Virus record (IMG/VR): IMGVR_UViG_3300035698_016830
Span: 29,237 to 93,236 of that record
Length of the DNA: 64,000 bases
Strand: one strand, 5' to 3'
Source of the DNA: a virus
Below the pieces are notes generated by a model. It saw nothing but the letters and a program-made list of their open reading frames with translations, did not search any database and was not told where the DNA came from. Shown piece after piece: positions 1-64,000 of the stretch (the stretch's first letter is position 1; every line of letters starts with the position of its first letter). Made by a program: the position numbers and the translations under genes.

Positions 1-288
1 GCTGATGTAGCTTTGAATTCAGGATCTTGTCCTGTATATCCTATTTTGAAAAGGGCTGATGAGAAGTGGGTTACTGAGAAGGCCTATAATAACCCTAAGT
101 TTGTTGAGGACGCTGCTCGTGATGCGTATATATCATTGGGCGTTAAAATGCCTAACAGATTCAAAGAAGCGCAGTGGCTTCTTGTTTTTGTTTCTAGTGA
201 AGAAAGTATACATCATCATAATGCTTTTGCTAGGATAGAGGTTGGGAACAGAAATTCTTTAGTAGATGATTTTATAACTCGAAGTTGA
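1..288 (+). CDS. folE2: GTP cyclohydrolase IB (FolE2), 3' part; start lies upstream of the window
   Basis: Frame is open from base 1. SCPVYPILKRADEKWVTEKAYNNPKFVEDAARD and EESIHHHNAFA match the FolE2 C-terminal motifs. Confidence 0.9.
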   Translation, partial: ADVALNSGSCPVYPILKRADEKWVTEKAYNNPKFVEDAARDAYISLGVKMPNRFKEAQWLLVFVSSEESIHHHNAFARIEVGNRNSLVDDFITRS

Positions 289-298
289 AGGAACTTTT

Positions 299-1420
299 AT
301 GGATAAAAAGGTAAATTTAATGCTTGATTCAGGGGCTTTCTCAGCATGGCGTCAGCAGAATCCTATTGATGTAAAAGAGTACGCAAAATATCTTGAGAAG
401 AATTATGATATTGTTGACACGGTCATTAATTTGGATGTCATGCCAGGCGAGTGTGGGAAGGAAAGGTCTCTTGCAGAGGTTGATTACTCTGCTACACAGA
501 GTTTTAAGAATTTTATATATCTACGCAAGTGTGGTTTTGAAACAATGCCAGTATTTCATCAAGGGGAGAATTTTGTTTGGTTAGAAAAGATACTGGATGC
601 TGGAGGCACCTATATTGGCGTCTCTCCTATAAATAATGCTAGATCTAAGGTTAGAATGCTGTGGATGGACAAGGTATTTGCTTACCTGTGTGGAGATAAA
701 GGATTTCCTGAAGTAAAAACTCATGGGTTTGGTATGACTGTACCATCTCTCGTTAACAGGTATCCTTGGTATTCGGTTGATAGTATTTCATGGATATTGA
801 TAGGGGCCTTTGGTAGTATTTTGATACCTAGACTTGTTAATGGAAAACCAGATTATAAGGAAAAAGTCAATTTAATTTCTATGTCAACAAGGGGATCTAA
901 ATTTGTGAGGGCCGGTGCAGGTACTGTGAGAAGCTATCAAACTTTTGGAATTAAAGAAAAAAAGTGTATTGAAGATTATTGTAATCAGCTAGGTTTTGAT
1001 ATTGCCTCAGTACAAACTAATGGTTATGTCAGGAAGGAAATAAACCTTCTTTTTTATAAAAATCTAGCTAATAGTTTTACTCCAAAAATAGTTTCAGAGA
1101 GGGCAAAGAGTCTTTTTATGACTAATAAAAGTAGTTTAGGTACTACACACAGTAAATGGAATAAATTGAAGTTTGTATTTGGTGGTGGTGGTGGTTCTAT
1201 TAGCGCTCATGGAGAAATTTTACAGCGTAATAATGAGCATGAAAGATTACTTTCCTACTATGAGATGAGAAGTAAACCGGAAACATACTTGTCTTATTAT
1301 ATAAATACAGGACAGTTTCCAAAAACAAGGAAGAAGTTACATAAATCTAAATCAAAAACCAAACGTGTTAGAAATCGTATAATAAAGAAACGCACTAAAT
1401 TAAAAAGAATCGGAGAATAA
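299..1420 (+). CDS. DpdA/TGT-like 7-deazaguanine transglycosylase (TIM barrel) with basic C-terminal extension
   Basis: LDSGAFSAW, INLDVMPG, MPVFHQGE, KTHGFG and PWYSVDSISW motifs of phage TGT-like proteins; directly follows folE2. Confidence 0.7.
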   Translation: MDKKVNLMLDSGAFSAWRQQNPIDVKEYAKYLEKNYDIVDTVINLDVMPGECGKERSLAEVDYSATQSFKNFIYLRKCGFETMPVFHQGENFVWLEKILDAGGTYIGVSPINNARSKVRMLWMDKVFAYLCGDKGFPEVKTHGFGMTVPSLVNRYPWYSVDSISWILIGAFGSILIPRLVNGKPDYKEKVNLISMSTRGSKFVRAGAGTVRSYQTFGIKEKKCIEDYCNQLGFDIASVQTNGYVRKEINLLFYKNLANSFTPKIVSERAKSLFMTNKSSLGTTHSKWNKLKFVFGGGGGSISAHGEILQRNNEHERLLSYYEMRSKPETYLSYYINTGQFPKTRKKLHKSKSKTKRVRNRIIKKRTKLKRIGE

Positions 1421-1424
1421 GACA

Positions 1425-2492
1425 ATGAACAGAATCAAACTAATGGATTCACTTGCTCAAGTGACTCCTGCATTATCAACTAAGAATATGGTTCCTGCTT
1501 TTTCCTGTGTTTGCTTTACAGGTAAAACCATGCAGACTTATAATGATGTTATTGCTTTACAGTTAAAATTCAAAAGTGATTATGTTGGTGGGGTTGTCGG
1601 GAAACTGCTTTCAACTTTTGTAAAGACCGCTGCGACTGATGAAATAGAATTTACTCCTGAAGGTGAAGAGTTGCTGCTAAAGTCTGGCAGATCAAAACTC
1701 ACAGTAACACCTTTATCAGAGGGTGAGTTTGTTTTTAAGATGCCAAAACTAAAAGAAGGAAACAAGATAGCTTGCCCTGAGAATCTGGTTAACGCAGTGA
1801 ATAGGGTTTGTCTTTCATTGGGCAGAGATCCAGGTTTTCCAACTACGATGGGGGTGACAATTATTCCAAAGAAGAAAGGTGTTTATCTTTGTTCAGCAGA
1901 AGGCTCATCTGCAATCACAAGAGTGTTCCTGAAAGATAAGGATTTTTCTAATGCTTTGCCAGGACCAATTTTGCTACCTCCTCAATTGTGTGATTTCTTC
2001 TTGAAGATTGCTTCTAAGGACTCACCTAAAAATATGTATCTGTCTGAGGAGTGGGTAATCTTTACTTTTGAATCTGGATTGAAGTTATTTTCTCGCTTGG
2101 GTGAAGAAATTGATCCAGAGTTGTTTGAAGGGGCTATGCGTAACCATTACACGCCGAACAAGGATTCATTCGTAACCTTACCATCAGGCACCGAAGGTGC
2201 GTTAGATCGAGCACTAGCCGTGTTAGATGGGGCAGCAGAGAAGATTGGTACTGTATCAGTAAAGAAGAGTCGTTTGCGCATTGAAGCAACCGCAGCGCAA
2301 GGGAGTCTATTTGATGTTCTTAAATTACCTGATCATGACAATGTGAAGATACGATTGGACTTAGTTCGTTTTAAGTCAGCTTTGCAGTTTGCTGACTCAA
2401 TCTTCATTACTGAGGATTCTGTATTATTAAAGCAAGGGAGTCTTGTACATTTAATTGCTGTTCATTATCAAGAAGGCGAAGATGCTGACTAA
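1425..2492 (+). CDS. dnaN: DNA polymerase III beta (sliding clamp)-like protein
   Basis: 355 aa; N-terminus LxxVxPALSTKNMVPAFSCV typical of beta clamps; replication context. Confidence 0.75.
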   Translation: MNRIKLMDSLAQVTPALSTKNMVPAFSCVCFTGKTMQTYNDVIALQLKFKSDYVGGVVGKLLSTFVKTAATDEIEFTPEGEELLLKSGRSKLTVTPLSEGEFVFKMPKLKEGNKIACPENLVNAVNRVCLSLGRDPGFPTTMGVTIIPKKKGVYLCSAEGSSAITRVFLKDKDFSNALPGPILLPPQLCDFFLKIASKDSPKNMYLSEEWVIFTFESGLKLFSRLGEEIDPELFEGAMRNHYTPNKDSFVTLPSGTEGALDRALAVLDGAAEKIGTVSVKKSRLRIEATAAQGSLFDVLKLPDHDNVKIRLDLVRFKSALQFADSIFITEDSVLLKQGSLVHLIAVHYQEGEDAD

Positions 2493-3828
2493 ATATAATG
2501 ATTTTTTAATTAGTAAGAGGGTCAATACAGATTTCAGGGGTTTTGAGCCTACTTGGATTCCTGATTTCCTATTTGACTTTCAGAAAGAGTTGGTGGTTTG
2601 GTCAATCAAGAAAGGACAAGCAGCTATCTTTGCTGACTGTGGCCTCGGAAAAACGCCGATGCAACTTGTATGGGCTCAAAATGTGGTCGAGCAAACAGGT
2701 AAGAGTGTACTTATTTTTGCTCCTTTAGCAGTAACTAATCAAACAGTACGAGAGGCGAAAAAATTTGGTATCGGTATTCATAAAACACGAAATGGAAAAG
2801 TGCATAAGGGTATTAACATTACAAATTATGAGAGGCTGCATTATTTTGATCAAAAAGACATAGCAGGTATTGTTATAGATGAATCTGGAATAATCAAAAA
2901 CTTTGCAGGTAAGTTTCGTCAAAATATCACAGAGTTTACCAAAGACATACCATATCGTTTATTATGCACGGCTACCCCTTCTCCTAATGACTACATGGAA
3001 CTTGGGACATCAGCAGAGCTCCTTTCTAACATGACTAGAATGCAGATGCTAGGTATGTTCTTCACAAACTCAGGAGATAGTACACAGCAGTGGCTTTTAA
3101 AAGGACATGCAAAGAAGAGGTTTTGGGAATGGGTGGCTACTTGGGCACGAGCTATAAGAAAGCCATCAGATTTTGGATATGATGATGGTGATTTTGTACT
3201 TCCTAAAATGGGGATAAAATACCATACTTTAGAGACGCCACCAATAAGAGGATATTTATTTAATGTGGCAGCAAGAACTTTGCAGCAGCAGAGATCAGAA
3301 CGCAATAGGTCTATTAATGAGCGTTGTGAGATGACTGCTGACATTGCAATCAAAGCTAATGACTACCATCTATGTTGGTGCAATCTTAACAAGGAGGGCG
3401 ATTTACTTGAAAAATTAATTCCTGGTTCTATTCAAGTTGCTGGAGCTAACTCAGATGAAGAAAAGGAGGAACGGTTAGAGGCTTTTGCAAATGGTGAGTT
3501 TAAGGTTCTTGTAACCAAAACAAAAATAGCCTGTTTTGGTTTGAATCTTCAGCATTGTAATGCTATGACTTTCTTTCCTAGTCATTCACATGAGCAGTTC
3601 TATCAGGCTTTAAGAAGGTGCTGGAGGTTTGGTCAGAAGCGGTCAGTAACCTGCAACATTGTTATGACTGACAGGGAATCTCTTATTGTTTCTAATATGA
3701 TAAGGAAAGAGAAGCAAGCGGTAGAAATGTATGATCAGATAATAAAAGAGATGCACGAATTTCAAACTAATAAAAGAGTTGTCAAAAAGGTACTTCCTGA
3801 AATGATGCAACTTCCAGAATGGTTATAA
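2482..3828 (+). CDS. SNF2/SF2-like helicase
   Basis: Walker A-like FADCGLGKT, DESG Walker B variant, CTATPSPND, GLNLQHC and RRCWRFGQ. ATG 2482 is preferred over 2455 because it has an SD (AGAAGG). Confidence 0.85.
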   Translation: MLTKYNDFLISKRVNTDFRGFEPTWIPDFLFDFQKELVVWSIKKGQAAIFADCGLGKTPMQLVWAQNVVEQTGKSVLIFAPLAVTNQTVREAKKFGIGIHKTRNGKVHKGINITNYERLHYFDQKDIAGIVIDESGIIKNFAGKFRQNITEFTKDIPYRLLCTATPSPNDYMELGTSAELLSNMTRMQMLGMFFTNSGDSTQQWLLKGHAKKRFWEWVATWARAIRKPSDFGYDDGDFVLPKMGIKYHTLETPPIRGYLFNVAARTLQQQRSERNRSINERCEMTADIAIKANDYHLCWCNLNKEGDLLEKLIPGSIQVAGANSDEEKEERLEAFANGEFKVLVTKTKIACFGLNLQHCNAMTFFPSHSHEQFYQALRRCWRFGQKRSVTCNIVMTDRESLIVSNMIRKEKQAVEMYDQIIKEMHEFQTNKRVVKKVLPEMMQLPEWL

Positions 3829-3843
3829 GGTGTATAGAGATAT

Positions 3844-4830
3844 ATGAGAGTAAAATTAAACAAGCAACTTATAAAAGATGAATACAGTATTTATTGTGGT
3901 GATTGTTGTAAGGTTGTTAAAGGACTACCAGATGAATCAGTAGGCTTTAGCGTGTTTTCACCCCCATTTTGTAATCTATATTCTTACTCAGATGATGAAG
4001 CTGATATGGGCAATTCTAAAGGGTATGAGGAGTTCTTTGATCATTTCTCATTCTTGATAAAAGAGTTGCATAGGATAACAAAGCCGGGAAGAAATATAGT
4101 AGTTCATTGTATGGACTTACCTGTAGCAAAACAGAATGCTGGCTATATTGGAATAAAAGACTTTCCTGGTGATCTAGTACGCGCATTTGAAAAGTTGGGT
4201 TTCATTTTTCACGCTCGTTTTTGTGTGTGGAAAGATCCACTATTGGCTGCTGTAAGGACTAAGGCGTTAGGTTTAGCCCATAAGCAGATAATTAAAGATT
4301 CTGTTATGTGTCGCACCGGTATTCTTGATTATGTGTTGGTATTTCGTAAGCCAGGGGAAAATACAATACCAGTACAGCACTCAAAGGGATTGACAGAGTA
4401 TTATGGAAGTAGAAAAGTACCCAAAGAGCTAGATCATTTTTTAACAAAAAAGAACTTAGTACAAAAAGAAAATAAAAGGTCACATTGGATCTGGCAACAG
4501 TACGCATCTCCTGTTTGGTTTGATATAAGGCAAGGGAACGTATTATCTTTTCGTGGTGGTAGATCAGAGGAAGATCAGAAGCATATTTGTCCACTGCAAT
4601 TAGATGTGATAGAAAGATGTATAGCTTTATGGTCTACTGAAGGTGATGTTGTGTTTACTCCATTTATGGGTATTGGCTCAGAAATATATGTGGCTGTGAA
4701 AAATAAAAGAAAAGGTATTGGGATTGAATTAAAAGAATCATATTATGATCAAGCTGCAAAAAATCTAAAAAGTATATTTAGATATAAGAGAACATCACTT
4801 TTAGTAAAAGAAGGCGAAGATGATGCATAA
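3844..4830 (+). CDS. DNA N4-cytosine/N6-adenine methyltransferase (beta class)
   Basis: Catalytic VFSPPF precedes SAM-binding FTPFMGIGS; HICPLQLDVIERC; usual partner of the upstream helicase. Confidence 0.9.
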   Translation: MRVKLNKQLIKDEYSIYCGDCCKVVKGLPDESVGFSVFSPPFCNLYSYSDDEADMGNSKGYEEFFDHFSFLIKELHRITKPGRNIVVHCMDLPVAKQNAGYIGIKDFPGDLVRAFEKLGFIFHARFCVWKDPLLAAVRTKALGLAHKQIIKDSVMCRTGILDYVLVFRKPGENTIPVQHSKGLTEYYGSRKVPKELDHFLTKKNLVQKENKRSHWIWQQYASPVWFDIRQGNVLSFRGGRSEEDQKHICPLQLDVIERCIALWSTEGDVVFTPFMGIGSEIYVAVKNKRKGIGIELKESYYDQAAKNLKSIFRYKRTSLLVKEGEDDA

Positions 4831-7366
4831 ACCCCTGGTTTCCAGGATCACCAGTAAGAATATATCTGCAAGGGCTGTGAAGAAGGCTGTAAGTAGACAG
4901 ACAACAGAGTATTTAAGGGAGAGTGGATGTTCTGCCTGTCCTATGACAAAGCTTCCTAATGGGTGTCCTGAAATGCCTTTCATAGGTCCAAAGGATGCTG
5001 ATATTTATGTACTATTATCTGATGTTTCTACTGATGATTTGGAAGAAAAAGAATACTTAGTAAATACGCAGATCCTTGATAATGCTTTGAATGGTGTGCC
5101 TGTTAGATACGGAGTTTGTGTTAGGGGACAAGCTAAATCTGTCATTGATATTAAGGCACCGAAAGATATTATTTCCCATTGTTGCAGCTCTTCTATCATC
5201 GAAGATATTGTAAGGGTCAAGCCCAAAGTAATAATAGCTTGTGGCATGGCTGCTACATCTTGGGTTTTGCCTGGTGCAGTTGATGGGATTTATGCTTGGA
5301 GAGGCCGTATGGCCCCTACTAAGATCGGTACTCATTCTTGTTGGGTTGCCCCTGTGATGGACCCTGAAGATGTAGATAATCTAGCTAAAAATATAATGAA
5401 GATACCACCAAAGGAGTGGAAGAAAGCTTTTCATGTAGATGTTCGTAGAGCTATTAGTCGTTCTAAAAAGAAAGTAGTCATAAAGGTTCCAGATATTAAG
5501 GAAATAAAACAGGGCATTAGATATGTTATTGGGGTGGAAGGTGACTTAGCAAAAGTAAAGAAGCATTTGAAGAAGATGGCTGGGAAACCATTAGTCACTT
5601 TTGATATTGAAACTAGTTGCTTGCGTCCTTATACAAAAGGGGCAAAGATTCTTTCTATTGCTGTTGGTACGGGCAAGGATGTGCTTGCTTTTCCTATTGA
5701 TCATCCTCGTGATAAGTGGACTATAAAGAAGAGAAGGTCAGTAAAGAAATATTTACTGGAATTCTTAATGGCTAAGATTAAGAAAGTAGGGCAGAGCACC
5801 GATTTTGATTTAGAGTGGCTACTTGATATGTTTGGTCCCTCATTCATGCAATTTGGATCATGGCATGATAGCCAGGCTCAAGCATACATTCTCGATAATA
5901 GGGCAAGTTTGCAGAGTTTAGATGCCTTGTGCCTTATTAATTTCGGATTCAATTTGAAAGTTATTTCTAATGTGAACAGGAAGAATTGTTTAGCTGCTGA
6001 TTTGAAGGATCTTCTTATCTATAACGCACTCGATGTAAAATGGACCCATAAGGTTTTTCTGAAGCAATTGAAGCTGCTTAAAAAGAGGGGTATGCTATCT
6101 ATTTATAATATGCAGGCTAAGAGGTCTAAGACCATAGCTTATTCTCAGAATATAGGTATTCCAATTGATCAAGAGCGAGGAGCAGAATTATCAAAAGAAT
6201 TAAAGAAAAAGGAAGATAGGGCTTTAGATAAGCTGCTTGATATGGATTGCGTGAAATTGTATAAGAAAAGGTGTGGTAAAACATTCTCACCTACATCTTC
6301 TCCAGCTTGCGTAGTACTATTTAGAGATATTTTAAAAGTAAAGTGGGAAGGCAAAGGAAAGTTTTCAGCAGACAAAACAGCTTTAAAATTATTTGATCAT
6401 CCAGCAGCAAAACAAATATTATCATACAGGGCAGCTTCGAAAAGAAGAGGCACTTATGTGGATAATATGTTGGTGGCTACGAAGGGTTCTAATGTTTATC
6501 CAGACGGAAAACTACACGTGTCTTTTAATTCAACTTTTACAGATACAGGGCGTTTTAGTACATCAGGACCAAATCTTAATTGGCCGAAGAGAGAAGGGAA
6601 GGAAACTAGAACATTAGTAGTTCCTCCTCCTAGAGATATTATAGCTTCTTATGATTATGGTCAAATAGAAGCTCGCGTAGCAGGGATGGTGAGTAAGGAT
6701 AAGAAGTATTGTAAGTCTTTGTGGGATAGGTTTGATATTCATATGCATTGGGCTGAAGTAATTGTAAAGGCCTATCCAAAGATATTGGATAAATATGAAG
6801 GAACACAAAAAGAGAGAATTAAAACATTTCGAGGATATGTAAAGAATCAATTTGTGTTTCCTGTTATTTACGGATCTATGATGGAATCTGCTGCTAGAAA
6901 TTTACAGATACCACCAAAGATCTTCAGTCCCGTTTACAATGAGTTTTGGGAAACTTATTCTACTATTCGTAAGTGGCAAAAAGAATTGATTGAGTTTTAT
7001 AAGCATAATTTTTATGTGGAGAGTCTTACTGGTCGCAGGCGTTATGGGCCTTTAAATATGAATATGGTTTGTAACACCCCTGTTCAAGGGCCCGCTAGTG
7101 ATATTGTAGTTGATGCTATGGATAGAATAAGTGAAATAGCTGTGCAGAAGGATATGCCTTGTTTACAGCCTGTAATGAATATACATGATGATTTAACGTT
7201 TTTCTTACCAAATAAATCTGATAAATATGAAGAGATCATTATAGAGCAGATGTTAAATGTTCCATTTGATTGGGTTAACGTGCCTATCACTATTGAATGT
7301 GAAAAAGGTAAAAATTGGTGTGATATGAAAAAAGCAGGTGAGTTTTCATCTGATCAATATTTGTAA
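4820..7366 (+). CDS. polA: Family A DNA polymerase with N-terminal uracil-DNA-glycosylase-like domain and 3'-5' exonuclease
   Basis: Exonuclease FDIET and YNALDV; motif A DYGQIEARV, motif B RGYVKNQFVFPVIYG, motif C NIHDDL; N-terminal CxxC..C and KPKVIIACG typical of the UDG family 4 fold. Confidence 0.92.
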   Translation: MMHKPLVSRITSKNISARAVKKAVSRQTTEYLRESGCSACPMTKLPNGCPEMPFIGPKDADIYVLLSDVSTDDLEEKEYLVNTQILDNALNGVPVRYGVCVRGQAKSVIDIKAPKDIISHCCSSSIIEDIVRVKPKVIIACGMAATSWVLPGAVDGIYAWRGRMAPTKIGTHSCWVAPVMDPEDVDNLAKNIMKIPPKEWKKAFHVDVRRAISRSKKKVVIKVPDIKEIKQGIRYVIGVEGDLAKVKKHLKKMAGKPLVTFDIETSCLRPYTKGAKILSIAVGTGKDVLAFPIDHPRDKWTIKKRRSVKKYLLEFLMAKIKKVGQSTDFDLEWLLDMFGPSFMQFGSWHDSQAQAYILDNRASLQSLDALCLINFGFNLKVISNVNRKNCLAADLKDLLIYNALDVKWTHKVFLKQLKLLKKRGMLSIYNMQAKRSKTIAYSQNIGIPIDQERGAELSKELKKKEDRALDKLLDMDCVKLYKKRCGKTFSPTSSPACVVLFRDILKVKWEGKGKFSADKTALKLFDHPAAKQILSYRAASKRRGTYVDNMLVATKGSNVYPDGKLHVSFNSTFTDTGRFSTSGPNLNWPKREGKETRTLVVPPPRDIIASYDYGQIEARVAGMVSKDKKYCKSLWDRFDIHMHWAEVIVKAYPKILDKYEGTQKERIKTFRGYVKNQFVFPVIYGSMMESAARNLQIPPKIFSPVYNEFWETYSTIRKWQKELIEFYKHNFYVESLTGRRRYGPLNMNMVCNTPVQGPASDIVVDAMDRISEIAVQKDMPCLQPVMNIHDDLTFFLPNKSDKYEEIIIEQMLNVPFDWVNVPITIECEKGKNWCDMKKAGEFSSDQYL

Positions 7367-7410
7367 TTTGGATTAAACAGTATAGTAATATATAAGGAGA
7401 AATAAGAATC

Positions 7411-9516
7411 ATGAGTGATTTTCATACAAAATATAGGCCAAAGACATTTGAAGAAGTGGTAGGGCAAGACGAAACAGTAAAAGCTTTACAAACTGTTTTG
7501 GCTACCAAGTCTTGCAGATCTTTTATTTTTACAGGGCCTTCCGGTGTGGGCAAAACAACCCTGGCAAGAATTATTGGCAGAGAGGTAGGTTGTACTAGGC
7601 GGAACCTTATTGAGATTGATGCCGCTACTCATACGGGTATTGATGCGATGCGTTCTATCACTGATACGTTGCGGTATAAGGCAATAGGCAAAGCAGCTAG
7701 GGTAGTTATCATAGATGAGTGCTTTGCTAAAGGAACGCTTGTTAGTACGCCTTCAGGTGCTATTTGCATTGAAGATATAGCTATAGGTGATAGCGTTTTT
7801 AATATGGATGGCCCCGCTGAAGTTAAAAACACTTTTGTAAATAAAGTAGATTTAGGCAGGGTTGTAAAAGTGGTAGCGGATGATAATTGTCTTATCTGCT
7901 CAGAGGATCATGAGTTTTTTACTACTGAAGGTTGGGTAAAAGCAAAAAATCTTAAAAATCATTTGATTTTCACAAGCAATTTTAGTAATACTATGGGAAG
8001 CACTGTATTACTAAAGGAGCTAGAAAATGAAAAAGTTAAGGTTGCGACTGAAAAAGCGTTATGTGAAGTTACGTGTAAAACCACCAACATCAGCAAAGTA
8101 CAAGAAATGCGAGGATTGTGGGGAAGAGTTCTGGGCAGTGGTTTGGAATCGGAAGTACTGCAACAATTGCAATACTGTGGATATAACCTGCGAGGGATGT
8201 GGCGAGAGTTTTTCGAGACTTCGAAACGCTACGGAAATGAATTGTTCACGAGAGTGTGGGAATGCTACGGCAGGAGCGAAGAGACGAGGGCCTCATTCGG
8301 AGTCACACAAAAAAGCCGTCAAGGAAGGTCAGCAAAAGTCAAGGAGGGACAACCCGGAATTTTGGAAAAAGAAAGCCTACGAGAGCTCTCAAAGAATGAA
8401 GAAGAGCAACCCTGTACACATGCCTGGGGTATTAGAAAAAATAGAAGCTACGAAGAAAATAAATGGAACTTTACACATTTGGTCAGGAGAGCGTGGGGGC
8501 AATGGAAAGCTTACAAAAGAGCAAACGATTTTATCTGCTGCCCTGTGTTGGCCTATGGAAGTAATCATCAAGACGGGACACAATCAACAGGATGGGAGCG
8601 GGTTCCCTACCAATTACAAAGTGGACGTAGGAGAGGAGTCTTTGCGAATAGCTGTAGAGGTGGACGGGAGTGGGCACAGAGTGAAAAGGAATATCGCATT
8701 AGACAAGAAGAAGGAAGAGAAGTTGAAACAGTTAGGGTGGATAGTGTTGAGATTTACCAACGAGGAAATAATGACAAATCTTTTTTGGGTGTTATCGGTG
8801 ATAAAGAAAGAAATCAAGGCTTTGTAGAGTTTCATGATTTGGAGATAGACGGACATCCTTCTTACCACGCCAACAGCGTTCTTGTTCACAATTGCCACGC
8901 GCTTAGTAAGCAGGCATGGCAGTCCTTATTAAAACCAATTGAGGAGCCACCAGCTGATGTATATTGGTGTTTGTGTACTACGGAACCTGGGAAAGTTCCA
9001 GCAACTATTAAGACGCGATGCCAAGCTTATGAGTTGAAGGATGTGAAAGCAAAAGAAATTTACAAACTTCTGAAAATAGTAGCTAAGGAGGAAAAGTGTT
9101 CCTGTGATCAGGAAGCTTTAAAATTGATTGCTAAGAATTCAATGGGATCACCACGAATGGCCTTAACTACTTTGGCCAAGTGTGCGAGAACAAAAGATAT
9201 TGAAGAGGTCTCAGAACTTTTAAACACAGCGAAGAATGAAACGGAGTTTATTGGTTTCTTGCGTTGGGTATCTGGTGATAGGCATGAATGGGATGAGGCC
9301 AGAGAGTTTGTAAAACAAATGTCTGATAAAGCAGGAGAAGGAATCAGGCGTGTAGTAGTCAACTATCTTATGAAGTGTATTTTAGGCTGCAAGCAACCTG
9401 ATAGAGCCTGTAAATTGTTAGGGACCCTGAGCGCTTTTTCAACTGCTTATCCATCAGATAGTAAGTCAGAGCATCTACTACTTTCACTTGGGGAGTTGAT
9501 TTTTGAAACAGAGTGA
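7411..9516 (+). CDS. dnaX: DNA polymerase III gamma/tau-like clamp loader, intein-containing precursor (about 310 aa after splicing)
   Basis: KYRPKTFEEVVGQ, Walker A GPSGVGKT, IDAATHTGID. Walker B IIDE|CHAL is split by an intein. KPIEEPP and TIKTRC follow. Confidence 0.92.
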   Translation: MSDFHTKYRPKTFEEVVGQDETVKALQTVLATKSCRSFIFTGPSGVGKTTLARIIGREVGCTRRNLIEIDAATHTGIDAMRSITDTLRYKAIGKAARVVIIDECFAKGTLVSTPSGAICIEDIAIGDSVFNMDGPAEVKNTFVNKVDLGRVVKVVADDNCLICSEDHEFFTTEGWVKAKNLKNHLIFTSNFSNTMGSTVLLKELENEKVKVATEKALCEVTCKTTNISKVQEMRGLWGRVLGSGLESEVLQQLQYCGYNLRGMWREFFETSKRYGNELFTRVWECYGRSEETRASFGVTQKSRQGRSAKVKEGQPGILEKESLRELSKNEEEQPCTHAWGIRKNRSYEENKWNFTHLVRRAWGQWKAYKRANDFICCPVLAYGSNHQDGTQSTGWERVPYQLQSGRRRGVFANSCRGGREWAQSEKEYRIRQEEGREVETVRVDSVEIYQRGNNDKSFLGVIGDKERNQGFVEFHDLEIDGHPSYHANSVLVHNCHALSKQAWQSLLKPIEEPPADVYWCLCTTEPGKVPATIKTRCQAYELKDVKAKEIYKLLKIVAKEEKCSCDQEALKLIAKNSMGSPRMALTTLAKCARTKDIEEVSELLNTAKNETEFIGFLRWVSGDRHEWDEAREFVKQMSDKAGEGIRRVVVNYLMKCILGCKQPDRACKLLGTLSAFSTAYPSDSKSEHLLLSLGELIFETE
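7720..8892 (+). mobile_element. Intein (391 aa) in DnaX Walker B
   Basis: Begins CFAKGTLV, has block B CSEDHEFFT, ends FHDLEIDGHPSYHANSVLVHN, followed by Cys+1. Confidence 0.93.
8027..8827 (+). CDS. DUF559/Vsr-like PD-(D/E)XK endonuclease with N-terminal Zn-finger-like repeats, nested in the +1 frame inside the intein
   Basis: SD AAGGAG just upstream of the ATG; CEDCGEEF, CEGCGESF and CSREC; YKVDVG, IAVEVDGSGH and LKQLGWIVLRFTNEEI. Confidence 0.85.
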   Translation: MKKLRLRLKKRYVKLRVKPPTSAKYKKCEDCGEEFWAVVWNRKYCNNCNTVDITCEGCGESFSRLRNATEMNCSRECGNATAGAKRRGPHSESHKKAVKEGQQKSRRDNPEFWKKKAYESSQRMKKSNPVHMPGVLEKIEATKKINGTLHIWSGERGGNGKLTKEQTILSAALCWPMEVIIKTGHNQQDGSGFPTNYKVDVGEESLRIAVEVDGSGHRVKRNIALDKKKEEKLKQLGWIVLRFTNEEIMTNLFWVLSVIKKEIKAL

Positions 9517-9976
9517 GAAAACAGCGTTATATGAGGCTATGGTAGATCTTGACGGTATTGATATAGATACCGCTTTGATTCAGCAGCCTCAATGTTTTTA
9601 TGAAGTCTGTTCTTTATTGGCTGACGCTAAATTAGAAAAAAGGGATTGTGAAGTTTCCTTGAAAAGGTTAGAGGGTCAGATTGGTAAAAGGACAAGAAGT
9701 AAGTATGAATCTAGGGATAATTATGCAACTGATTCTTGCATAAATGGATTAGTTGATTCTGATGATAAGGTTAAAATTCTACGAAAAAAGTATAATAGGT
9801 TATGCGTAGAAGTAGATAAGTTAGATGGGCTAAAAGAAGCTTATAGGCAGCGTTCATTTTCTTTAAACGCTTTAGCAGGTCGCAATACAGAAACAGAATA
9901 TATGCCTGATAGTGTTTCTTCAAAACCACGTAAAAGAACTAAAGTAAAAAGAAATAAAATTTTAAGGAGTATTTGA
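9503..9976 (+). CDS. UvsY-like recombination mediator (helical)
   Basis: Coiled-coil pattern ending EAYRQRSFSLNAL; lies before SSB and RecA. Confidence 0.55.
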   Translation: MKQSEKTALYEAMVDLDGIDIDTALIQQPQCFYEVCSLLADAKLEKRDCEVSLKRLEGQIGKRTRSKYESRDNYATDSCINGLVDSDDKVKILRKKYNRLCVEVDKLDGLKEAYRQRSFSLNALAGRNTETEYMPDSVSSKPRKRTKVKRNKILRSI

Positions 9977-11007
9977 CAATGGCAAAGAAGAAGAGAAAGT
10001 TTACGTACAAGGCAAGATCGGCTGAATCTAACAAGAGGAGAGCTGACCAAAAAGGCAATAAGTTTGCAAGCATTTTTAAGGAGAACTTACAAACTTTTAG
10101 TACCCAGGATGATAATAGGATTAGAATCTTTCCTGCTGGTTGGGATGAGGCTGAGCATTATGGTATTGATATTTATGTTCATTACGGCATAGGCCCAGAT
10201 AATCAGCAATTCTTGTGTAGAAAAGAGATGGGTAAAGGATCTTGTCCTATATGCGAGGAGCGACAATCTAATTTAGCTTCTGATCCTGATTATGCCTTTA
10301 AATTGAAGGCAACGCATAGAGTGGCTATTTGGCTATTGGATAGAAATGATCGCAAGGCAGGGCCTAAGCTATGGGCTATGCCGTGGACTGTAGACAGAGA
10401 CGTATCACAACTGGCTCAGGATGAAGATAACGGTGAAGTGTTACCTATTGATCATCCTGATGATGGATACGATGTCCTGTTTTCTATGGAAGGCCCTAAA
10501 GGTGGCATGAAGAAGTATATCGGTTTGAAAATCAGCAGAAAGCCCTGCGCTATTTCAAAGAAGGAATCAAGGCAGGAAGAGTGGTTGGATTTCATTACGG
10601 AAAATCAGGTACTTGATTGTCTGAATTATTATAGTGAAGAACACATAACTGGTTGCTTCGGTGCTTCTATTCCTGATGATGATGAAGAAGAAGATCCAAG
10701 GGCTTCTCGCAGTAAACGAAAGTCTTCAAAGAAACCAAAAGATCGTGATGATGAAGATGAGCAAGGTGAAGATGAGCAAGATGAAGATGAGGAGGACGAA
10801 ATCCCTTTTGATGATGAAGATGAGGACGAAGAAGAAGAACGGTCTTCCCGTAAGAAGAGTAAAAATAAAGGCAAGAAAAAACGCACTAAGATTGATAAGA
10901 AGAAAAAGAAAAAACCTGATCCTGACGAAGAGGACGACGATGACGAGTATGATATGGACTATGAAGACGAAGACGAAGACGATGCTGATTTAGATGATTT
11001 GGATTAA
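9973..11007 (+). CDS. gp32-like single-stranded DNA-binding protein with long acidic/basic tail
   Basis: RIRIFP, HYGIG, CxKEMGKGSCPICE Zn site, GYDV; acidic C-terminus. Confidence 0.75.
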   Translation: MTMAKKKRKFTYKARSAESNKRRADQKGNKFASIFKENLQTFSTQDDNRIRIFPAGWDEAEHYGIDIYVHYGIGPDNQQFLCRKEMGKGSCPICEERQSNLASDPDYAFKLKATHRVAIWLLDRNDRKAGPKLWAMPWTVDRDVSQLAQDEDNGEVLPIDHPDDGYDVLFSMEGPKGGMKKYIGLKISRKPCAISKKESRQEEWLDFITENQVLDCLNYYSEEHITGCFGASIPDDDEEEDPRASRSKRKSSKKPKDRDDEDEQGEDEQDEDEEDEIPFDDEDEDEEEERSSRKKSKNKGKKKRTKIDKKKKKKPDPDEEDDDDEYDMDYEDEDEDDADLDDLD

Positions 11008-11010
11008 CTA

Positions 11011-12066
11011 ATGGCAAAGAAGAAAAAGGAAAAGAAGGTTCAAAAGATAGTGGTCAATGAGGAGCCACTATCTTTTATTAATTCAGGTTGTTCTCTTCTG
11101 AATTGTGTTATATCAGGTAAGGTTGATGGTGGCTATCCACAAGGTAGGGTAACTAATATTGTGGGTGATAAATCAACAGGTAAAACTTTACTTGCTATAG
11201 AGGCTTGCGCTAATTTTGCTGTTCAGCATCCTAAAGGTAAGATATTTTACAATGAGACAGAAGCAGCTTTTGATAAACCGTATGCAGCATCTTTGGGTAT
11301 GCCAATTGAAAGGATAACTTTTACTCCTCAGTGTTACACGGTAGAGGATTGGTATGATCATCTAGTGGAAGTCATAAAGTCTGAAGCGAACGAACCCATT
11401 CTTTATATTTTGGATAGTTTAGATGCTTTAAGTGATGAGGCAGAACTTGCCCGTGATATTACTGATGCAACTTATGGGCAGAATAAAGCTAAAAAGATGA
11501 GTGAGTTATTTAGACGTTTGAACCAACAAATGAGTGGGTCTAATATAGCTCTTATTATCGTATCACAAGTGAGAGCTAAGATAGGTGTTAAATTTGGTAG
11601 ACAAACAACAAGAGCAGGTGGGAAGGCCTTAGACTTTTTTGCCTCTTTAGTGATATTTTTAGCTCATATAAAGACACTTACAAAGACAAAGAAAAAGGTT
11701 GTTCGCCCTACTGGGGTCATCATAAAAGTTAAGTGTGACAAGAATAAGGTATCAATGCCTTTTAGAGAGTGTGAATTCCCTGTTATATTTAACTTTGGTG
11801 TTGATTCCGTTGCAGCTGCTCTTGAATGGGCTATAGCTAATAGGCAATACAAGTTTTTTGGGCTAAGTTCAGAAGTAAAAGCAAAAGAATATTTGAAAGA
11901 ATCATATTCATGGAGCACAGAAGAATATTTTAAAGAGTTGCATCATATCAACCAGGGTTTACAAAAAGCTTGGGACGAGATAGAAGAACGGTTCCGACCG
12001 ACTAGGAGTAAATACAGTGTCAAACAGCAACGCAAAAGGCGGAGCCTTCGAAAGAAGAGTGTGTAA
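11011..12066 (+). CDS. recA: RecA/UvsX recombinase
   Basis: GDKSTGKT, YNETEAAFD, ILDSLDAL, IIVSQVR and GGKALDFFAS. Confidence 0.92.
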   Translation: MAKKKKEKKVQKIVVNEEPLSFINSGCSLLNCVISGKVDGGYPQGRVTNIVGDKSTGKTLLAIEACANFAVQHPKGKIFYNETEAAFDKPYAASLGMPIERITFTPQCYTVEDWYDHLVEVIKSEANEPILYILDSLDALSDEAELARDITDATYGQNKAKKMSELFRRLNQQMSGSNIALIIVSQVRAKIGVKFGRQTTRAGGKALDFFASLVIFLAHIKTLTKTKKKVVRPTGVIIKVKCDKNKVSMPFRECEFPVIFNFGVDSVAAALEWAIANRQYKFFGLSSEVKAKEYLKESYSWSTEEYFKELHHINQGLQKAWDEIEERFRPTRSKYSVKQQRKRRSLRKKSV

Positions 12067-12583
12067 TAATCTATCTTTATGGGTATCAGATTTTACTCGT
12101 AAAGATATATTCTGGCGTTCTGCCATGTCTGGTGGTCGTGCCACTGTTCATAAAAAGAAGGGGATTTCTTTAAGGTCACAAGTGGGTGATGTATGTGCTA
12201 TACACCCTTTGGGACATTTCTTAACAAACAAATTCATGATAGAATGCAAGCATTACAAAAGTCTGGGTTGGGAGCCTGTTTTATATGGGTCTGAAAAGTT
12301 GGTTGCTGGGTTTTGGATAAAGGTGCAGCAAGAAGCAAAAACCTTTAAAAAGGCTCCTATGCTTATCGGTAAACAGAACAACAAGCGTGATATTGTGATA
12401 TTAAATAAGTTCGGAACTAAATTCTGTATGAATAATAAAATGGAGCCTATGTTTATCGTTCCAAGATTGGAAATGTACGTATATATATTCGCAGATCTTC
12501 TAGCGATTCCATTTGAAGAAATAAGGAACAGAAATGGTAAGAAGCGAAGTAGGAAAAGGAAAAAATTGCATATTAATAGATAA
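12017..12583 (+). CDS. Holliday junction resolvase-like PD-(D/E)XK nuclease
   Basis: KGGAFERRVC, GDV and IECKHY; GTG start overlapping the recA end. Confidence 0.7.
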   Translation: MSNSNAKGGAFERRVCNNLSLWVSDFTRKDIFWRSAMSGGRATVHKKKGISLRSQVGDVCAIHPLGHFLTNKFMIECKHYKSLGWEPVLYGSEKLVAGFWIKVQQEAKTFKKAPMLIGKQNNKRDIVILNKFGTKFCMNNKMEPMFIVPRLEMYVYIFADLLAIPFEEIRNRNGKKRSRKRKKLHINR

Positions 12584-12614
12584 AACAATGGGCCTTAGTT
12601 TATTGGAGATTTAA

Positions 12615-13418
12615 GTGAGACATTTAGATTTGTTCAGTGGCATTGGAGGCTTTGCTTTGGCAGCTTCATGGGCTTGGCCAGAGCATAAGATAATGTCTTT
12701 TTGTGAAAAAGATACTTTCTGTCAACAAGTATTAAAAAAACACTGGCCAGAAGTACCTATTGAATCAGATATTTTTAAATTAGATGGAAGTAAGTATGGA
12801 AAAGTTGATCTCCTTACAGGCGGTTTCCCCTGCCAACCGTTCAGTACGGCTGGGAAGCGGAGAGGCAAGAAAGATGACCGTCACCTCTGGCCAGAAATGT
12901 TTAGAGTTATTAAACAAGCAAAACCCACTTGGATTATTGGTGAAAATGTTGCTGGAATCATCAACATGGAGCTCGACCAAGTGTTTACTGATTTGGAAGT
13001 TGCGGGTTACGCCACACAATCGTTTATTATTCCAGCTTGCGCCGTTAGGGCTCCACATAAAAGAGAGAGGGTTTGGGTTTGTGTCAACTTTAGAGGCAAC
13101 CCAGATCATAAGCAACGGACCATTTTTAAAAACACGAACTTCATGGGGAAGGCAGGCCAAAACAACAAATTCAATTTTTGGGGCCAATTTAACAGAACAC
13201 ATGAATTTAGAACACAAAAAGGAGCCAATGCTTCCTTTGAATCCACGTTTTGCAGAAATGATAATGGGGTATCCGGTAGGTTGGACAGACTTAAATCCTT
13301 AGGAAATGCTATAGTTCCTCAAGTTGTTTATGAGATATTTAAGAGTATAAAACAGTTTGAGGAAAATAATCAACATAGTGGTGAACGTAAAAGGTTAATC
13401 ATAAAACCATTATTTTAA
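12615..13418 (+). CDS. C5-cytosine DNA methyltransferase, large (alpha) polypeptide
   Basis: LDLFSGIGG (motif I), GGFPCQPFS (IV), GENV (VI), HKRERVW (VIII), RLKSLGNAIVPQV (X); no motif IX in this frame. Confidence 0.92.
   Translation: MRHLDLFSGIGGFALAASWAWPEHKIMSFCEKDTFCQQVLKKHWPEVPIESDIFKLDGSKYGKVDLLTGGFPCQPFSTAGKRRGKKDDRHLWPEMFRVIKQAKPTWIIGENVAGIINMELDQVFTDLEVAGYATQSFIIPACAVRAPHKRERVWVCVNFRGNPDHKQRTIFKNTNFMGKAGQNNKFNFWGQFNRTHEFRTQKGANASFESTFCRNDNGVSGRLDRLKSLGNAIVPQVVYEIFKSIKQFEENNQHSGERKRLIIKPLF
12784..13302 (+). CDS. Probable small (beta) methyltransferase polypeptide in a nested +1 frame, carrying motif IX
   Basis: 172-codon ORF entirely inside the MTase gene, ending LNPRFAEMIMGYPVGWTDL. 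Alternative start ATG 12796 has GGAAG upstream. Confidence 0.7.
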   Translation: MEVSMEKLISLQAVSPANRSVRLGSGEARKMTVTSGQKCLELLNKQNPLGLLVKMLLESSTWSSTKCLLIWKLRVTPHNRLLFQLAPLGLHIKERGFGFVSTLEATQIISNGPFLKTRTSWGRQAKTTNSIFGANLTEHMNLEHKKEPMLPLNPRFAEMIMGYPVGWTDLNP

Positions 13419-13437
13419 TACTGAGGTAGAAGTAGAA

Positions 13438-14448
13438 ATGGTAAAAGGAAAAAGTTGCATACTAATAACAGGTGACTTACATTTAACAGATAGAAAAAAA
13501 GATGAGTATAGATGGGATATATTTCCTTGGATTACAAAGCAAGTATCTAGACGACCTATTAAGGAAGTATTCATTCTTGGTGATTTGACGCATCAGAAGG
13601 ATAATCATTCAGCTAATTTGGTACTCCGTTTAATAGAGAATTTGGAGAAGTTATCAGCTTTGGTTCCTATCAGGATTTTAAAAGGAAACCATGATTACGT
13701 TGAGCAATCTAAAGCTTTCTTTTCCTTCTTAGATTCATTTCCAAATATCAAATACTACACTAAACCAACCAAGTCTAAAGTAATAGGCAAGCCAGCTTAT
13801 TTTTACCCCAATGTTCCAAATATAGGGACCATTCAGCGTGATAAATTAAGAGCCCAAAAAGGTAGATATGAATATGTGTTTTTGCACCAATGCTTTTCTG
13901 GTTCACAGGCTGCTAATGGGCACGTATTAAAAGGAATTCGATATTCTAAACCGTTCTTTGAGCTGGGCAAGCAATTGATTGCTGGCGACATTCATAAGCC
14001 GCAGACTATAAAGAATTTGATTTATGTTGGCTCCCCTTATCCTGTTGCGTTCGGGGATGATTTTAAGCCACGAGTTTTGCTTTTATCAAATGATGGATTG
14101 AAGTCCATACCCAGAACAGCTCCATTAAAAAGTGTATTTGAAGTTGCTTCTGTAGAAGAATTGCAATCATTGAATTTGGTAGAAGGTGATCAAATACGTA
14201 TAGTTTATAAGACAGGTAGGGTAGATGGGGAATCTTGGTCAGAGTTCAAAAAAGATGTTGGAAGGTACTGTGATAAAATGGGAATAGATCTTAGAGGATT
14301 ACAAGTACAATCAGAAGAAGTTTCATCAGAAGATAGTTCTGTTTCTGTTTCTGGCAATGATCCAGAGGAGGTGTTAGCTGCTTATTGTGAGGAGAATAAA
14401 ATAACAGACCGTGAGAAAACAATTGGCCTTAGTTTATTGGAGGTCTAG
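13438..14448 (+). CDS. SbcD/Mre11-like nuclease
   Basis: GDLH, LGDL, GNHD, AGDIH and YVGSP metallophosphoesterase motifs. Confidence 0.88.
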   Translation: MVKGKSCILITGDLHLTDRKKDEYRWDIFPWITKQVSRRPIKEVFILGDLTHQKDNHSANLVLRLIENLEKLSALVPIRILKGNHDYVEQSKAFFSFLDSFPNIKYYTKPTKSKVIGKPAYFYPNVPNIGTIQRDKLRAQKGRYEYVFLHQCFSGSQAANGHVLKGIRYSKPFFELGKQLIAGDIHKPQTIKNLIYVGSPYPVAFGDDFKPRVLLLSNDGLKSIPRTAPLKSVFEVASVEELQSLNLVEGDQIRIVYKTGRVDGESWSEFKKDVGRYCDKMGIDLRGLQVQSEEVSSEDSSVSVSGNDPEEVLAAYCEENKITDREKTIGLSLLEV

Positions 14449-14452
14449 GAAA

Positions 14453-14632
14453 ATGGAGAACAAACCAGTAAGCAAGTTACCTATTAATATTGGTGAGTTT
14501 TGTGAGAAGTGTGGTAAGTTTGTTCCTGGTTTTGAGTATAAACGATGCTGTGATGGTCATGAATGTGGTTGTATGGGGCTTCCGATAGAACCTTGTTTAT
14601 GTGCTGGTTGCTGGGCTATTTATATGTCTTAA
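14453..14632 (+). CDS. Small Cys-rich hypothetical protein
   Basis: ORF with CEKC, CCDGHECGC and CLCAGC; ATG after GGAAA. Confidence 0.45.
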   Translation: MENKPVSKLPINIGEFCEKCGKFVPGFEYKRCCDGHECGCMGLPIEPCLCAGCWAIYMS

Positions 14633-14646
14633 GAAGAAAGATAAAA

Positions 14647-15237
14647 ATGAAATTAGTATACCAAACAGATTTTACTGAGACTACTGGTGATTGCGTACCA
14701 GCTTGTATAGCTACAGCATTCGGCATGAAGTTAGAAAACGTACCCCATGTTCTGAAGGATCATGGTAATGATTGGCTGGAGCATTTACAGAGTTGGATGT
14801 CTGCTGATCTAGGTTATATTCTAGCTTTCTTTGCCCCTAGAGCAGCCATGCATTACATGCCACACCTTAGAAATATACCATATTTCATTTTAGGTGAGGT
14901 AGGCGAATCAATGTATCATATGTGCATGGGATTGAATGGTCAGATTATTCATGATCCTAATTCTGGTGGATCTGGTATTAAAGAGGTGAAAGATTATGCA
15001 TTTCTTCTTCCTTGTGAATTAGCAGGTGCTGCCATTGAGGCTGTTTTTGACAAAGGTAGATATCTTAACAAAAAAGTGGATGGTATCTGTACGCAGGAGG
15101 ATTGCAGGATACTGACAAACAATAGAATATACGAGCATCATTTGCATGCTCAGAGAAGACATTTTCTTTGTGAAAAGTGTTTAGAGAAATTTGGATTATT
15201 AGACGGTGAGGTAGTGGCAGAAAAATGGCCAAGGTAA
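14647..15237 (+). CDS. Papain/C39-like peptidase-fold protein
   Basis: Q..TGDCVPACIAT, YHMC and IIHDP pattern (Cys-His-Asp); C-terminal CxxC. Confidence 0.45.
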   Translation: MKLVYQTDFTETTGDCVPACIATAFGMKLENVPHVLKDHGNDWLEHLQSWMSADLGYILAFFAPRAAMHYMPHLRNIPYFILGEVGESMYHMCMGLNGQIIHDPNSGGSGIKEVKDYAFLLPCELAGAAIEAVFDKGRYLNKKVDGICTQEDCRILTNNRIYEHHLHAQRRHFLCEKCLEKFGLLDGEVVAEKWPR

Positions 15238-17093
15238 TAATTGATCAGATAGAGGCTCAAGGTTTCAGAAATCTTTATAAGCCTATGGTTTTCAAGTTAC
15301 CTAAAGAGAATGGGTTTTATTTTCTAACTGGTACAAATAAAGTCAACACAGATTTAGGGGCCAATGGAACAGGTAAAAGTTCTATATGGGATACGATATG
15401 CTACACGTTCTTTGGGAAGTCGGCTAGAGGATTGAGAGGCCCAGATCTTAAAACATGGCTGAGTGAAGACCCCTTGGCTACAGGCGTTCATTTTCATATT
15501 GGTGACGCGATCTATGTAATACGTCGAACTTGGTCCCCTAATTCATTGACTTTACAAATAGGAACAGCAAAACCAGAGAAGATCCAGCAGGATGAAATTG
15601 ACCAGCTGCTAGGTTGTAATTATGATCTGTTTTTGTTTGTTGTTTTGCAGGGTCAGTTTAATACTTTCTTTATTGATTTAAAACCAACAGATAAGCTTCA
15701 GGTATGGTCTAAAATATTAGATCTCGATGAGTGGTTGATTAGGTCAAAGAAGGCAAAAAAGAAGTTTGATGAAGAGCAAGGTGTGGTTTCCAAAGCTGAA
15801 GTTAGCTTGTCTAAGGTAGAGGGAATCTTGGAGACGTTGAAGTGGTCTTTACAAAGCCAACGTAAATTGAGAGAAGAGGAAAAACAAAGCAGGCAAAAAG
15901 CTCTCAATGAAAATAACACGGCTATAGATAAGCATCAAAAGTCTTTAAAAATGATAGCAAGTAAATTAAAAACTGTTAATGAGAACCAAGCAATAGCGGG
16001 GAGGGAGCTAGATAAGCTTGAAGAGCGGGAAGAAGTTTTATACTCTAAAATAGCTATTAGAACTCAGCAAAGGAATAAAGTTTTACAAGCTATAGCGGTT
16101 CATAAGAGTACAGAAAGAAGAATATTAAAAGAAAAGGAAAAGTTTGAAACCGAGGATCTTGAATGTCCTTGGTGTCAGCAGGAAATAACTAAAAAACACA
16201 AGACGCATATGTTGAAGGAGTTTGATAAAGAGCTAGTTATTTGTAGTAAGGAGATATCTTCTTGTAGTGAGACTGAAAAAGAGATTGATAGGCGGGTGGT
16301 AAATTTAAAAAGTAAATTAGAGGTGGTCTTAGACAAAGGAAGGACGATTGGCCGGGATGTAATTTCTTTGTTGATGGTAGATAAAAGTAAGTTTCTTAAG
16401 GACAAAGAATATCACCTATATGATATTACTCAACTGGAAAAGGCAAATGAGAATCTTAAGAAAGCCTCCAATACTGTAAAAGAAATAAAGAGATTGAAGG
16501 GGCAATTGACGGAAGCAAAGGAAGCAAAGAAAGCTTGTAAGGCTTCTTTAGAAAAAGCAAACGCTATGAGCGTATCATATAAACTTTGGATTCAGGTATT
16601 CAAAGATATAAGATTGTGGCTCGTTGATAGGGCACTAACTGAGCTTGAAATGCACGTAAATAATAGTTTCATCGAATTGGGCTTAAAAGGTTGGTCAATT
16701 GAATTCACTGTTCAGCATGAGAATAAATCAGGTGGGGTAAGTAAAGGCTTGATAGCCAAAATTAAATCACCACAGCAAGATAAATTAGTTCCCTGGTTTG
16801 TTTGGTCAGGTGGCGAAACGCAGAGAATCCGTATAGCTGTAGCAGTGGGTCTGTTACGATTGATACAATCCAGAACAGCTTTTAGTTGTAATTTGGAAGT
16901 ATGGGATGAGCCCACAGAGCATATGTCAGTGGAAGGTATCGAAGATCTTTTGAACTTTTTTGAGATGAGAAAAGATGATGATGATAAACAACTATGGATG
17001 GTGGATCACAGAAGTCTTGATTTTGGTGGTTTTGATGGATCGGTGCATTTGAATAGGACGAATAGGGGAGTTGAGGTGAAGTATGAGTACTAA
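15225..17093 (+). CDS. SbcC/Rad50-like SMC ATPase
   Basis: GANGTGKSS, QGQF, Zn hook CPWC, signature SGGETQR, WDEP Walker B and coiled coils. Confidence 0.9.
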   Translation: MAKVIIDQIEAQGFRNLYKPMVFKLPKENGFYFLTGTNKVNTDLGANGTGKSSIWDTICYTFFGKSARGLRGPDLKTWLSEDPLATGVHFHIGDAIYVIRRTWSPNSLTLQIGTAKPEKIQQDEIDQLLGCNYDLFLFVVLQGQFNTFFIDLKPTDKLQVWSKILDLDEWLIRSKKAKKKFDEEQGVVSKAEVSLSKVEGILETLKWSLQSQRKLREEEKQSRQKALNENNTAIDKHQKSLKMIASKLKTVNENQAIAGRELDKLEEREEVLYSKIAIRTQQRNKVLQAIAVHKSTERRILKEKEKFETEDLECPWCQQEITKKHKTHMLKEFDKELVICSKEISSCSETEKEIDRRVVNLKSKLEVVLDKGRTIGRDVISLLMVDKSKFLKDKEYHLYDITQLEKANENLKKASNTVKEIKRLKGQLTEAKEAKKACKASLEKANAMSVSYKLWIQVFKDIRLWLVDRALTELEMHVNNSFIELGLKGWSIEFTVQHENKSGGVSKGLIAKIKSPQQDKLVPWFVWSGGETQRIRIAVAVGLLRLIQSRTAFSCNLEVWDEPTEHMSVEGIEDLLNFFEMRKDDDDKQLWMVDHRSLDFGGFDGSVHLNRTNRGVEVKYEY

Positions 17094-17307
17094 GTATGAT
17101 TTTAATAAATTAGAAGAAGTAAATAAAAGGGCTAGCACAGTTGGTGTTAGTTACACAATGCATTATTGTGGGTCAGATGAAACATTTTATTTTGAAATTA
17201 TATCAGCAACCCCAACAGAGGAATGGCAGGGAAAGAACAGATCTTTTGATATTGCGATTGAACGTACATGTACATGGCTGGATACTTTGATAAAAGAAAC
17301 AATATGA
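17083..17307 (+). CDS. Hypothetical protein
   Basis: Coupled ORF with GAGG SD. Confidence 0.5.
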   Translation: MSTKYDFNKLEEVNKRASTVGVSYTMHYCGSDETFYFEIISATPTEEWQGKNRSFDIAIERTCTWLDTLIKETI

Positions 17308-17582
17308 ATACTGATATTCGGAAAGCAGTAGAGGCCTGGATAAGAGCTGAGTATATATTTAGGGTGTCAGACCGTAACTATTCATTTGAAGCTCAAGAGT
17401 GGCTGTTAAAGGCTGAAGATGATTTAAGGATGGTAGCTACAGGGTATTCAGGTTTAAAGCAAGCAGGGGAGAAGTTAGGTTGCTCTTCGGAAACTCTACC
17501 AACACGTATAATTAAGAGTAAGAAGAGAAAGAAGATGAAACCGAAAGTAAAGAGCAGTTTTAAGCAGAAAGGACTATTTTGA
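17304..17582 (+). CDS. Hypothetical protein
   Basis: ATGA overlap with the upstream ORF. Confidence 0.5.
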   Translation: MNTDIRKAVEAWIRAEYIFRVSDRNYSFEAQEWLLKAEDDLRMVATGYSGLKQAGEKLGCSSETLPTRIIKSKKRKKMKPKVKSSFKQKGLF

Positions 17583-17767
17583 AAGATAAAGACGAACATA
17601 ATTATGTAATGCTTAAGGTAGGTGATAAAATACTTGCAGGTGATTTATTTTTAAGAGGTGAGAAGTGGGTTGAGATTCTTGAGTCTCAAATAGATGATTG
17701 GGAGGCATCAACACACAGCAAATTGATTTACAGAGATACTAATCTTTTAATGAAAAGAATTATATGA
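17579..17767 (+). CDS. Hypothetical protein
   Basis: TTGA overlap; GGA SD. Confidence 0.4.
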   Translation: MKDKDEHNYVMLKVGDKILAGDLFLRGEKWVEILESQIDDWEASTHSKLIYRDTNLLMKRII

Positions 17768-17964
17768 CTGACAGACGTGAAAATAATGTGTGTAAAGATG
17801 ACCAACACAGGGCTGGAGTATCTTTTAAAACAGTTCTTGAGAATTTAAGGAAGAATGGTGTTAAGTTGGAGGAGACTACTTGTTATGAGTATGAATCTTG
17901 GAATAATTGTGAATATGCTTTCGCTCCCTATAATACGTCTGAAGATTGTTTACAAGCGAAATGA
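17764..17964 (+). CDS. Hypothetical protein
   Basis: ATGA overlap. Confidence 0.45.
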   Translation: MTDRRENNVCKDDQHRAGVSFKTVLENLRKNGVKLEETTCYEYESWNNCEYAFAPYNTSEDCLQAK

Positions 17965-17990
17965 GATATAGGTATAAAGGAGTATTAGGA

Positions 17991-18320
17991 ATGAAAATAG
18001 AGATAACAACGGCTAGTAAAAAGTTAACTAAATCCATAATTAATCAGATGAGAATAGCCCCTGATAATGTGATAAAAAATGGTACCGTGTTAGGGTATTT
18101 AATTAATGCGGTTAAGAATACTCACAAAAGCATATTGATTGAACATGAGAATGAGTATTATAGATTTTCGGCTGCTTGGATAAAAGGTGAACGCAGCGTA
18201 TATAGGAATTTTGCTCGTTGGTCACAGACAAAGAACTTTGATGATGCAAAGTCTTGTGATAGCTGGTGGGATTCTTACCAGATTGTGTTAAGTAAAGCAA
18301 TCACTCAGATCTACATTTGA
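17991..18320 (+). CDS. Hypothetical protein
   Basis: ATG after AAGGAG. Confidence 0.55.
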   Translation: MKIEITTASKKLTKSIINQMRIAPDNVIKNGTVLGYLINAVKNTHKSILIEHENEYYRFSAAWIKGERSVYRNFARWSQTKNFDDAKSCDSWWDSYQIVLSKAITQIYI

Positions 18321-18333
18321 AGGAATAGTTTAT

Positions 18334-18918
18334 ATGAAAAAGACATATATCCCATGGTGTGAAATAGAGAAAAGATTAGAAGAAATTGATAAGGAAGGAA
18401 ATAAGGTGTTCGGTGTCCCTCGCGGCGGAGCAGTAGTAGCTTGCTTACTACGAAATGCAACTAGGGTTATGTCGCATAAGGAAGCAAATATAATTTTAGA
18501 TGATATTGTAGATTCTGGTGAAACGAGGAATGAATATATCTTAAAGACATGTGGTAAACGTTTTTTCGCTGTGATTGATAAGCAGATGGTGGAAGAACAT
18601 AAAACCTTGCCTTGGGTTGTCTTTCCTTGGGAGCATGAAAATGAAGTTGAAGAATTTGATGAGGTTTTGAAAAAAACCTTAACTCGTTTTATTGAAATGA
18701 ATGAAGAGTACCTTGATCCAAGTGCGGTAGAAGGTGTCAGAGCTGCATATAAGCAGCACGCGGGGACTAGTAAGATAGTAGCTAAGGTGATGATGGCTCA
18801 GAATATACTCACGCTGGGGCCTATTGCTAGGGATATGGACAGCTCCTTGGGTGAAGCCGTTGTTCAGGGGATACAAAAAATCAGGTCTTTTACTGAAATT
18901 GAAGAAGGAGCTGAATGA
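18334..18918 (+). CDS. Type I phosphoribosyltransferase-like protein
   Basis: GVPRGG, PRPP-binding IILDDIVDSGET and WVVFPWE. Confidence 0.8.
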   Translation: MKKTYIPWCEIEKRLEEIDKEGNKVFGVPRGGAVVACLLRNATRVMSHKEANIILDDIVDSGETRNEYILKTCGKRFFAVIDKQMVEEHKTLPWVVFPWEHENEVEEFDEVLKKTLTRFIEMNEEYLDPSAVEGVRAAYKQHAGTSKIVAKVMMAQNILTLGPIARDMDSSLGEAVVQGIQKIRSFTEIEEGAE

Positions 18919-19277
18919 AAACTACTATAAAACAATTTGAAGTTTTCAAAGCTAAATTCATTGAGATGCAGAGGGAGCTAGGCTTGATTCAGTATTGCGT
19001 GTATTTTTTCCATGGTGCTACAGATGAAAATAAGAGTTATGCAGAAATTGAAGTAAACGAAATGGGTAAGGTCGCCTCTGTGACTATGTGTAAGGATATT
19101 AAAGATACGGATCTAGCTAAGAGGTTCAATCCAGAAAAGCATGCAGTTCATGAATGCCTTCATCTAGCCTCACATAGGCTTGCGTGGCTGGGGAGGCAGA
19201 GGTACCTTGAAAACAGTGATCTGGATGAAGAGTGGGAAGCCCTGACGCGACGGTTTGAGGCTTTTTTAGGCTGGTAA
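18915..19277 (+). CDS. Hypothetical protein with HExxH (zincin-like) motif
   Basis: HAVHECLHL with downstream EEWE. Confidence 0.45.
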   Translation: MKTTIKQFEVFKAKFIEMQRELGLIQYCVYFFHGATDENKSYAEIEVNEMGKVASVTMCKDIKDTDLAKRFNPEKHAVHECLHLASHRLAWLGRQRYLENSDLDEEWEALTRRFEAFLGW

Positions 19278-19294
19278 AATTAAGGAGCTAAATT

Positions 19295-19903
19295 ATGTTA
19301 AATAGTGAAATGCAAAGTATTGATATTATAGCTTATGATGCGTACGTAGAAGAGATAGTGTTAGGCAAAGTTTCCAAAACGATGGACGTACCATTTCAAA
19401 ATATTATTCATGCGGCTATGGGGCTTTGCACAGAAGCTGGCGAGTTAATAGAGGCAATACAGAAATGGGACATGATAAATATTCGAGAAGAGCTAGGTGA
19501 TATATTATGGTATCTTACTTTGTTGAAATCAGCTTTAGATAGGCATAGGGTTATTGATTACTTTGCTCATGTTAAGGCAGTCGCAAGTTCTTTGTCTAGT
19601 TTTGATACCCCTTTAATTTCTGGTCTTAGGTTTGTGAAAGCTTCATCAGAATTGCTAGATACTGTGAAGAAAGGAACATTCTATGGTAAAGGACTGAATG
19701 AAGCACTTCTTTATTCGCAATTGTGTAAATGTCATGCAATTACTGTATCAATGGCTAATACGATTTGTAATTGTTCCATGGAACATATTATGGTCATGAA
19801 TACCGAGAAACTTAGAAAACGATATGAGACTAGTTTTACGCCAGATGAGGCTAACAATAGGAATTTGGGGGTAGAACGGGAAACGCTGAAAAATCAGAAT
19901 TAA
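19295..19903 (+). CDS. MazG-like nucleotide pyrophosphohydrolase
   Basis: HAAMGLCTEAGEL, EELGDILWY and NTEKLRKRY. Confidence 0.8.
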   Translation: MLNSEMQSIDIIAYDAYVEEIVLGKVSKTMDVPFQNIIHAAMGLCTEAGELIEAIQKWDMINIREELGDILWYLTLLKSALDRHRVIDYFAHVKAVASSLSSFDTPLISGLRFVKASSELLDTVKKGTFYGKGLNEALLYSQLCKCHAITVSMANTICNCSMEHIMVMNTEKLRKRYETSFTPDEANNRNLGVERETLKNQN

Positions 19904-19908
19904 TCCTC

Positions 19909-19970
19909 GCCGGAGCAGCGCACCCTCCTCTAGTCTCTCTCTCTCCTCTAGCTGCTCCGGCATTTTATTG
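19909..19970 (+). terminator. 11-bp stem with 31-nt pyrimidine loop and T-rich tail (terminator or small RNA) ending the replication operon
   Basis: GCCGGAGCAGC (19909-19919) pairs with GCTGCTCCGGC (19951-19961), followed by ATTTTATT. Confidence 0.55.
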
Positions 19971-20037
19971 TCATTTCATATTGGTATATTTTTAAGTATA
20001 AACCCTTGTATTAGCTTAATAACGCAGGTTCTTGTAT

Positions 20038-20103
20038 AAATTATAGATATTACATAATTTTTACAATAATTATGTTGACAATGTAGTCGATATTCATTAT
20101 TAT
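20038..20103 (+). promoter_or_regulatory. Promoter/operator cassette, copy A
   Basis: Palindrome AAATTAT-N9-ATAATTT (20038-20060), 14 nt, TTGACA (20075), 17 nt, TATTAT (20098). Confidence 0.85.
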
Positions 20104-20143
20104 ATGTATAGTAAAGTTAATAATGTTTTTGAAAGGAAAAGAA

Positions 20144-20338
20144 ATGGGCTTTGAGAAATGGTGGATAGATCATCAAGAGATGTTTCAAATAGTGAATAAG
20201 GATAAACAGCTTGTTAAGGGCATTTACGAATCTGCTATTATGGATGCCGTAGAATTCCTTAAAGAAGAGCGTAATGTGGTATCAACAACAGGTCTTGAAA
20301 TAGCTTCAGGGCTATATTACGCTGCCTTTGGTGCGTAA
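20144..20338 (+). CDS. Small hypothetical protein
   Basis: ATG after the TTTGAAAGGA leader, behind promoter A. Confidence 0.6.
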   Translation: MGFEKWWIDHQEMFQIVNKDKQLVKGIYESAIMDAVEFLKEERNVVSTTGLEIASGLYYAAFGA

Positions 20339-20344
20339 TTGTAT

Positions 20345-20410
20345 AAATTATAGATATTATATAATTTTTACAATAATTAGTTTGACAATGTAGCCGATAT
20401 TCATTATTAT
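20345..20410 (+). promoter_or_regulatory. Promoter/operator cassette, copy B
   Basis: Same palindrome (20345-20367), 14 nt, TTGACA (20382), 17 nt, TATTAT (20405). Confidence 0.85.
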
Positions 20411-20454
20411 ATGTAGAGTAAATAAGTTAAAACATAGTTTGAAAGGACAAGATT

Positions 20455-20697
20455 ATGACACTAACAAAAGATCAAATTAAGAAGATTGCAGTTATTATCA
20501 ATAATGAGATTAGTACTTCATCTACTACGGATCAGGTTTTTCAATTGTTAGGGGAAACTAGGGAATCTGAAATAGGTTTCCAAATTGAGGATATCCTTGA
20601 TACCCCAGAAATGACAATAGAGGATAAGATCAAGGCAATACTTGCTGTTGGTCCTGCAAGTTACTCAGATTGGCATGGCCAAAACGCACATATTTAA
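20455..20697 (+). CDS. Small hypothetical protein
   Basis: TTTGAAAGGACAAG leader. Confidence 0.6.
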   Translation: MTLTKDQIKKIAVIINNEISTSSTTDQVFQLLGETRESEIGFQIEDILDTPEMTIEDKIKAILAVGPASYSDWHGQNAHI

Positions 20698-20775
20698 GAG
20701 AGGAAAAATAAGTTCAAAAGTAACACTGTCCCATCCTTCCTGGAATCAGCCAGGGGGTTTTGAAAGGATAAGAAG

Positions 20776-21479
20776 ATGAGTGAAAAAAAAAACAAAACAT
20801 CACAGAGCAGATTGCACAATTCAAAGCTGGTAAGTATAAAGGTTGTGATCCTACTTGGTTTGATTGGTTCTGTAGCGAAAACAGTTTGAAGGACAAGACC
20901 AATTTGCTGTACAAAAAACTCATCAATATTGAGAAGAGCAAAAAGTTTGATTCAAACAAAACTTGTGTTTTCTTTAAAAATAATTGCCCAGTTACGGGTG
21001 AGCTGTATGATGATTTCAGGATTTGTGATAGTAGTGGTGTTATTTTTACAGTCACACCTAGAGTTGGGCATTATGGTGAAAGCCATAGGAAGGCCCAAGT
21101 TTATGGTAAATCCAATGACTTTAAAGAGCCACTTATAGAAGGAACTTGGAAAGAAGTTGTGGCCTGGTTTCTGAAAGAAGAGGAAAAACCAATCCCAGAC
21201 AAAACTCTGGCAGAAAAAGCCCATGCCGTTATCTTCATCGAGCTTTTGGGAAAAGCTGTTGTACAGGCTTGTGAAGCAGAGTTGTATTGGGAAGCAACTC
21301 AGACTATTCAGGTGGTCAATGCCACTTTTGTATCAAACCAATTGAATCAATCAGATATTGATCTTACTGCGTTGACTAATATTGCATTTGTTATGGATGA
21401 TGAGGTTACAATACTTGATCATCTTACGGAAAGATTTGATTGTCTCACAGCAAAGTCTTGTCCTGATTGTTGGAAATAG
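20776..21479 (+). pseudogene. Conserved phage hypothetical protein, frameshifted at an A10 run (20783-20792)
   Basis: ATG 20776 has the standard leader. One extra A joins it to WFDWFCSENSL...FFKNNCP...YDDFRICD in the 20886 frame. Confidence 0.65.
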
Positions 21480-21494
21480 TTTCAGCAATCTTTT

Positions 21495-21530
21495 AGTAGT
21501 CTGGATCGTGTCCAGACTACTCTTTCTTTT
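21495..21530 (+). terminator. Rho-independent terminator
   Basis: AGTAGTCTGGA-tcgtg-TCCAGACTACT followed by CTTTCTTTT. Confidence 0.75.
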
Positions 21531-21572
21531 ATTTTAGATGAATTCTGTATAATTATTGGAGTGGAGAGTAAG

Positions 21573-21788
21573 ATGAAACGTAAAGACAAAATGACAGTGT
21601 TGGTATTGATGATTGTTCTAACAATTGGATATGGTGGTTGTGCAGTGCAGATAGGTAGAACAAATCAATACTATAATGGTAAGGGCAATCAGGAACTAGG
21701 TAAAACAGAAACGTACAAGGAACGTTTGATGTCAGGCAAAGTAAGCATTGAGGAATCAATAAAAAGGGCTAATGATAGACAAAATTAA
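21573..21788 (+). CDS. Small exported or membrane protein
   Basis: Hydrophobic N-terminus VLVLMIVLTIGYGGC; possible lipobox. Confidence 0.5.
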   Translation: MKRKDKMTVLVLMIVLTIGYGGCAVQIGRTNQYYNGKGNQELGKTETYKERLMSGKVSIEESIKRANDRQN

Positions 21789-21800
21789 GGAGATTGAAAG

Positions 21801-23876
21801 ATGGCATTTAAAGAGATTAAGACAGCCATAAGTGAGCAGTTTGAAAAAATGTCGAAGCAGGAGTTGTTTAAGGTAGACTTGACTGGGGACTACATGTGGG
21901 AGACCTATCTAGATAGTTTTCCTCCTGGAACAAACCCAATATTCAAGGAACGCACTGAGCATGATTGTACGTGTTGCAGGCAATTCATCAAAGCTTGTGG
22001 TGGTGTGGTAACGATAGAGGGCAACAGAATGGTATCCTTGTGGGATGTTGTTGTGCCTGAGCCTTACCAAACAGTCTGTAACGCTTTATCTCAAGAGGTA
22101 AAACGGAGGTTTGTCTCAGATGTTTTCCGCTATAGGGAGGCCAATGTTGGTACAGATTTCAACAGAGTATTACTTGAAAGAGAAGTCAATGTTGGTACAG
22201 AAACTGAGAAAGAAAAATTAATATCTGTTTTCAATCGGGTATTACTTGAAAATGAGGAGGTGGCTAGATGGGAACATTTTTACTTCAAACTACCTACTAA
22301 GTTTGTAAGTACAGATCCTGGTTCTGAGTTAGCTGAATTTAGAGCCAGAAAGCAGGTACTCAAAAGAGGGCTTGAGGAGATAACTGTAGAGGCAGTTGAG
22401 ATCGTCTTGGAATTGATTGATCAGAATTCACTTTATCGCGGACAAGAATTCAGGCCCCTAGTTGAGCTTTTTCAAAAGCACAAAACTGAGTTTGATAAGA
22501 TTAAAGGATTGGAGAAGAAAGACCTTTATTTCTGGAAAACATCTATGGCTTTGGGTTCAGCTTCAGGAATTAGAAATACTGTTATTGGTACACTTCTATG
22601 TGATATCTCTGATGGTATGGAATTGGACAAAGCTGTAAAGTCTTTTGAAAGCAAAGTGGCCCCTGCAAACTATAAAAGGCCTAGTGCTTTGATCACTAAG
22701 ACTATGATTAAGAAGGCACAGGAAAAAGTAGAAGCCCTTGGTATCACAAGTGCTCTTACCAGGCGTTATGCGGTAGCTGAAGATCTCACTATCAATAATG
22801 TCTTGTTTGCCAATAGAGAAGCCAAGAAGGCTATGAATGCGTTTGATGAGTTGGCTGATGAAGTTCCTCATAAAGGTAATTTTGATAAGGTAGAGGGTAT
22901 AACAGTAGGCAGCTTCATGAAGGACGTGCTGCCCAAAGTGGATAGCGTGGAGTTGTTTGTTGAAAACAAGCACAGTAACAATCTTATGAGTCTCATAGCA
23001 CCTGTTGATCCTGAAGCAAAGCATATTTTCAAATGGGACAATAACTTCTCTTGGGCATACAATGGAGACGTTACGGATTTGATTAAAGAACGTGTTAAGG
23101 CAGCAGGGGGAAACGTTGAAGGTGTTTTGCGGTATTCTTTGTCCTGGTTTAATCATGATGATCTAGATGCCTGGTGTCAAGAGCCCGATGGCAACAAAAT
23201 TAGTTTTCATAATGCTAAACGGATACATCGATCTACTGGTGTTCTCGATGTGGATATGAATGCAGGAAGTGGGATTACTAGAAAGCCTGTTGAAAATATC
23301 ACATGGTCAAAGGAATCCCGGATGCAAGAAGGCGTTTATAAGATTTGGGTTAATCAGTATCAATCTAGGGAAAACAGTAATATTGGTTTTGATGCAGAGC
23401 TTGAATATGATGGTAAGATATATTCTTTTCATTACGCCAAGAAGCAAAGGACTAAAGAGAATGTCGTTGTAGCTGAATTCATATATTCAAAAGCTGAGGG
23501 TGTTAAAATCATAAAATCTTTGCCATCTACACAAGTATCAAAAGAAGTATGGGGCATTCCTACCCAGACATTCAGGAAAGTGTCAATGATCTTGAATTCT
23601 CCTAATCACTGGGATGATATGAAAATAGGGAACAAACACTGGTTCTTCATTCTGGATGGTTGTAAGAATGATAAGACAGCAAGAGGATTCTTTAACGAGT
23701 TTCTGAATGAGGATCTTAGGGAGCACCGTAAGGTGTTTGAAGTGCTTGGATCTAAGATGAAAACTGAAAAGTCAGATAACCAACTTAGTGGTCTTGGGTT
23801 CAGTTCGACACAAAGGAATCAGGTACTTTGTAAAGTATCTGGAAGTTTCAATCGAATGCTTAAAGTCACATTTTAA
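21801..23876 (+). CDS. Large conserved phage protein (HDCxCC motif; C-terminal YfaP/DUF2135-like region)
   Basis: 691 aa; EHDCTCCRQFIK, VAPANYKRP, DDLDAWC..LDVDMN..PVENITW; SD AAGGAG. Confidence 0.7.
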   Translation: MAFKEIKTAISEQFEKMSKQELFKVDLTGDYMWETYLDSFPPGTNPIFKERTEHDCTCCRQFIKACGGVVTIEGNRMVSLWDVVVPEPYQTVCNALSQEVKRRFVSDVFRYREANVGTDFNRVLLEREVNVGTETEKEKLISVFNRVLLENEEVARWEHFYFKLPTKFVSTDPGSELAEFRARKQVLKRGLEEITVEAVEIVLELIDQNSLYRGQEFRPLVELFQKHKTEFDKIKGLEKKDLYFWKTSMALGSASGIRNTVIGTLLCDISDGMELDKAVKSFESKVAPANYKRPSALITKTMIKKAQEKVEALGITSALTRRYAVAEDLTINNVLFANREAKKAMNAFDELADEVPHKGNFDKVEGITVGSFMKDVLPKVDSVELFVENKHSNNLMSLIAPVDPEAKHIFKWDNNFSWAYNGDVTDLIKERVKAAGGNVEGVLRYSLSWFNHDDLDAWCQEPDGNKISFHNAKRIHRSTGVLDVDMNAGSGITRKPVENITWSKESRMQEGVYKIWVNQYQSRENSNIGFDAELEYDGKIYSFHYAKKQRTKENVVVAEFIYSKAEGVKIIKSLPSTQVSKEVWGIPTQTFRKVSMILNSPNHWDDMKIGNKHWFFILDGCKNDKTARGFFNEFLNEDLREHRKVFEVLGSKMKTEKSDNQLSGLGFSSTQRNQVLCKVSGSFNRMLKVTF

Positions 23877-23911
23877 GGTAAGTTTTCAAAAGGATAAAGA
23901 AAGGAGTTATT

Positions 23912-24241
23912 ATGAAGCTTAAGAAATCTATTTTCAGTGATAAAGCAGGGGCTGTGTTTGTTGCATCCAATAGTTTTGATTTGGGTATTCATATATGGCC
24001 TGCTGCGCTAGGTATTAAAAAATATGAAGGTTGTGTGCAATATGCCCCAGATTTTTCGATGGGGACGGCGGTAGACTTAGTTGATGATAATCAAGCTTGT
24101 TATTTACGCGCTGCAGAGTGCGAAAAGATTTACTATGACTTCCCAGAATCAGAGGAAGCTTGGCTATTAACTCCAAGAGGTAAAGATTGGTTATGGGAGC
24201 AGGTTGATACTCAGTTAGAATTGCTGAAAGATCCAGGGTAA
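23912..24241 (+). CDS. Hypothetical protein, paralog of 31879-32214
   Basis: Shared MKLKK.FSD..GAVFVA, IWPA.LGI.K and DFP..EEAWL.TP motifs. Confidence 0.6.
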   Translation: MKLKKSIFSDKAGAVFVASNSFDLGIHIWPAALGIKKYEGCVQYAPDFSMGTAVDLVDDNQACYLRAAECEKIYYDFPESEEAWLLTPRGKDWLWEQVDTQLELLKDPG

Positions 24242-24294
24242 AAATTACATTTTAGTCAAACAGTTTTAGAAACAATTATTTAAGGAGAGTTACA

Positions 24295-24687
24295 ATGCTA
24301 TTTGAAAGAGCCAGTAAATTGAAATTGAGATTTGAGACAACAAGAGGCACAGTCAACATGGAAGATTTGTGGGATATGCCATTAGTTAATGACAGAGATT
24401 CTTTTTCTTTGGATATTTTAGCCAAGAGTTTGAATAAAAAGGTAAAGGAGGAACAAGAAGATAGTTTTGTGCTTCCTGCCACCAAGATGAGGTCTGTTTT
24501 TATTCTGTCGCTTGATATAGTTAAGCGAGTGATTGAAGTAAAGCTTGCTAATATCCAAACTCAGAATAAGAGAGCAGCTACAATAGCCAGGAAAAATCGT
24601 ATTTTGGAAATCCTGGAAAGCAAGGAAGATGACAGTTTGAAAGAAAAGACTAGGGAAGAGTTGGTTGCTTTGTTAGAAGAAGAATAG
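24295..24687 (+). CDS. Conserved phage coiled-coil protein
   Basis: MLFERASKLKLRFETTRG..EDLWDMPL; I recall this family as a neighbour of the 21801-type gene. Confidence 0.65.
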   Translation: MLFERASKLKLRFETTRGTVNMEDLWDMPLVNDRDSFSLDILAKSLNKKVKEEQEDSFVLPATKMRSVFILSLDIVKRVIEVKLANIQTQNKRAATIARKNRILEILESKEDDSLKEKTREELVALLEEE

Positions 24688-24916
24688 CGTTTCGCCGAGG
24701 GCTGTATAATATGATACTGCTCCATATATAGCTGGGGGGTGGTATCATATTAATCTTTTAGAATTATAAGTAGTTTGGAAGCTTTGGCTTATTCTAATGT
24801 ATCGATACCTAATGAACCAGATATGGAAAGAGTAGAACAACTTTGTATGGAACTCATTTGTAAGATGAATATTGGGAAAGGGCTTGAATCATTATTATTG
24901 AAGTAAGGAAAATATT

Positions 24917-25093
24917 ATGAATAAAATGACATTAGCAGTATTGCAAACTCTCCGATGGACAACAGAACACTTTGCAAGTATGGAAGAGACTTTAGGCAAG
25001 ACGCCAGAGGAATTCAGTCCGGAACTCAGAGCAGCATTAGCACAAAAACAATTATTGGAAGAAGGCTATATTCAGGTCACTGATCCTGAATAA
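24917..25093 (+). CDS. Small hypothetical protein (58 aa)
   Basis: Read manually; AAGGA SD. Confidence 0.45.
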   Translation: MNKMTLAVLQTLRWTTEHFASMEETLGKTPEEFSPELRAALAQKQLLEEGYIQVTDPE

Positions 25094-25144
25094 AATTTAA
25101 TCTCATAAACCCTTGTATTAGCTTAATAACGCAGATTCTTACAT

Positions 25145-25210
25145 AAATTATAGATATTATATAATTTTTACAATAATTATGTTGACAATGTAGCCGATAG
25201 TCGTTATTAT
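25145..25210 (+). promoter_or_regulatory. Promoter/operator cassette, copy C
   Basis: Palindrome (25145-25167), 14 nt, TTGACA (25182), 17 nt, TATTAT (25205); identity to copy A extends upstream to about 25105. Confidence 0.85.
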
Positions 25211-25254
25211 ATGTATAGTAAATAAGTTAATAACGAATTTGAAAGGACAAGAAA

Positions 25255-25572
25255 ATGACAGTAACAAAAGAAAACATACTGAAAAATGTTGATAAAATCG
25301 AAGTTGAATCTGTACAAGATTTTAATCGCTCAGCTCGAAAGTATTGTATGAATCAGAATCAGCACACAAACGCGTGTAGGGGTAGGACTGATGGACCTAC
25401 ATATGCGTGCTGGTCTACTCCTGTCGAGGTTATAGCTGATTCTGATTCAGCTCCAAAAGTACGTGGATTTGGCTATTGGAAAACAACATTTAATAACGGC
25501 GCTGGTTTTTCCAGAACATTGTATACTCCGTCTACTTTTCATATCGTAGTAGGGGAAAATTGGAAAGATTAA
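25255..25572 (+). CDS. Hypothetical protein
   Basis: TTTGAAAGGACAAG leader. Confidence 0.6.
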   Translation: MTVTKENILKNVDKIEVESVQDFNRSARKYCMNQNQHTNACRGRTDGPTYACWSTPVEVIADSDSAPKVRGFGYWKTTFNNGAGFSRTLYTPSTFHIVVGENWKD

Positions 25573-25636
25573 CGTAAAAGCAGCAAAACAACATTCCTTC
25601 CTGGAATTAGCTAGGAGGGTTTGAAAGGACAGGAAG

Positions 25637-25822
25637 ATGAAATGTCAACAATGCAAGGGATCTAACGCACCAGCAGGAATAATAAGAATGATAAAAGGGA
25701 AAAGGTATGTACTTTGTGACTTCCATTTCAACAGGCTGGATTATGCTTTAAGAAAGAAAGATAAGGTAAAAAGGTATGCTACTGGTGGTAAAGTAGCTAA
25801 AACTAAAATATCATTTATTTGA
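25637..25822 (+). CDS. Small Zn-finger-like protein
   Basis: CQQC...CDFH; standard leader. Confidence 0.55.
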   Translation: MKCQQCKGSNAPAGIIRMIKGKRYVLCDFHFNRLDYALRKKDKVKRYATGGKVAKTKISFI

Positions 25823-25834
25823 AAGGATAAGAAA

Positions 25835-26101
25835 ATGAATGCGCCATCAAAATTGATTGAACGCATGGAAACGGAAACAGGACAACGGATTGACTCAAAT
25901 GATGGGAACAATAACGCAATGGCTGGATTATTAGGTGCTATGTCTCGCATGATCGGACAATCTTCTCATGATGAGCGTGATGATCTTGCGGCAGGGATTC
26001 TGATCCGGCATAAAATGTCACGAGAAGGTATCCGCGAGCAACAAACAAAGGATAAATCGGCAACCATGCTAATGATGGGATTTAGTCCAGATGATCTATA
26101 A
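25835..26101 (+). CDS. Hypothetical protein
   Basis: Standard leader. Confidence 0.55.
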   Translation: MNAPSKLIERMETETGQRIDSNDGNNNAMAGLLGAMSRMIGQSSHDERDDLAAGILIRHKMSREGIREQQTKDKSATMLMMGFSPDDL

Positions 26102-26134
26102 CTAAGACCCGTAAACTTGAAAAGGATAAGAACG

Positions 26135-26320
26135 ATGGAAAACCAACTGCCATTATATACGGTGCAAAAAATTGATAAAAAAGATGTGTTGTATGGTCCA
26201 ACCCACTATAGCGAAGATGGAAATACAACAAATTGTGGGCAAGGGGTTAATGAAAATTGGAGCTACTTAACAAATACTTCAGATGCAAGGTGCACCTGTA
26301 AAAAATGCTTGAAAGGATAA
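26135..26320 (+). CDS. Small Zn-binding hypothetical protein
   Basis: H..C..CTCKKC; standard leader. Confidence 0.5.
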   Translation: MENQLPLYTVQKIDKKDVLYGPTHYSEDGNTTNCGQGVNENWSYLTNTSDARCTCKKCLKG

Positions 26321-26324
26321 GAAG

Positions 26325-27023
26325 ATGTATAACAAAAGAAATGTAATGCTGAATACAGCGAAGATGTTTCAAGGTATGTTATTTGTACTTGGAGTAGCTT
26401 GCATAGTATTTGGTGCTGTGGGCACTTGTCAGGGTCAAAATGTAAGATTAGCGGCAGAAGCATTATCTTTAATACCTACTATAAAGGTAAAGGTAAAGGG
26501 AACTATAATGCTTGATCCTGGGCACGGAGGGTCTGATCCTGGGGCGATAAGTTGTCTTGGGTACTATGAGAAGGACCTAACGCTTAAAGTGGCTAACAGG
26601 CTAGCTAGCGAGCTTAAATCAGCTGGATGGAAGGTCATAATGACTCGTGATACTGATATATTTGTATCACTTGATAGTAGAGTAGTTATGGCAAATAAAG
26701 AAAACCCAAACCTCTTCATTAGCATTCATGGAGATTCTTTTACTGAACCTGAACCTTCAGGCTGTACTATTTTTACGTCAAAAGTAGCAAGTGATAAATC
26801 AGCAACAACAGCTATGCTTCTTAGTCATGCAATGCCAGTTAAGACTAATAGAGGAGTCAAGCAGTATAATTATAGAGTACTTTACAAAACAAAATGTCCT
26901 GCTGTTCTAATTGAAATGGGTTTTTTGTCAAACACAGATGATGCTATGAGAATGAAAAGTTCGGCTTGGCAAAAGCAGTTAGCAAGAAAAATAACACAAG
27001 CTTTGGAAGTTAGTGGAATTTAG
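26325..27023 (+). CDS. N-acetylmuramoyl-L-alanine amidase (Amidase_3) with hydrophobic N-terminus
   Basis: LDPGHGGSDPGA, EKDLTL, FISIHGD and AVLIEMGFLSN. Confidence 0.92.
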   Translation: MYNKRNVMLNTAKMFQGMLFVLGVACIVFGAVGTCQGQNVRLAAEALSLIPTIKVKVKGTIMLDPGHGGSDPGAISCLGYYEKDLTLKVANRLASELKSAGWKVIMTRDTDIFVSLDSRVVMANKENPNLFISIHGDSFTEPEPSGCTIFTSKVASDKSATTAMLLSHAMPVKTNRGVKQYNYRVLYKTKCPAVLIEMGFLSNTDDAMRMKSSAWQKQLARKITQALEVSGI

Positions 27024-27073
27024 AAGGGTAAAAAAAATAAATTGGTTTTTTAATTATCAGAAGGAGAATTGAA

Positions 27074-27250
27074 ATGTGTGAATATTTGGTAACTTGCGTG
27101 TGGTATCCGATGTTTGTTGTATTTGTCATTATGCCAGCAAATGGATGCTTGTTAATGTTAGGACATAAAAAGAGTATGATTCCTAGTATATTAGGTATCT
27201 TTCTTATATTATTACACATTCCGTATACGTGGACGATATTTAATAGTTAA
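27074..27250 (+). CDS. Small two-transmembrane protein (58 aa), holin candidate
   Basis: Read manually; AAGGAG SD; two hydrophobic segments; follows the amidase. Confidence 0.45.
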   Translation: MCEYLVTCVWYPMFVVFVIMPANGCLLMLGHKKSMIPSILGIFLILLHIPYTWTIFNS

Positions 27251-27317
27251 GAAGAATAACTTCAGCTGTGGAAGTTAGTGGAATTTAAAATATCATTTAT
27301 TTGAAAGGGTAAGTAAG

Positions 27318-27584
27318 ATGAAGAAGTTAATTAAGATTGAAGAAGTTGGAAATGAAGGATTGGTCGGTCTCATGGGAGAGAGGATCACAATCTTTAGTTT
27401 GAATTATATTTATACAGGAATACTGATTGGTGTAAATGATGAGTTTTGTAAATTGGAGTCTGCTGCTATAGTTTATGAAACTGGTAAGTTTAATGAGCCA
27501 GATTGGAAAGATGCTCAATTACTCCCTAAGCCTGTCTACGTTATGTTGAGATGTATTGAAATGTTTACAATATTGAAAGATTGA
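27318..27584 (+). CDS. Conserved phage hypothetical protein (possible Sm-like beta fold)
   Basis: LMGERITIFSLNYIYTGILIGVN...AAIVYETG; precedes the S-X repeat genes. Confidence 0.55.
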   Translation: MKKLIKIEEVGNEGLVGLMGERITIFSLNYIYTGILIGVNDEFCKLESAAIVYETGKFNEPDWKDAQLLPKPVYVMLRCIEMFTILKD

Positions 27585-27588
27585 TATT

Positions 27589-27753
27589 ATGAGAGGTAGG
27601 AATCAGAAATATGCAGGGTCTTGGTCTCGGTCTGGGTCTCGGTCTGGGTCTGGGTCTGGGTCTGGGTCTGGGTCTGGGTCTGGGTCTGGGTCTTGGTCTT
27701 GGTCTGGGTCTGGGTCTCGGTCTGGGATACTAGTGAAGGGGTTTATATTATGA
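27589..27753 (+). CDS. Ser-(Gly/Arg/Trp) dipeptide repeat protein, copy 1 (54 aa)
   Basis: MRGRNQKYAG + 18 SX units + ILVKGFIL; read manually. Confidence 0.55.
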   Translation: MRGRNQKYAGSWSRSGSRSGSGSGSGSGSGSGSGSWSWSGSGSRSGILVKGFIL

Positions 27754-27971
27754 GAGGTAGGAATCAGAAATATGCAGGGTCTTGGTCTTGGTCTCGGTCT
27801 TGGTCTCGGTCTGGGTCTGGGTCTGGGTCTTGGTCTCGGTCTGGGTCTGGGTCTGGGTCTGGGTCTGGGTCTGGGTCTCGGTCTGGGTCTTGGTCTCGGT
27901 CTTGGTCTCGGTCTTGGTCTCGGTCTGGGTCTGGGTCTGGGTCTTGGTCTCGGTCTGGGTCTCGGTCTGGG
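27619..27971. repeat. Two hexamer tandem arrays, TCT(G/C/T)GG x18 and x32, within a tandem gene duplication
   Basis: Arrays at 27619-27726 and 27780-27971 with near-identical unique flanks. Confidence 0.95.
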
Positions 27972-28010
27972 ATATTAGTGAAGGGATTTATTTTCAGATC
28001 CACAAGGTGA
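27750..28010 (+). CDS. Ser-(Gly/Arg/Trp) dipeptide repeat protein, copy 2 (86 aa)
   Basis: MRGRNQKYAG + 32 SX units + ILVKGFIFRSTR; ATGA coupling to copy 1. Confidence 0.6.
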   Translation: MRGRNQKYAGSWSWSRSWSRSGSGSGSWSRSGSGSGSGSGSGSRSGSWSRSWSRSWSRSGSGSGSWSRSGSRSGILVKGFIFRSTR

Positions 28011-28066
28011 ATTATAAATGAAAAGGCATATAATAAATTTTATTTAGATAAAGGGAAGGGATAAAA

Positions 28067-28369
28067 ATGCTAACAAGTAAGGAAATGAAAGAGCAACAGC
28101 AAGAAAGGGAAAGGATCGGCTTAATTGATGCAAGTATTATACCTCTCATAAAAGATAAGACCAGGTTAGATTTCCTTGATGCTGTAGCCACAGAACCAGT
28201 GAATATTATTTGTAGATGGTCTGTTGAAGGGAAAGGATGGTATTTATGCGAAGCCACTAAAAGTGAGGGTTTCAAAACTGTCAGAGAGGCAATAGATGCT
28301 TTTATGGTAGCAAATGCAGAAGCAATAGATGCTTTTATAATAGCAAATGCAAATGATGTAGGAAAATAA
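28067..28369 (+). CDS. Hypothetical protein
   Basis: ORF with GGAAGGG SD. Confidence 0.5.
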   Translation: MLTSKEMKEQQQERERIGLIDASIIPLIKDKTRLDFLDAVATEPVNIICRWSVEGKGWYLCEATKSEGFKTVREAIDAFMVANAEAIDAFIIANANDVGK

Positions 28370-28381
28370 GGACTAAAGATT

Positions 28382-28933
28382 ATGAAAATGATAATAGATT
28401 ATGAAGTGGAGGGCTCCTGGTTACCACCTGGAAATAGGAATAGGTGTAGGGCTTGTGGAACTTTATTAGAACCTGTACCAGAAGAAGGACATTTTAATTC
28501 ACAGTATCATATACTTAAACAAAATGATGGGTGTGAATTGTATTGCTGCCCTAAAGGATGTGGTGTAAAGGAAGTAACTAAGGAAATGAGGCATTATCTT
28601 GATAATCAAGCTTGGTTTAAAAAAGGAAGTGAATCTTATAAATGGAAATGGGATTATAAGAAAATTCTATATGCCTGGATAACTGTTAAGGGTAAGATAA
28701 GGCCTTGTTCTTTTCAGGATCACATAGCAACAAGAGATGCTGCCGGTAGACGACCTGTACATGTCGCATATCGTGATGATCAGTTGGAATTCAGTTGGGA
28801 TATGAAATTGACAAAACCACAAGTAAAAACATTAATGGATTTCTCTATAGCTTATTCAGTGTCTTTTGATAAAAGAAGTAAGGAAGAGATAGCTGTGGAA
28901 GAAATTGGATATGCTATTTTAAAGATAGGGTAG
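28382..28933 (+). CDS. Hypothetical protein with Zn-ribbon
   Basis: CRAC...CPKGC. Confidence 0.55.
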   Translation: MKMIIDYEVEGSWLPPGNRNRCRACGTLLEPVPEEGHFNSQYHILKQNDGCELYCCPKGCGVKEVTKEMRHYLDNQAWFKKGSESYKWKWDYKKILYAWITVKGKIRPCSFQDHIATRDAAGRRPVHVAYRDDQLEFSWDMKLTKPQVKTLMDFSIAYSVSFDKRSKEEIAVEEIGYAILKIG

Positions 28934-28942
28934 GAGAATAAA

Positions 28943-29143
28943 ATGAAACCACATTATTTTGATCAAGAAGTTCCGGATGATGACTATATAAACCTGAATA
29001 TGGCCAAAGGTCAAGGCTGTGTGCCAAAGGGCTGTTTATTGGGTCGCATGATAGTTGCGACTCTCGTCGATCAAGGGAAAGATCCTTGCCAGGGTTGCGA
29101 ACACCCAAGAAGCAAATGCGGTGGCAGGCCAAAGTCAGGTTAG
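28943..29143 (+). CDS. Small Cys-rich hypothetical protein
   Basis: AGGAG SD. Confidence 0.5.
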   Translation: MKPHYFDQEVPDDDYINLNMAKGQGCVPKGCLLGRMIVATLVDQGKDPCQGCEHPRSKCGGRPKSG

Positions 29144-29229
29144 CTTTCCTTGATCCTGAGTTGGGGTATATTAAGAAAATAAAATAAAATACTTGTATAC
29201 ATTATTATATATATCATATAATAAGAGGT

Positions 29230-29637
29230 ATGGTAAGAAAAAAGTTATTTGCGTTACCGCCAAGGGCAGAAGGAAACCTACCAACTCTGCAACTAATCAA
29301 TTCATTTTGTGATTTGATAGTAAGGGGTTTATCACCTTCAGCTGCCTGCGATTACCTTACTATCAGCACAGAGCATTATTATCTATGGCTAAGGTCAGGT
29401 AGTAAGCTAATTAGGGCAGGGCAGACAGAAGAGCTAAAAGCTCAGTTTGTTTTAAGGTATCAAAAAGCTTTTGCTACATACCAATTAGATCGAGTAGACA
29501 GACTTCATGATCCAGTGAATAGAAATTGGTATAGAGAGCTTGCGATACTTGAAAGAAGAGACCGAAAAACCTATGGTAGGCAAGAGCAGCCAGGTGGTTC
29601 AGATGATAGTTATGATCCTGATGAACGCTTCTTATAG
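29230..29637 (+). CDS. Terminase small subunit-like protein
   Basis: HTH-like AACDYLTISTEHYYLWL and W....LERRD...YGR pattern of TerS proteins. Confidence 0.55.
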   Translation: MVRKKLFALPPRAEGNLPTLQLINSFCDLIVRGLSPSAACDYLTISTEHYYLWLRSGSKLIRAGQTEELKAQFVLRYQKAFATYQLDRVDRLHDPVNRNWYRELAILERRDRKTYGRQEQPGGSDDSYDPDERFL

Positions 29638-29786
29638 GCCATTTATTCAGCTTTTTCTTGATACGCTCTTTGATAATTTATATTATGAGTTTATGAATTC
29701 GACCAAAAACAAAACACTAAGCTATGCATGGGGAACAAACTTTGGTCGGATTCTACCTGTGCATGGCTTTTTTAAGGAATCCGACT

Positions 29787-30305
29787 ATGAAAAAGACTAA
29801 ACTAACACAAGGAAAAGTTACATTAGTAGATGATGAAGATTACGAGTGGTTGAATCAGTGGAAATGGTATGCTCTTTGGTATCCAAATACTCAATCATTT
29901 TATGCTGTAAGAAAAGAAGCTAAACCTGGAGGTGGGCAGCGCCTGGTTCTAATGCATAGGCAAATTCTAGGTCTTGAGTTTGGAGACAAAAGACAAGGTG
30001 ATCATATTCACCATAACACTCTAGATAACCGTAAGAGTCAGCTTAGTACTGTAACAAATCAGCAGAATCAGTTTAATAGACTGAATACAAAAGGGTATTC
30101 TTTTAACAAGGCCAATGGGAAGTTCAAGGCTCAGATACACATTAATGGTAAACAAAAATACCTAGGACTTTATAACACAGCCAAAGAAGCTCGTATTGTA
30201 TATTTAAAAGCAAAAGAAAAATACCATGATATGTTGGAAACGAAAGAATCGTATTATAAGAAAGAACAGAAACTAGTGAAATGGAGACACAAGCCTTTAT
30301 TCTAG
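29787..30305 (+). CDS. Free-standing HNH homing endonuclease with AP2-like domain
   Basis: LTQGKVTLVDDEDYEWL, MHRQIL, DHIHHNTLDNRKSQL, KYLGLY..EA. Confidence 0.88.
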   Translation: MKKTKLTQGKVTLVDDEDYEWLNQWKWYALWYPNTQSFYAVRKEAKPGGGQRLVLMHRQILGLEFGDKRQGDHIHHNTLDNRKSQLSTVTNQQNQFNRLNTKGYSFNKANGKFKAQIHINGKQKYLGLYNTAKEARIVYLKAKEKYHDMLETKESYYKKEQKLVKWRHKPLF

Positions 30306-30510
30306 TTAATAAGAGTTATTTTTAGTTATCAATGAACAGAAGAAGAAACAGTAAAGTATTAATTTAGTAATTTCATCCCATTTCTATACCATTATTCCAT
30401 ATTATTTCTTAGTATGTAAGTTATAATTTTCACTTTTACAAATACTTTATATATCATATAAAAGTTACAAATCGCATCAAATCTGTATAACCAAATATAG
30501 GAGAAGAACA

Positions 30511-30804
30511 ATGAAAACCACAATAGCTTATACAGAAAGAAACAAAGTTAAAGAAGTCATTAAAACAATGAAACATAAGGCTAAATATACTGCGGTTGTT
30601 ACCCCAGAAACTAAGTCTTATTTCAATAGAGATCATGAGGAAATAGCAAGAGAGATATATGTGAAAGGAGGTTTGGAAGGAATAACTGTATTTACTATTC
30701 CAAATATTCATCCATTGCTAGAAGTGAAAGATGTAAAATATCTAAGAAAAGAAAGAAAAGTGTTATTGAATAGTATAAGTAGAAGTAGAAAGAAACTTAA
30801 TTAA
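30511..30804 (+). CDS. Hypothetical protein
   Basis: AGGAG SD. Confidence 0.55.
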   Translation: MKTTIAYTERNKVKEVIKTMKHKAKYTAVVTPETKSYFNRDHEEIAREIYVKGGLEGITVFTIPNIHPLLEVKDVKYLRKERKVLLNSISRSRKKLN

Positions 30805-30980
30805 AGCAAAGGGCTAAGATCATGGATACACCTTTGACGTATCGTATAAAATTTTGCAAGAATGCTAAAGAATGTACTATGTCATCTAAAATTTGTAGTT
30901 TTAATTGTGAACAGTACCAAGCTTTAACTGATATACGTAAAAATTCTGAAGAGCATAAAAGCAAAGCAAAGGGCTAAGTT

Positions 30981-31292
30981 ATGGAAAATAATGAAACGGA
31001 AACAATAGTATCTTTGTTATCAGCTATTCAAGAAGCTGGTGGAAGTGTTATTGCTATTAAACCTGATATGACAGTGACAGAGTTAATCGGTTTATTTGCA
31101 AAGAATAATATAAGATTTGAATATACAAAGAAACACGCTATAAAGAAGGAAGATATTGATGATGAAGAAATAACTTCAGATGAATTCTCTGAAGCAGGTA
31201 AAGATCAGATACTTGCTATAGTTTGTAAAGACTTTAGAGAAGGTGGAGCATGCTATGTAGCTTGGAAGTCGGCGTATGATGGAAACAGTTAA
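30981..31292 (+). CDS. Hypothetical protein
   Basis: ORF with AAGGG SD. Confidence 0.5.
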   Translation: MENNETETIVSLLSAIQEAGGSVIAIKPDMTVTELIGLFAKNNIRFEYTKKHAIKKEDIDDEEITSDEFSEAGKDQILAIVCKDFREGGACYVAWKSAYDGNS

Positions 31293-31315
31293 TATTTTAT
31301 TGAAAGGGCAGAAAG

Positions 31316-31681
31316 ATGGATCTAGTGCTAAATTGTATATTAGGATTGTTACTTGGTTTCGTTGCTTTTTGGGCTCACAGGTTTAGAAAAGAAAGAGATC
31401 TACTGAAGGATGAGAATAGATTTCTTCTTTGGGAATTGGATACTGAGAATTCTTACAGGTTAGCTAAGTGGCGAACTATGGATACAGCCCCAAAGAATGG
31501 AGACGTTATTCTTGTGTATGATCCTAAACCAAGTTCTGATTATGGTCCTGGTGTTCATGAAGCTTATTATCATGAAGGTCATGGATGGTGTGCTGTCTCA
31601 GGGGTAAATACAGATCCTTATGATATTATGCCAGAGGTTTGGTTGGAAGGATATCCAGATAAACCAGAAAGAAATGATTAA
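31316..31681 (+). CDS. DUF551-like protein with N-terminal TM segment
   Basis: WRTMDTAPKNGDVILVY...W. Confidence 0.55.
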   Translation: MDLVLNCILGLLLGFVAFWAHRFRKERDLLKDENRFLLWELDTENSYRLAKWRTMDTAPKNGDVILVYDPKPSSDYGPGVHEAYYHEGHGWCAVSGVNTDPYDIMPEVWLEGYPDKPERND

Positions 31682-31878
31682 AACGTTGACTTCGCCTAGG
31701 TTAAGGTACCAAACGTCAAATGCTGCTACTTCTGCTGTTATGCAGCCTTGTGCTGATTTTCTTAAAAAGTTAACAAAGGAGCAAAGACGTATAGTATTAT
31801 ATGAGTGTTGTTTTTATTGTGATTGCGTCTTACCAGATCTTTTAAGTAAATGTTTGAAAATGGAAGGAATTGAGAAAG

Positions 31879-32214
31879 ATGAAATTGAAGAAACAAATGT
31901 TTAGTGATATTCCAGGTGCTGTATTTGTTGCAAGAGATACAGATAGCTATGATAATAATGTACTTATTTGGCCTGCGGGTTTGGGTATTGAAAAGCATTT
32001 TGGCTGCATAGAGTTTTATGGTAAGGTGAAATATAAGAAGAAGTGTGAAGCCAAGAGTTTTGCTACACTACTCACTATAGCACAATGCAAAGCCATCTAT
32101 TTTGATTTTCCTAAAAAAGAAGAAGCCTGGTTGGTTACCCCTATGGGCTCTTATTTATATGGTGATAATTACATTTGGGAAAGAATAGATCAAGATTTGG
32201 AACTGATTAAGTAA
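31879..32214 (+). CDS. Hypothetical protein, paralog of 23912-24241
   Basis: See the shared motifs listed for 23912. Confidence 0.6.
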   Translation: MKLKKQMFSDIPGAVFVARDTDSYDNNVLIWPAGLGIEKHFGCIEFYGKVKYKKKCEAKSFATLLTIAQCKAIYFDFPKKEEAWLVTPMGSYLYGDNYIWERIDQDLELIK

Positions 32215-32229
32215 GAAAGGAATCGAAAT

Positions 32230-32415
32230 ATGTTGGTCCTGAGTAGATTAATAGATGAATCAATAATGATCGGTGACGATGTGGAAATCACGATCGTCGA
32301 CGTACGTGGTGACAAGGTTCGTTTGGGTATCAATGCCCCCAAGAGCATTCCAGTTCACCGTAGAGAGATTTATGATGCTATTCAGCGGGAAAAGAATGAG
32401 GGAGTAGAGGAATGA
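32230..32415 (+). CDS. csrA: Carbon storage regulator CsrA/RsmA
   Basis: [45 protein letters not shown]. Confidence 0.95.
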
Positions 32416-32954
32416 AGAATAAAGAAGAAGTAAAATCATTGGTTAGAAAAGAAGTAGAAGCATCACTTGATGAATATGATGCTGGTGTTCAGGAAGATAT
32501 TGAGGATTCAAAGACGTCTGATTGGTTTAAGGCACTGCTAATAGTGGTCATAACATTCTTTTTGATTATTAGTTTGATTTTTGGTGTTGCAGATTCTATT
32601 TGGTATTCTTATGAATTTTGTAATAGGATTCTTACGCAAAACATGAAACGAGTAGATTGTATAGAGAATGGGCATCAGTGGGAGTTTGTTAAGTATAATT
32701 CAGCGTATACGTTTAAATGTATACATTGTGGCAAGGAGCACATCGTTATGTCAATTCAAGGATCTGACTTTAAGACTTTATGGATGAAACAAACAGGTCA
32801 GCCAGTAGCGTCTAATCCTTTTATTATTGTCCCTGATTGTGAAATTGCTATTAGTAATGGGGGGACCGGGTCAACTTTGACTAGTGAAGCTATGTTGATT
32901 TTTATGCGCAAGAAACAGAACCTGTGGAAAGTATGCCTGCCTGGATTGACGTAA
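32412..32954 (+). CDS. Membrane-anchored hypothetical protein
   Basis: One TM segment; H..C.HC motif. Confidence 0.5.
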
Positions 32955-33286
32955 ATATGGTGCAAGGTAAAATACTCCCGTATACTATGGCGTTGGGAGA
33001 TCCATTGGAGCTTGTCGGCACAGAACAAGTTGAAGGCCACATAACATACTACCAAGTACTTTCAAGACCAGTAGGTTGCTATGACATTATTGATCCTAAC
33101 GGAGCATTGAGTATTACATTTTCGCCGACATCTATTGGTGTGTACTATATTCCGATGTATAATTATGTCCGGAGTCCTTTTCCGAATGGAGGTGTGTATA
33201 GTACACTGTGTGTAAATGTTGTTGAGCGCATTGTGCCTAGCACTCGTTGGTTTCGAAAGCCGCTACCAAACATCGCAGTCAATTGA
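32924..33286 (+). CDS. Hypothetical protein
   Basis: ORF only; start uncertain. Confidence 0.35.
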   Translation: MESMPAWIDVNMVQGKILPYTMALGDPLELVGTEQVEGHITYYQVLSRPVGCYDIIDPNGALSITFSPTSIGVYYIPMYNYVRSPFPNGGVYSTLCVNVVERIVPSTRWFRKPLPNIAVN

Positions 33287-33396
33287 GTTTTACATACGCA
33301 ATAAACGTAACCCTATTAAGGGACGTTTAAAAGCTGTTCAGTATCAGAAGAAACTATTTCAAAGGGAACAATATTTGATTATGAAAGAGGTAAGAA

Positions 33397-33666
33397 ATGA
33401 ATTGTGATACGGGTGAAGTAGTAAGGTTGGAAGATTTGTCAGAGGGAAAAAGGGAAGCTTTGACTGCTATGTTAAGCAGAGGAAAGCCTCTATCTGAGTT
33501 GCAAATGGAGGTAGTAAAGCCTTATGCCCCTATTGACGAGAAAGACGTTCCAAAGGTAAAGCATATGTCTAAAGCCCGAAGAAGAAACTGGATGAGGAAT
33601 AAGCTTTGTCTTTGTGGAAGTGGCAAGAAGTTTAAAAAATGCTGTTGGTCTAAATTTGCTGGGTAA
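33397..33666 (+). CDS. SEC-C motif protein
   Basis: RNKLCLCGSGKKFKKCC. Confidence 0.8.
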   Translation: MNCDTGEVVRLEDLSEGKREALTAMLSRGKPLSELQMEVVKPYAPIDEKDVPKVKHMSKARRRNWMRNKLCLCGSGKKFKKCCWSKFAG

Positions 33667-33672
33667 GATATT

Positions 33673-34002
33673 ATGAACATGGATGGAATGATGGATACAC
33701 CAATTATAGATAAGGATACATGCAAGGGCTTATTCTGGCGGGCTTCAGTTCATTCGTACTTATCTAAGTATAATAGTATAGAAGTATCAAAGTCATTGCG
33801 ATTATTGAAAAAGAGATCCTGTAAGGGTTGTGATAAATGTTATTGGATATGGGAGTATTTTCAAGAAGACATGACCCTAGCTGCTGGTGATTATTTAGAG
33901 GATATTGAGCATGGTAAGATATATACTTTCAAATGTCATAGTTCTACTGATTTCGATACTGGTGTTAGAGAGCTGGATGAAATTGAATTTGTAAGGGGTT
34001 GA
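33673..34002 (+). CDS. Hypothetical protein
   Basis: SCKGCDKC motif. Confidence 0.55.
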   Translation: MNMDGMMDTPIIDKDTCKGLFWRASVHSYLSKYNSIEVSKSLRLLKKRSCKGCDKCYWIWEYFQEDMTLAAGDYLEDIEHGKIYTFKCHSSTDFDTGVRELDEIEFVRG

Positions 34003-34008
34003 AGAATA

Positions 34009-34197
34009 ATGATATATAAACTAATAGGGCATTGGCACAATTGGACTTCTCCTTGGACTGGTAGAGTATTATCAGAATTCAGGGTCATCTGGAATAAGGT
34101 GATAATCGGTGAAAGGCTTCAATCACAGGCTAAAACACCAGCACACAGAATCAATAAAATAATTAATAAGTTACTATATAGCTGGAAAAAAGTTTAA
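34009..34197 (+). CDS. Hypothetical protein
   Basis: ORF with AAGGGG SD. Confidence 0.4.
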   Translation: MIYKLIGHWHNWTSPWTGRVLSEFRVIWNKVIIGERLQSQAKTPAHRINKIINKLLYSWKKV

Positions 34198-34266
34198 AAT
34201 TGAGTTAAACCGTATAAGTAGTCAGTGATAGAAATTCTTTTACAAATGAATAAATTGAAAACAAAG

Positions 34267-34389
34267 TTCTCTGAGGTTTGGCTAATAACCGATATAACCA
34301 GGTCTTAAATGTAAAATTGCTGGCAGAGCCGATAAAGCTCCTTCTCAGGAATTGCAGGATTACTGTTGGTGGGAATCCAATCAGAGGAC
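34267..34389 (+). ncRNA. tRNA-like element with enlarged central (anticodon) region
   Basis: TTCTCTG/CAGAGGA acceptor-like stem, GGTT/AACC D-like hairpin, GTTGG-TGGGAAT-CCAAT T-like arm. Confidence 0.35.
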
Positions 34390-34479
34390 TTCTATAATAG
34401 TGAACTTGATTGATCTTGGAATTCCTTGGTGTCAGAATAATGCTAGCTTAAATACAGTGTAGGCTTCAAGATCAGTTAC

Positions 34480-34552
34480 GCACCCATACCTCAATCGATA
34501 GAGGACTCCCCTTATAAGGGAGCAGTTCTTGGTTCGAGTCCAAGTGGGTGTA
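34480..34552 (+). tRNA. tRNA-Ile(UAU), no encoded CCA
   Basis: GCACCCA/TGGGTGT acceptor; CCTC/GAGG D arm; CTCCC-cTTATaa-GGGAG anticodon arm; CTTGG-TTCGAGT-CCAAG T arm. Confidence 0.9.
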
Positions 34553-34648
34553 TTTGGCTATGATGGCCAAGTCAATTGCTGTAAAGCAAGAATGTTGTAA
34601 GTCGACGCGGCATCCATCAGCTATTTTTACAAAAGGAAAGGAAATAAG

Positions 34649-34948
34649 ATGAAATACATAGACAAAAAAGTAAAAGACGTGACAAAGGTTGGCTCAGTGC
34701 CATGGAAAGCCTTCCATTTTGAAAGTAATCAGGCTTTTGGTTTTTGTGAGACATCGAAGAAATGGAGAGAACTTAAAGCTGCTTATATTGAGGCTTATGG
34801 TGAGTTTGATGCATCAAAAGTGAAACAAGCAACGTATGGAAAAGAAGGCCACCATTCAGAGTTTTCTGATAATTTTGGTCAGCGAACTGAGCATCAAGGA
34901 GATTATACATTGGCTGATTTTGCAAATGACAATGGTATGATACTTTAG
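34649..34948 (+). CDS. Hypothetical protein
   Basis: GAAAGGA leader. Confidence 0.55.
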   Translation: MKYIDKKVKDVTKVGSVPWKAFHFESNQAFGFCETSKKWRELKAAYIEAYGEFDASKVKQATYGKEGHHSEFSDNFGQRTEHQGDYTLADFANDNGMIL

Positions 34949-34971
34949 TAAGAAGGGAGATAAGAAATAAA

Positions 34972-35166
34972 ATGGCTAGGTATAACATAGAGCTTCAGGA
35001 TTACCTTAATGGGCAGAAGATAGGTCCGCTGAGGAAGATGGAAGTGCAGGTGAATAGGGTTCCTCGCATTGGTGAATGTACGCAGCGAGGTGATACAATC
35101 ACAGAAATCGTCAATGTTGAAGTCATTGAGGAAGTAGAGCTAAAGGAAACAACAATAAAAGCATGA
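34972..35166 (+). CDS. Hypothetical protein
   Basis: ORF with AAGGGAG SD. Confidence 0.5.
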   Translation: MARYNIELQDYLNGQKIGPLRKMEVQVNRVPRIGECTQRGDTITEIVNVEVIEEVELKETTIKA

Positions 35167-35281
35167 AGTGGTTAAGAAGAATATTTAAATGGATTAAGAT
35201 TACACCTGAGCATGAGGAGTTTTGTCCTCATTGTGGTTATTACTGTACTGGCAAAACAATACATTGTACAAAAGGATTGAA

Positions 35282-35470
35282 ATGAGTAAAGGAAGTGAAT
35301 CAGATTTTAATATTTGGCGAGTGAATAAGCAGAAACAGCCTAACACCGATTTTAAGAAAGAACACCTTGGTGATTGGTCGCTAGAATTACAAAAATTTAG
35401 AATAAAGGAACCATTGAAGAAAAAGCGTTGGTGGCCTCATGGCGTAGTAAGGTTAAAGATCAAATTGTAA
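35282..35470 (+). CDS. Hypothetical protein
   Basis: ATG after AAAGGA. Confidence 0.45.
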   Translation: MSKGSESDFNIWRVNKQKQPNTDFKKEHLGDWSLELQKFRIKEPLKKKRWWPHGVVRLKIKL

Positions 35471-35471
35471 A

Positions 35472-35924
35472 ATGAGAAAATTCAAACCATTTCAAATAAG
35501 GTGGAAAGAAGCTTTAGGCAAAGCAGAATGCCCATACCTTTATAGATGGACCTTTATTTTTTTCAATTACACTGTTAGAATACATCATTGGATCAGATCA
35601 GATGATAATAGGTATTTTCATGATCATGCTTGCAATCTTATTTCAATTATACTAAAAGGAAGGTATCATAATGTAGTGCCTTTGGATGATAATAATCCAG
35701 ATGTTACTAATTGCAGGAAGATTGAAGCTAGGGCTTGGAGACCTTGGTACGCAAAAGCAACAGCGAAGCATTATTTGCAAATACCTAAAGAAGGAGCATG
35801 GACTTTACTTTTGCAAGGACGACCATATCATAAATGGGGCTTCTACGTGAATAGCCATAAATGGAGACCATTAAGATATTTTAGTAAATTTGGAGTGATA
35901 CAAGATGAAAACTACAGCGGGTAG
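35472..35924 (+). CDS. Cupin-like phage protein
   Basis: RIHHW..DD..FHDH...H....WTL....KWGF. Confidence 0.55.
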   Translation: MRKFKPFQIRWKEALGKAECPYLYRWTFIFFNYTVRIHHWIRSDDNRYFHDHACNLISIILKGRYHNVVPLDDNNPDVTNCRKIEARAWRPWYAKATAKHYLQIPKEGAWTLLLQGRPYHKWGFYVNSHKWRPLRYFSKFGVIQDENYSG

Positions 35925-36047
35925 CTCAGCGGTAGAGCGTCCATTTAGTTCGTGTTGGTTGTGTACAGGCCATATCGAGCGAACATGTGGAAGGTCGGTA
36001 AAGAGAGTTTGTTGGTCCAATCTTTGGTTCGATTCCACCCCTGCTGA
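35915..36047 (+). tRNA. tRNA-shaped gene with a 35-nt expansion of the anticodon loop and a 26-nt insertion in the T stem; identity unassignable
   Basis: CAGCGGG/CCTGCTG acceptor; canonical TAGCTCAGCGGTAGAGC D arm; TCCAT/GTGGA stem; AGGTC; GGT[26 nt]GG-TTCGATT-CCACC. Confidence 0.75.
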
Positions 36048-36083
36048 TTAGAAAAGTTCTTTATAATTATTTAGGAACAGCAT

Positions 36084-37457
36084 GTGAGTACAACTTTTGA
36101 GGCATTAGCTACAACAGTCACCAAGCCAGCTAAAGAAGTAGAAAGTAAGGCTCTGTGGCTTAAGACGAATCCCGTTCTGTCTGAGGATAGAACCCTAATT
36201 AGAGGAGGGATGTGGCATCACCAGAGAGCTTTCTGGACGCTCCCTAACTTCATTAAAGGTCTTGTTGGGGGTTATGGAAGCGGCAAGACTAATGTTGGCT
36301 CTAAGAGGGTCATAGCGTCCGCTCTAACCAACGCCCCTGCCCCTGTAGCTGTTATCAGTCCTACTTATAAGGTAGCTAGAGAAACCACTATATTGACGAT
36401 CTGCGAGCTTTTAGCAGGTAAGCAAACAATCTTTGGAAGAAGTGAATTATGGTGGAAGTTTAACAAAACTGCTCATGAATTTAAAATTCGTTTTAGAGGA
36501 CGGGAAGCTAGAATACTTATTTATTCAGGTGATAACCCTCTTGGTCTTCGTGGGCCTAACTTAGCTGCTGCGTGGATTGATGAACCGTTTATCCAAGACA
36601 GAGAAGTGTTTATGCAAATGATCGCCCGTGTTAGACATCCTGAGGCTGTTTTAAGTGAAATTTTATTGACTGGAACTCCAGAAAGTTTAAATTTCGGTTA
36701 TGAAATTTGTGAAGGTGATGAAAAAGAAAACTATGATATTGGATATATTACTGCTAGCACAAGAGCAAATAAAGTATTATTACCAGGCTATGTAGAGAGA
36801 TTGGAAGAAGCTTACACAACTAAAGCTGCTGAGGCCTATATTGATGGTGGCTTTGTAAACATGTCTGAAGGTATGGTGTTCTATGCTTTCAATCGGTTTG
36901 AGCATTGCCAAGAATTAGAGATACCAGAGGGGATACAATTGGGTTGTGGTATGGACTTCAATGTTAATCCTATGGCTATGATTGTTTTTTGGCGTGCTGG
37001 TAATCATATGCATTTCGTAAAAGAGTACCAATTACCTAATGCGGACACAGAATTTGCTTGTGAGGTACTTAGGGAAGAATGGGGAGATCGTCTTACAACT
37101 ATATATCCTGATGCTACTGGGGATGCAAGAAAAACTGCTGCTCCTGGCGGTAAGACAGATTTCTATTACATTCGTAAAGCCGGGTTTGATATTCAAGCTA
37201 AATCCACAAATCCAAAACGTAGAGATTCTTACAATGCTGTGAATGGTAAGTTTAAACCTAAGAATGGTGAATTCAGTTTATCAATAAGTAAAACAGGCTG
37301 TAAGAAGTTGAAAGGTTTCCTACTTCAGTATAGTTATGAGTTGATGAATAAGCAGGAAAAGATGAGCCATCTACTTGATGCGTTCCGATATCCTGTGACT
37401 TATTTGTTCCCAGTTGATGGCGATATGGCCAGAACAGCACGTCTTACAGGATTTTAA
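36084..37457 (+). CDS. terL: Terminase large subunit
   Basis: GGYGSGKT, LRGPNL..WIDEP, LTGTPE, GMDFNVNPM, PDATG and HLLDAFRY. Confidence 0.93.
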   Translation: MSTTFEALATTVTKPAKEVESKALWLKTNPVLSEDRTLIRGGMWHHQRAFWTLPNFIKGLVGGYGSGKTNVGSKRVIASALTNAPAPVAVISPTYKVARETTILTICELLAGKQTIFGRSELWWKFNKTAHEFKIRFRGREARILIYSGDNPLGLRGPNLAAAWIDEPFIQDREVFMQMIARVRHPEAVLSEILLTGTPESLNFGYEICEGDEKENYDIGYITASTRANKVLLPGYVERLEEAYTTKAAEAYIDGGFVNMSEGMVFYAFNRFEHCQELEIPEGIQLGCGMDFNVNPMAMIVFWRAGNHMHFVKEYQLPNADTEFACEVLREEWGDRLTTIYPDATGDARKTAAPGGKTDFYYIRKAGFDIQAKSTNPKRRDSYNAVNGKFKPKNGEFSLSISKTGCKKLKGFLLQYSYELMNKQEKMSHLLDAFRYPVTYLFPVDGDMARTARLTGF

Positions 37458-37477
37458 TTAGAAGGAGTTAGAATAAG

Positions 37478-37669
37478 ATGAAACGTAGAAATTTTTTAAA
37501 AAGTGTGCTTGGTGGAGTTTTAGTTCCTGTAGTAGTAAAAGCATAGCCAGTACCAGTAGTAGGAGAATTGAAAGAGTATCCAAAGAACAGACCTGTTGAG
37601 GATGTTGGCCTGTTGGTAGGGGGGACTACTGGCCCCTATGTTTTGAAAGACTATAATGGTGCAGAATAA
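37478..37669 (+). pseudogene. Small twin-arginine-motif protein interrupted by an in-frame TAG (37544)
   Basis: MKRRNFLKSVLGG...KA*PVPVV... stays open to TAA 37667; AAGGAG SD. Confidence 0.45.
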
Positions 37670-37867
37670 AAGTATTATATACATTTTGCTCATGAGGTAG
37701 GTGGCAAAGATTCTTTGCGTGTATCAATGGTGGTTCAAGGGAATTTATAGTGCATAAGATAAGTAACATCATAAGGTTGGCTAAAATAAATAAAAACCTT
37801 TATACTTAACATAATTTCACTATAATAAAATAGAAAAATACCAGTTTTAGATTCAAGGAGTTTTTAT

Positions 37868-39319
37868 ATGCCAGTTACTGATACCCATCCAGACTATGAT
37901 TTATTCTACCCATTATGGCGGAAGTGCAGACTAGCTATTGAAGGTGAAGACGCTGTAAAGGGTGCAGGTACCTTTATTCTACCAAAAATGGGTGGCATGG
38001 ATACGACTGAGTATAATGCTTATAAAGAGCGTGCCATGTTCTTCACGGCTACCTATAGAACGGTTAAGGGGCTTGCTGGTACGGTGATGCGTAAGCCGCT
38101 AACGTATGAAGGCATAAAAGAAGATGATGAGATTTTGAAAAAGGCTGGGGTGAATGGCGAGTCTTTTAATAGCATTGCATATAAAGGAACTGAAGAAAAC
38201 CTAGGAGTAGGTAGGGTTGGTTTTCTAGTTGATGCTCGTGAGGGGTCACAAGAGCCTTATGTAGCCACATACAAAACAGAGGATATTACTAATTGGCGTT
38301 ATGCTGATATTGATGGGCGCAAAAAACTAATAATGGTAACTTTGAGGGAGGAGTACGAGCAATATGATGAGGATGATTACTTTAAAGTAGAAAAGAAAAC
38401 ACAATATCGAGTATTAAAACTTATGCGTCCAGGAACTTCTAAAGATGAGGATGCAGTGGAAATACCTTCTGCTATTGGTGAGACAGGATTAGTTTATGTC
38501 CAGGAAGTTTGGCGAGAATCTACGGGTGAAGATAAAGTAGCGACTTGGGAAGTAGCTTCGATAACGTATCCCACTATGGCCGGTAATAGACCTATAGATT
38601 TCATTCCCTTTGAAATAGTGGTAGCTGATCCAGCGTCTACGGAGCTTGATAAAAGTCCTGTGCTTGATCTTACCAATATTAATATGAGCCATTATAAGAC
38701 TTCTGCTGATCTTGAGCATGGGAGGCATTTTACTGCTTTGCCAACTCCTTGGACAGCGGGCTTTGAAGCACCAAAAAATGGTAAGTTGCAAATAGGTGGT
38801 TCTACTGCTTGGATATCTGATAACGCTCAAGCAAAAGCGGGCTATCTTGAGTTTTCTGGTGAGGGATTAGGGAGCCTTGAAAGGGCGCTAACTGAGAAAG
38901 AAAAATTAATGTCTGTTTTGGGGGCTCGTCTACTTGAGCAGCAAACGTTAGATAGTGAGGCAGCTGAAACAGTAAAATTAAGGCATCAAGGTGAAGGAAG
39001 TGTTTTACTATCTATCGCTCTTTCAGTGCAAGGTGGTATGAATACGATACTTAATTGGATGCTGCTTTGGAAGTCAGAGGCTAAAGAAGCTGTGGTTTCC
39101 ATTAATAAAGATTTCAATGTGGTCCATATTGATCCTACTATGGTACAGCAATTGATGTTGGCTTTACAAACTAATTCTATAAGTTGGAATACTTGGTTTT
39201 ATAATTTGAAGAAGGGTGAGGTAATACCACCTGATATAACTGCGGAAGATGAAATGAGCCTTATTGAAAGCAATCCAAATAACCTTGGTATTGGTGGAAT
39301 TGAAGAAGACGAATTATGA
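37868..39319 (+). CDS. Portal protein (DUF4055-type)
   Basis: HPDY..W, YKERAMFF, GRVGFLVD, PVLDLTNINMSHY..SAD..H...P; follows TerL. Confidence 0.88.
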   Translation: MPVTDTHPDYDLFYPLWRKCRLAIEGEDAVKGAGTFILPKMGGMDTTEYNAYKERAMFFTATYRTVKGLAGTVMRKPLTYEGIKEDDEILKKAGVNGESFNSIAYKGTEENLGVGRVGFLVDAREGSQEPYVATYKTEDITNWRYADIDGRKKLIMVTLREEYEQYDEDDYFKVEKKTQYRVLKLMRPGTSKDEDAVEIPSAIGETGLVYVQEVWRESTGEDKVATWEVASITYPTMAGNRPIDFIPFEIVVADPASTELDKSPVLDLTNINMSHYKTSADLEHGRHFTALPTPWTAGFEAPKNGKLQIGGSTAWISDNAQAKAGYLEFSGEGLGSLERALTEKEKLMSVLGARLLEQQTLDSEAAETVKLRHQGEGSVLLSIALSVQGGMNTILNWMLLWKSEAKEAVVSINKDFNVVHIDPTMVQQLMLALQTNSISWNTWFYNLKKGEVIPPDITAEDEMSLIESNPNNLGIGGIEEDEL

Positions 39320-39498
39320 GATTAACAAAATGGTTTTTAGATTTATTTATAGGCAGAAATGATCCTGTTTATTACTGCAAAGTGTATAAAGATATGGGAT
39401 GTGCTGATGTAGATGGGTTTTTATGTGATATGAAAACTTGCATTATTCTCAAAGAATATAAAGAGATGTTGGAAGGAACTGAAGAAGAAAATGTATAG
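39316..39498 (+). CDS. Small hypothetical protein
   Basis: ATGA-type overlap; Cys pattern. Confidence 0.45.
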   Translation: MRLTKWFLDLFIGRNDPVYYCKVYKDMGCADVDGFLCDMKTCIILKEYKEMLEGTEEENV

Positions 39499-39695
39499 TT
39501 AACTATTAAGGGCTTTATTATGTTAGATGTAAAGAAACAGGCTAAATTAGAACAAGAGATAGCAGAGGGATCAGAGTTTCTACCTCGTATATGGCGTGGC
39601 TTATTTAATGGGTGTATAAAAGAAAAGTTCACAGAGCAGCAAGCTATGGAGTTGGTAAAAACTTATATCATAGCAAAGTAAAAGGGCTGAAAACT

Positions 39696-40136
39696 ATGAA
39701 AGCAATAATATTTGATATTGATGGAACATTGTCCTTGGTTGGTGAACGAGCTAAGTATCTTCAACAATCACCAAAGGATTGGGATGCTTTCTACGAAGCC
39801 TGTTATCAGGATGAATCTAATAAGCCTATCGTGGCTTTGTATAAGAATCTTTATTGTGTTAGAGAAATATATAAGACTAAATTTATTTTACTTACTGGAA
39901 GGCGAGAAAATACTAGGGATATGACTAACGAGTGGTTGTGGTTTCATAAAATAGGCTATGATATGCTCTTGATGCGACCTGATGGTGATTTTAGACCCGA
40001 TACAGAAGTGAAACCAGAGCTTATCAAGGGTCTTGGAATTATAGACCCTATAATTTTCGAAGATAGAAATAGCATGGTACAGAAATGGCGTAGTATGGGG
40101 CATACCTGCGTACAAGTGGCTGACGGGAATTTTTAA
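39696..40136 (+). CDS. HAD phosphatase resembling the polynucleotide kinase 3'-phosphatase domain
   Basis: IIFDIDGTL, LLTGR, FEDR..V..WR..G..C.QVADGNF. Confidence 0.82.
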   Translation: MKAIIFDIDGTLSLVGERAKYLQQSPKDWDAFYEACYQDESNKPIVALYKNLYCVREIYKTKFILLTGRRENTRDMTNEWLWFHKIGYDMLLMRPDGDFRPDTEVKPELIKGLGIIDPIIFEDRNSMVQKWRSMGHTCVQVADGNF

Positions 40137-40151
40137 AAGAGGCTGAAGACT

Positions 40152-40793
40152 ATGGAAATAATCAAGCAATCTTGTGAATTTCTAGATATGACAAAGGACG
40201 TTCTGCGTACTATTGAAAAGGCGGGAAGAACTTGTTATAAAAGCGAGGGTATGATAACAGAAGGGTCCTCCATTGAATTTGTAAGAAAGTTGATTAAGCG
40301 TGGACATGAAGCTATGATCGAGCATGCCTACGCTTCCTATCGATTTATAACAGATCGTGGTGTTACTCATGAGATTGTTCGTCATAGATTATTTTCTTTC
40401 GCTCAGGAAAGTACGCGTTATTGCAATTATTCTGGTGGTGTAACATTTATACGCCCTTTTTGGATTGCTTGTAATTTAGGTGAGTATGGTAAAGATAATT
40501 TGACTTATTTTGGTAAAGATCCTGATCAATATTGGTTTGTAAGTATGGCCCACGCCGAAGAGTCATATATTAAGCTATTAGATCTTGCATGGACTCCTCA
40601 GCAAGCAAGATCAGTATTACCAAATGGCTTAAAAACTGAAATAGTAGTGACAGGTAATTTTCGTGAGTGGAGGCATTTCTTTAAACTGAGGACAGCTAAA
40701 ACAGCTCATCCACAAATGAGGGAAATTGCAATTGAGTGTTTTAAAGATTTTCAAACAAGGTGCCCTGTTATTGTTGAGGATATAGAGATATGA
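40152..40793 (+). CDS. thyX: FAD-dependent thymidylate synthase
   Basis: GHEAMIEH, RGVTHEIVRHR.FSFAQESTRY, NFREWRHF.KLR..AHPQMR. Confidence 0.95.
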   Translation: MEIIKQSCEFLDMTKDVLRTIEKAGRTCYKSEGMITEGSSIEFVRKLIKRGHEAMIEHAYASYRFITDRGVTHEIVRHRLFSFAQESTRYCNYSGGVTFIRPFWIACNLGEYGKDNLTYFGKDPDQYWFVSMAHAEESYIKLLDLAWTPQQARSVLPNGLKTEIVVTGNFREWRHFFKLRTAKTAHPQMREIAIECFKDFQTRCPVIVEDIEI

Positions 40794-41221
40794 AAACTAC
40801 AAGAAGAAAGTTTATGCTTGGGCTTGCTGGTTTAGGTACAGTAGTAGTTTCTGGTGAAGTATTGGGGGCTGAAAAAGAATTTATTAATGATAAGATAAAA
40901 ATCCACTGTAAAAGGATAAGGAATAATTGTCAGCACTTTATAAATTTTGAAGTTGAGGTAGAGGCTAATAATTTAGAAGTTGGGGAGTATTTCTATATTC
41001 AGCCTAACAATGATTGGAAGTCTCATTTGTTTAAAGTTATCTGTTTGGAGTACCAGGATGGTACAGAGCAAATTGAAACTTCTCAAAATCATGAAGAGGT
41101 CGAACTTTCTAAAAAGAATCGTACTACGGATTTGAATAGATTTTTTGATGTATATAGTAAGAAATATATAAGTGCTGAGATAGTAAAAGCAAAAGAAGAG
41201 TATCGTTTTTGGTCAATATAA
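40790..41221 (+). CDS. Hypothetical protein with twin-arginine-like signal
   Basis: MKTTRRKFMLGLAGLG. Confidence 0.5.
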   Translation: MKTTRRKFMLGLAGLGTVVVSGEVLGAEKEFINDKIKIHCKRIRNNCQHFINFEVEVEANNLEVGEYFYIQPNNDWKSHLFKVICLEYQDGTEQIETSQNHEEVELSKKNRTTDLNRFFDVYSKKYISAEIVKAKEEYRFWSI

Positions 41222-41241
41222 GATAACTAAGGTTTAAAACT

Positions 41242-41523
41242 ATGAACAGAAGAAAGTTTTTCAGAAATATATTACCAGCAATACTACTTCCATCAGCAGT
41301 TAAAGCAGTAAAGCCAGAACCAGGGAAAGCAGAACCAGCTTATAGAATTAAGTTACAGGTTGTTGGTTCCGTTGCAGAAGTGACTATTGAAGGATCTAAT
41401 TTGCAGGGGAAAGAATTAGAAGCTGTAGAATGCATGCTACGCAGAGCGAGAAGGCAGATAAGAGATAATGTCTATATGATACATAGTACGGAGATTGCAA
41501 TTGAAAAAGAGATTAAGCGGTAA
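41242..41523 (+). CDS. Hypothetical protein with twin-arginine-like signal
   Basis: MNRRKFFRNILPA. Confidence 0.5.
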   Translation: MNRRKFFRNILPAILLPSAVKAVKPEPGKAEPAYRIKLQVVGSVAEVTIEGSNLQGKELEAVECMLRRARRQIRDNVYMIHSTEIAIEKEIKR

Positions 41524-41529
41524 ATATAG

Positions 41530-41715
41530 ATGCCAAGAAACATACATCGTGGTGAGTGCCTTGTTGAAATAAAGGCAGGCCCTAATCTTGTTCTGCTAAC
41601 TGAACTAATTACCAAACTTACAGAAGTTTGTGAAATGATACCAGAATGGCAACAATATGAAGCAGGTCCAATACTAAAAGAAATGGAAGTTATAATTCAA
41701 AAGATGTTTAGGTAA
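41530..41715 (+). CDS. Small hypothetical protein
   Basis: ORF only. Confidence 0.4.
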   Translation: MPRNIHRGECLVEIKAGPNLVLLTELITKLTEVCEMIPEWQQYEAGPILKEMEVIIQKMFR

Positions 41716-41721
41716 ATACAA

Positions 41722-43875
41722 ATGCCAGTTGAAGAAATACAAGATGGTTTTATAAGTCACGGATTAAATTTAAACGCCTTCACGAATAAGGAAGCGGATG
41801 CGTTGAAGGTTGTTTTCTCAGATTTGAGTAAAGATCTTTCTGATCAAATACATGACTCAGAAATAGCTCAGATGACCTATCGAAAAAGGAAGCTAGCAAT
41901 ACTAAAGAAACAAGCTGACTTAACTGTCGATACTGCTTATAATAAAATGTATGAAAATCATTCTGATGTATTGGTAGGGGTAACTCTAAACGAGTCAGAA
42001 GAATCTAAGTTAATCATGAATGACGCTTTGGGTGTAGAGGCAATGACCACAACCATTTCTCCTGCTCAAGCTGTGAGGATAGCGAATAACACTCTTATTC
42101 AAGGTGAGGTAAATAAGAAGTGGTGGAGCAGCCAGACAGTGAAGACTAAGAATAATTATCTTAGAGAAGTTCGTATGGGTATGTTGGCTGGCGAAACAAC
42201 CGACGACATAGCCCGTAGAATCGCTGGACGGTTCACAGGGACCTATGAGACCGTTAAGCTGAAAAACGGCAAGACGCGACGTATAGGTAAGCGATCTGGG
42301 GGTGTTATGCAGACATCCTTCAGAAATGCTGAGGCTTTAGTGCGAACTTCAGTCCAAACAGTAGCAAATGAGGCTAGGTTACAAACTTTTAAAGAAAATG
42401 ATGATGTAATTAAAGGTATGGAGTTGATAGTTACGCTTGATGGAAATACTACTGAGATTTGTATATCGAGAAGTGGTGGCGCTTGGAATTTACAAACTGG
42501 TGAACCTCTTCCTGATTCAGCAGTCAATATCAGCTTCCCTGGTGCTCCTCCTTACCATTGGAGGTGCTTTATTGATCCTGATACACCTATATATACTGAT
42601 CAAGGTTGGAAAAGAATAGTTGATATAGAAGTTGGAGATTTTGTTCTAACACACAAGGATAGATTCAGAAAAGTAACAGAGCTTTTAAATACACCGAATC
42701 AGATGCCAGAAGTAATGGAAATATCTGTGGAGCTATATTATGGAGATATAACACAGCTAATTATTACTGTTGATCACCCTGTTATGACTAATCATGAATG
42801 GAAGGCATCAAAGCTTATTGAGGTTGGTGATACTCTTACTTGGTTTATTGATGCTGATAGAGTAGTAATTCAATCTGAAGTTATATCAATAAGTAAGAGA
42901 CAAATAGTAATACCAACTACGCTATATAATTTTGCAGTAGAAGAAGATGAAAGCTATATTGCAAAAGGGTTTGTTGTTCATAATTGCAGATCAGCACTTC
43001 TACCTGTTGTAAAAGCATGGGATGAATTAGGCAGCAAGGCATTGGCAAAGTTTAAAGAAGCGCCAAAGGGAATGCGGGCTTCAATGGATGGTCTTGTCCC
43101 TGCGGATCTAACTTATAGTGATTGGTTGAGAAGGAAAGAAGTAAAAGATCCTGGATTTGCTGATAAGGTACTTGGTAAAGGAAAAGCTAAGTTATGGAGA
43201 GAAGGGAAAATAACAACTCAACAATTAGTGAATGCTAGTGGGAAGCCATTTACTTTAGCGGAGTTGAAAAAGAAGACGGAAAAACAGGTATTTGTTCCAA
43301 AAGTAAAAGCAAGGAGTGAGAAAGTCTGGCTTGCTAGTTTAGATGATAGCCAAAAAACTATTATTAAGAATTACAGTAGTGGTGGCTATCGTGATTACAT
43401 AAATGCCCAACAAATGGCAGGGTCTTCCAAAACACTAACAAAGTATCAAAACTTAGCTTTGAAAAGAGCCGGTATTATGGAAGATGCTATTGAGAGTTAT
43501 CCTGTTGTAGATAAAACATTACATAGGGGATTGGCATTTGATAAAGGGGCAGCAAGTCAAGGAAATTTCAATAAGGTTTTGGCTAAATATAAGAAAGGTA
43601 GTAAGGTAGAATTTGATCAGCTTTCTTCTTTTTCTTCTGATAGAGACACAGCTTTGTATGAATACGCGCAACTTAATAGCAGTGGTGTTGATTCAGTACT
43701 TTTTAGCGTAAAAGGAAAATTATCTCATGCTGCTGAGATCAGTGATTTGGCCGTATTTGCTTCAGAAAAAGAAATTGTTTTAAATTCTAAGCAAAGATTG
43801 CTCGTTTCTAATGTAACTAAAAAGAAAATAAAGGGTCATACAGTACACGTTATTGATTTAGAGGCTGTAGAGTAA
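41722..43875 (+). CDS. MuF/SPP1 gp7 minor head protein with a mini-intein and C-terminal VIP2-like ADP-ribosyltransferase
   Basis: ALVRT, TLDG.T..IC, PPYHWR|CRS; ART motifs LHRG, SSFSS and SEKEIVL. Confidence 0.88.
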   Translation: MPVEEIQDGFISHGLNLNAFTNKEADALKVVFSDLSKDLSDQIHDSEIAQMTYRKRKLAILKKQADLTVDTAYNKMYENHSDVLVGVTLNESEESKLIMNDALGVEAMTTTISPAQAVRIANNTLIQGEVNKKWWSSQTVKTKNNYLREVRMGMLAGETTDDIARRIAGRFTGTYETVKLKNGKTRRIGKRSGGVMQTSFRNAEALVRTSVQTVANEARLQTFKENDDVIKGMELIVTLDGNTTEICISRSGGAWNLQTGEPLPDSAVNISFPGAPPYHWRCFIDPDTPIYTDQGWKRIVDIEVGDFVLTHKDRFRKVTELLNTPNQMPEVMEISVELYYGDITQLIITVDHPVMTNHEWKASKLIEVGDTLTWFIDADRVVIQSEVISISKRQIVIPTTLYNFAVEEDESYIAKGFVVHNCRSALLPVVKAWDELGSKALAKFKEAPKGMRASMDGLVPADLTYSDWLRRKEVKDPGFADKVLGKGKAKLWREGKITTQQLVNASGKPFTLAELKKKTEKQVFVPKVKARSEKVWLASLDDSQKTIIKNYSSGGYRDYINAQQMAGSSKTLTKYQNLALKRAGIMEDAIESYPVVDKTLHRGLAFDKGAASQGNFNKVLAKYKKGSKVEFDQLSSFSSDRDTALYEYAQLNSSGVDSVLFSVKGKLSHAAEISDLAVFASEKEIVLNSKQRLLVSNVTKKKIKGHTVHVIDLEAVE
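42565..42984 (+). mobile_element. Mini-intein (140 aa, no endonuclease) in MuF
   Basis: CFIDPDT...ITVDHPV...YNFAVEEDESYIAKGFVVHN, then Cys+1. Confidence 0.92.
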
Positions 43876-43913
43876 TGCGAAGTAGTTATCTACATTTTCA
43901 ATTAGGCTTACAA

Positions 43914-43979
43914 AAATTATGTAATATATATAATTTTTATGTTATTTCAGTTGACTATTATGCCGATATACTATATAAT
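43914..43979 (+). promoter_or_regulatory. Promoter/operator cassette, copy D (diverged)
   Basis: AAATTAT-N9-ATAATTT (43914-43936), 14 nt, TTGACT (43951), 17 nt, TATAAT (43974); followed by the TTTGAAAGGACAAG leader. Confidence 0.8.
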
Positions 43980-44026
43980 AGGGTAGTAAAGAAAGAAGTT
44001 AATAACGTTTTTGAAAGGACAAGAAG

Positions 44027-44308
44027 ATGAGAGTTTATACAGCAGAAGCATACACAGGAAGATCAATTGGTAATAGTTTCATGCATCGTCAAGGAGTGCA
44101 GATTGTTTGTACTGATTCAGTAACAGGTAAAAGAAAGTATTTTCCTGGGTCAAACAGTCCCTGTGAAAAGTTGGGATGGTTTGCTGAGCATTATAGATCC
44201 GGTATGAATAAGTATGATTCTGGCCAATTCCATGTGCTGATGCAAAAAGCTCAGTATCGAGCTGCTAAGTATAATCTTGACGTTGATATGACAGGAGAAG
44301 TTATTTAA
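44027..44308 (+). CDS. Hypothetical protein
   Basis: Standard leader behind promoter D. Confidence 0.6.
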   Translation: MRVYTAEAYTGRSIGNSFMHRQGVQIVCTDSVTGKRKYFPGSNSPCEKLGWFAEHYRSGMNKYDSGQFHVLMQKAQYRAAKYNLDVDMTGEVI

Positions 44309-44309
44309 T

Positions 44310-44795
44310 ATGAATACCAGATACAAATTATTGGAACCTGACATGACTTCTTATCAAGGTTTTCTATGGGAAACTGGCAAGACTTACAATTCTGGTGGAA
44401 AAGGAGCTTTGGGAGGTCCTGGTTGGTTCTACTGTCATAGTACCCCGCAAGTATCTGTACTCTTAAATCCTATTCGTGCTAACAGGAAAGGGACGCAACT
44501 ATGGTCTTGTGATGCTTCTGGTACTACTTCAGATTTAAAAGGAGTAAAGCAAGGATGGCAAAAGGTAACGCTTCTTAAGCAAATACCTAAACCTACGTTT
44601 ACAATAAAACAAATCCTTACTTTTGGGTATAAATGTTTGAGTGCTATTAAAGGAGAGTATTTAAGGGAACTTGATCAGTTGAGTAAAAGTGATGATCATG
44701 ATTATGTTCACTACAGCGTAGCCCAACTAATCATCCAAGCGGCTTACCATGAAGAATTTAATGTTGATATAAGAAATATAGCTGATAATTTATAG
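44310..44795 (+). CDS. Hypothetical protein
   Basis: YKL...SYQGF.WE.G...GPGWFYCH pattern. Confidence 0.55.
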   Translation: MNTRYKLLEPDMTSYQGFLWETGKTYNSGGKGALGGPGWFYCHSTPQVSVLLNPIRANRKGTQLWSCDASGTTSDLKGVKQGWQKVTLLKQIPKPTFTIKQILTFGYKCLSAIKGEYLRELDQLSKSDDHDYVHYSVAQLIIQAAYHEEFNVDIRNIADNL

Positions 44796-44805
44796 GGGCT
44801 TTATA

Positions 44806-44991
44806 ATGAATAAAGACAACGACAAAGACAAAAAGAAGTTTTTAGCTGACTATAAGGATCGTATGACAAATTCTTCTTTATTCCACACAACTGTAGTTGA
44901 AAAGGGTAAACCAGTAGAGGGTGAGATTGATATTAGAGATGTGGAAGCGGAGGACGTGAGTATTGAAGACTTCTGGAAAGAGCATGGATAA
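44806..44991 (+). CDS. Small hypothetical protein
   Basis: ORF with GGGG SD. Confidence 0.45.
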   Translation: MNKDNDKDKKKFLADYKDRMTNSSLFHTTVVEKGKPVEGEIDIRDVEAEDVSIEDFWKEHG

Positions 44992-45023
44992 GAAGTAAAA
45001 ATAAAGATTACTATAATTTTTGG

Positions 45024-45064
45024 TAGCTACAAGGACAAGATAGTGTCCTTGTAGCTATTTTTAA
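45024..45064 (+). terminator. Rho-independent terminator
   Basis: 14-bp perfect stem TAGCTACAAGGACA/TGTCCTTGTAGCTA, 6-nt loop, then TTTTT. Confidence 0.8.
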
Positions 45065-45152
45065 TTGTCAAGGAACAAGAAATAAACAAAAGAAGAAGCC
45101 AAGGGCTGTACCTTGCTTCCGAGAAGCAGTTTAGATTTAGGAGTTACAAAAG

Positions 45153-45941
45153 ATGTTAAAAAGATTAGTAAAATCTCTCGAAGAGGTAGATGAAAAGTAT
45201 CATGATTTGTATGAGGCTGATGGTGATAACGGATTTATCCTGAAAACGGATGACAAGGATTATAAAGCTCAATTAGATGAGTTCCGAAATAATAACAGGG
45301 TACTCTTTAATGACAAAGTAGCTATGGAAGAAAATCTTGCTAAGTTCAAAGATATGGACCCTGCCAAGTATGAAGAAGCTATTAAGGCTTTGGACGTATT
45401 GAATCAATATGAAGAAAAGCAACTGCTGAAGGATGGTAAATTGGAAGATGTTCTGAGTATCCGCACCAAGGCTATGCAAGCTGATTACGATACTCAAATT
45501 ACAGCTCTTCAGTCCGCCGTCAAAGACGCAATTGGACAAAAAGAGAAGTATCAGGGTCAACTAGGGTCTTTGCGTGTTGAAGCCATAGCAACAAAAGCAT
45601 TATCCACAGTGGGACGTTTGCGAGCCGCAGCTACCACAGATGCTCTAAGTCGGGCAAACGCTACCTGGAAGCTTGGAGACGATGGTAGGATTACAGCTCA
45701 TGTTGATGGCAAGGCTGCTTATGGTCTTGATGGAGAAGCTTTGACACCTGATGAATGGGCAAAGAATCTTCTTAAGTCTGCTCCTCATCTGTTTGAAAAA
45801 GGAACTGGTGGCGGCAGTGAAGGAAGTTCAAACAATAGCAACAACCATAGCCAAGATCCTAAAGTTATCAATAGGAATGATATCAAAACCTTTGGTTTGA
45901 ATCTTGAAGATATTGCCAGTGGCAAAGTAACTGCTGTGTAA
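45153..45941 (+). CDS. Head scaffolding protein
   Basis: LEEVDEKYHDLY..GFIL, LDEFRNNN, coiled coil, APHLFE..GGGS. Confidence 0.75.
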   Translation: MLKRLVKSLEEVDEKYHDLYEADGDNGFILKTDDKDYKAQLDEFRNNNRVLFNDKVAMEENLAKFKDMDPAKYEEAIKALDVLNQYEEKQLLKDGKLEDVLSIRTKAMQADYDTQITALQSAVKDAIGQKEKYQGQLGSLRVEAIATKALSTVGRLRAAATTDALSRANATWKLGDDGRITAHVDGKAAYGLDGEALTPDEWAKNLLKSAPHLFEKGTGGGSEGSSNNSNNHSQDPKVINRNDIKTFGLNLEDIASGKVTAV

Positions 45942-46007
45942 AACTTTGTTTTTTATGAATTCTGTATAATCAATTAGTATAAAATAAATTGTTTATTTTG
46001 AAAGGAA

Positions 46008-46460
46008 ATGAAGATGAAGAAACTACTTATTGTGGTTGCAGTATTGATGATGTGTATGCCAGTGTTGGCAGATGTATCGTTTGTGTTCGGGGACAGCTTC
46101 TCTGGAGTGGAGGTCGGTAAGCGACTTGGTTTTGCTGAAGTTGGGACCGTAGCTGCGGTGGATTATTTTGGTGGTGGTAATAGTCTCAGCTATATGGATA
46201 TTGACACCGGAGGGTACCTTATTGGGCCAAATCTTAAGTGCCACTTTACGCCAAAGGACTGTATCATAGATCCATTTATAGCGGCATCGTGGTTATTTCG
46301 GAATGGTAAGGTTGGAGTTCATGATGGTGAAGTGACATATGAAGCAGGCATAATGGTTAAGGTATGGAATAGCTTGTCAATAGGCGCATCATATCTCAAG
46401 TCTGATGATCTTCCTGAAGATGACTATATAATGCTTCGCGTATCTCCGTGGCAGTTCTAA
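46008..46460 (+). CDS. Exported outer-membrane beta-barrel-like protein
   Basis: Signal peptide MKKLLIVVAVLMMCMPVLA, alternating beta pattern, terminal aromatic Phe. Confidence 0.5.
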   Translation: MKMKKLLIVVAVLMMCMPVLADVSFVFGDSFSGVEVGKRLGFAEVGTVAAVDYFGGGNSLSYMDIDTGGYLIGPNLKCHFTPKDCIIDPFIAASWLFRNGKVGVHDGEVTYEAGIMVKVWNSLSIGASYLKSDDLPEDDYIMLRVSPWQF

Positions 46461-46527
46461 TATTTTTTATGATGAGGGTCTCGCTGGATATGAACGTCCA
46501 GTGAGACCTTTTGAAAGAAGAAAGATT

Positions 46528-46911
46528 ATGCGATACATATTATTGATAATGTTGTGTTTTGGTGGATTGTTATTTGGTTCTCCCGGTCAATTTTTTGTTT
46601 GCGATGGAGTTATTGCTACGCCCTGTGTTGTGATGATAGACGCTAATGACATGATTATCGTTATAGATCCAAATTGCATTACAGACGAATCAATTAAGCT
46701 GTTGTGTAGTTCAGGGCGGGTTTGTGCTGTTCGCGGCCATATCTGGGAGGAGACGCCTGTAGTTGATTATTACCCCCAGTGGTTTTATAGCATTGATACT
46801 CTGTGTAGCACTCCAACCGGTATAAATGATGGATGTAGTTCTTATTCTGGTCCTACCCGTACTTGCAAGCTGTGTGGCTTGATGCAAACTAAGGTTGAGG
46901 TCTGGAAGTAA
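46528..46911 (+). CDS. Exported Cys-containing hypothetical protein
   Basis: Hydrophobic N-terminus; GH.W...C..CG pattern. Confidence 0.5.
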   Translation: MRYILLIMLCFGGLLFGSPGQFFVCDGVIATPCVVMIDANDMIIVIDPNCITDESIKLLCSSGRVCAVRGHIWEETPVVDYYPQWFYSIDTLCSTPTGINDGCSSYSGPTRTCKLCGLMQTKVEVWK

Positions 46912-47068
46912 TGGAGTGGCCGCCAATTAGGGAGCAATTGATAAGCTTATCCGAACATAAGGATGTCAAAAATTTCATAGAAGAGCATGACAGAAGAGAA
47001 CGCAGGCGTTTCTTTGAAATGGAGATTAGATTGACGCGAATAGAAGAAATACTTAAACGGTTGCAAAA

Positions 47069-47425
47069 ATGAAAATTCAAGCTAAAAGAGTTGTTCGAAA
47101 TGGCCGTAAGTGTTTTGAGATTGTGAAGTTTGAGGCTCGAACCGAGACTCCAGGTGGGTACACTATGGGCTACCCCCATTGCGTTATTGGTGCAGTTGGC
47201 CGGAAGCCTACTATGTTCATAGCTAATGGTGGCAAGCTATCTAATATGGGCGGGGATGCTAATACTATGGTTACCTTGAGTCCTGGTGATATATTACAAG
47301 AGGCCAAGCTTGGTTGGATACTGGCGATCGTCGCTCGTTGTGGTCGTTATTTTGCTTTGATGAGTAAAGGTGAGAAGGCTAGACTTGAAGCTGAGTGGCA
47401 TGGAGACGTGGAAATCAGTATATAG
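47069..47425 (+). CDS. Hypothetical protein
   Basis: ORF with ATGA overlap. Confidence 0.5.
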   Translation: MKIQAKRVVRNGRKCFEIVKFEARTETPGGYTMGYPHCVIGAVGRKPTMFIANGGKLSNMGGDANTMVTLSPGDILQEAKLGWILAIVARCGRYFALMSKGEKARLEAEWHGDVEISI

Positions 47426-47442
47426 AGTTGGAGGACGTATAA

Positions 47443-47961
47443 ATGAAAATCATAAGGGTAATTTATTATAGAGCTGAAAGAGATGGTCATATTAAAGATG
47501 ATGCCATAGCGTGGTGGACTGGATTATTTAATTGGGGTACAGGCCCTTATGCTCATACAGAAATTTGTCTTCCAGATGAAGAGTGCAATTTTGATAAAGG
47601 TTTGTGTTTTACAAGCACTATGAGAGGTGAAGCTAAGGGTTTGGTTTCCCGTAGTACTTTAGATGTAATAAAATACCCAGAACGTTGGGATTATATGGAA
47701 ATAGAGGTTGATGATAATCTTTTACGTGATGCTCTATGGATGGCTAGGATGCTGGTGAAATATAATCAGGGTTATGATAGGTTAATGATAGCCAGTTTCT
47801 TCTTTCCTGTTCGTTTTGGTAGTCCTGGTAAAATGATATGTTCTGTGTTTGTACAGATTTTCTTATTCTGGTGTGGTGTGTTTAACAAGCGATTCGATTG
47901 GTCTCCTAGAAGATTAAGTGCTAGGCTGGCAACAAAAGGGTATGAAATTAAACATTGGTAA
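47443..47961 (+). CDS. Permuted papain-like (NlpC/P60-type) amidase
   Basis: GPYAHTEI, then GYD, then ICSVFV (His before Cys); GGAGG SD. Confidence 0.55.
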   Translation: MKIIRVIYYRAERDGHIKDDAIAWWTGLFNWGTGPYAHTEICLPDEECNFDKGLCFTSTMRGEAKGLVSRSTLDVIKYPERWDYMEIEVDDNLLRDALWMARMLVKYNQGYDRLMIASFFFPVRFGSPGKMICSVFVQIFLFWCGVFNKRFDWSPRRLSARLATKGYEIKHW

Positions 47962-48087
47962 TGTTACCGGAGGAGCGTGCTATGTATTCTTGTGGTAAAG
48001 AATACAAGATACTGTGAAAGATAACTTATTTTGACGTTACTACTTTTAATGTTGCAAAAAGAAAGACAGCTCCTCCGGTAGATTTTT

Positions 48088-48543
48088 ATGGATGATTTTA
48101 TTACAATCAAATGTTCAATATGCGGTGAAGAGTTTAAGATAGATAGAGATCTTTATTCTTCTTTTGGCCCTAATGCTAACAGAAATGCAATAGCAAATGG
48201 TTATTCTGGAAATATAGGGCCTGCCCATTTTGATATTGAGATTGGTTCTCAAACTGATCTATGCCCACAATGCTCTTTTAATGTGGCTACATCTGCTATT
48301 TGGTTCTGGGCACAGCAAGAGGATTTATACGTTAATCTTCCAACAGATTTAGAAACAGGGCAAACAGAAGAAGGCATTCAAGCAGGGGTAGATAACATGC
48401 TTGAGTTTCAAGAGACTGTGGGTGGTATAATAGATAGGGTAGTAGGAGATTCCAATACTCAGAGAAAACAGTTAGTCAGTATAATAGCTTTAGTAACAAT
48501 ATTGTCTTTTATAATTACAATGACCAGTTTGTTAAGCCAGTAG
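48088..48543 (+). CDS. Hypothetical protein with Zn-ribbon and C-terminal TM segment
   Basis: CSICG...CPQC; hydrophobic C-terminus. Confidence 0.5.
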   Translation: MDDFITIKCSICGEEFKIDRDLYSSFGPNANRNAIANGYSGNIGPAHFDIEIGSQTDLCPQCSFNVATSAIWFWAQQEDLYVNLPTDLETGQTEEGIQAGVDNMLEFQETVGGIIDRVVGDSNTQRKQLVSIIALVTILSFIITMTSLLSQ

Positions 48544-48754
48544 GTGGAAGAATGGTAGGTTCAAAAAAAAATGCAGAATATGTAGTAATGAAAAAGTTGA
48601 GCGATACGCTGTGAATGGGAAGAATGAAATGTATTTATGTAGTATTCATAAAGGTCATCTTTTTTCAGAAATATGCGTTGATAATAAACCAGAAGCTGGA
48701 TTAAAAAGATTTTTAAAAGTCTATAATATTGTATTGCTTTAAAAAGAGAGAATA

Positions 48755-49078
48755 ATGGAAGATACAATTATTGGTAGGGTTAAAAAAATTCTTAATGTTT
48801 TGCGTAAAAATAACATACTTGCTTTTTTGCAACCTCGTAGCCTATCAGCAGCTCTTTTTCAAGCTAAGTTAAATGAGAAATGCTATGGCAAAACAGGATG
48901 GTGCTTTGTTAAACGATCTGAATCGCTTCAATTGCCTGTCACTATTACATATGGTACAAATAAGGAGGAAGTGGATGTTACTACGGTAGGCAATAAAGTT
49001 GTTAAAGCTGCAAACCATGAATTTTGTTTCTGCCGTATAATACATAATAGAAGTAAATGTCGTATTGAGATTAGGTAA
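48755..49078 (+). CDS. Hypothetical protein
   Basis: ORF with GAGAG SD. Confidence 0.45.
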   Translation: MEDTIIGRVKKILNVLRKNNILAFLQPRSLSAALFQAKLNEKCYGKTGWCFVKRSESLQLPVTITYGTNKEEVDVTTVGNKVVKAANHEFCFCRIIHNRSKCRIEIR

Positions 49079-49089
49079 GGACTGAATAA

Positions 49090-49927
49090 ATGCATAGAAA
49101 CAAATTAAAGAAATCTTTAGGCACGATGGAAAAGATTCATTTCTACGTTTTCACCCCACACAATGCTTTATTCAAAATAAATAGAAATGATAAAGCAGAA
49201 TGCCGGATAATTACATGCTCTAGAAAAGATGATTGTGAGGTTTACGTTAGAGGTGAGTGTATATTGAAGAAAGTCTTTGGTGGTGGTGGTTGCCAATATG
49301 GAAGACATTCTACCACTGTTGGCTTTACTAAGAAGGCAAGGGGTTACTCTGGTTGGATAAATAAGAAAAAGAAAGAGAACGAAGGAGTACCTTTTTTAGA
49401 TATTCCTACTACCAAAGTAGCTATGATAGGTGAGTATGTGTATTTACCTTATGCTCATATGGATATGAATAAAGAAATCAATTTCAAGGGTCAGCTTGTT
49501 TTGGCTACTGAGTTTAAAACACAGAAATGCATAGATTCAATTCTGTGTTTTCATCCACAAACTTTGTTTTTTAATGGAGAGATAAGGGATTACCAAGATA
49601 AGTCCATACCCCCTGTTTAAGCTACATTTAAAAGAGTGTATGCCAGATGTTTTTGATAGGTTCATAGGTGGTGAGCTAGAAAGCGTTTCTCAGGTGGGCA
49701 GAAAGGCTTATGTATCTTCTCTTAAAAATGGGGCTGTTCTTGAGAAGAAGGGCAAAGATATTACGTACACTATGGAAGATGGCTGGCTTGTTTCAACCAA
49801 TCATAGGGAGCTATTTGCTTTTGTTGAGTATGACGAAATAGAATTGAGATTAAAACCGAAAGATGGAGCTACGGTTGAAATAACAAATGATAATCAAGTT
49901 GATTCTGATACTAAATATAAAGATTAA
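49090..49927 (+). pseudogene. One hypothetical gene split by a +1 frameshift at a C5 run (49609-49613)
   Basis: Removing one C gives continuous KSIPLFKLHLKECMPDVF, joining ORFs 49090 and 49640. Confidence 0.55.
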
Positions 49928-50048
49928 ATAATATGAATATTCTGAATTTCTTTTCATCACCTCCTCCGCAACAGACAGGAGTTCTCACTTCCTACTACAC
50001 GCTAACAGCTCCTGTCTGTTTATTTTATTTTATTTTAAGGATTAAGAT

Positions 50049-50411
50049 ATGGAATACCTATTAAGCTTATCGTCAGAAGCATTAGTTGAGGAGGAGCGCG
50101 TAAGGGCTGTTTACTATGAGTTGTTGGGTAAGGAGGAACATAAACATGATTGGCAAGAAGCTCCTGGTGATTGTCATTGGTATACATGCGTAAATTGTGG
50201 TATAGGTACTGCTTCACCTAATCAATGCATGCCATGCACGTTTGAGTTTGGTCCTATATTAGGTAGTGCAGCTGATATAGCTTTTACGATGCGTGGTGCT
50301 TGTAAGCCAAATGAATATTTAAAATCTTTGATTAAAGTTATGCCCCATTGTAGTATGTTATGTATGGCAACAGCGGAGCAGATGATAATTGCTACTGTTT
50401 TTAGTCTTTGA
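50049..50411 (+). CDS. Hypothetical protein
   Basis: H.W...C..CG motif; AAGGA SD. Confidence 0.5.
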   Translation: MEYLLSLSSEALVEEERVRAVYYELLGKEEHKHDWQEAPGDCHWYTCVNCGIGTASPNQCMPCTFEFGPILGSAADIAFTMRGACKPNEYLKSLIKVMPHCSMLCMATAEQMIIATVFSL

Positions 50412-50496
50412 GGTAAATAAGTGAAGCAAGGAACAATTAGTATAGGATCTGGAGAGTACAAACCAACTCATAGTATGTTTTTGGAAAGATGTAATA

Positions 50497-51042
50497 ATGA
50501 AACTTAGCATATTGGTTTGTACATTGAAGGCCCGTCATGTGATGTTTGCTAAATTAGCTGCTGACATACAAAGTCAGATAAAAGATAAAAAAGAAGTGGA
50601 ATTATTATACTTTTCTGATCGGGGAGGCTTATCAGTAGGATGGAAAAGACAAGAGTTATTAAAGCAAGCTTCAGGTGACTATATTTGTTATGTTGACGAC
50701 GATGACAAAGTATCTGATTTCTATGTAAGGGATATACTAGAAGCTATAAAACCAAGGCCTGATTGTGTAGGGCTTGAGGGTGTTCTTTGTCGTAAAGGGC
50801 AGAAAGATGCTACTTTTATACACTCTTTACAATGCACTCGTTGGCGAGAAACTAAGGGCGTTTTCTATCGAACGCCAAATCATCTAAACCCAGTAAAGAA
50901 GGGAATAGCTTTGCAAGCTGGGTTTAAAGATTTAAGGTATGGGGAGGATAGACTTTACTCAGAAGTTATTTATCCATTATTGAAAAAAGAGGTTATGGTA
51001 ACAAGTCCGCTTTATTATTATTATCCAGGAGCAAGCCAATGA
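50497..51042 (+). CDS. GT2-family glycosyltransferase
   Basis: LSILVCT, VGWKRQELL..ASGDYICYVDDDD. Confidence 0.85.
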   Translation: MKLSILVCTLKARHVMFAKLAADIQSQIKDKKEVELLYFSDRGGLSVGWKRQELLKQASGDYICYVDDDDKVSDFYVRDILEAIKPRPDCVGLEGVLCRKGQKDATFIHSLQCTRWRETKGVFYRTPNHLNPVKKGIALQAGFKDLRYGEDRLYSEVIYPLLKKEVMVTSPLYYYYPGASQ

Positions 51043-51728
51043 GAATTTTGTTTAAATATGCTACAAGGCAAAGGCCTCAGTGGTGTTTAAAAACGTTAGC
51101 AACATATTATAAGATGATATCAGGGAGGCATGATTGTTCCTTTGTTATGACAATTGATGCTGATGATGCAACTATGACCAATAATGCTATGCTATCACGT
51201 TTATCTATGTTTCCAGATTTAACTTTATTTTCAAGTGACCATGAAAATAAAATTGATGCAATAAATGATGATATCCCTGAAGATGGTTGGGATGTTTTGA
51301 TTATTGTAAGTGATGATATGGTGCCTGTTGTTGAGGGGTTTGATGATATCATTGCTAAGGATATGGAGAAGTACTTTCCTGCTTATGATGGCGCTTTGCA
51401 TTATAATGATGCTTTGTATGGAAAAAATAATACTATCACATATTCGATAATGGGCGTCAACCTGTATAAAACTATAGGGTATGCTTATCATCCTGATTAC
51501 AAAAGTATTTATTGTGATAATGAATTTACCGCAGTGGTAAGGAAAATGGATAGTTATAGGTACGTTGACAGAGTGCTTGTAGAGCATCAGTGGTGTGGGT
51601 TTGATTCTCCAGATGCATTGTGTAAAATCAATGATGCAAAAGGAAGAACGGATAGTGATACCTACAGAAAGCGTATGCAGGCTGGGTATCCGAAGAACTC
51701 AATTTTTGTGAAAGGGCCAGTAGTATGA
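51039..51728 (+). CDS. GT-A fold glycosyltransferase
   Basis: ILFKYATRQRP, KIDAIN, IIVSDDM, YCDNEF. Confidence 0.75.
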   Translation: MRILFKYATRQRPQWCLKTLATYYKMISGRHDCSFVMTIDADDATMTNNAMLSRLSMFPDLTLFSSDHENKIDAINDDIPEDGWDVLIIVSDDMVPVVEGFDDIIAKDMEKYFPAYDGALHYNDALYGKNNTITYSIMGVNLYKTIGYAYHPDYKSIYCDNEFTAVVRKMDSYRYVDRVLVEHQWCGFDSPDALCKINDAKGRTDSDTYRKRMQAGYPKNSIFVKGPVV

Positions 51729-52342
51729 AGATCTTAGAAAGTGTTTTGATTAAAAGATTTAAATGCGGTTATGAATTGCGGTCAGAATTGTGGAGTATCG
51801 CTTTAGGTGAGGAACCTACGAAAATGATAGCAGCCTATACACCTAGTGGTGATTATATTGGGAATAGTAAGGTTGCCTACAGGCTCGTAGTGAAGCGTGG
51901 TATTCAACCTCAAAAGGTAAGTAAGAACCATTGCGTATGCTCAATTGGATATTCAATTAAAGACGGTAAATGGTACGGATGGAGCCACAGGGCTATTTAT
52001 GGTTTTAAAATTGGTTCAACTTGTAAGTCAGGAGATTGTCATTACAGACCGAAAAACAAGCAAGATTTTCGTGAGGATTGCCGTAGATTTTGGACAGAAC
52101 CTTCACATCAGGATGTTAAGGCTGCTTATGTTAAAGATTGGAAGGAAGGTGATGGTAAAGCAGAGTCCGGTGTTTATACAAGTTGGGTTTATGCCGATAC
52201 TGTAAAAAATGAGAAGGTACGTGTTACTGTTTCTGGTGCATTCTCAGTATACCCAGAAGAGTTTGGTAAAGGTGCATGGACCGCTAAAACAACAGCAGAT
52301 GCAAAACAGATGGCAATAGATTTTGCTGATAATGTTTCGTAG
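51725..52342 (+). CDS. Hypothetical phage protein embedded among the glycosyltransferases
   Basis: CSIGYS..KWYGWSHRAIYGFKIG. Confidence 0.6.
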   Translation: MKILESVLIKRFKCGYELRSELWSIALGEEPTKMIAAYTPSGDYIGNSKVAYRLVVKRGIQPQKVSKNHCVCSIGYSIKDGKWYGWSHRAIYGFKIGSTCKSGDCHYRPKNKQDFREDCRRFWTEPSHQDVKAAYVKDWKEGDGKAESGVYTSWVYADTVKNEKVRVTVSGAFSVYPEEFGKGAWTAKTTADAKQMAIDFADNVS

Positions 52343-52357
52343 AGAAGGGTCAATAGT

Positions 52358-52930
52358 ATGAAACTAAGTATAATGATAACGGCTATCTCAAATCGCATTG
52401 AATTGTTCAGTGACTTACACAAAACATTAATAAAACAAGTTACACCTGAAGTTGAAATTTTAACAGCGTGTGACTATGAATCAACGGATACTGATAGGGT
52501 ATCTCGTGGTGGAGGAGCCAAGCGGAATAATCTTTTGAAAGCTGCTACTGGTGATTACGTAGTTTGGATTGATGACGATGACCTAGTGCCGGATTATTTT
52601 GTTGCAGAGATTCTAAAAGCAATTGAAAGTAAGCCTGATTGTGTTGGATACTGGAATGAGTGCCATTTAACCGAAGGAGGCAAAACTACTATTCGATTAG
52701 CAAAGCATTCCAATTCTGTAGATGAATGGGGTGAAGAAGATAAAATCTATTTAAGATCAATCACTTTCTTAAATCCTGTAAGACGTGATATCGCAATTAA
52801 GTTTCCATTTGATGGTACTTATACTGCTGATTATGAACAATCTAAACTGATGAAGCCCTATTTACATAAAGAAGTGTTTATTGATAAAGTTATGTATATT
52901 TACTATCCAGTTGGATCTAGACAATTATGA
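52358..52930 (+). CDS. GT2-family glycosyltransferase, paralog of 50497
   Basis: LSIMITA, GAKRNNLL.AATGDYVVWIDDDD, LNPVR. Confidence 0.85.
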   Translation: MKLSIMITAISNRIELFSDLHKTLIKQVTPEVEILTACDYESTDTDRVSRGGGAKRNNLLKAATGDYVVWIDDDDLVPDYFVAEILKAIESKPDCVGYWNECHLTEGGKTTIRLAKHSNSVDEWGEEDKIYLRSITFLNPVRRDIAIKFPFDGTYTADYEQSKLMKPYLHKEVFIDKVMYIYYPVGSRQL

Positions 52931-53205
52931 GTAAACTATGGCGTTGGTTTGGATTATCACATGCTTCATTTCTTACGCTTCCAAGAGTGCTTATGCACGC
53001 TATGCCTGAAGAGTGGCAAGATAAAATGACTGTCTTGCTAGAAGAATATGATAATACTTTTACAAATCAGCCAGACATAGGAACGCGGGTCCAAATAACT
53101 CAAAATGGTAAATTGGTAAAAACACCAGAATGGCTCATTAATTATAGACATCCTGATAAATTAACTATTGAAGAAGTAAAGAATAAGGAGATTGATGATG
53201 TTTAA
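52927..53205 (+). CDS. Conserved phage hypothetical protein
   Basis: WFGLSHASFLTLPRVLMHAMPEEWQ...NYRHP. Confidence 0.6.
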   Translation: MSKLWRWFGLSHASFLTLPRVLMHAMPEEWQDKMTVLLEEYDNTFTNQPDIGTRVQITQNGKLVKTPEWLINYRHPDKLTIEEVKNKEIDDV

Positions 53206-53426
53206 AGCCAATAAGGTTGTACTTGAATGTAAGGAAACTTCTGAATTCTTTTTCAGCACCCCATTGAACAGGGTGACTAAGGCTTTGTTTATTAAGCGTA
53301 TACATGCCCTACGTTCAGCTTTAAGCTTGTTTGAAACTGAGTTGAATACCTTGGCAGGGGTTAAGTGATGATAAGCATCTTGATAAATTAATGGTAAACG
53401 CAACAAAAGAATGAAAGGTATAATTA

Positions 53427-54023
53427 ATGTACAGTCAAGGTAATGAAGAGAAATGGGTATTGGATCATTTCGGCAGTCAGATAGGCTCATTTCTAGATAT
53501 TGGGGCTTATGATGGGAAGTGTATGAGCAATACCCATGAACTAGCTTTACGTGGTTGGCCTGGTGTCTGCGTAGAGCCGTCTCCCTCTGTGATTAAAGCC
53601 CTGTTGAACCTATATAGGGGTAACGCCAAGGTTCAGGTAATTAACACCGCTATAACCAAGGACAGTGGATTAATGGTTCTGCATGATGCCAATGGGGACC
53701 TAATCTCAACTTTAGATGACGCCCATAGAGATGTGTGGGCAAAGCAGGGCGTTCCCTATGCTGATGTATTAATAAAAACTACCACTATGCAAGAATTGCT
53801 CACACATTGTGGTCATGAATTCACTTTTATAAATCTTGATGTGGAAGGGATGAATTGGGAACTTTTTGTAGAGCTGCCTTTACAAAATCTTACAAAGTGC
53901 GCTGCTATGTGTATTGAGTTTGACGGTAAAACACCAGTGAAGGAAAATATGATAAAAAGAGCTGCTGAGCATGGCTATAAGATGACACAACAGAATGGTG
54001 AAAATATCTTTTTTGTGAGGTAG
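53427..54023 (+). CDS. FkbM-family methyltransferase
   Basis: FLDIGAYDG, GVCVEPSP, INLDVEG, CIE. Confidence 0.85.
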   Translation: MYSQGNEEKWVLDHFGSQIGSFLDIGAYDGKCMSNTHELALRGWPGVCVEPSPSVIKALLNLYRGNAKVQVINTAITKDSGLMVLHDANGDLISTLDDAHRDVWAKQGVPYADVLIKTTTMQELLTHCGHEFTFINLDVEGMNWELFVELPLQNLTKCAAMCIEFDGKTPVKENMIKRAAEHGYKMTQQNGENIFFVR

Positions 54024-54026
54024 AGA

Positions 54027-54734
54027 ATGAAAACAGCAATACTAAACTATATTACTCTTAATGCGTGGCACCCACACGGACAGAAACGATTAGGAGAATC
54101 ATTAAAAAGACAAGGTTTCACAGGGGACTATCTAATATACAATCCACATAGTCTTCCTTGCATCACGCATAGCGAAGTTCCTTATGCATTCAAATTCTTT
54201 GCTATACTAGATGCTATAAAAAAGGGGTATGACAGAGTCCTCTGGCTAGATGCGTCGTTCTGGGCAGTACTTAATCCAGATTTTTTGTTTGATCGTATAG
54301 GGGAGGTAGGAGTACTTGTACAGAACTCAAGTTATTTTATGGGGCAATGGTCTTCTGATGCTTCTTTAAAACACTTAGGTATTAGCAGAGAAGATGCTTG
54401 GAAAATAAAAATGTATTCTGGTGGATTCATGGGTTTCGATTTGAAGAATAGTAAGGTACTAGATTTTCTTGCTGCTGTGGATGTTCAGATACTTCAAAAA
54501 ATAGGATTTCAAGGAGCTTGGACAAATAAAAAGCAGGAAGTCTCAACAGACTCAGCAGTGCGTGGGCACAGACATGATATGGTGGTTGGTTCTATTCTTT
54601 TAGAAAGATCTGGATTTCCTATTCAGGCAGATAACACCCTGTTCTCTTATTATGGATGGTATGAGAAATACAAAAATGAGTTAGACCTTAAAAACGTAGC
54701 CTTTGTTTGTGAAGGTGGAATGAGAAAAATATGA
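54027..54734 (+). CDS. Nucleotide-diphospho-sugar transferase-like protein
   Basis: YAFKFFAI, VLWLDAS (DxD-like), HRHD. Confidence 0.65.
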   Translation: MKTAILNYITLNAWHPHGQKRLGESLKRQGFTGDYLIYNPHSLPCITHSEVPYAFKFFAILDAIKKGYDRVLWLDASFWAVLNPDFLFDRIGEVGVLVQNSSYFMGQWSSDASLKHLGISREDAWKIKMYSGGFMGFDLKNSKVLDFLAAVDVQILQKIGFQGAWTNKKQEVSTDSAVRGHRHDMVVGSILLERSGFPIQADNTLFSYYGWYEKYKNELDLKNVAFVCEGGMRKI

Positions 54735-54735
54735 T

Positions 54736-55461
54736 ATGGAAAAGTTCTTAAATAGGCATAAAAATAAGTTATGCTTCGTTCTTGGCTCGGGGCCATCGCT
54801 TCGTCATGTTGATGTTGAGATCTTAAAAAAGAATCTTGTCATTGTTGTCAATAGTGCTATTTTGAAGGCACCGTTTGCTCAGTATCTTTTCGGCTATGAT
54901 TTCGGCATGACTTTGCTCACTTCTTGGTTGACTTTAAAGGATTTAAAATGTGAACTTATTTTAAATAGAACAGTTGGCCAATGGAGTGGGTATGATCATG
55001 CCACAGGTTTAGTCGCGATGAAAGATATTGAGAAAGAAAGAATAACTTATTTCGAAGTAGAGGGGAAAACAGAATGTAAATTAGAACAGAACCCAAAGAA
55101 GCTTTTGATACTCCCTTCTTCTGTTCATGGGGCAGTGCATCTCGCTTATATCATGGGGTGCTCGCCCATAGTCTTGTTAGGCTGTGATTGTCAGTATGAA
55201 GATTCTAAGAGATATTTTACTGAGTTTAAAGGTCAGCCAGTGAATGGATTTATTAGACCTGAGTTTAAAAAACTCAGACCAGAAGTAACGACTAGGGTGT
55301 CATCTGGGGATGGATATTTAGGGGCTATAATAAATATGTGGTCTAAGATAAGAAATAACAATAAGGAAATTAATATCATAAACGCCTCTGGAGGCATTTT
55401 AGGTGCGTTCCCTAGAAAATCAGTGAAGGAAATTATAAAGGCCTATGATGCAAAAGTATGA
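54736..55461 (+). CDS. DUF115/Maf-like protein, candidate CMP-nonulosonate transferase
   Basis: CFVLGSGPSL, VNSA, AVHLAYIMGCSPIVLLGCD, INASGG. Confidence 0.7.
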   Translation: MEKFLNRHKNKLCFVLGSGPSLRHVDVEILKKNLVIVVNSAILKAPFAQYLFGYDFGMTLLTSWLTLKDLKCELILNRTVGQWSGYDHATGLVAMKDIEKERITYFEVEGKTECKLEQNPKKLLILPSSVHGAVHLAYIMGCSPIVLLGCDCQYEDSKRYFTEFKGQPVNGFIRPEFKKLRPEVTTRVSSGDGYLGAIINMWSKIRNNNKEINIINASGGILGAFPRKSVKEIIKAYDAKV

Positions 55462-56353
55462 GAATGGTAATAAAAAGGTTTGTAAAAGGGTATCATGCTA
55501 TCTTTGTGGATGTAAAGATGTTATTCAAATTGCAGATAAAGTAAGGGACAGAAATGATATAGCAGTTTTGAAATGCAAGAAGTGTGGGTTGGTTTTCCTT
55601 TCTTCATTTGATCATATTACAGAAAATTTTTATAAAGAATCAAATATGCATAAGAACAAAAATTCATTTGAATTAGCATAATGGATAAATGCAACAAAAA
55701 TAGATGATGATAAGAGGATCGATAGGCTTAAACAAAATCTTAAAGGAAAATGTTTATTAGATTTTGGAACAGGAAATTGTGGTTTTCTTTTTAAAGCGAG
55801 TGTTTACGCTAAACAAACAGTAGGTATCGAAGTAGAGGCAAAAGTAAAATCAGCTCTATCAAAAAAACTTAAGAAACATAACATAGCATTATATGAAGAT
55901 ATTTCTGAAATAAGTTCAATGAAATTTGATATTATAACTTTGTTCCATGTGATTGAGCATTTGCCAAGACCTAAAGTACTCCTAGCAAAGCTTAAAAACT
56001 TGCTTACAAAAAATGGCAAGATTATTATAGAGACCCCAAATTCTGATGATGCTTTAATTAGTTTGTATAAAAATAAATCATTTATGGATTCTACATTTTG
56101 GAGTTGTCATTTATTTTTATTCAACCAAAAGACTTTAGAAGAAACGGCAAAACAATCTGGATTGCAATTAGATAGTATTACGCAAATTCAAAGGTACCCT
56201 TTAGCTAACCATTTACATTGGCTAGCTAAAAGTAAACCAAACGGACACCAAGAATGGGCTTTTCTTGATTCAAAGAAAATAAACGCTTTATATGAGAAAC
56301 AATTAAGATTATTGGGTATGTGTGATACCTTAACAGGAACTTTTTGTATTTAA
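55445..56353 (+). pseudogene. Zn-ribbon class I SAM methyltransferase interrupted by an in-frame TAA (55679)
   Basis: CYLC..CKKCGLVF; the same frame continues with LLDFGTG, FHVIEHL and IETPN. Confidence 0.8.
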
Positions 56354-56371
56354 GAAGTGTGAAGGAGTCTG

Positions 56372-57788
56372 ATGGTACAGACCAAAAATGTATTATTGAT
56401 TGTCCATGACTTATACCAAGATGATTTGTGGTTCCCTTTAGGTACAGGGTATATTGCCGCGTCATTGCAAAAAGCAGGTGTTAATGTAGTTGTTTGTAGT
56501 TAAGACGTTTATCACTACACCGACCAAGAAATGATAAATAAGTATTTGAATGTAGAGTATGATTTTATTGCTTTAGGGTTTTTAGCTGCAAGATTTAAAG
56601 AAACAGTAGTTCCACTTTGTAAGTTAATTACTAAGTATAAAGGTAAAGCGAAGTTGATATTGGGTGGCCATGGTTCATCTGCTGTTCCACTATATATGCT
56701 AAAAAAAACTAAATGCTGATATTATTGTTATAAGTGAAGCTGAGCAATCCATAGTTGAGATAATGCAGGAACAAAATTTATCTACTATATGTAATATAGC
56801 TTATGTGGATAAAAATGGTAATTCACATATTAATGCTTCAAGTAAACCTAGCAACATCGATGCAATACCTTACCCGCTTTGGGATGCATTCCCAATGGAG
56901 AGTTATGCTTTAAGCACTATAGGAATAAATCAGAGTAATAATAGTAGAGGAATGCAACTAATTTCAAGTAGAGGCTGCATAAATAAATGTACTTTTTGCC
57001 ACAGAATAGGAAAGGGAGAAAGATTCAGAAAGGTATTCAATGTAGTTAGTGAAATGAAATATCTTTATGATTTTTATAATGTGACATATTTCACATTTTT
57101 AGACGAGCTATTAATAGTATCTTTGGACAGGCTTAAAGAATTTGCGCGTTGTCTTGAATTATTTGATTTACTAGGTAAAATTAAATTCAATGCTGGTGGT
57201 ATTAGATCAAATGTAGTGACTGATGAAATAGCTTCCTTATTTGAGCATATAGGTTGTCAATATATGACTATTGGTTTCGAATCGATGTCTGAAGATGTAT
57301 TAAAGAAGATGAGAAAAAATGTAACTCCTGAGGATAATATCAGATGTTTAGAAATTTTACGTAAGCATAAAATCCATGTTGGTATAAATTTTATCTGGGG
57401 TATGCCTGGTGATACGGAAAAAACATTAAGACAGAATGCAGACACTTTAAAAAAATACAATACGTATGGTGAGTTGAGGACTATAAGGCCAGTTACACCA
57501 TATCCAGGCAGTGAGTTATTTACAATAGCTGTTGAGCAAGGTATGTTATTAGGCCCTGATGATTTTTTTAATAAGTTTAATAATTCAGATTTGATATCCG
57601 TTAATTTTATAGATCTACCTATTGAGAAAATGTATGAATGTCTATTTGAGATTAACAGTGAGTTGATAATTGATCACCATGAACATATTGGTGGCAATCC
57701 TGAGGAAGATATAAAACATCTATACGATCTGTACTTCAATGATTTTACAAGTTTTCGTGGATTTCGAAAGTATGAAAGGAAAGAATAG
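56372..57788 (+). pseudogene. B12-binding radical SAM enzyme with an in-frame TAA (56501) and a +1 frameshift at A8 (56701-56708)
   Basis: FPLGTGYIAA, LILGGH, then SSRGCINKCTFC and IGFES, IRPVTPYPGSEL. Confidence 0.8.
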
Positions 57789-57790
57789 CT

Positions 57791-58528
57791 ATGAACGATT
57801 TATTTTCTGTTGAAGGTAAAAATGTTTTGATCACTGGTGGGTCTGGTGGTATAGGATCAGAGCTTGTAAATGGATTCATAAAAGCAGGTGCCCATGTAGT
57901 ATCATTCGACAAAGTTCCATCTACAACCAACTGTGAGCAGCACGTGCTTATTGACTTGTCGAATAAACAAGACATTGAGCAAGTATTCGCTGAATACATT
58001 GAGCTGCATGATAGAATAGATGTATTAATAAACTGTGCAGCTGTTACAATTCCAAATGTGAGTGTAATGTACCCACTTGAATCCTGGGATAGTACAATGA
58101 ATGTGACTCTTAATTCAGTATTCTATATGTGTAGATTGACAGGCTTACAGATGCGAAAGCAAGGCACTGGTGGTTCTATTATCAACTTCACGAGTATCAA
58201 CGCTGCCCAAGCTATGCCTCATAATCCAGCATATGCAGCTGCTAAAGCAGGTGTGAGGCATTTGACAAAATCTTTTGCTTATGACTTTGGAAAATATAAT
58301 ATCAGAGTAAATAATATTGGTCCAGGGTATACAAAAACAAAAATGAATACCAAAAGTTTGTCTGACCCAGCTGCCTACCAATTACGTGCTGATAATAGCA
58401 TGTTGGGTCGATGGGCTAATCCAATAGAAATGGTGGGACCGGCAATTTTTCTTGCGTCTGATGCATCAAGTTTTGTCACTGGCACTGATTTATGGGTTGA
58501 TGGTGGTTGGCTTTCAAAAGGAATGTGA
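57791..58528 (+). CDS. Short-chain dehydrogenase/reductase
   Basis: TGGSGGIG, INCAA, YAAAK, VNNIGPG, VDGG. Confidence 0.92.
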   Translation: MNDLFSVEGKNVLITGGSGGIGSELVNGFIKAGAHVVSFDKVPSTTNCEQHVLIDLSNKQDIEQVFAEYIELHDRIDVLINCAAVTIPNVSVMYPLESWDSTMNVTLNSVFYMCRLTGLQMRKQGTGGSIINFTSINAAQAMPHNPAYAAAKAGVRHLTKSFAYDFGKYNIRVNNIGPGYTKTKMNTKSLSDPAAYQLRADNSMLGRWANPIEMVGPAIFLASDASSFVTGTDLWVDGGWLSKGM

Positions 58529-58529
58529 T

Positions 58530-59207
58530 ATGAGTTTAATTTGTGCCGTAATACCTGCTAGGTGTGGTTCAAAATCTATTAAAGATAAGAACATACAATT
58601 ACTTGGTGGAAAGCCCTTATTAGTCTATAGTATTGAAACAGCTATTCATAGTATTTTTATAGGTAGGATTATAGTTTCAACTGATTCTGAAGAGTATGCA
58701 GCTATAGCTTCTAAATGGGGGGCTGAAGTGGTGGTAAGGCCTAAAGAGCTATCACAAGATAACAGTTGTGATGTTGATTGGGTGTTGCATTTGTTATCTC
58801 AATTAAAGGAAAAACCAAAGTACCTAGTTCATCTAAGGCCAACATCTCCTCTCAGGCAATCTTTTATTGTAAATAATGCTATTAGGTGTATTAATAATCA
58901 TCCAGAAGCATCGGCTCTAAGATCAGTAACACCACAAGCTCAATCTGCTTATAAGCATTTTGAAATTGATGGATCCTATTTAAAATCGGTAGGTTCTGGT
59001 TCTTTTAACCTTGATGAAGCAAATAAACCTAGACACCTGTATCCAACTACCTATGATGCCAATGGGTATGTTGATATTTTGAAAACAGCGTATGTATTAA
59101 AAAATAATAGAATTCATGGTGATAAAGTAATCCCGTTTATGGTACCAAGAATAACGGACATTGATACGCAAGAGGATTTAGATTATGCAAGATTTGAAGC
59201 AAGGTAG
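58530..59207 (+). CDS. neuA: CMP-nonulosonic acid synthetase (cytidylyltransferase)
   Basis: VIPARCGSKSIKDKN, VSTD, RP.EL..D, LRPTSPLR, DIDTQED. Confidence 0.88.
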   Translation: MSLICAVIPARCGSKSIKDKNIQLLGGKPLLVYSIETAIHSIFIGRIIVSTDSEEYAAIASKWGAEVVVRPKELSQDNSCDVDWVLHLLSQLKEKPKYLVHLRPTSPLRQSFIVNNAIRCINNHPEASALRSVTPQAQSAYKHFEIDGSYLKSVGSGSFNLDEANKPRHLYPTTYDANGYVDILKTAYVLKNNRIHGDKVIPFMVPRITDIDTQEDLDYARFEAR

Positions 59208-60465
59208 AACAAAGGTCCTACTGGTATCTTTTTATAACAAGGAAGCCTATGGAATGAGAATATTGCATTCCATGCTTGCTGATAAATATGATGCTAAAAT
59301 GCTATACGTAGAAGAAAACAATACGCAATTAATAATTGAATTGTTAAATAGTTTCAAGCCTGATGTTCTTTGCTTTAGTTTAGTTTCATCTAATTTTATG
59401 CTATACAAAAAATTGTATAAGCAAATACGAAAAATAGGTATTTTCAAAATAATTTTAGGTGGCTGGCAGCCAACTTTGAACCCTGATAAATGTTTGCCTT
59501 ATTGTGATGCTTTGTGTCGAGGTGAGGGTGAGAACGTAATTTTAAAAATAATGGAAGACTTCAAGTGTGATACATTGAAAAAAGTTTACATGGAGGGCTT
59601 AAAACCACTAGATTACCCTATTTTTAAATTTGATAACCAATATTCATTTATTCTAGAAAAAGGAAAGTTAGAACAAAAGGAACCTTATTTTGAAAACGAA
59701 CGATATGGAACTATGATAGGCAGAGGTTGTCCGTAGCGATGCACCTATTGTTCAAATAATTATATGCATGAGCTATACCCTACTTGGAATAAAACCAGAT
59801 TTAGAAATATTGATAGAGTTATAGATGAGCTGAAACTAGTAAAAGAAAAATTAAGTAAGGTACAAAGAATCAATTTTTATGATGAAGTATTTATACCTGG
59901 AAAATGGATAAATGAATTTGTGTCTAAGTATAAAAAGGAAGTTGCTTTACCGTTCTATTGTATGTTTTATCCAGGCACCTGTAATGAGGAGACAGCGGAA
60001 AAATTAGTTGAAGCTGGCCTAATTGGCGTATGGATGGGCGTACAATCTGGATCTGAACGAGAAAGAAAGAAAGTCTTTAAAAGGTATTACACTAATAGTA
60101 CTCTCCAAAACCAAATAAGAATATTTCGAAAATGTGGTATTTCTATAAAGTATGATTTCATTTTTGATAGCCCTTTTGCAACCGAAGATGATTTTATAGA
60201 GACTATTAAGTTAATAAGGGGACTTCCTAAGCCTTTTTTGATAAATATGTTCTCTTTAAAATACTTTCCCAATACTGAGATCACTGAGATGGCTTTTGAG
60301 GCAGGGCTAATACAGAAAACAAATGATGAGCTAGATGTCGATTGTCCAGATTTTATGTTAGATGTAAAAAAACAGGAAGAAATAATGAAATTAGTAAATG
60401 AATCTTCTATAAATATTTCAAAATGCAAAGAATATTTTAAAGGAACACAATGTCAAATTACTTAG
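59185..60465 (+). pseudogene. B12-binding radical SAM enzyme with an in-frame TAG (59734) inside the CxxxCxxC motif
   Basis: GRGCP*RCTYC; ORFs 59185 and 59764 share one frame; GVQSGSE, KYFPNTE. Confidence 0.85.
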
Positions 60466-61115
60466 AAACAATTTACTTTCGTAATGAACAAGGTGAGTAT
60501 GATTACCCACAGCAGTTGTGTGATTACCTGGTAAAACGATACAAGCTTAGTGGTCGCCTTCTTGATGTTGGATGTGGTAAGGGTAACCATTTGGTTGCAT
60601 TTAATCGAAGATTCTTACATACTGAGGGTATTGATTCTAGGCCAATAACATCAGAAATATCAAAGTGTGATTTAGAAAAAGAGGAGTTCCCAGAACTAGA
60701 AAATGACTTTGATGTTGTATTTTCAAAATCAGTAATTGAGCATGTCAATAATGCTGATAATATTATATCTGAGATTAAGAGGGTATTGAAACCTGGTGGC
60801 AGGGTCATCCTATTGACTCCTGATTGGAATACTACGCATGAGGTTTTTTGGGACGACTACACACATGTAAAGCCATGGACAAGAAAGTCTTTGCAAGACG
60901 CTTTGATGATCCATGGCTTTACTGAAGTGAAGAGTGAGTTATTTAGACAGCTTCCTTTAGTATGGAAATACCCAAAATTAAATTATATATGTGATTTAAT
61001 TAGTTTGTTGCCACATTCGTTTAAATGGAAGGATAGGGAAGAAAAAGAGTTTAGAACTTGGGTGAGGTTTTCAAAAGAAAAAATGATATTAGCTACAGGA
61101 ACTAAACCATGCTAA
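60450..61115 (+). CDS. Class I SAM methyltransferase
   Basis: LLDVGCGKG, FSKSVIEH, LKPGG, DDYTH. Confidence 0.88.
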   Translation: MSNYLETIYFRNEQGEYDYPQQLCDYLVKRYKLSGRLLDVGCGKGNHLVAFNRRFLHTEGIDSRPITSEISKCDLEKEEFPELENDFDVVFSKSVIEHVNNADNIISEIKRVLKPGGRVILLTPDWNTTHEVFWDDYTHVKPWTRKSLQDALMIHGFTEVKSELFRQLPLVWKYPKLNYICDLISLLPHSFKWKDREEKEFRTWVRFSKEKMILATGTKPC

Positions 61116-61199
61116 AGCATATTGAAATTATAGACTAGGTCTATTGCCTTAGAGCATTGTAATAGAAATTGTTGAAATACCAATGAAAGGTAAAAAGTA

Positions 61200-62021
61200 A
61201 TGATGATCGTAGCTGAAATAGGAATCAATCATAATGGTGACATCGATATTGCAAAGAAAATGATTGACGTAGCAGCGAATGCAGGATGTGATGCAGTGAA
61301 ATTTCAAAAGCGGACTATTGATCTAGTCTATACAGAAGAGGAATTAGACAAGCTTAGAGAATCACCGTGGGGCTATACAAATAGGGCGCAAAAGGAAGGC
61401 CTTGAATTTATTGAAACAGATTATTGTGCAATTAATAAGTATGTTAAAGAACTGGGAATGACCTGGTTTGCATCTCCTTGGGATATTGAATCTGTAGAAT
61501 TTCTAAACAGATTTGATAATGATTATATTAAAGTTGCCTCGGCGTCGGTTACAGATTTAAAATTACTACAAGCCATTAAAGCAACTGGTAAGAAAAGTAT
61601 TCTTTCAACTGGCATGTCTACGCAATGCGAAGTTGGTTTTGCTGTTGATGTTTTGGGCAAAAACTTGGAGTATATTCTTGCATGCACTTCAACATATCCA
61701 ACAAAACCTGAAGAAATAAATTTGAGTTTTATCCGTACTCTTAAAGATGAATTTCCAAATATTAAAGTTGGTTTTTCAAACCACAGCCCAAGTATAGCTT
61801 TTTGTAGGGCTGCTTCTGTTTTAGGTGCTGATATGATTGAGTTCCATTTAACATTGGATCGCTCAATGTATGGATCTGACCAATCAGCCAGTATTGAACC
61901 TTATGGAGCAGAACTAATTGTAAAAAATGCAAAAGTGATACAAAAAGCGCTGGGTGATGGAAAATGGACTGTATACCCTTCTGAAGAAGAAATTAAGAAG
62001 AAATTGAGGAAAACTGTATAA
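61200..62021 (+). CDS. neuB: Nonulosonate (N-acetylneuraminate/KDN-type) synthase, short form without the C-terminal AFP-like domain
   Basis: AEIGINHNGD, DAVKFQKR, KVASAS, ILSTGMS, ACTSTYP, GFSNHS, IEFHLTLDR, GSDQSASIEP. Confidence 0.93.
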   Translation: MMIVAEIGINHNGDIDIAKKMIDVAANAGCDAVKFQKRTIDLVYTEEELDKLRESPWGYTNRAQKEGLEFIETDYCAINKYVKELGMTWFASPWDIESVEFLNRFDNDYIKVASASVTDLKLLQAIKATGKKSILSTGMSTQCEVGFAVDVLGKNLEYILACTSTYPTKPEEINLSFIRTLKDEFPNIKVGFSNHSPSIAFCRAASVLGADMIEFHLTLDRSMYGSDQSASIEPYGAELIVKNAKVIQKALGDGKWTVYPSEEEIKKKLRKTV

Positions 62022-62229
62022 CCAATAGACAAGATTACTTTAAAGAAGGAATAGAAAATGGCTAATGATTTTGATCCTAAGATGTTGGTGGAGCATATTG
62101 ATTCTTTTGGAAAACATCTTAATGATTTTGAAATTAAGTTTATTGCTGATTTGTTGGATCACCCACCAAGATTGTATTCCGATCCACAAATAAAAGTTAT
62201 TGAACGAATTTATGAGGAGAAATGTTAGT

Positions 62230-62631
62230 ATGATACGTCATATAGGAATAGTAACTACAGATGTAAAAGAGTCAATGGAGTTCTATGCTATATTCGGTTT
62301 CAAGCTCCAAGCTACAAAGCATGAGAATACATCTTTTATTGATAGAATATCACGTTTGAAGGATAGTGGACTCTTGACACTTAGGCTTGTTAATGATGAT
62401 GGTGAGATGATTGAGCTGCTAGATTATGGTAAAGATACTCAAGGAAGGCATTCTTCTTTGTTTGAAATCGGTCTTGCCCACCTATCATTTACAATTTCAA
62501 GTTTTGCTGACTATGATGAGTGCGACCTTGTGCTTGTTACTCCTCCTACCATTGATCCAGAAGGGAAAGCTAAAGTGGCTTTCTGCGTATCACCTGAAGG
62601 TACTTTTATTGAACTAGTGGAGATGATCTGA
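62230..62631 (+). CDS. VOC/glyoxalase-family protein
   Basis: IRHIGIV, IELL, HLSF, SPEGTFIELVE. Confidence 0.8.
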   Translation: MIRHIGIVTTDVKESMEFYAIFGFKLQATKHENTSFIDRISRLKDSGLLTLRLVNDDGEMIELLDYGKDTQGRHSSLFEIGLAHLSFTISSFADYDECDLVLVTPPTIDPEGKAKVAFCVSPEGTFIELVEMI

Positions 62632-62990
62632 TGAGTAGAGAAATGAAATTTAGGGCTTGGCACAAAGAAGCTTGTGTTATGCTCTATCAAAAAGAAACGA
62701 ATCTTGGTTCCTGGTTTGATCACGAAGCTTATCCTCAAGGGGCCTTTATTTATGAGCAAGTTACAGGACAAACAGATAAGAATGATGTTGAGCCCTATGA
62801 AAATGATATTGTGGAATGCATTAAAACAGACAGGTACGAAGCTTGTTTTTGTGTGATAGAATATCAAGCTGAGTTTGGAAAATATGTTGGCGTTCGTTGC
62901 GGGTATGCTCAAGATATAGGAATGAAATGGTTATCAAGTTTTGGAGAAAAAGTTGGGAATGTACATGAAAATGAGGAGCTAGTAAAATGA
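62631..62990 (+). CDS. YopX-family phage protein
   Basis: REMKFRAW, QVTGQTDKN..YE.DI, VGNVHEN.EL. Confidence 0.88.
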   Translation: MSREMKFRAWHKEACVMLYQKETNLGSWFDHEAYPQGAFIYEQVTGQTDKNDVEPYENDIVECIKTDRYEACFCVIEYQAEFGKYVGVRCGYAQDIGMKWLSSFGEKVGNVHENEELVK

Positions 62991-63442
62991 AACTTTTAGT
63001 GTATGATTTTGATGGCGTAATGACAGATAACAAAGTTCTTGTGACAGAAAATGGAATGGAGATCGTAATTTGTAATAGGAGTGATGGACTTGGGGTAAGA
63101 ATGATAAGAGAACTAGGGATAGAGCAACTTATTTTAAGTACTGAAACTAATCGAGTAGTCAAAGCTAGGGCTGATAAATTAAAATTAGACTCCATTTATG
63201 GTAGTACTAATAAATTGGAATCTTTAAAAGCTCATTGTGACTCACGAGATATAGAGTTAAAAGATGTCGCTTTTGTAGGAAATGATATAAACGACTTGGG
63301 GGTCATGAAAGCTTGTGGTGAATCCTGGTGTCCTCGTGATTCTCATCCAGTTATTTTAGATGCTGCTGATATGATCCTAACATCTTGCGGTGGTGCTGGG
63401 GTAGTCCGCGAATTAGCAGAAATATTAAAAGGAAGCTATTGA
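62987..63442 (+). CDS. KdsC-like HAD phosphatase (ulosonate-phosphate phosphatase)
   Basis: YDFDGVMTDN, RSDGLG, FVGNDINDL, GGAGVVRE. Confidence 0.88.
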   Translation: MKLLVYDFDGVMTDNKVLVTENGMEIVICNRSDGLGVRMIRELGIEQLILSTETNRVVKARADKLKLDSIYGSTNKLESLKAHCDSRDIELKDVAFVGNDINDLGVMKACGESWCPRDSHPVILDAADMILTSCGGAGVVRELAEILKGSY

Positions 63443-63666
63443 AAGTTGTATAACTAAGAAACGAATTACTTTTAAAGAAGGAACGCAGCAATGAGTAAAG
63501 AACCTAATGATCAAGAACGGGCAGGCTTTTTATGGCCTTGTGATGAAGGCTCTGTAGAAGAAGCTGGATATGAAGTTATAAATGCAAACACTGAAGATTA
63601 TAGAAAACAGTGGTGGGAGATTCTTTTACAAAGAATGGAAAGAAGAATATATAAAGGAATGCAACA

Positions 63667-64000
63667 ATGAAACAAGGGCTAACAAAAAGGCGCATACCCA
63701 ATAAATCACAAACCAAAATCATCATTCTAATGCCAGCACCATTAGACAATAAAATTGATGCTGGCGCTGCAATATGGTGTTCACACCAATTGTCTAAGTA
63801 TAATTGTGTTTGGGAAGTCATCCCAGCACGGCAGGCAGAGGATGCTAGGAACTTCGGAATACAAAAATACATAGGGGATCAGACCTTCACACATTTCTTT
63901 TTCTTGGATGCGGACACCATACCACCTATGAACTGCCTTGACTTGCTGTTAAGGCGTGATAAGGCCTTTGTGGCTGGCGTTACCCCTATTTACGACTGGA
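63667..64000 (+). CDS. GT2-like glycosyltransferase, runs off the window end
   Basis: Read manually: ARN.., FFLDADTIPP, AFVAGVTP. Confidence 0.65.
   Translation, partial: MKQGLTKRRIPNKSQTKIIILMPAPLDNKIDAGAAIWCSHQLSKYNCVWEVIPARQAEDARNFGIQKYIGDQTFTHFFFLDADTIPPMNCLDLLLRRDKAFVAGVTPIYDW

Follow-up and report, generated by a model that had tools for sequence, protein, structure and literature searches.

A putative Vsr-like homing endonuclease encoded in the +1 frame of an intein in a phage clamp-loader gene

In a stretch of 64,000 nucleotides of viral DNA, referred to here as the window, we found a phage clamp-loader gene that contains an intein, and within that intein a complete nuclease gene that is read in the +1 frame of the same strand. 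In our assessment there is a probability of roughly 85% that the two form a mobile intein and homing-endonuclease element that uses two reading frames of the same DNA. The features concerned are as follows.

7411-9516, + strand: clamp-loader gene (DnaX/gp44-like AAA+), an uninterrupted frame of 701 aa, intein included; predicted spliced product of 310 aa
7411-7719, + strand: N-extein, ending in the Walker B motif ...VVIIDE
7720-8892, + strand: class 1 intein of 391 aa in the host frame, with Cys1, block B, block F and the terminal H390-N391, followed by Cys+1
7720-7983, + strand: N-terminal Hint lobe (intein residues 1-88), with a confident predicted fold
7962-8032, + strand: predicted RNA stem-loop, whose core 12-bp stem pairs 7980-7991 with 8005-8016
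7984-8709, + strand: host-frame "shadow" linker (intein residues ~89-330), stop-free, without a confident fold or protein-level conservation of its own
8014-8019, + strand: Shine-Dalgarno sequence AAGGAG, 7 nt before the ATG at 8027
8027-8827, + strand: +1-frame gene for a putative Vsr-like/DUF559 homing endonuclease of the EDxHD type, encoding 266 aa and followed by a stop
8108-8257, + strand: two zinc-ribbon modules (C28/C31/C45/C48 and C55/C58/C73/C77), presumed to bind DNA
8516-8821, + strand: nuclease core (nuclease residues 164-265) with E211/D213/H217/D226
8710-8824, + strand: true double-coding segment of ~115 nt, shared by nuclease residues 229-266 and the first part of the C-terminal Hint lobe
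8710-8892, + strand: C-terminal Hint lobe (intein residues 331-391) with VLVHN at its end, pLDDT 79-98
8893-9516, + strand: C-extein, beginning CHALSKQAW

The original prediction had placed the intein at 7720-8892 and the +1 ORF at 8027-8827, with its own AAGGAG, zinc-finger-like repeats and DUF559/Vsr-like similarity, and all of these were recovered. Two SNPs are present in another sequencing run (positions 8366 and 8435); they alter both frames, create no stop and are thus uninformative.

The host gene showed matches to DNA_pol3_delta2 (1.7e-17), AAA and phrog_5846 (6.7e-70), and its intein-less relatives are exactly 310 aa long. The intein lies at the Walker B site, with the junctions IIDE/CFAKGTL...SVLVHN/CHAL (slashes mark the extein-intein boundaries). 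Judged from its sequence and structure model, it is a class 1 Hint-fold intein, with the nucleophile, block B (S61-E-D-H64), block F (Y372-D373), the terminal HN/C and a horseshoe fold. In 56 aligned inteins, C1, H390, and N391 are invariant, and H64 and D373 occur in at least 90%; Cys+1 is present in the window and at 65 of the 66 junctions listed, the other one having Ser. The relatives share the C-terminal Hint consensus RVESVEIYKRG.ND.SF...GFV.FYDLEV..HPSYFANG.LVHN. The Pfam profiles Hint_2 and Intein_splicing match 58 of 66 relatives and remain below their cut-offs in the window intein. The AlphaFold model of the intein has pLDDT values of 96 to 98 for residues 1-80, above 95 for residues 1-88 and mostly above 90 for residues 341-391, and its best Foldseek match was the gp41-1 intein (6qaz, E 4.7e-7), with DnaB and RecA inteins also among the matches.

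As judged likewise from sequence and predicted fold, the +1 ORF encodes a Vsr-like/EDxHD enzyme with a recognizable core and intact catalytic residues. Its Pfam match is DUF559 (E 5.6e-11), four CxxC pairs occur in its sequence, and 133 homologs were retrieved. D213 and H217 are invariant and E211 and D226 present in at least 90% of 53 nuclease sequences, and the RGGNG motif just upstream of the core (residues 156-160) is conserved or invariant. In the zinc ribbons of related nucleases, C55 and C58 are invariant, and C73 and C77 occur in at least 90%; the structure model places strands at residues 24-37 and 50-65 of this region, and phrog_1271 matches the N-terminal part. The predicted structure has a pLDDT of 87.6. 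In profile searches against the PDB the best scores were those of 3hrl (4.7e-13) and 3r3p (1.3e-3), whereas the top Foldseek matches were 3r3p, 1vsr, 3hrl, and 1cw0, with probabilities of 0.95 to 0.99 and E-values of only ~1e-2, which are weak because the core comprises only ~100 of the 266 residues.

The top fold match, 3r3p, is I-Bth0305I, the prototype EDxHD homing endonuclease, which is located in a recA group I intron and uses NUMOD2 motifs for DNA binding (Taylor et al. 2011, PMC3239194). Both proteins have 266 residues in two parts, namely, an N-terminal DNA-binding region and a Vsr-like core with E, D, H, and D; the equivalence of these four residues derives from the HMM alignment, not from an inspected superposition. 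Unlike I-Bth0305I, the window nuclease lies inside an intein, has two zinc ribbons and the invariant RGGNG, and is closer by sequence to the DUF559 protein 3hrl. The search for NUMOD DNA-binding modules in the nuclease gave no Pfam match, and the two Cys4 zinc ribbons are found there instead. A candidate predicted cleavage target is given by an intein-less allele (locus L087), ...ATTGATGAG/TGCGCTGCA...

The host frame remains open through the nuclease gene far beyond chance, and there is selection against stops in it, as the original prediction had proposed. Over positions 8026-8829 the host frame contains no stop and the third forward frame 25. Nuclease codons preceding AA, AG, or GA never end in T (0/97), whereas elsewhere 53 of 169 do. 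Synonymous permutation of the nuclease gene created on average 13.8 host-frame stops (minimum 3), with no stop-free sequence in 20,000, and 29.5 stops are expected under the codon usage of the neighboring genes. The same holds for 58 distinct related loci, for each of which 4 to 24 host-frame stops were expected and none was seen; a stop-creating T was found at 0 of the 4,940 susceptible nuclease codon positions in these loci. Since a host replication gene is read through ~800 nt of the nuclease gene, the codon choice of the nuclease is constrained at every stop-creating position.

The +1 frame is under protein-level selection, which agrees with the expectation that this ORF is conserved in homologs. 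For the same nucleotides, protein identity is 49.5% in the nuclease frame versus 25.6% in the host frame. Entropy at codon positions 1, 2, and 3 of the nuclease core is about 0.9, 0.8, and 1.5, so that position 3 varies most, and this most variable base is host-frame codon position 1. The center of the intein in the host frame (residues ~89-330) was modeled with pLDDT values of about 40 to 60, rising to 75 to 78 in two blocks, searches of Pfam and PHROG with it gave no match, and the length of this linker ranges from ~270 to 439 aa among related inteins. Its description as a non-protein shadow frame is thus borne out, as only intein residues 1-88 and 331-391 fold; the center is selected only against stop codons and not for amino-acid sequence.

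Only the last ~115 nt of the nuclease gene are constrained at the protein level in both frames. This segment has a confident predicted fold in both frames, its third-position entropy falls to ~1.0-1.2, and identity amounts to 56% and 43% in the two frames; on its own, it also matches contigs of other elements. The claim of selection on both frames therefore stands for the avoidance of stops throughout, whereas protein constraint on the host frame is confined to this segment. Similarly, the nuclease ORF had been said to end before block F: its stop indeed falls where block F begins, but the ~38 codons before this stop are shared with structured strands of the C-terminal Hint lobe that lie upstream of the block.

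The layout recurs widely. Scanning IMG/VR with a nuclease-only peptide pattern and a profile resulted in 189 confirmed stretches; a scan of viral contigs with the single protein found no relatives, whereas the profile scan did, and blastn of the gene against GenBank phages gave no match. The nuclease was in the +1 frame and the host frame open in 73 of 75 viral and in all 17 bacterial-genome loci, so that homologs do not place the nuclease in the intein frame. The layout is also present in three cultured phages annotated as having single helicase CDSs, and in their GenBank entries the nuclease ORF is unannotated (Vibrio phage CP-T1 gp10, Pseudomonas phage MR14 gp44, and Corynebacterium phage phi673 gp43). 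Median nuclease identity among related loci is 41%, and the sharing of this layout by ~90 related sequences indicates a stable, selected design. Two related loci, L001 and L003, are broken or fractured, which shows that the contiguous state is not obligatory. L003 encodes an in-frame fusion of the N-terminal intein half with the nuclease, and a separate C-terminal half initiated by its own ATG. We considered L001 as an in-frame nuclease variant and rejected this, because the standard layout with one indel near 1019-1035 explains it better. Short DUF559 proteins from genomes (Brevundimonas, Rhizobium, and others) were also set aside, since they lack an intein and are unrelated to the layout.

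The closest clamp loaders, which are 75 to 76% identical and have the same gene order, contain no intein and are exactly 391 aa shorter, whereas intein-bearing clamp loaders are at most 46% identical to that of the window. These intein-less relatives bear on the mobility of the element, which would be by homing. The closest of them is P0122, and the DNA comparison was made with P0123; at the DNA level, identity to the intein-less relatives is only 71%, which gives no indication of recent homing into the window lineage.

In the proposed mechanism, ribosomes in the host frame would read straight through and produce a 701-aa precursor, in which the two Hint halves are joined by an unstructured linker of ~240 aa with the sole role of containing no stop codon. 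The intein would then splice in cis and release the 310-aa clamp loader. The internal Shine-Dalgarno sequence and ATG (8014/8027) would start a separate 266-aa +1 protein, with two zinc ribbons and the Vsr-like (EDxHD) nuclease, expected to cut intein-less alleles at the DE/(C or S)H Walker B site, and repair would copy the whole element in. Part of the Shine-Dalgarno sequence and the ATG are base-paired in the predicted stem-loop at 7962-8032 (MFE -24.9 kcal/mol, z -3.8, none of 200 shuffles being equally stable), which probably limits translation of the nuclease or couples it to passing host-frame ribosomes. A hairpin at this place reached z < -2 under a simple mononucleotide shuffle in only 21 of 58 related loci, and we therefore keep it as a hypothesis and not as a family feature. 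A promoter scan found no internal promoter ahead of the nuclease gene, promoter-like sites being fewer than in shuffles, and no RNA sequencing runs holding the window sequence were found.

Out-of-frame intein endonucleases are already known, having been described only recently, and the idea of a dual-coding homing element, although supported by our data, is for this reason less new than the original prediction assumed. Gosselin, Arsenault and Gogarten (bioRxiv 10.1101/2025.01.02.630785) reported non-canonical inteins whose endonuclease is encoded in a different frame or on the opposite strand, namely, antisense LAGLIDADG, antisense VSR-like and frame-3 endonuclease VII-like types, in actinophage genes for polymerase, capsid, terminase, and thymidylate synthase. 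They called them rare and found the secondary ORFs typically outside the splicing domain. An older case is the antisense LAGLIDADG in the Synechocystis dnaX intein; by term counts, a 2026 preprint on cyanobacterial dnaX inteins (10.64898/2026.09.14.751524) mentions LAGLIDADG and not Vsr. Like the inteins of Gosselin et al., that of the window is contiguous, its host-frame center has no recognizable fold, and a complete endonuclease ORF in another register, missed by automatic annotation, lies between the splicing blocks; the distribution is sporadic in both cases. In contrast to those types, the window element is VSR-like/EDxHD in the sense +1 frame, a form that has not been described; it occurs in clamp loaders and SF2 helicases and is abundant rather than rare, and the 3' end of its nuclease overlaps the splicing domain by ~115 nt.

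In "fractured genes", a free-standing Vsr-like or GIY-YIG endonuclease gene lies between the halves of a split intein; the host frame has a stop, a non-coding gap of 27-51 nt and an own start for the C-terminal half, and splicing occurs in trans (Dassa et al. 2009, PMC2677866). The window shares with them the location in phage replication genes, the order of N-intein, own-start endonuclease and C-intein on one strand, the Vsr-like family, hairpins ahead of the endonuclease start, and the overlap of the endonuclease 3' end with the C-intein coding region (in the window from ~8710); the nearest solved intein, gp41-1, comes from such a locus. Clamp loaders, however, are absent from the eight host types of fractured genes (PMC2677866), and the window host frame is uninterrupted over 7411-9516, as it is in nearly all related loci, which points to one precursor and splicing in cis. 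The out-of-frame HNH endonuclease insertions of the ShiLan type in phage methylases, which lack a detectable ribosome-binding site and for which a leaderless start has been suggested (Arsenault et al. 2025, PMC11855218), resemble the window in that the host frame reads without stop through an inserted endonuclease gene encoded in another frame. They differ in that, in the absence of an intein, the inserted segment is retained as a loop of the host protein, and in that the nuclease is of the HNH family, whereas the window nuclease has a clear Shine-Dalgarno sequence.

Four other explanations were weighed against the element with two independently translated frames. Both frames might encode working proteins throughout, with intein residues ~89-330 as a functional domain. 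The strictly open frame, the long helices that AlphaFold places at residues 94-193 (pLDDT up to 78) and a few conserved host-frame positions (L299, Q300, and R313) would agree with this, but these positions reflect conserved motifs of the overlapping nuclease, such as YKVD, and the low host-frame identity, the variability of host-frame codon position 1, the variable length and the lack of Pfam and PHROG matches make it very unlikely. We regard as highly unlikely that a programmed +1 ribosomal frameshift makes the nuclease as a fusion with the N-extein and the N-terminal intein half. L003 demonstrates that a fusion of this half to the nuclease exists in nature, and 12 of 59 related loci have no obvious Shine-Dalgarno sequence; in the other 47, however, an SD-preceded start heads the nuclease ORF, the AAGGAG-N7-ATG of the window is a strong signal, in most loci a stop shortly before the start codon closes the +1 frame, and no conserved slippery site was seen.

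The similarity to the 2009 loci in gene order and in nuclease/C-intein overlap, the origin of the naturally split gp41-1 intein from a fractured gene and the separate ATG-initiated C-terminal half of L003 might suggest that the intein halves are made separately and spliced in trans, the open host frame being incidental. In that case the absolute avoidance of stops in about 90 diverged loci would be unexplained, as the frame would not be read; as there is no stop between the intein halves, ribosomes must read through, and no SD-preceded start is present before the C-terminal half in the window. We thus consider this explanation extremely unlikely. Finally, the window is a metagenome assembly and L001 resembles the standard layout altered by one indel, so that the frames could have arisen from two compensating sequencing errors, or the +1 gene could be a dead relic whose open frame is due to chance. 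Three independent runs, however, yielded contigs without gaps across both frame junctions, which also disposes of the compensating indels on which the original prediction would have failed, and the same frames in about 90 loci at the above divergence, the invariant catalytic residues and the confident fold make an artefact or relic barely conceivable.

Returning to the element with two separately translated frames, we tentatively propose a wider scenario that we consider possible but doubtful as a whole. The sense +1 layout may be the main, anciently stable form of Vsr-like intein endonucleases, and a single lineage may have spread between clamp loaders and SF2 helicases via the shared DE/CH nucleotide-binding motif, with ~115 nt encoding two folded segments. 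Ribosomes in the host frame might open the hairpin that conceals the start of the nuclease, and nuclease synthesis would thereby be coupled to translation of the host gene. In this scenario, fractured genes could be occasional derivatives, or the layout could be the missing intermediate of the 2009 gene-breaking model.

The locus represents a natural case of overprinting, in which an essential replication gene is read through ~800 nt of another gene and the bases of the final ~115 nt serve two folded proteins at once. It corresponds to a third intein state, lying between inteins with a classical in-frame endonuclease and split "fractured genes", and this bears on the entry of endonucleases into inteins and on the origin of split inteins. 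Gene-prediction programs will overlook every member of this family, and inteins of this kind will be mistaken for decaying ones. The gp41-1 intein is one of the fractured-gene split inteins used as protein-ligation tools; inteins of the window type are its relatives, and the fact that they tolerate a junk linker of ~240 aa may be of use, while new specificities for long targets might be obtained from the nucleases.

The clamp-loader gene of the window contains an intein in its own reading frame (the host frame), and a complete nuclease ORF lies within this intein in the +1 frame. The analysis located every element of this arrangement as described in the original prediction:

7411-9516, + strand: clamp-loader ORF including the intein (701 aa, a single open frame), downstream of a family-A DNA polymerase gene
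7720-8892, + strand: intein of 391 codons between IIDE and CHAL, starting with CFAKGTL and ending with SVLVHN
8014-8019, + strand: Shine-Dalgarno (SD) sequence AAGGAG, seven bases ahead of the nuclease ATG
8027-8827, + strand, +1 frame: nuclease ORF (266 aa; DUF559)

The viral record that holds the window comprises 105.9 kb, with an estimated completeness of ~80%, and DNA matching the window is present in salt-lake metagenome runs. Clamp-loader families match both ends of the 7411-9516 ORF (DNA_pol3_delta2, 1.7e-17; AAA; phrog_5846, 6.7e-70). The sequences of the intein termini are those characteristic of class-1 inteins, as expected from the normal splicing ends predicted. The AlphaFold model of the host-frame intein is confident only at residues 1-88 (pLDDT >95) and ~331-391 (mostly >90), whereas residues ~90-320 have a pLDDT of about 40-60, with two blocks reaching up to 75-78, in agreement with the idea that the center is a shadow frame. 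Matches to the folded portion include other inteins as well as gp41-1 (6qaz; E 4.7e-7, 32% identity).

The +1 ORF matches Pfam DUF559 (5.6e-11) and MTES_1575, its N-terminal region matches a phage HNH-endonuclease PHROG, and it is present as a single copy in the genome. We retrieved 133 homologs at E <= 1e-3, the best of which share 47-50% identity over nearly the full length. In an alignment of 53 sequences, C55, C58, the RGGNG motif (residues 156-160), D200, D213, G214, H217, K229, and N245 are invariant, and E211 and D226 are conserved in at least 90%. These positions appear to include the E, D, H, D set (E211, D213, H217, and D226) that defines the Vsr-like "EDxHD" endonucleases (PMC3239194), consistent with the intact nuclease proposed. 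A profile built from the alignment matched the DUF559 structure 3hrl (4.7e-13) and I-Bth0305I (3r3p, 1.3e-3). The AlphaFold model of the nuclease is confident (mean pLDDT 87.6). It shows two zinc ribbons and a helical linker, and residues 164-265 form the nuclease core. Its top fold matches are 3r3p, 1vsr, and 3hrl, with weak E-values because the core is a small fraction of the model.

The host frame contains no stop codon across the nuclease ORF, and the third forward frame contains 25. A T at the third position of a nuclease codon creates a host-frame stop if the next codon begins with AA, AG, or GA; T-ending codons occupy 0 of the 97 stop-risk positions versus 53 of the 169 other positions. 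When synonymous codons were permuted within the ORF, as the original prediction had suggested, none of 20,000 permutations was stop-free (mean, 13.8 host-frame stops; minimum, 3), and the codon usage of neighboring genes resulted in a mean of 29.5 stops. Across 58 distinct related loci, 4 to 24 host-frame stops were expected at each and none was carried. Codons ending in T were found at 0 of 4,940 stop-risk positions in these loci, versus 31% elsewhere, a figure that is circular where loci were picked as contiguous, so that the independent measure is the 73 of 75 viral loci described below. Assembly error was ruled out: contigs from three other runs of different studies span 7712-8179, 7795-8069, 8192-8751, 8496-8995, and 8762-9105, gap-free and differing by no more than two substitutions. 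Compensating indels placing the nuclease in the intein frame were found neither in these contigs nor in the 73 loci.

Selection on each frame was analyzed using a codon alignment of 58 nucleases. In the core (residues 121-225), the entropy at codon positions 1, 2, and 3 was about 0.9, 0.8, and 1.5, which by this alignment is the signature of a protein-coding nuclease frame and the opposite of the pattern expected were the host frame the selected one. When the same nucleotides were translated in both frames, mean amino acid identity reached 49.5% for the nuclease frame versus 25.6% for the host frame, the former being higher in 99.9% of pairs; the +1 ORF is thus conserved as predicted. Judged by a median pairwise identity of 41%, the nucleases are old. 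In the last ~40 nuclease codons, third-position entropy drops to ~1.0-1.2, identities in the two frames are 56% and 43%, and the structure models place nuclease residues 229-266 as well as intein residues 331-368 in confidently folded parts; about 115 nt (8710-8824) thus encode a structured segment in each frame. The proposed selection on both frames consequently holds for the nuclease protein, for stop avoidance in the host frame, and for these last ~115 nt. It does not extend to the central host-frame residues, since the few that are conserved (LQS.., R.RW) are shadows of conserved nuclease motifs. Within the region, contigs of other elements from the same salt-lake metagenomes are recruited by a stretch of ~50 nt at 8718-8783 and by no other part; contigs matching only this stretch (for example, one of 1,097 nt) differ at 4-5 positions. 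Co-occurring phages evidently carry sibling elements, and on these matches no DNA of the family would be more conserved than the double-coded piece.

IMG/VR was scanned with the nuclease peptide pattern GWx[VI]LRFTN as the only seed, a search that takes no account of whether the host frame is open; it yielded 189 confirmed stretches, from which 80 loci were retained. The N-intein, nuclease, and C-intein were placed by tblastn, after which frames and stops were checked. In 73 of the 75 loci in which all three parts were detectable, the host frame runs uninterrupted and the nuclease lies in +1. Of the two exceptions, L001 shows this layout apart from an apparent single indel. The other, the helicase locus L003 (591-2044), represents a truly fractured form of the element: its N-intein half is joined in frame to the nuclease, and, after a stop at 1709-1711, the C-intein half starts at an ATG of its own (1727). 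When bacterial and archaeal genomes were scanned, another 17 loci with a detectable C-intein were recovered (WWE3, Clostridia, Bacteroidales, Desulfobacterium, Nitrospirales, and Azospirillum canadense DS2), every one with an open host frame and the nuclease in +1. At the Azospirillum locus (L097, 1-5715), the nuclease and C-intein lie within an open frame of >1,905 aa with no Pfam match at E <= 1e-6, and the N-intein was not detected with the query used. Host genes were clamp loaders (57/66) and SF2 helicases (about 8/66), and the insertion site was nearly always xDE|C...HN|CH, the Walker B/motif II position. Variant junctions occur among L028 (2203-3222), L029 (1300-2406), L080 (1310-2119), and L083 (2077-3195): DEAH|C...HN|CL, shifted downstream by two residues relative to the common DE|C site, in two of them; HN|SH, with Ser as the +1 residue, in one; and EIHK|C...VSN|CK, with the penultimate His replaced by Ser, in one. 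Three cultured phages have the layout, each gene being annotated as one helicase CDS and the nuclease ORF being unannotated:

Vibrio phage CP-T1 gp10 (L005, 1471-4452): helicase; +1 DUF559 nuclease, open span 2351-3100
Pseudomonas phage MR14 gp44 (L004, 1933-4506): helicase; +1 DUF559 nuclease, open span 2411-3148
Corynebacterium phage phi673 gp43 (L006, 1684-4194): helicase; +1 DUF559 nuclease, open span 2309-2953

The closest clamp loaders (P0121-P0123) lack the intein. They share 75-76% identity in the C-extein and the polA-clamp loader gene order, have a length of 310 aa, exactly 701 minus 391, and read IIDE|SHAL or IIDE|CAAL at the empty site. At the DNA level, the spliced window gene and these intein-less relatives share 71% identity, and intein-bearing clamp loaders are at most 46% identical to that of the window. 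This patchy distribution fits gain by homing or loss in the relatives; a recent event goes beyond what it shows. At the corresponding site (7719/7720 in the window, 1809/1810 in the related locus L087), the Walker B DE is followed by Ser-His or Cys-Ala in the intein-less relatives and by Cys-His in the intein-bearing gene; the +1 nucleophile is thus not universal in empty sites.

An SD-preceded start at the head of the nuclease ORF, often AAAGGAG-N6-8-ATG, was observed in 47 of 59 distinct loci, against a background of ~11% for random start-like triplets from these genes. With several candidate starts at each locus, the number expected by chance is higher. A scan for an internal promoter ahead of the nuclease found none. 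A predicted RNA stem-loop (-24.9 kcal/mol, z -3.8) pairs the ATG and part of the SD; since comparable stability occurs at just 21 of 58 loci, it is a lead rather than a family trait. The hairpin is itself part of the sequence translated in the host frame, so that ribosomes moving along this frame would unfold it, and nuclease synthesis may be coupled to clamp-loader translation.

The principle of an out-of-frame endonuclease is already known from published systems. Dassa et al. (2009; PMC2677866) described fractured genes in the order N-intein, stop, 27-51 nt gap, free-standing Vsr-like or GIY-YIG endonuclease, and C-intein, the endonuclease overlapping the separately initiated C-intein by 6-69 bp. 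These are the split counterpart of the contiguous layout in the window, and their hosts do not include clamp loaders. For actinophages, Gosselin, Arsenault and Gogarten (bioRxiv 10.1101/2025.01.02.630785) reported contiguous inteins with the endonuclease encoded in another register (antisense LAGLIDADG, antisense VSR-like, and frame-3 EndoVII-like) and VSR-like endonucleases as otherwise known with split inteins only; their VSR-like form is antisense, whereas that of the window is sense +1. Out-of-frame HNH insertions that involve no intein, among them HNH genes inside phage methylases, are known from Arsenault et al. (2025; PMC11855218). The window also contains a C5 DNA methyltransferase ORF (12615-13418; 267 aa) with a nested +1-frame ORF (12784-13302; 172 aa). 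A 2026 preprint on a cyanobacterial dnaX intein reports an out-of-frame endonuclease and, judged by the terms it contains, mentions LAGLIDADG and not Vsr. Within the literature searched, in which this preprint was covered by terms only, we found neither the sense +1 Vsr-like form nor its abundance, its clamp-loader/helicase DE|CH niche, or the overlap with the splicing domain.

Taken together, the frames, selection, folds, catalytic residues, recurrence, and intein-less relatives support the interpretation of a dual-coding homing element. The host frame would give a precursor in which the Hint halves are joined by a junk linker and which would splice in cis to the clamp loader, and the +1 frame would give, from its own start, a free-standing Vsr-like nuclease that may target intein-less DE|(C/S)H alleles. 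The linker would be kept stop-free by selection because a stop would abolish an essential replication protein unless the C-half gains a start, which is the fractured-gene state (Dassa et al. 2009, PMC2677866). The CP-T1, MR14, and phi673 loci are ready experimental systems for this element.

What the first reader, a model, noticed from the sequence alone, without database searches (positions are those of the whole stretch)
35915..36047. tRNA scaffold with hairpins grafted into both the anticodon loop and the T stem
Seen: acceptor stem, D arm, anticodon stem, variable loop and TTCGATT loop are textbook. The 7-nt anticodon loop is replaced by 42 nt (35945-35986) folding as GTTCG/CGAAC plus TGGTT/GGCCA. 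The T stem GGT|GG is split by 26 nt (36000-36025) closed by AAAGA/TCTTT. Removing both extras restores a 72-nt tRNA. The inserts are too short for group I introns and show no clear bulge-helix-bulge. Inference: either a doubly intron-containing tRNA spliced by an unknown route, or a non-decoding tRNA mimic (for example an anticodon-nuclease decoy or a stable carrier for a small RNA). It sits immediately before terL.
Basis: partly seen in the sequence, partly recalled or inferred. Interest (0 to 1): 0.75.

Follow-up and report, generated by a model that had tools for sequence, protein, structure and literature searches.

The report
Valine-tRNA look-alike with grafted hairpins
The 133-base element is a real tRNA-shaped RNA gene of a salt-lake phage, one member of a family I could not find described that keeps the marks of a valine tRNA, lacks a workable anticodon loop, carries variable hairpin grafts and travels with one small metal-binding (cupin) gene, so it is more likely a working tRNA mimic than a tRNA with introns.

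Summary
Window 35915-36047 is a complete tRNA frame with 42 nt in place of the anticodon loop and 26 nt splitting the T stem. It is identical in three other assemblies.

It is not a one-off. I found about 20 related genes in other phage contigs and in the cultured Antarctic phage PANV1. In 19 of 20 neighbourhoods they lie within 1 kb of the same roughly 150-aa cupin gene, and in 14 within 30 nt of it. In the window the cupin's stop codon is tRNA positions 8-10.

- The stems vary with compensatory changes: 331 of 336 cells are paired.
- A35, C36 and A73, the valine identity set, are invariant.
- U33 is kept in only 5 of 16 members.
- Loops measure 6 to 136 nt, so even insert-free members are non-canonical.
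- Grafts recur at the 5' side of the anticodon loop and after T-stem base 51, differ completely between close relatives, and often end in loops with 6-nt palindromes (8 seen, 0.5 expected).

No splicing motif or splicing enzyme was found.

Best reading (0.55): a non-decoding valine-tRNA mimic. Its function is not known, and no RNA data were available.

This scan has noted similar valine-tRNA look-alikes and cupins among tRNA mimics on other DNA.

The parts
35472..35924 (+). 150-aa cupin gene (the 'anchor'). Its stop codon TAG (35922-35924) is tRNA-like positions 8-10.
   Evidence: phrog_4786 'cysteine dioxygenase', E 9e-26. No Pfam hit. 1388 homologs. AF2 model pLDDT 79 and only generic cupin fold matches. 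A family member lies within 1 kb in 19 of 20 neighbourhoods.
35915..36047 (+). The whole tRNA-like gene (133 nt)
   Evidence: Rfam RF00005 30.4 bits. Identical in L081, L082 and L083.
35915..35939 (+). Acceptor 5' strand (35915-35921), U8 A9, D arm (35924-35938), G26
35940..35944 (+). Anticodon stem 5' strand TCCAT, which pairs with 35987-35991 GTGGA
   Evidence: This stem covaries across the family.
35945..35986 (+). 42-nt expanded anticodon loop: base helix 35948-35952/35980-35984; apical hairpin 35956-35960/35968-35972 with the loop GUGUACA (35961-35967, containing the palindrome UGUACA); conserved A34-A35-C36-A37-U38 at 35982-35986
   Evidence: Fold, palindrome test, invariant A35 and C36
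35992..35999 (+). Variable loop AGGTC and the first three T-stem bases GGT
36000..36025 (+). 26-nt graft in the T-stem 5' strand, after position 51
   Evidence: Same site as the 22-nt graft in L232 and the 1-2-nt bulges in L097, L086 and L236. The 58-nt graft in L103 and the 1-nt bulge in L231 lie one base to either side.
36026..36047 (+). T-stem bases GG, T loop TTCGATT, T-stem 3' strand CCACC, acceptor 3' strand CCTGCTG, A73. No encoded CCA.
35905..36051 (+). 48-aa ORF overlapping the element; judged not to be a gene
   Evidence: The frame is closed in L106, L231 and L178, the insert-encoded parts share no amino-acid similarity, and the ATG falls out of the cupin's conserved QDE codons. No Pfam hit.
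36084..37457 (+). terL, the downstream neighbour (not a conserved partner)
   Evidence: PF03237. 80 terL relatives have no such element upstream.

Best explanation
The element is a functional, non-decoding tRNA-like RNA descended from a valine tRNA. It belongs to a phage RNA family that I could not find described. The family keeps the full L-shape scaffold and the three main bacterial valine identity marks (A35, C36, A73). It has given up the canonical anticodon loop. It uses two or three fixed points (the 5' side of the anticodon loop, the T-stem 5' strand after base 51, and sometimes the D loop or variable region) to carry fast-changing hairpin grafts. Many grafts end in loops with a self-complementary hexamer, as in kissing-loop dimerisation sites.

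The gene is made with, and genetically tied to, a small 3-His cupin gene. In the window, RNase P cutting at the tRNA-like 5' end would remove the cupin mRNA's stop codon.

Shown: the scaffold, its conservation by covariation, the invariant A35/C36/A73, the loss of U33, the graft sites, the palindrome enrichment and the gene linkage.

Inferred: that the RNA is made and kept unspliced, that ValRS charges it, that it pairs loop to loop, and that it acts as a mimic, decoy or scaffold in a tRNA-centred host-phage conflict, or together with the cupin.
For: 1. Real and reproducible: Rfam tRNA 30.4 bits; identical in 3 assemblies; no indels.

2. Family and linkage. Relatives were found through a stray contig in read laying and through the cupin. 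19 of 20 cupin neighbourhoods with DNA hold a member within 1 kb, 14 of them within 30 nt, and the member lies upstream in some and downstream in others. The frame parser found 13 distinct frames within 1 kb of a cupin gene, against 4 in 1.5 Mb of cupin-free phage loci.

3. Selection on structure: 331 of 336 stem cells are paired and 16 of 21 pairs show double changes. With correct partners 267 of 272 cells pair, against 201 +/- 7 with shuffled partners.

4. Identity. A35, C36 and A73 are each 16 of 16, and also hold in L235-L238. These are the bacterial valine determinants (PMC9976931).

5. Not a decoder. U33 is kept in 5 of 16 and N34 is A in 8 of 16. Loops of 6, 8 and 9 nt occur in members without inserts.

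6. Grafts are not one mobile element. They are single-copy in the genome, share no substantial motif, and differ wholly between relatives whose cupins are 81-86% identical.

7. Palindromes. 8 hairpin loops hold 6-nt palindromes, six different hexamers, against 0.52 +/- 0.66 in 300 shuffles. Stems under them contain G.U pairs.

8. No splicing kit and no BHB.

9. Precedent. Plant-virus valine TLSs tolerate large stem-loop insertions (PMC9976931).
Against: I have no evidence that the RNA is made.

The members were partly collected with a parser that demands paired stems, so the paired fraction is partly by construction. A35, C36 and A73 were not imposed.

In the window's copy, A35 and C36 lie inside the predicted base helix GTTCG/CGAAC. 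Its cloverleaf-with-grafts fold is 6.1 kcal/mol above the MFE, against 0-3.5 for other members, and its z-score is only -1.45.

In 4 of 11 insert-bearing members the last seven loop bases read UU-NAC-NN, as if the insert sat exactly before a normal valine loop. In the window one 35-nt excision gives UUAACAU.

In the cultured phage PANV1 an RNA ligase and a phosphatase lie next to the module. That would also suit cut-heal-seal splicing.

The family has C4-G69, not the U4-A69 of E. coli tRNA-Val.

The cupin's function is unknown, and linkage could partly reflect shared ancestry.
Confidence: 0.55

Rival explanations
1. It is a true valine tRNA gene interrupted by short introns of an unknown kind. 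The introns are cut out and the ends healed and sealed by host or phage enzymes, giving a 72-76-nt decoding tRNA-Val(AAC).
For: Removing 35 nt gives the loop UUAACAU. L102, L230, L232 and L238 end their inserts just before UU-NAC-NN. PANV1 has an RNA ligase and a phosphatase beside the module. PNKP-type phosphatase genes lie near the cupin in the window, in L090-096 and in a P0109 contig. Lak megaphage tRNAs were reported with unexplained introns (PMC6784885).
Against: Insert-free members still have 6-, 8- and 9-nt loops or lack U33. Most insert-bearing members give no canonical loop on any single excision. Inserts in the T stem and D loop would each need their own splice. There is no BHB above chance and no group I match. 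The record has no endonuclease, RtcB, RNA ligase or kinase. A34 in half the members is unusual for bacterial decoding.
Confidence: 0.18
2. It acts only in cis. It is a tRNA-shaped processing and 3'-end signal (RNase P / RNase Z 'punctuation') that separates the cupin message from terL and controls cupin output, and the released RNA has no role of its own.
For: The cupin stop codon lies inside the tRNA frame in the window, L102 and L103-105, and within a few nt of it in L097, L098, L106, L231, L232 and L235. No promoter or terminator above shuffle level flanks the element.
Against: In L099, L101, L230, L236, L237 and L238 the element lies upstream of the cupin, and in L086, L089 and L178 it is 400-800 nt away. 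A processing signal needs neither invariant A35/C36 nor palindromic apical loops.
Confidence: 0.13
3. It is a decaying tRNA gene that has collected random insertions.
For: Default tRNA finders miss it. Thermodynamic stability is unremarkable (z -1.45). The cloverleaf is 6.1 kcal/mol above the MFE.
Against: Stems are fully kept through compensatory changes across about 20 diverged members. Identity bases are invariant, graft sites recur, and the gene linkage is conserved.
Confidence: 0.04
4. The region encodes a 48-aa cysteine-rich peptide (35905-36051), and the tRNA likeness is secondary.
For: The frame is open, with GGAG 9 nt before the ATG. The same frame is open in L103, L102 and L086.
Against: The frame is closed in L106, L231 and L178. 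The insert-encoded parts share no amino-acid similarity. The ATG is a by-product of the cupin's conserved QDE codons. No Pfam hit.
Confidence: 0.02

Closest known systems
Valine-accepting tRNA-like structures (TLS-Val) of tymoviruses such as TYMV
   Same: A non-decoding tRNA mimic at the 3' side of a viral message that keeps the valine identity bases A35 and C36 (and often A73). Large stem-loop insertions are tolerated without loss of valylation (PMC9976931).
   Different: TLS-Val has a pseudoknotted acceptor arm and belongs to plant RNA viruses. This element has a plain 7-bp acceptor stem and a full D arm, sits inside a DNA phage operon, and its valylation is untested.
'Enigmatic' introns in Lak megaphage tRNA genes (Devoto et al. 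2019, PMC6784885)
   Same: Phage tRNA genes carrying short unexplained inserts that are conserved between genomes.
   Different: Those were called as anticodon-loop introns in tRNAs with assignable anticodons. No T-stem grafts, cupin linkage, loss of U33 or palindromic loops were reported.
Bacterial and phage Y RNA-like tRNA mimics (YrlA, Rfam RF02553)
   Same: A non-coding RNA that imitates the tRNA elbow and acceptor region and is tied to one partner protein gene.
   Different: YrlA is circularly permuted and partners with Ro/Rsr. Rfam finds no YrlA match in the window. There is only a weak hit (25 bits, gathering 69) near the cupin of Caulobacter phage CcrColossus.
Archaeal tRNAs with several BHB introns, including T-arm introns
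   Same: More than one insert, at non-canonical positions including the T arm.
   Different: No bulge-helix-bulge above chance. The context points to a bacterial host: a CsrA gene in related contigs, a GGAG Shine-Dalgarno motif before the overlapping ORF, and a cultured relative on Paraglaciecola. No EndA in the record.
Kissing-loop dimerisation sites (HIV-1 DIS) and multimerising phage RNAs (phi29 pRNA; ROOL and GOLLD)
   Same: Apical loops of 7-8 nt presenting a 6-nt self-complementary sequence, often flanked G...A. Comparison from my own knowledge of those systems, plus PMC7357161 and bioRxiv 10.1101/2024.12.08.627333, which appeared in the search lists but were not read.
   Different: Pairing has not been shown here. 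The element is far smaller than ROOL or GOLLD and is built on a tRNA frame.

Membership tests
Canonical tRNA (Rfam RF00005) | Cloverleaf with 7-bp acceptor stem, D arm, 5-bp anticodon stem, T arm with a TTCRA loop | tested here: met
   The T stem is complete only if the 26-nt graft is looped out.
Canonical tRNA (Rfam RF00005) | Score at or above the curated gathering score | tested here: inconclusive
   30.4 against 29 bits with permissive filters. Not reported with default filters or by default ARAGORN.
Canonical tRNA (Rfam RF00005) | 7-nt anticodon loop with U33 and a purine at 37 | tested here: not met
   42-nt loop in the window. Across the family U33 is kept in 5 of 16 and loops measure 6-136 nt.
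Bacterial tRNA-Val identity set | A35, C36 and A73 | tested here: met
   16 of 16 each, plus L235-L238. The rule is from PMC9976931.
Bacterial tRNA-Val identity set | G3-C70 and U4-A69 in a regular acceptor helix | tested here: inconclusive
   G3-C70 in the window and in 11 of 16 members. Position 4-69 is C-G in 16 of 16, not U-A.
Bacterial tRNA-Val identity set | Charged with valine by ValRS | not testable with these tools
   Needs an aminoacylation assay.
Archaeal/eukaryal protein-spliced tRNA introns | Bulge-helix-bulge placing both cuts at the insert borders | tested here: not met
   A permissive motif occurs in 314 of 500 shuffles, and no hit puts the cuts at the borders.
Archaeal/eukaryal protein-spliced tRNA introns | Splicing endonuclease and ligase available | tested here: not met
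   No PF01974, RtcB, RNA ligase or kinase in the 106-kb record, which is about 80% complete. The host's enzymes are unknown.
Group I intron in a tRNA anticodon loop | Catalytic core, usually more than 200 nt | tested here: not met
   The inserts are 42 and 26 nt, and Rfam reports no intron match at E up to 10.
Tymovirus-type TLS-Val | Pseudoknotted acceptor arm at the 3' end of the genome | tested here: not met
   The acceptor is an ordinary 7-bp stem inside an operon.
YrlA / Y RNA-like | Permuted tRNA-like module with a Ro-binding helix | tested here: not met
   No RF02553 match in the window. The order of the arms is the normal one.
Kissing-loop dimerisation element | Self-complementary hexamer exposed in an apical loop | tested here: met
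   UGUACA in the loop at 35961-35967. Family-wide, 8 loops against 0.52 expected.
Kissing-loop dimerisation element | Dimer forms in solution | not testable with these tools
   Needs native gels with loop mutants.

The most novel reading that the evidence does not exclude
A new class of phage ribonucleoprotein or RNA device. A valine-chargeable tRNA mimic pairs with copies of itself through palindromic loops on exchangeable grafts. It works with a thiol-dioxygenase-like cupin (and, in some phages, RNA-end healing and sealing enzymes), either to blunt host immunity that attacks tRNAs or to feed an aminoacyl-tRNA-dependent reaction outside the ribosome.
Probability: 0.2. Interest if true: 0.85.

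Novelty: new variant of a known kind. Interest (0 to 1): 0.68.

Why it matters
Phage tRNA genes are usually read as codon-usage helpers, and odd ones are discarded as pseudogenes or 'introns'. Here a whole family keeps the shape and the synthetase marks of a valine tRNA while dropping what the ribosome needs. It adds fast-evolving hairpins at fixed points and stays tied to one protein gene across very different phages. That points to a use of the tRNA shape outside decoding.

The family includes a cultured phage-host pair, PANV1 on Paraglaciecola IceBac 372, so the questions can be put to the bench: is the RNA made, spliced, charged or dimeric, and what does the cupin do? It also shows that standard tRNA finders miss such genes.

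Tried and rejected
- **Assembly chimera:** rejected.
- **Repeat or miniature mobile element:** both inserts are single-copy in the genome, and the inserts of different members share no substantial motif.
- **Conservation upstream of terL:** none in 80 terL relatives.
- **Exact-pattern scans of the viral collection:** neither the interrupted nor the uninterrupted exon pattern was found. The 14-mer CAGCGGGTAGCTCA gave mostly chance hits inside coding sequence.
- **DNA similarity to deposited phages:** none.
- **ARAGORN's single 62-nt-intron tRNA-Lys(UUU) reading:** rejected. It needs a U.U mismatch in the anticodon stem, no base 26 and a 3-bp T stem, while insert-free relatives align with both 'exon' sides of the two-insert reading.
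- **BHB search:** uninformative, because the permissive motif appears in 63% of shuffles.
- **RNA evidence:** no RNA holder listed for this stretch.
- **MAFFT alignment for a covariance model:** it misaligned the anticodon stems, so no model was built and an index-based parse was used instead.
- **Cupin function:** Pfam and NCBIfam gave nothing, and fold searches gave only generic cupins.
- **Relatives of a virus record** cannot be drawn by the genome search.
- **Literature:** none of the full-text searches turned up a description of this family.

Full report
**1. The observation**

Window 35915-36047 reads as a full tRNA frame. It has a 7-bp acceptor stem with one G.U pair, U8 A9, a textbook D arm, G26, the anticodon stem TCCAT/GTGGA, the variable loop AGGTC, the T loop TTCGATT and A73.

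Forty-two nt stand where the 7-nt anticodon loop should be. The T stem GGTGG/CCACC is complete only if 26 nt (36000-36025) are looped out after its third base.

Default ARAGORN and default Rfam see only the ordinary tRNA-Ile(UAU) at 34480-34552. With permissive filters the Rfam tRNA model matches exactly 35915-36047 at 30.4 bits against a gathering score of 29.

The base helix is GTTCG/CGAAC and the apical hairpin is TGGTT/GGCCA with the loop GUGUACA. The 26-nt piece has only a weak helix of its own.

The window lies in a 105,936-bp IMG/VR phage record from salt-lake metagenomes. The 133 nt are identical in three other assemblies, and contigs of four more runs show no indel. So the element is real.

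**2. It is not a one-off**

Eighty phages with a related terL (up to 72% identity) have nothing like it upstream of terL. The position before terL is therefore not the conserved feature.

The lead came from read laying. A second contig shares the 5' half and then diverges right after the anticodon stem. Fetching it gave a 158-nt homolog. It has the same acceptor 5' strand, D arm and anticodon stem. It has a 92-nt 'loop', a different but complementary T stem, and G-C where the window has G.U.

That homolog lies downstream of a 151-aa ORF that is 65% identical to the window's ORF 35472-35924. This protein is a cupin: phrog_4786 'cysteine dioxygenase', E about 1e-26. It has no Pfam or NCBIfam hit and 1388 homologs. 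The AF2 model has pLDDT 79, and the fold matches are only generic metal cupins.

Using the cupin as an anchor, I collected further neighbourhoods from viral contigs, metagenome assemblies, three MAGs and deposited phages. Of 20 distinct neighbourhoods with DNA in hand and a cupin at least 40% identical, 19 hold a member of the same tRNA-like family within 1 kb. In 14 of them it lies within 30 nt of the gene's start or stop. L100 is the exception.

The element lies downstream of the cupin in some loci and upstream in others. In the window, L102 and L103-105 the cupin's stop codon TAG is tRNA positions 8-10.

The linkage is specific. My frame parser found 13 distinct frames within 1 kb of a cupin gene. 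In 1.5 Mb of held phage loci without one it found 4. One of those 4 is the L086 element on a contig that ends before where the cupin gene would lie, and two are ordinary tRNAs.

**3. What is conserved and what is not**

I segmented 16 distinct members by index.

| Feature | Result |
|---|---|
| Stem cells paired | 331 of 336 |
| Stem pairs with double (compensatory) changes | 16 of 21 |
| Paired cells, acceptor + anticodon + T stems, correct partners | 267 of 272 |
| Same, partner strands shuffled among members | 201 +/- 7 (max 231) |
| A35, C36 (counted back from the stem's 3' strand) | 16 of 16 each |
| A73 | 16 of 16 |
| A37 | 13 of 16 |
| U33 | 5 of 16 |
| N34 | A 8, U 6, G 1, C 1 |

Part of the pairing figure is by construction, because the parser demands paired stems. 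The variety of sequences that meet the demand is not by construction.

Four later members (L235-L238) also obey the A35, C36 and A73 rule. These three bases are the main bacterial valine determinants (PMC9976931).

Loop lengths are 6, 7, 8, 9, 40, 42, 56, 70, 84, 85, 92, 133 and 136 nt, and about 165 nt in L235. Members with no insert at all still have non-canonical loops: L106 GAAACAU, L101 AUACAU, L089 UGAAACAU, L097 AUGUAACAU, L098 AUUGUACAC. So the family keeps what a synthetase reads and drops what the ribosome needs.

**4. The grafts**

Extra segments recur at fixed points.

- *The 5' side of the anticodon loop:* window, L086, L102, L178, L099, L230, L231, L232, L235, L236, L238.
- *The T-stem 5' strand, after base 51:* window 26 nt, L232 22 nt, and bulges of 1-2 nt in L097, L086 and L236. 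The 58-nt graft of L103 sits one base earlier, and the 1-nt bulge of L231 one base later.
- *Elsewhere:* the D loop in L092 (104 nt), and a long variable arm in L236.

L232's cupin is only about 58% identical to the window's, yet it has the same two-graft layout.

Relatives with 81-86% identical cupins carry entirely different grafts:

| Member | Anticodon loop | T-stem graft |
|---|---|---|
| window | 42 nt | 26 nt |
| L103 | 9 nt | 58 nt |
| L102 | 84 nt | 3 nt (ambiguous) |
| L178 | 136 nt | none |
| L106 | 7 nt | none |

The grafts are single-copy in the genome and share no substantial motif.

Their apical loops are enriched for 6-nt palindromes. Eight loops carry six different hexamers (UGUACA, UUGCAA, AGUACU, UCAUGA, GAUAUC, UCUAGA). 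Shuffles give 0.52 +/- 0.66, and none of 300 reached 8. AGUACU appears again in the cultured phage's graft. Several loops have the format G-NNNNNN-A, and the stems under them contain G.U pairs. This looks like an RNA-level feature of the kissing-loop kind, not a perfect DNA palindrome.

**5. Introns?**

I found no bulge-helix-bulge above chance. A permissive motif occurs in 63% of shuffles, and no hit puts the cuts at the borders. There is no group I or ribozyme match. The record, which is about 80% complete, has no splicing endonuclease, RtcB, RNA ligase or kinase.

The host context is bacterial. Related contigs carry a CsrA gene. The overlapping ORF is preceded by a GGAG Shine-Dalgarno motif. 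A cultured relative grows on Paraglaciecola.

ARAGORN's intron mode offers one 62-nt intron and tRNA-Lys(UUU). That reading needs a mismatched anticodon stem, no base 26 and a 3-bp T stem, and insert-free relatives align with both sides of the two-graft reading.

Several points keep the intron idea alive at about 0.18. One 35-nt excision in the window gives UUAACAU. Four of 11 insert-bearing members end in UU-NAC-NN. PANV1 has an RNA ligase and a phosphatase right beside the module. PNKP-type phosphatase genes also lie near the cupin in the window (39696-40136), in L090-096 and in a P0109 contig.

**6. Other readings**

- *The 48-aa ORF* (35905-36051) is unlikely to be a gene. The frame is closed in three orthologs, the insert-encoded parts are unrelated, and the ATG is a by-product of the cupin's conserved QDE codons.
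- *Decay* is contradicted by the covariation.
- *A purely cis role* as an RNase P/Z processing signal is possible where the element abuts the cupin. No promoter or terminator above shuffle level lies nearby. But this does not explain the invariant A35/C36, the palindromic loops, or the loci where the element lies upstream or hundreds of nt away.

**7. Caveats for this copy**

A35 and C36 (35983-35984) lie inside the predicted base helix. The cloverleaf-with-grafts fold is 6.1 kcal/mol above the MFE, against 0-3.5 for the other members. The nearest-neighbour model ignores tertiary contacts. No RNA run was available.

**8. Comparison with what is known**

By function, the nearest thing is the valine-accepting tRNA-like structure of tymoviruses. 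It keeps A35 and C36 and tolerates large stem-loop insertions, but it has a pseudoknotted acceptor arm. In print for phages there are the unexplained 'introns' of Lak megaphage tRNAs (PMC6784885). YrlA-type mimics are permuted and pair with Ro. I found no description of this family in the full-text searches.

The paper on the cultured phage PANV1 reports four tRNAs from tRNAscan-SE (PMC9239159). The 124-nt member at record 113999-114122 is not annotated.

This scan's own notes on other genomes describe a 'two-headed valine tRNA look-alike', 'HDH-cupin genes among tRNA mimics', and a tRNA-Phe-shaped RNA seen unspliced. I treat these as leads, not as support.

**9. Verdict**

The best reading (0.55) is a non-decoding valine-tRNA mimic with exchangeable, probably self-pairing hairpin grafts, coupled to a cupin gene. 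What it does is unknown. I rate it a new variant of a known kind (tRNA-like RNAs), with interest 0.68.

Noticed in passing
window 39696-40136: A 146-aa stand-alone PNKP-type HAD phosphatase domain (PF25109, E 3e-24) lies between the portal region and thyX. The record has no kinase or RNA ligase partner. Similar phosphatase genes lie near the cupin in L090-096 and in a P0109 contig.
   Followed up: partly
L238 (MW805361.1) 462-2920; tRNA-like at L238:2189-2312: In the cultured Antarctic phage PANV1 the order is RNA ligase, phosphatase, gp193, an unannotated 124-nt tRNA-like gene, then the cupin. This gives an isolate in which the module could be tested.
   Followed up: partly
L232:1205-1255, 1430-1485, 2090-2140: Three small acceptor-stem-plus-T-arm 'minihelix' elements (TGCTCTG...TTCGATT...CAGAGCA) flank the cupin and the full tRNA-like gene.
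   Followed up: no
L099:2091-2164 and 2241-2314: Two near-identical tRNA-shaped genes with the 8-nt loop ACGCAAGU and G73 stand in tandem with two valine-type members just upstream of the cupin.
   Followed up: no
L090:1980-2170 versus L092:1890-2059: L090-type contigs keep the 5' part of the L092 element (with the 104-nt D-loop graft), but the T arm and acceptor 3' strand are replaced by unrelated sequence. The loop differs at base 34 only (AUUCACAU against AUUUACAU), which keeps a valine-type triplet.
   Followed up: partly
L239 (Caulobacter phage CcrColossus) 1607-1721: A weak YrlA-like match (permuted tRNA-like; 25 bits, gathering 69) lies in the gap upstream of a methyltransferase gene and a distant (34%) cupin homolog.
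   Followed up: no
L084:5928-6036, L086:2163-2228, L088:1819-1939: Weak matches to Rfam Ref70 (up to 39.5 bits, gathering 115) on the strand opposite the element, between the cupin and the tRNA-like gene. Probably chance.
   Followed up: no
L086:3569-4771: A 400-aa TnpB/IS605-OrfB-like ORF with a C-terminal CxxC...CxxC lies about 860 nt from the cupin. Identified by eye only.
   Followed up: no
contigs carrying P0109: In a phage whose cupin is 85% identical, the terL after the 230-nt gap is more than 886 aa long and carries a LAGLIDADG domain, presumably an intein. The window's terL (457 aa) has none.
   Followed up: no
L124:5135-5209: A 75-nt tRNA frame with the same acceptor 5' strand (CAGCGGG), the loop CCUUGGA (no U33) and a 2-nt T-stem bulge, with no cupin in the held 11.8 kb.
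   Followed up: no
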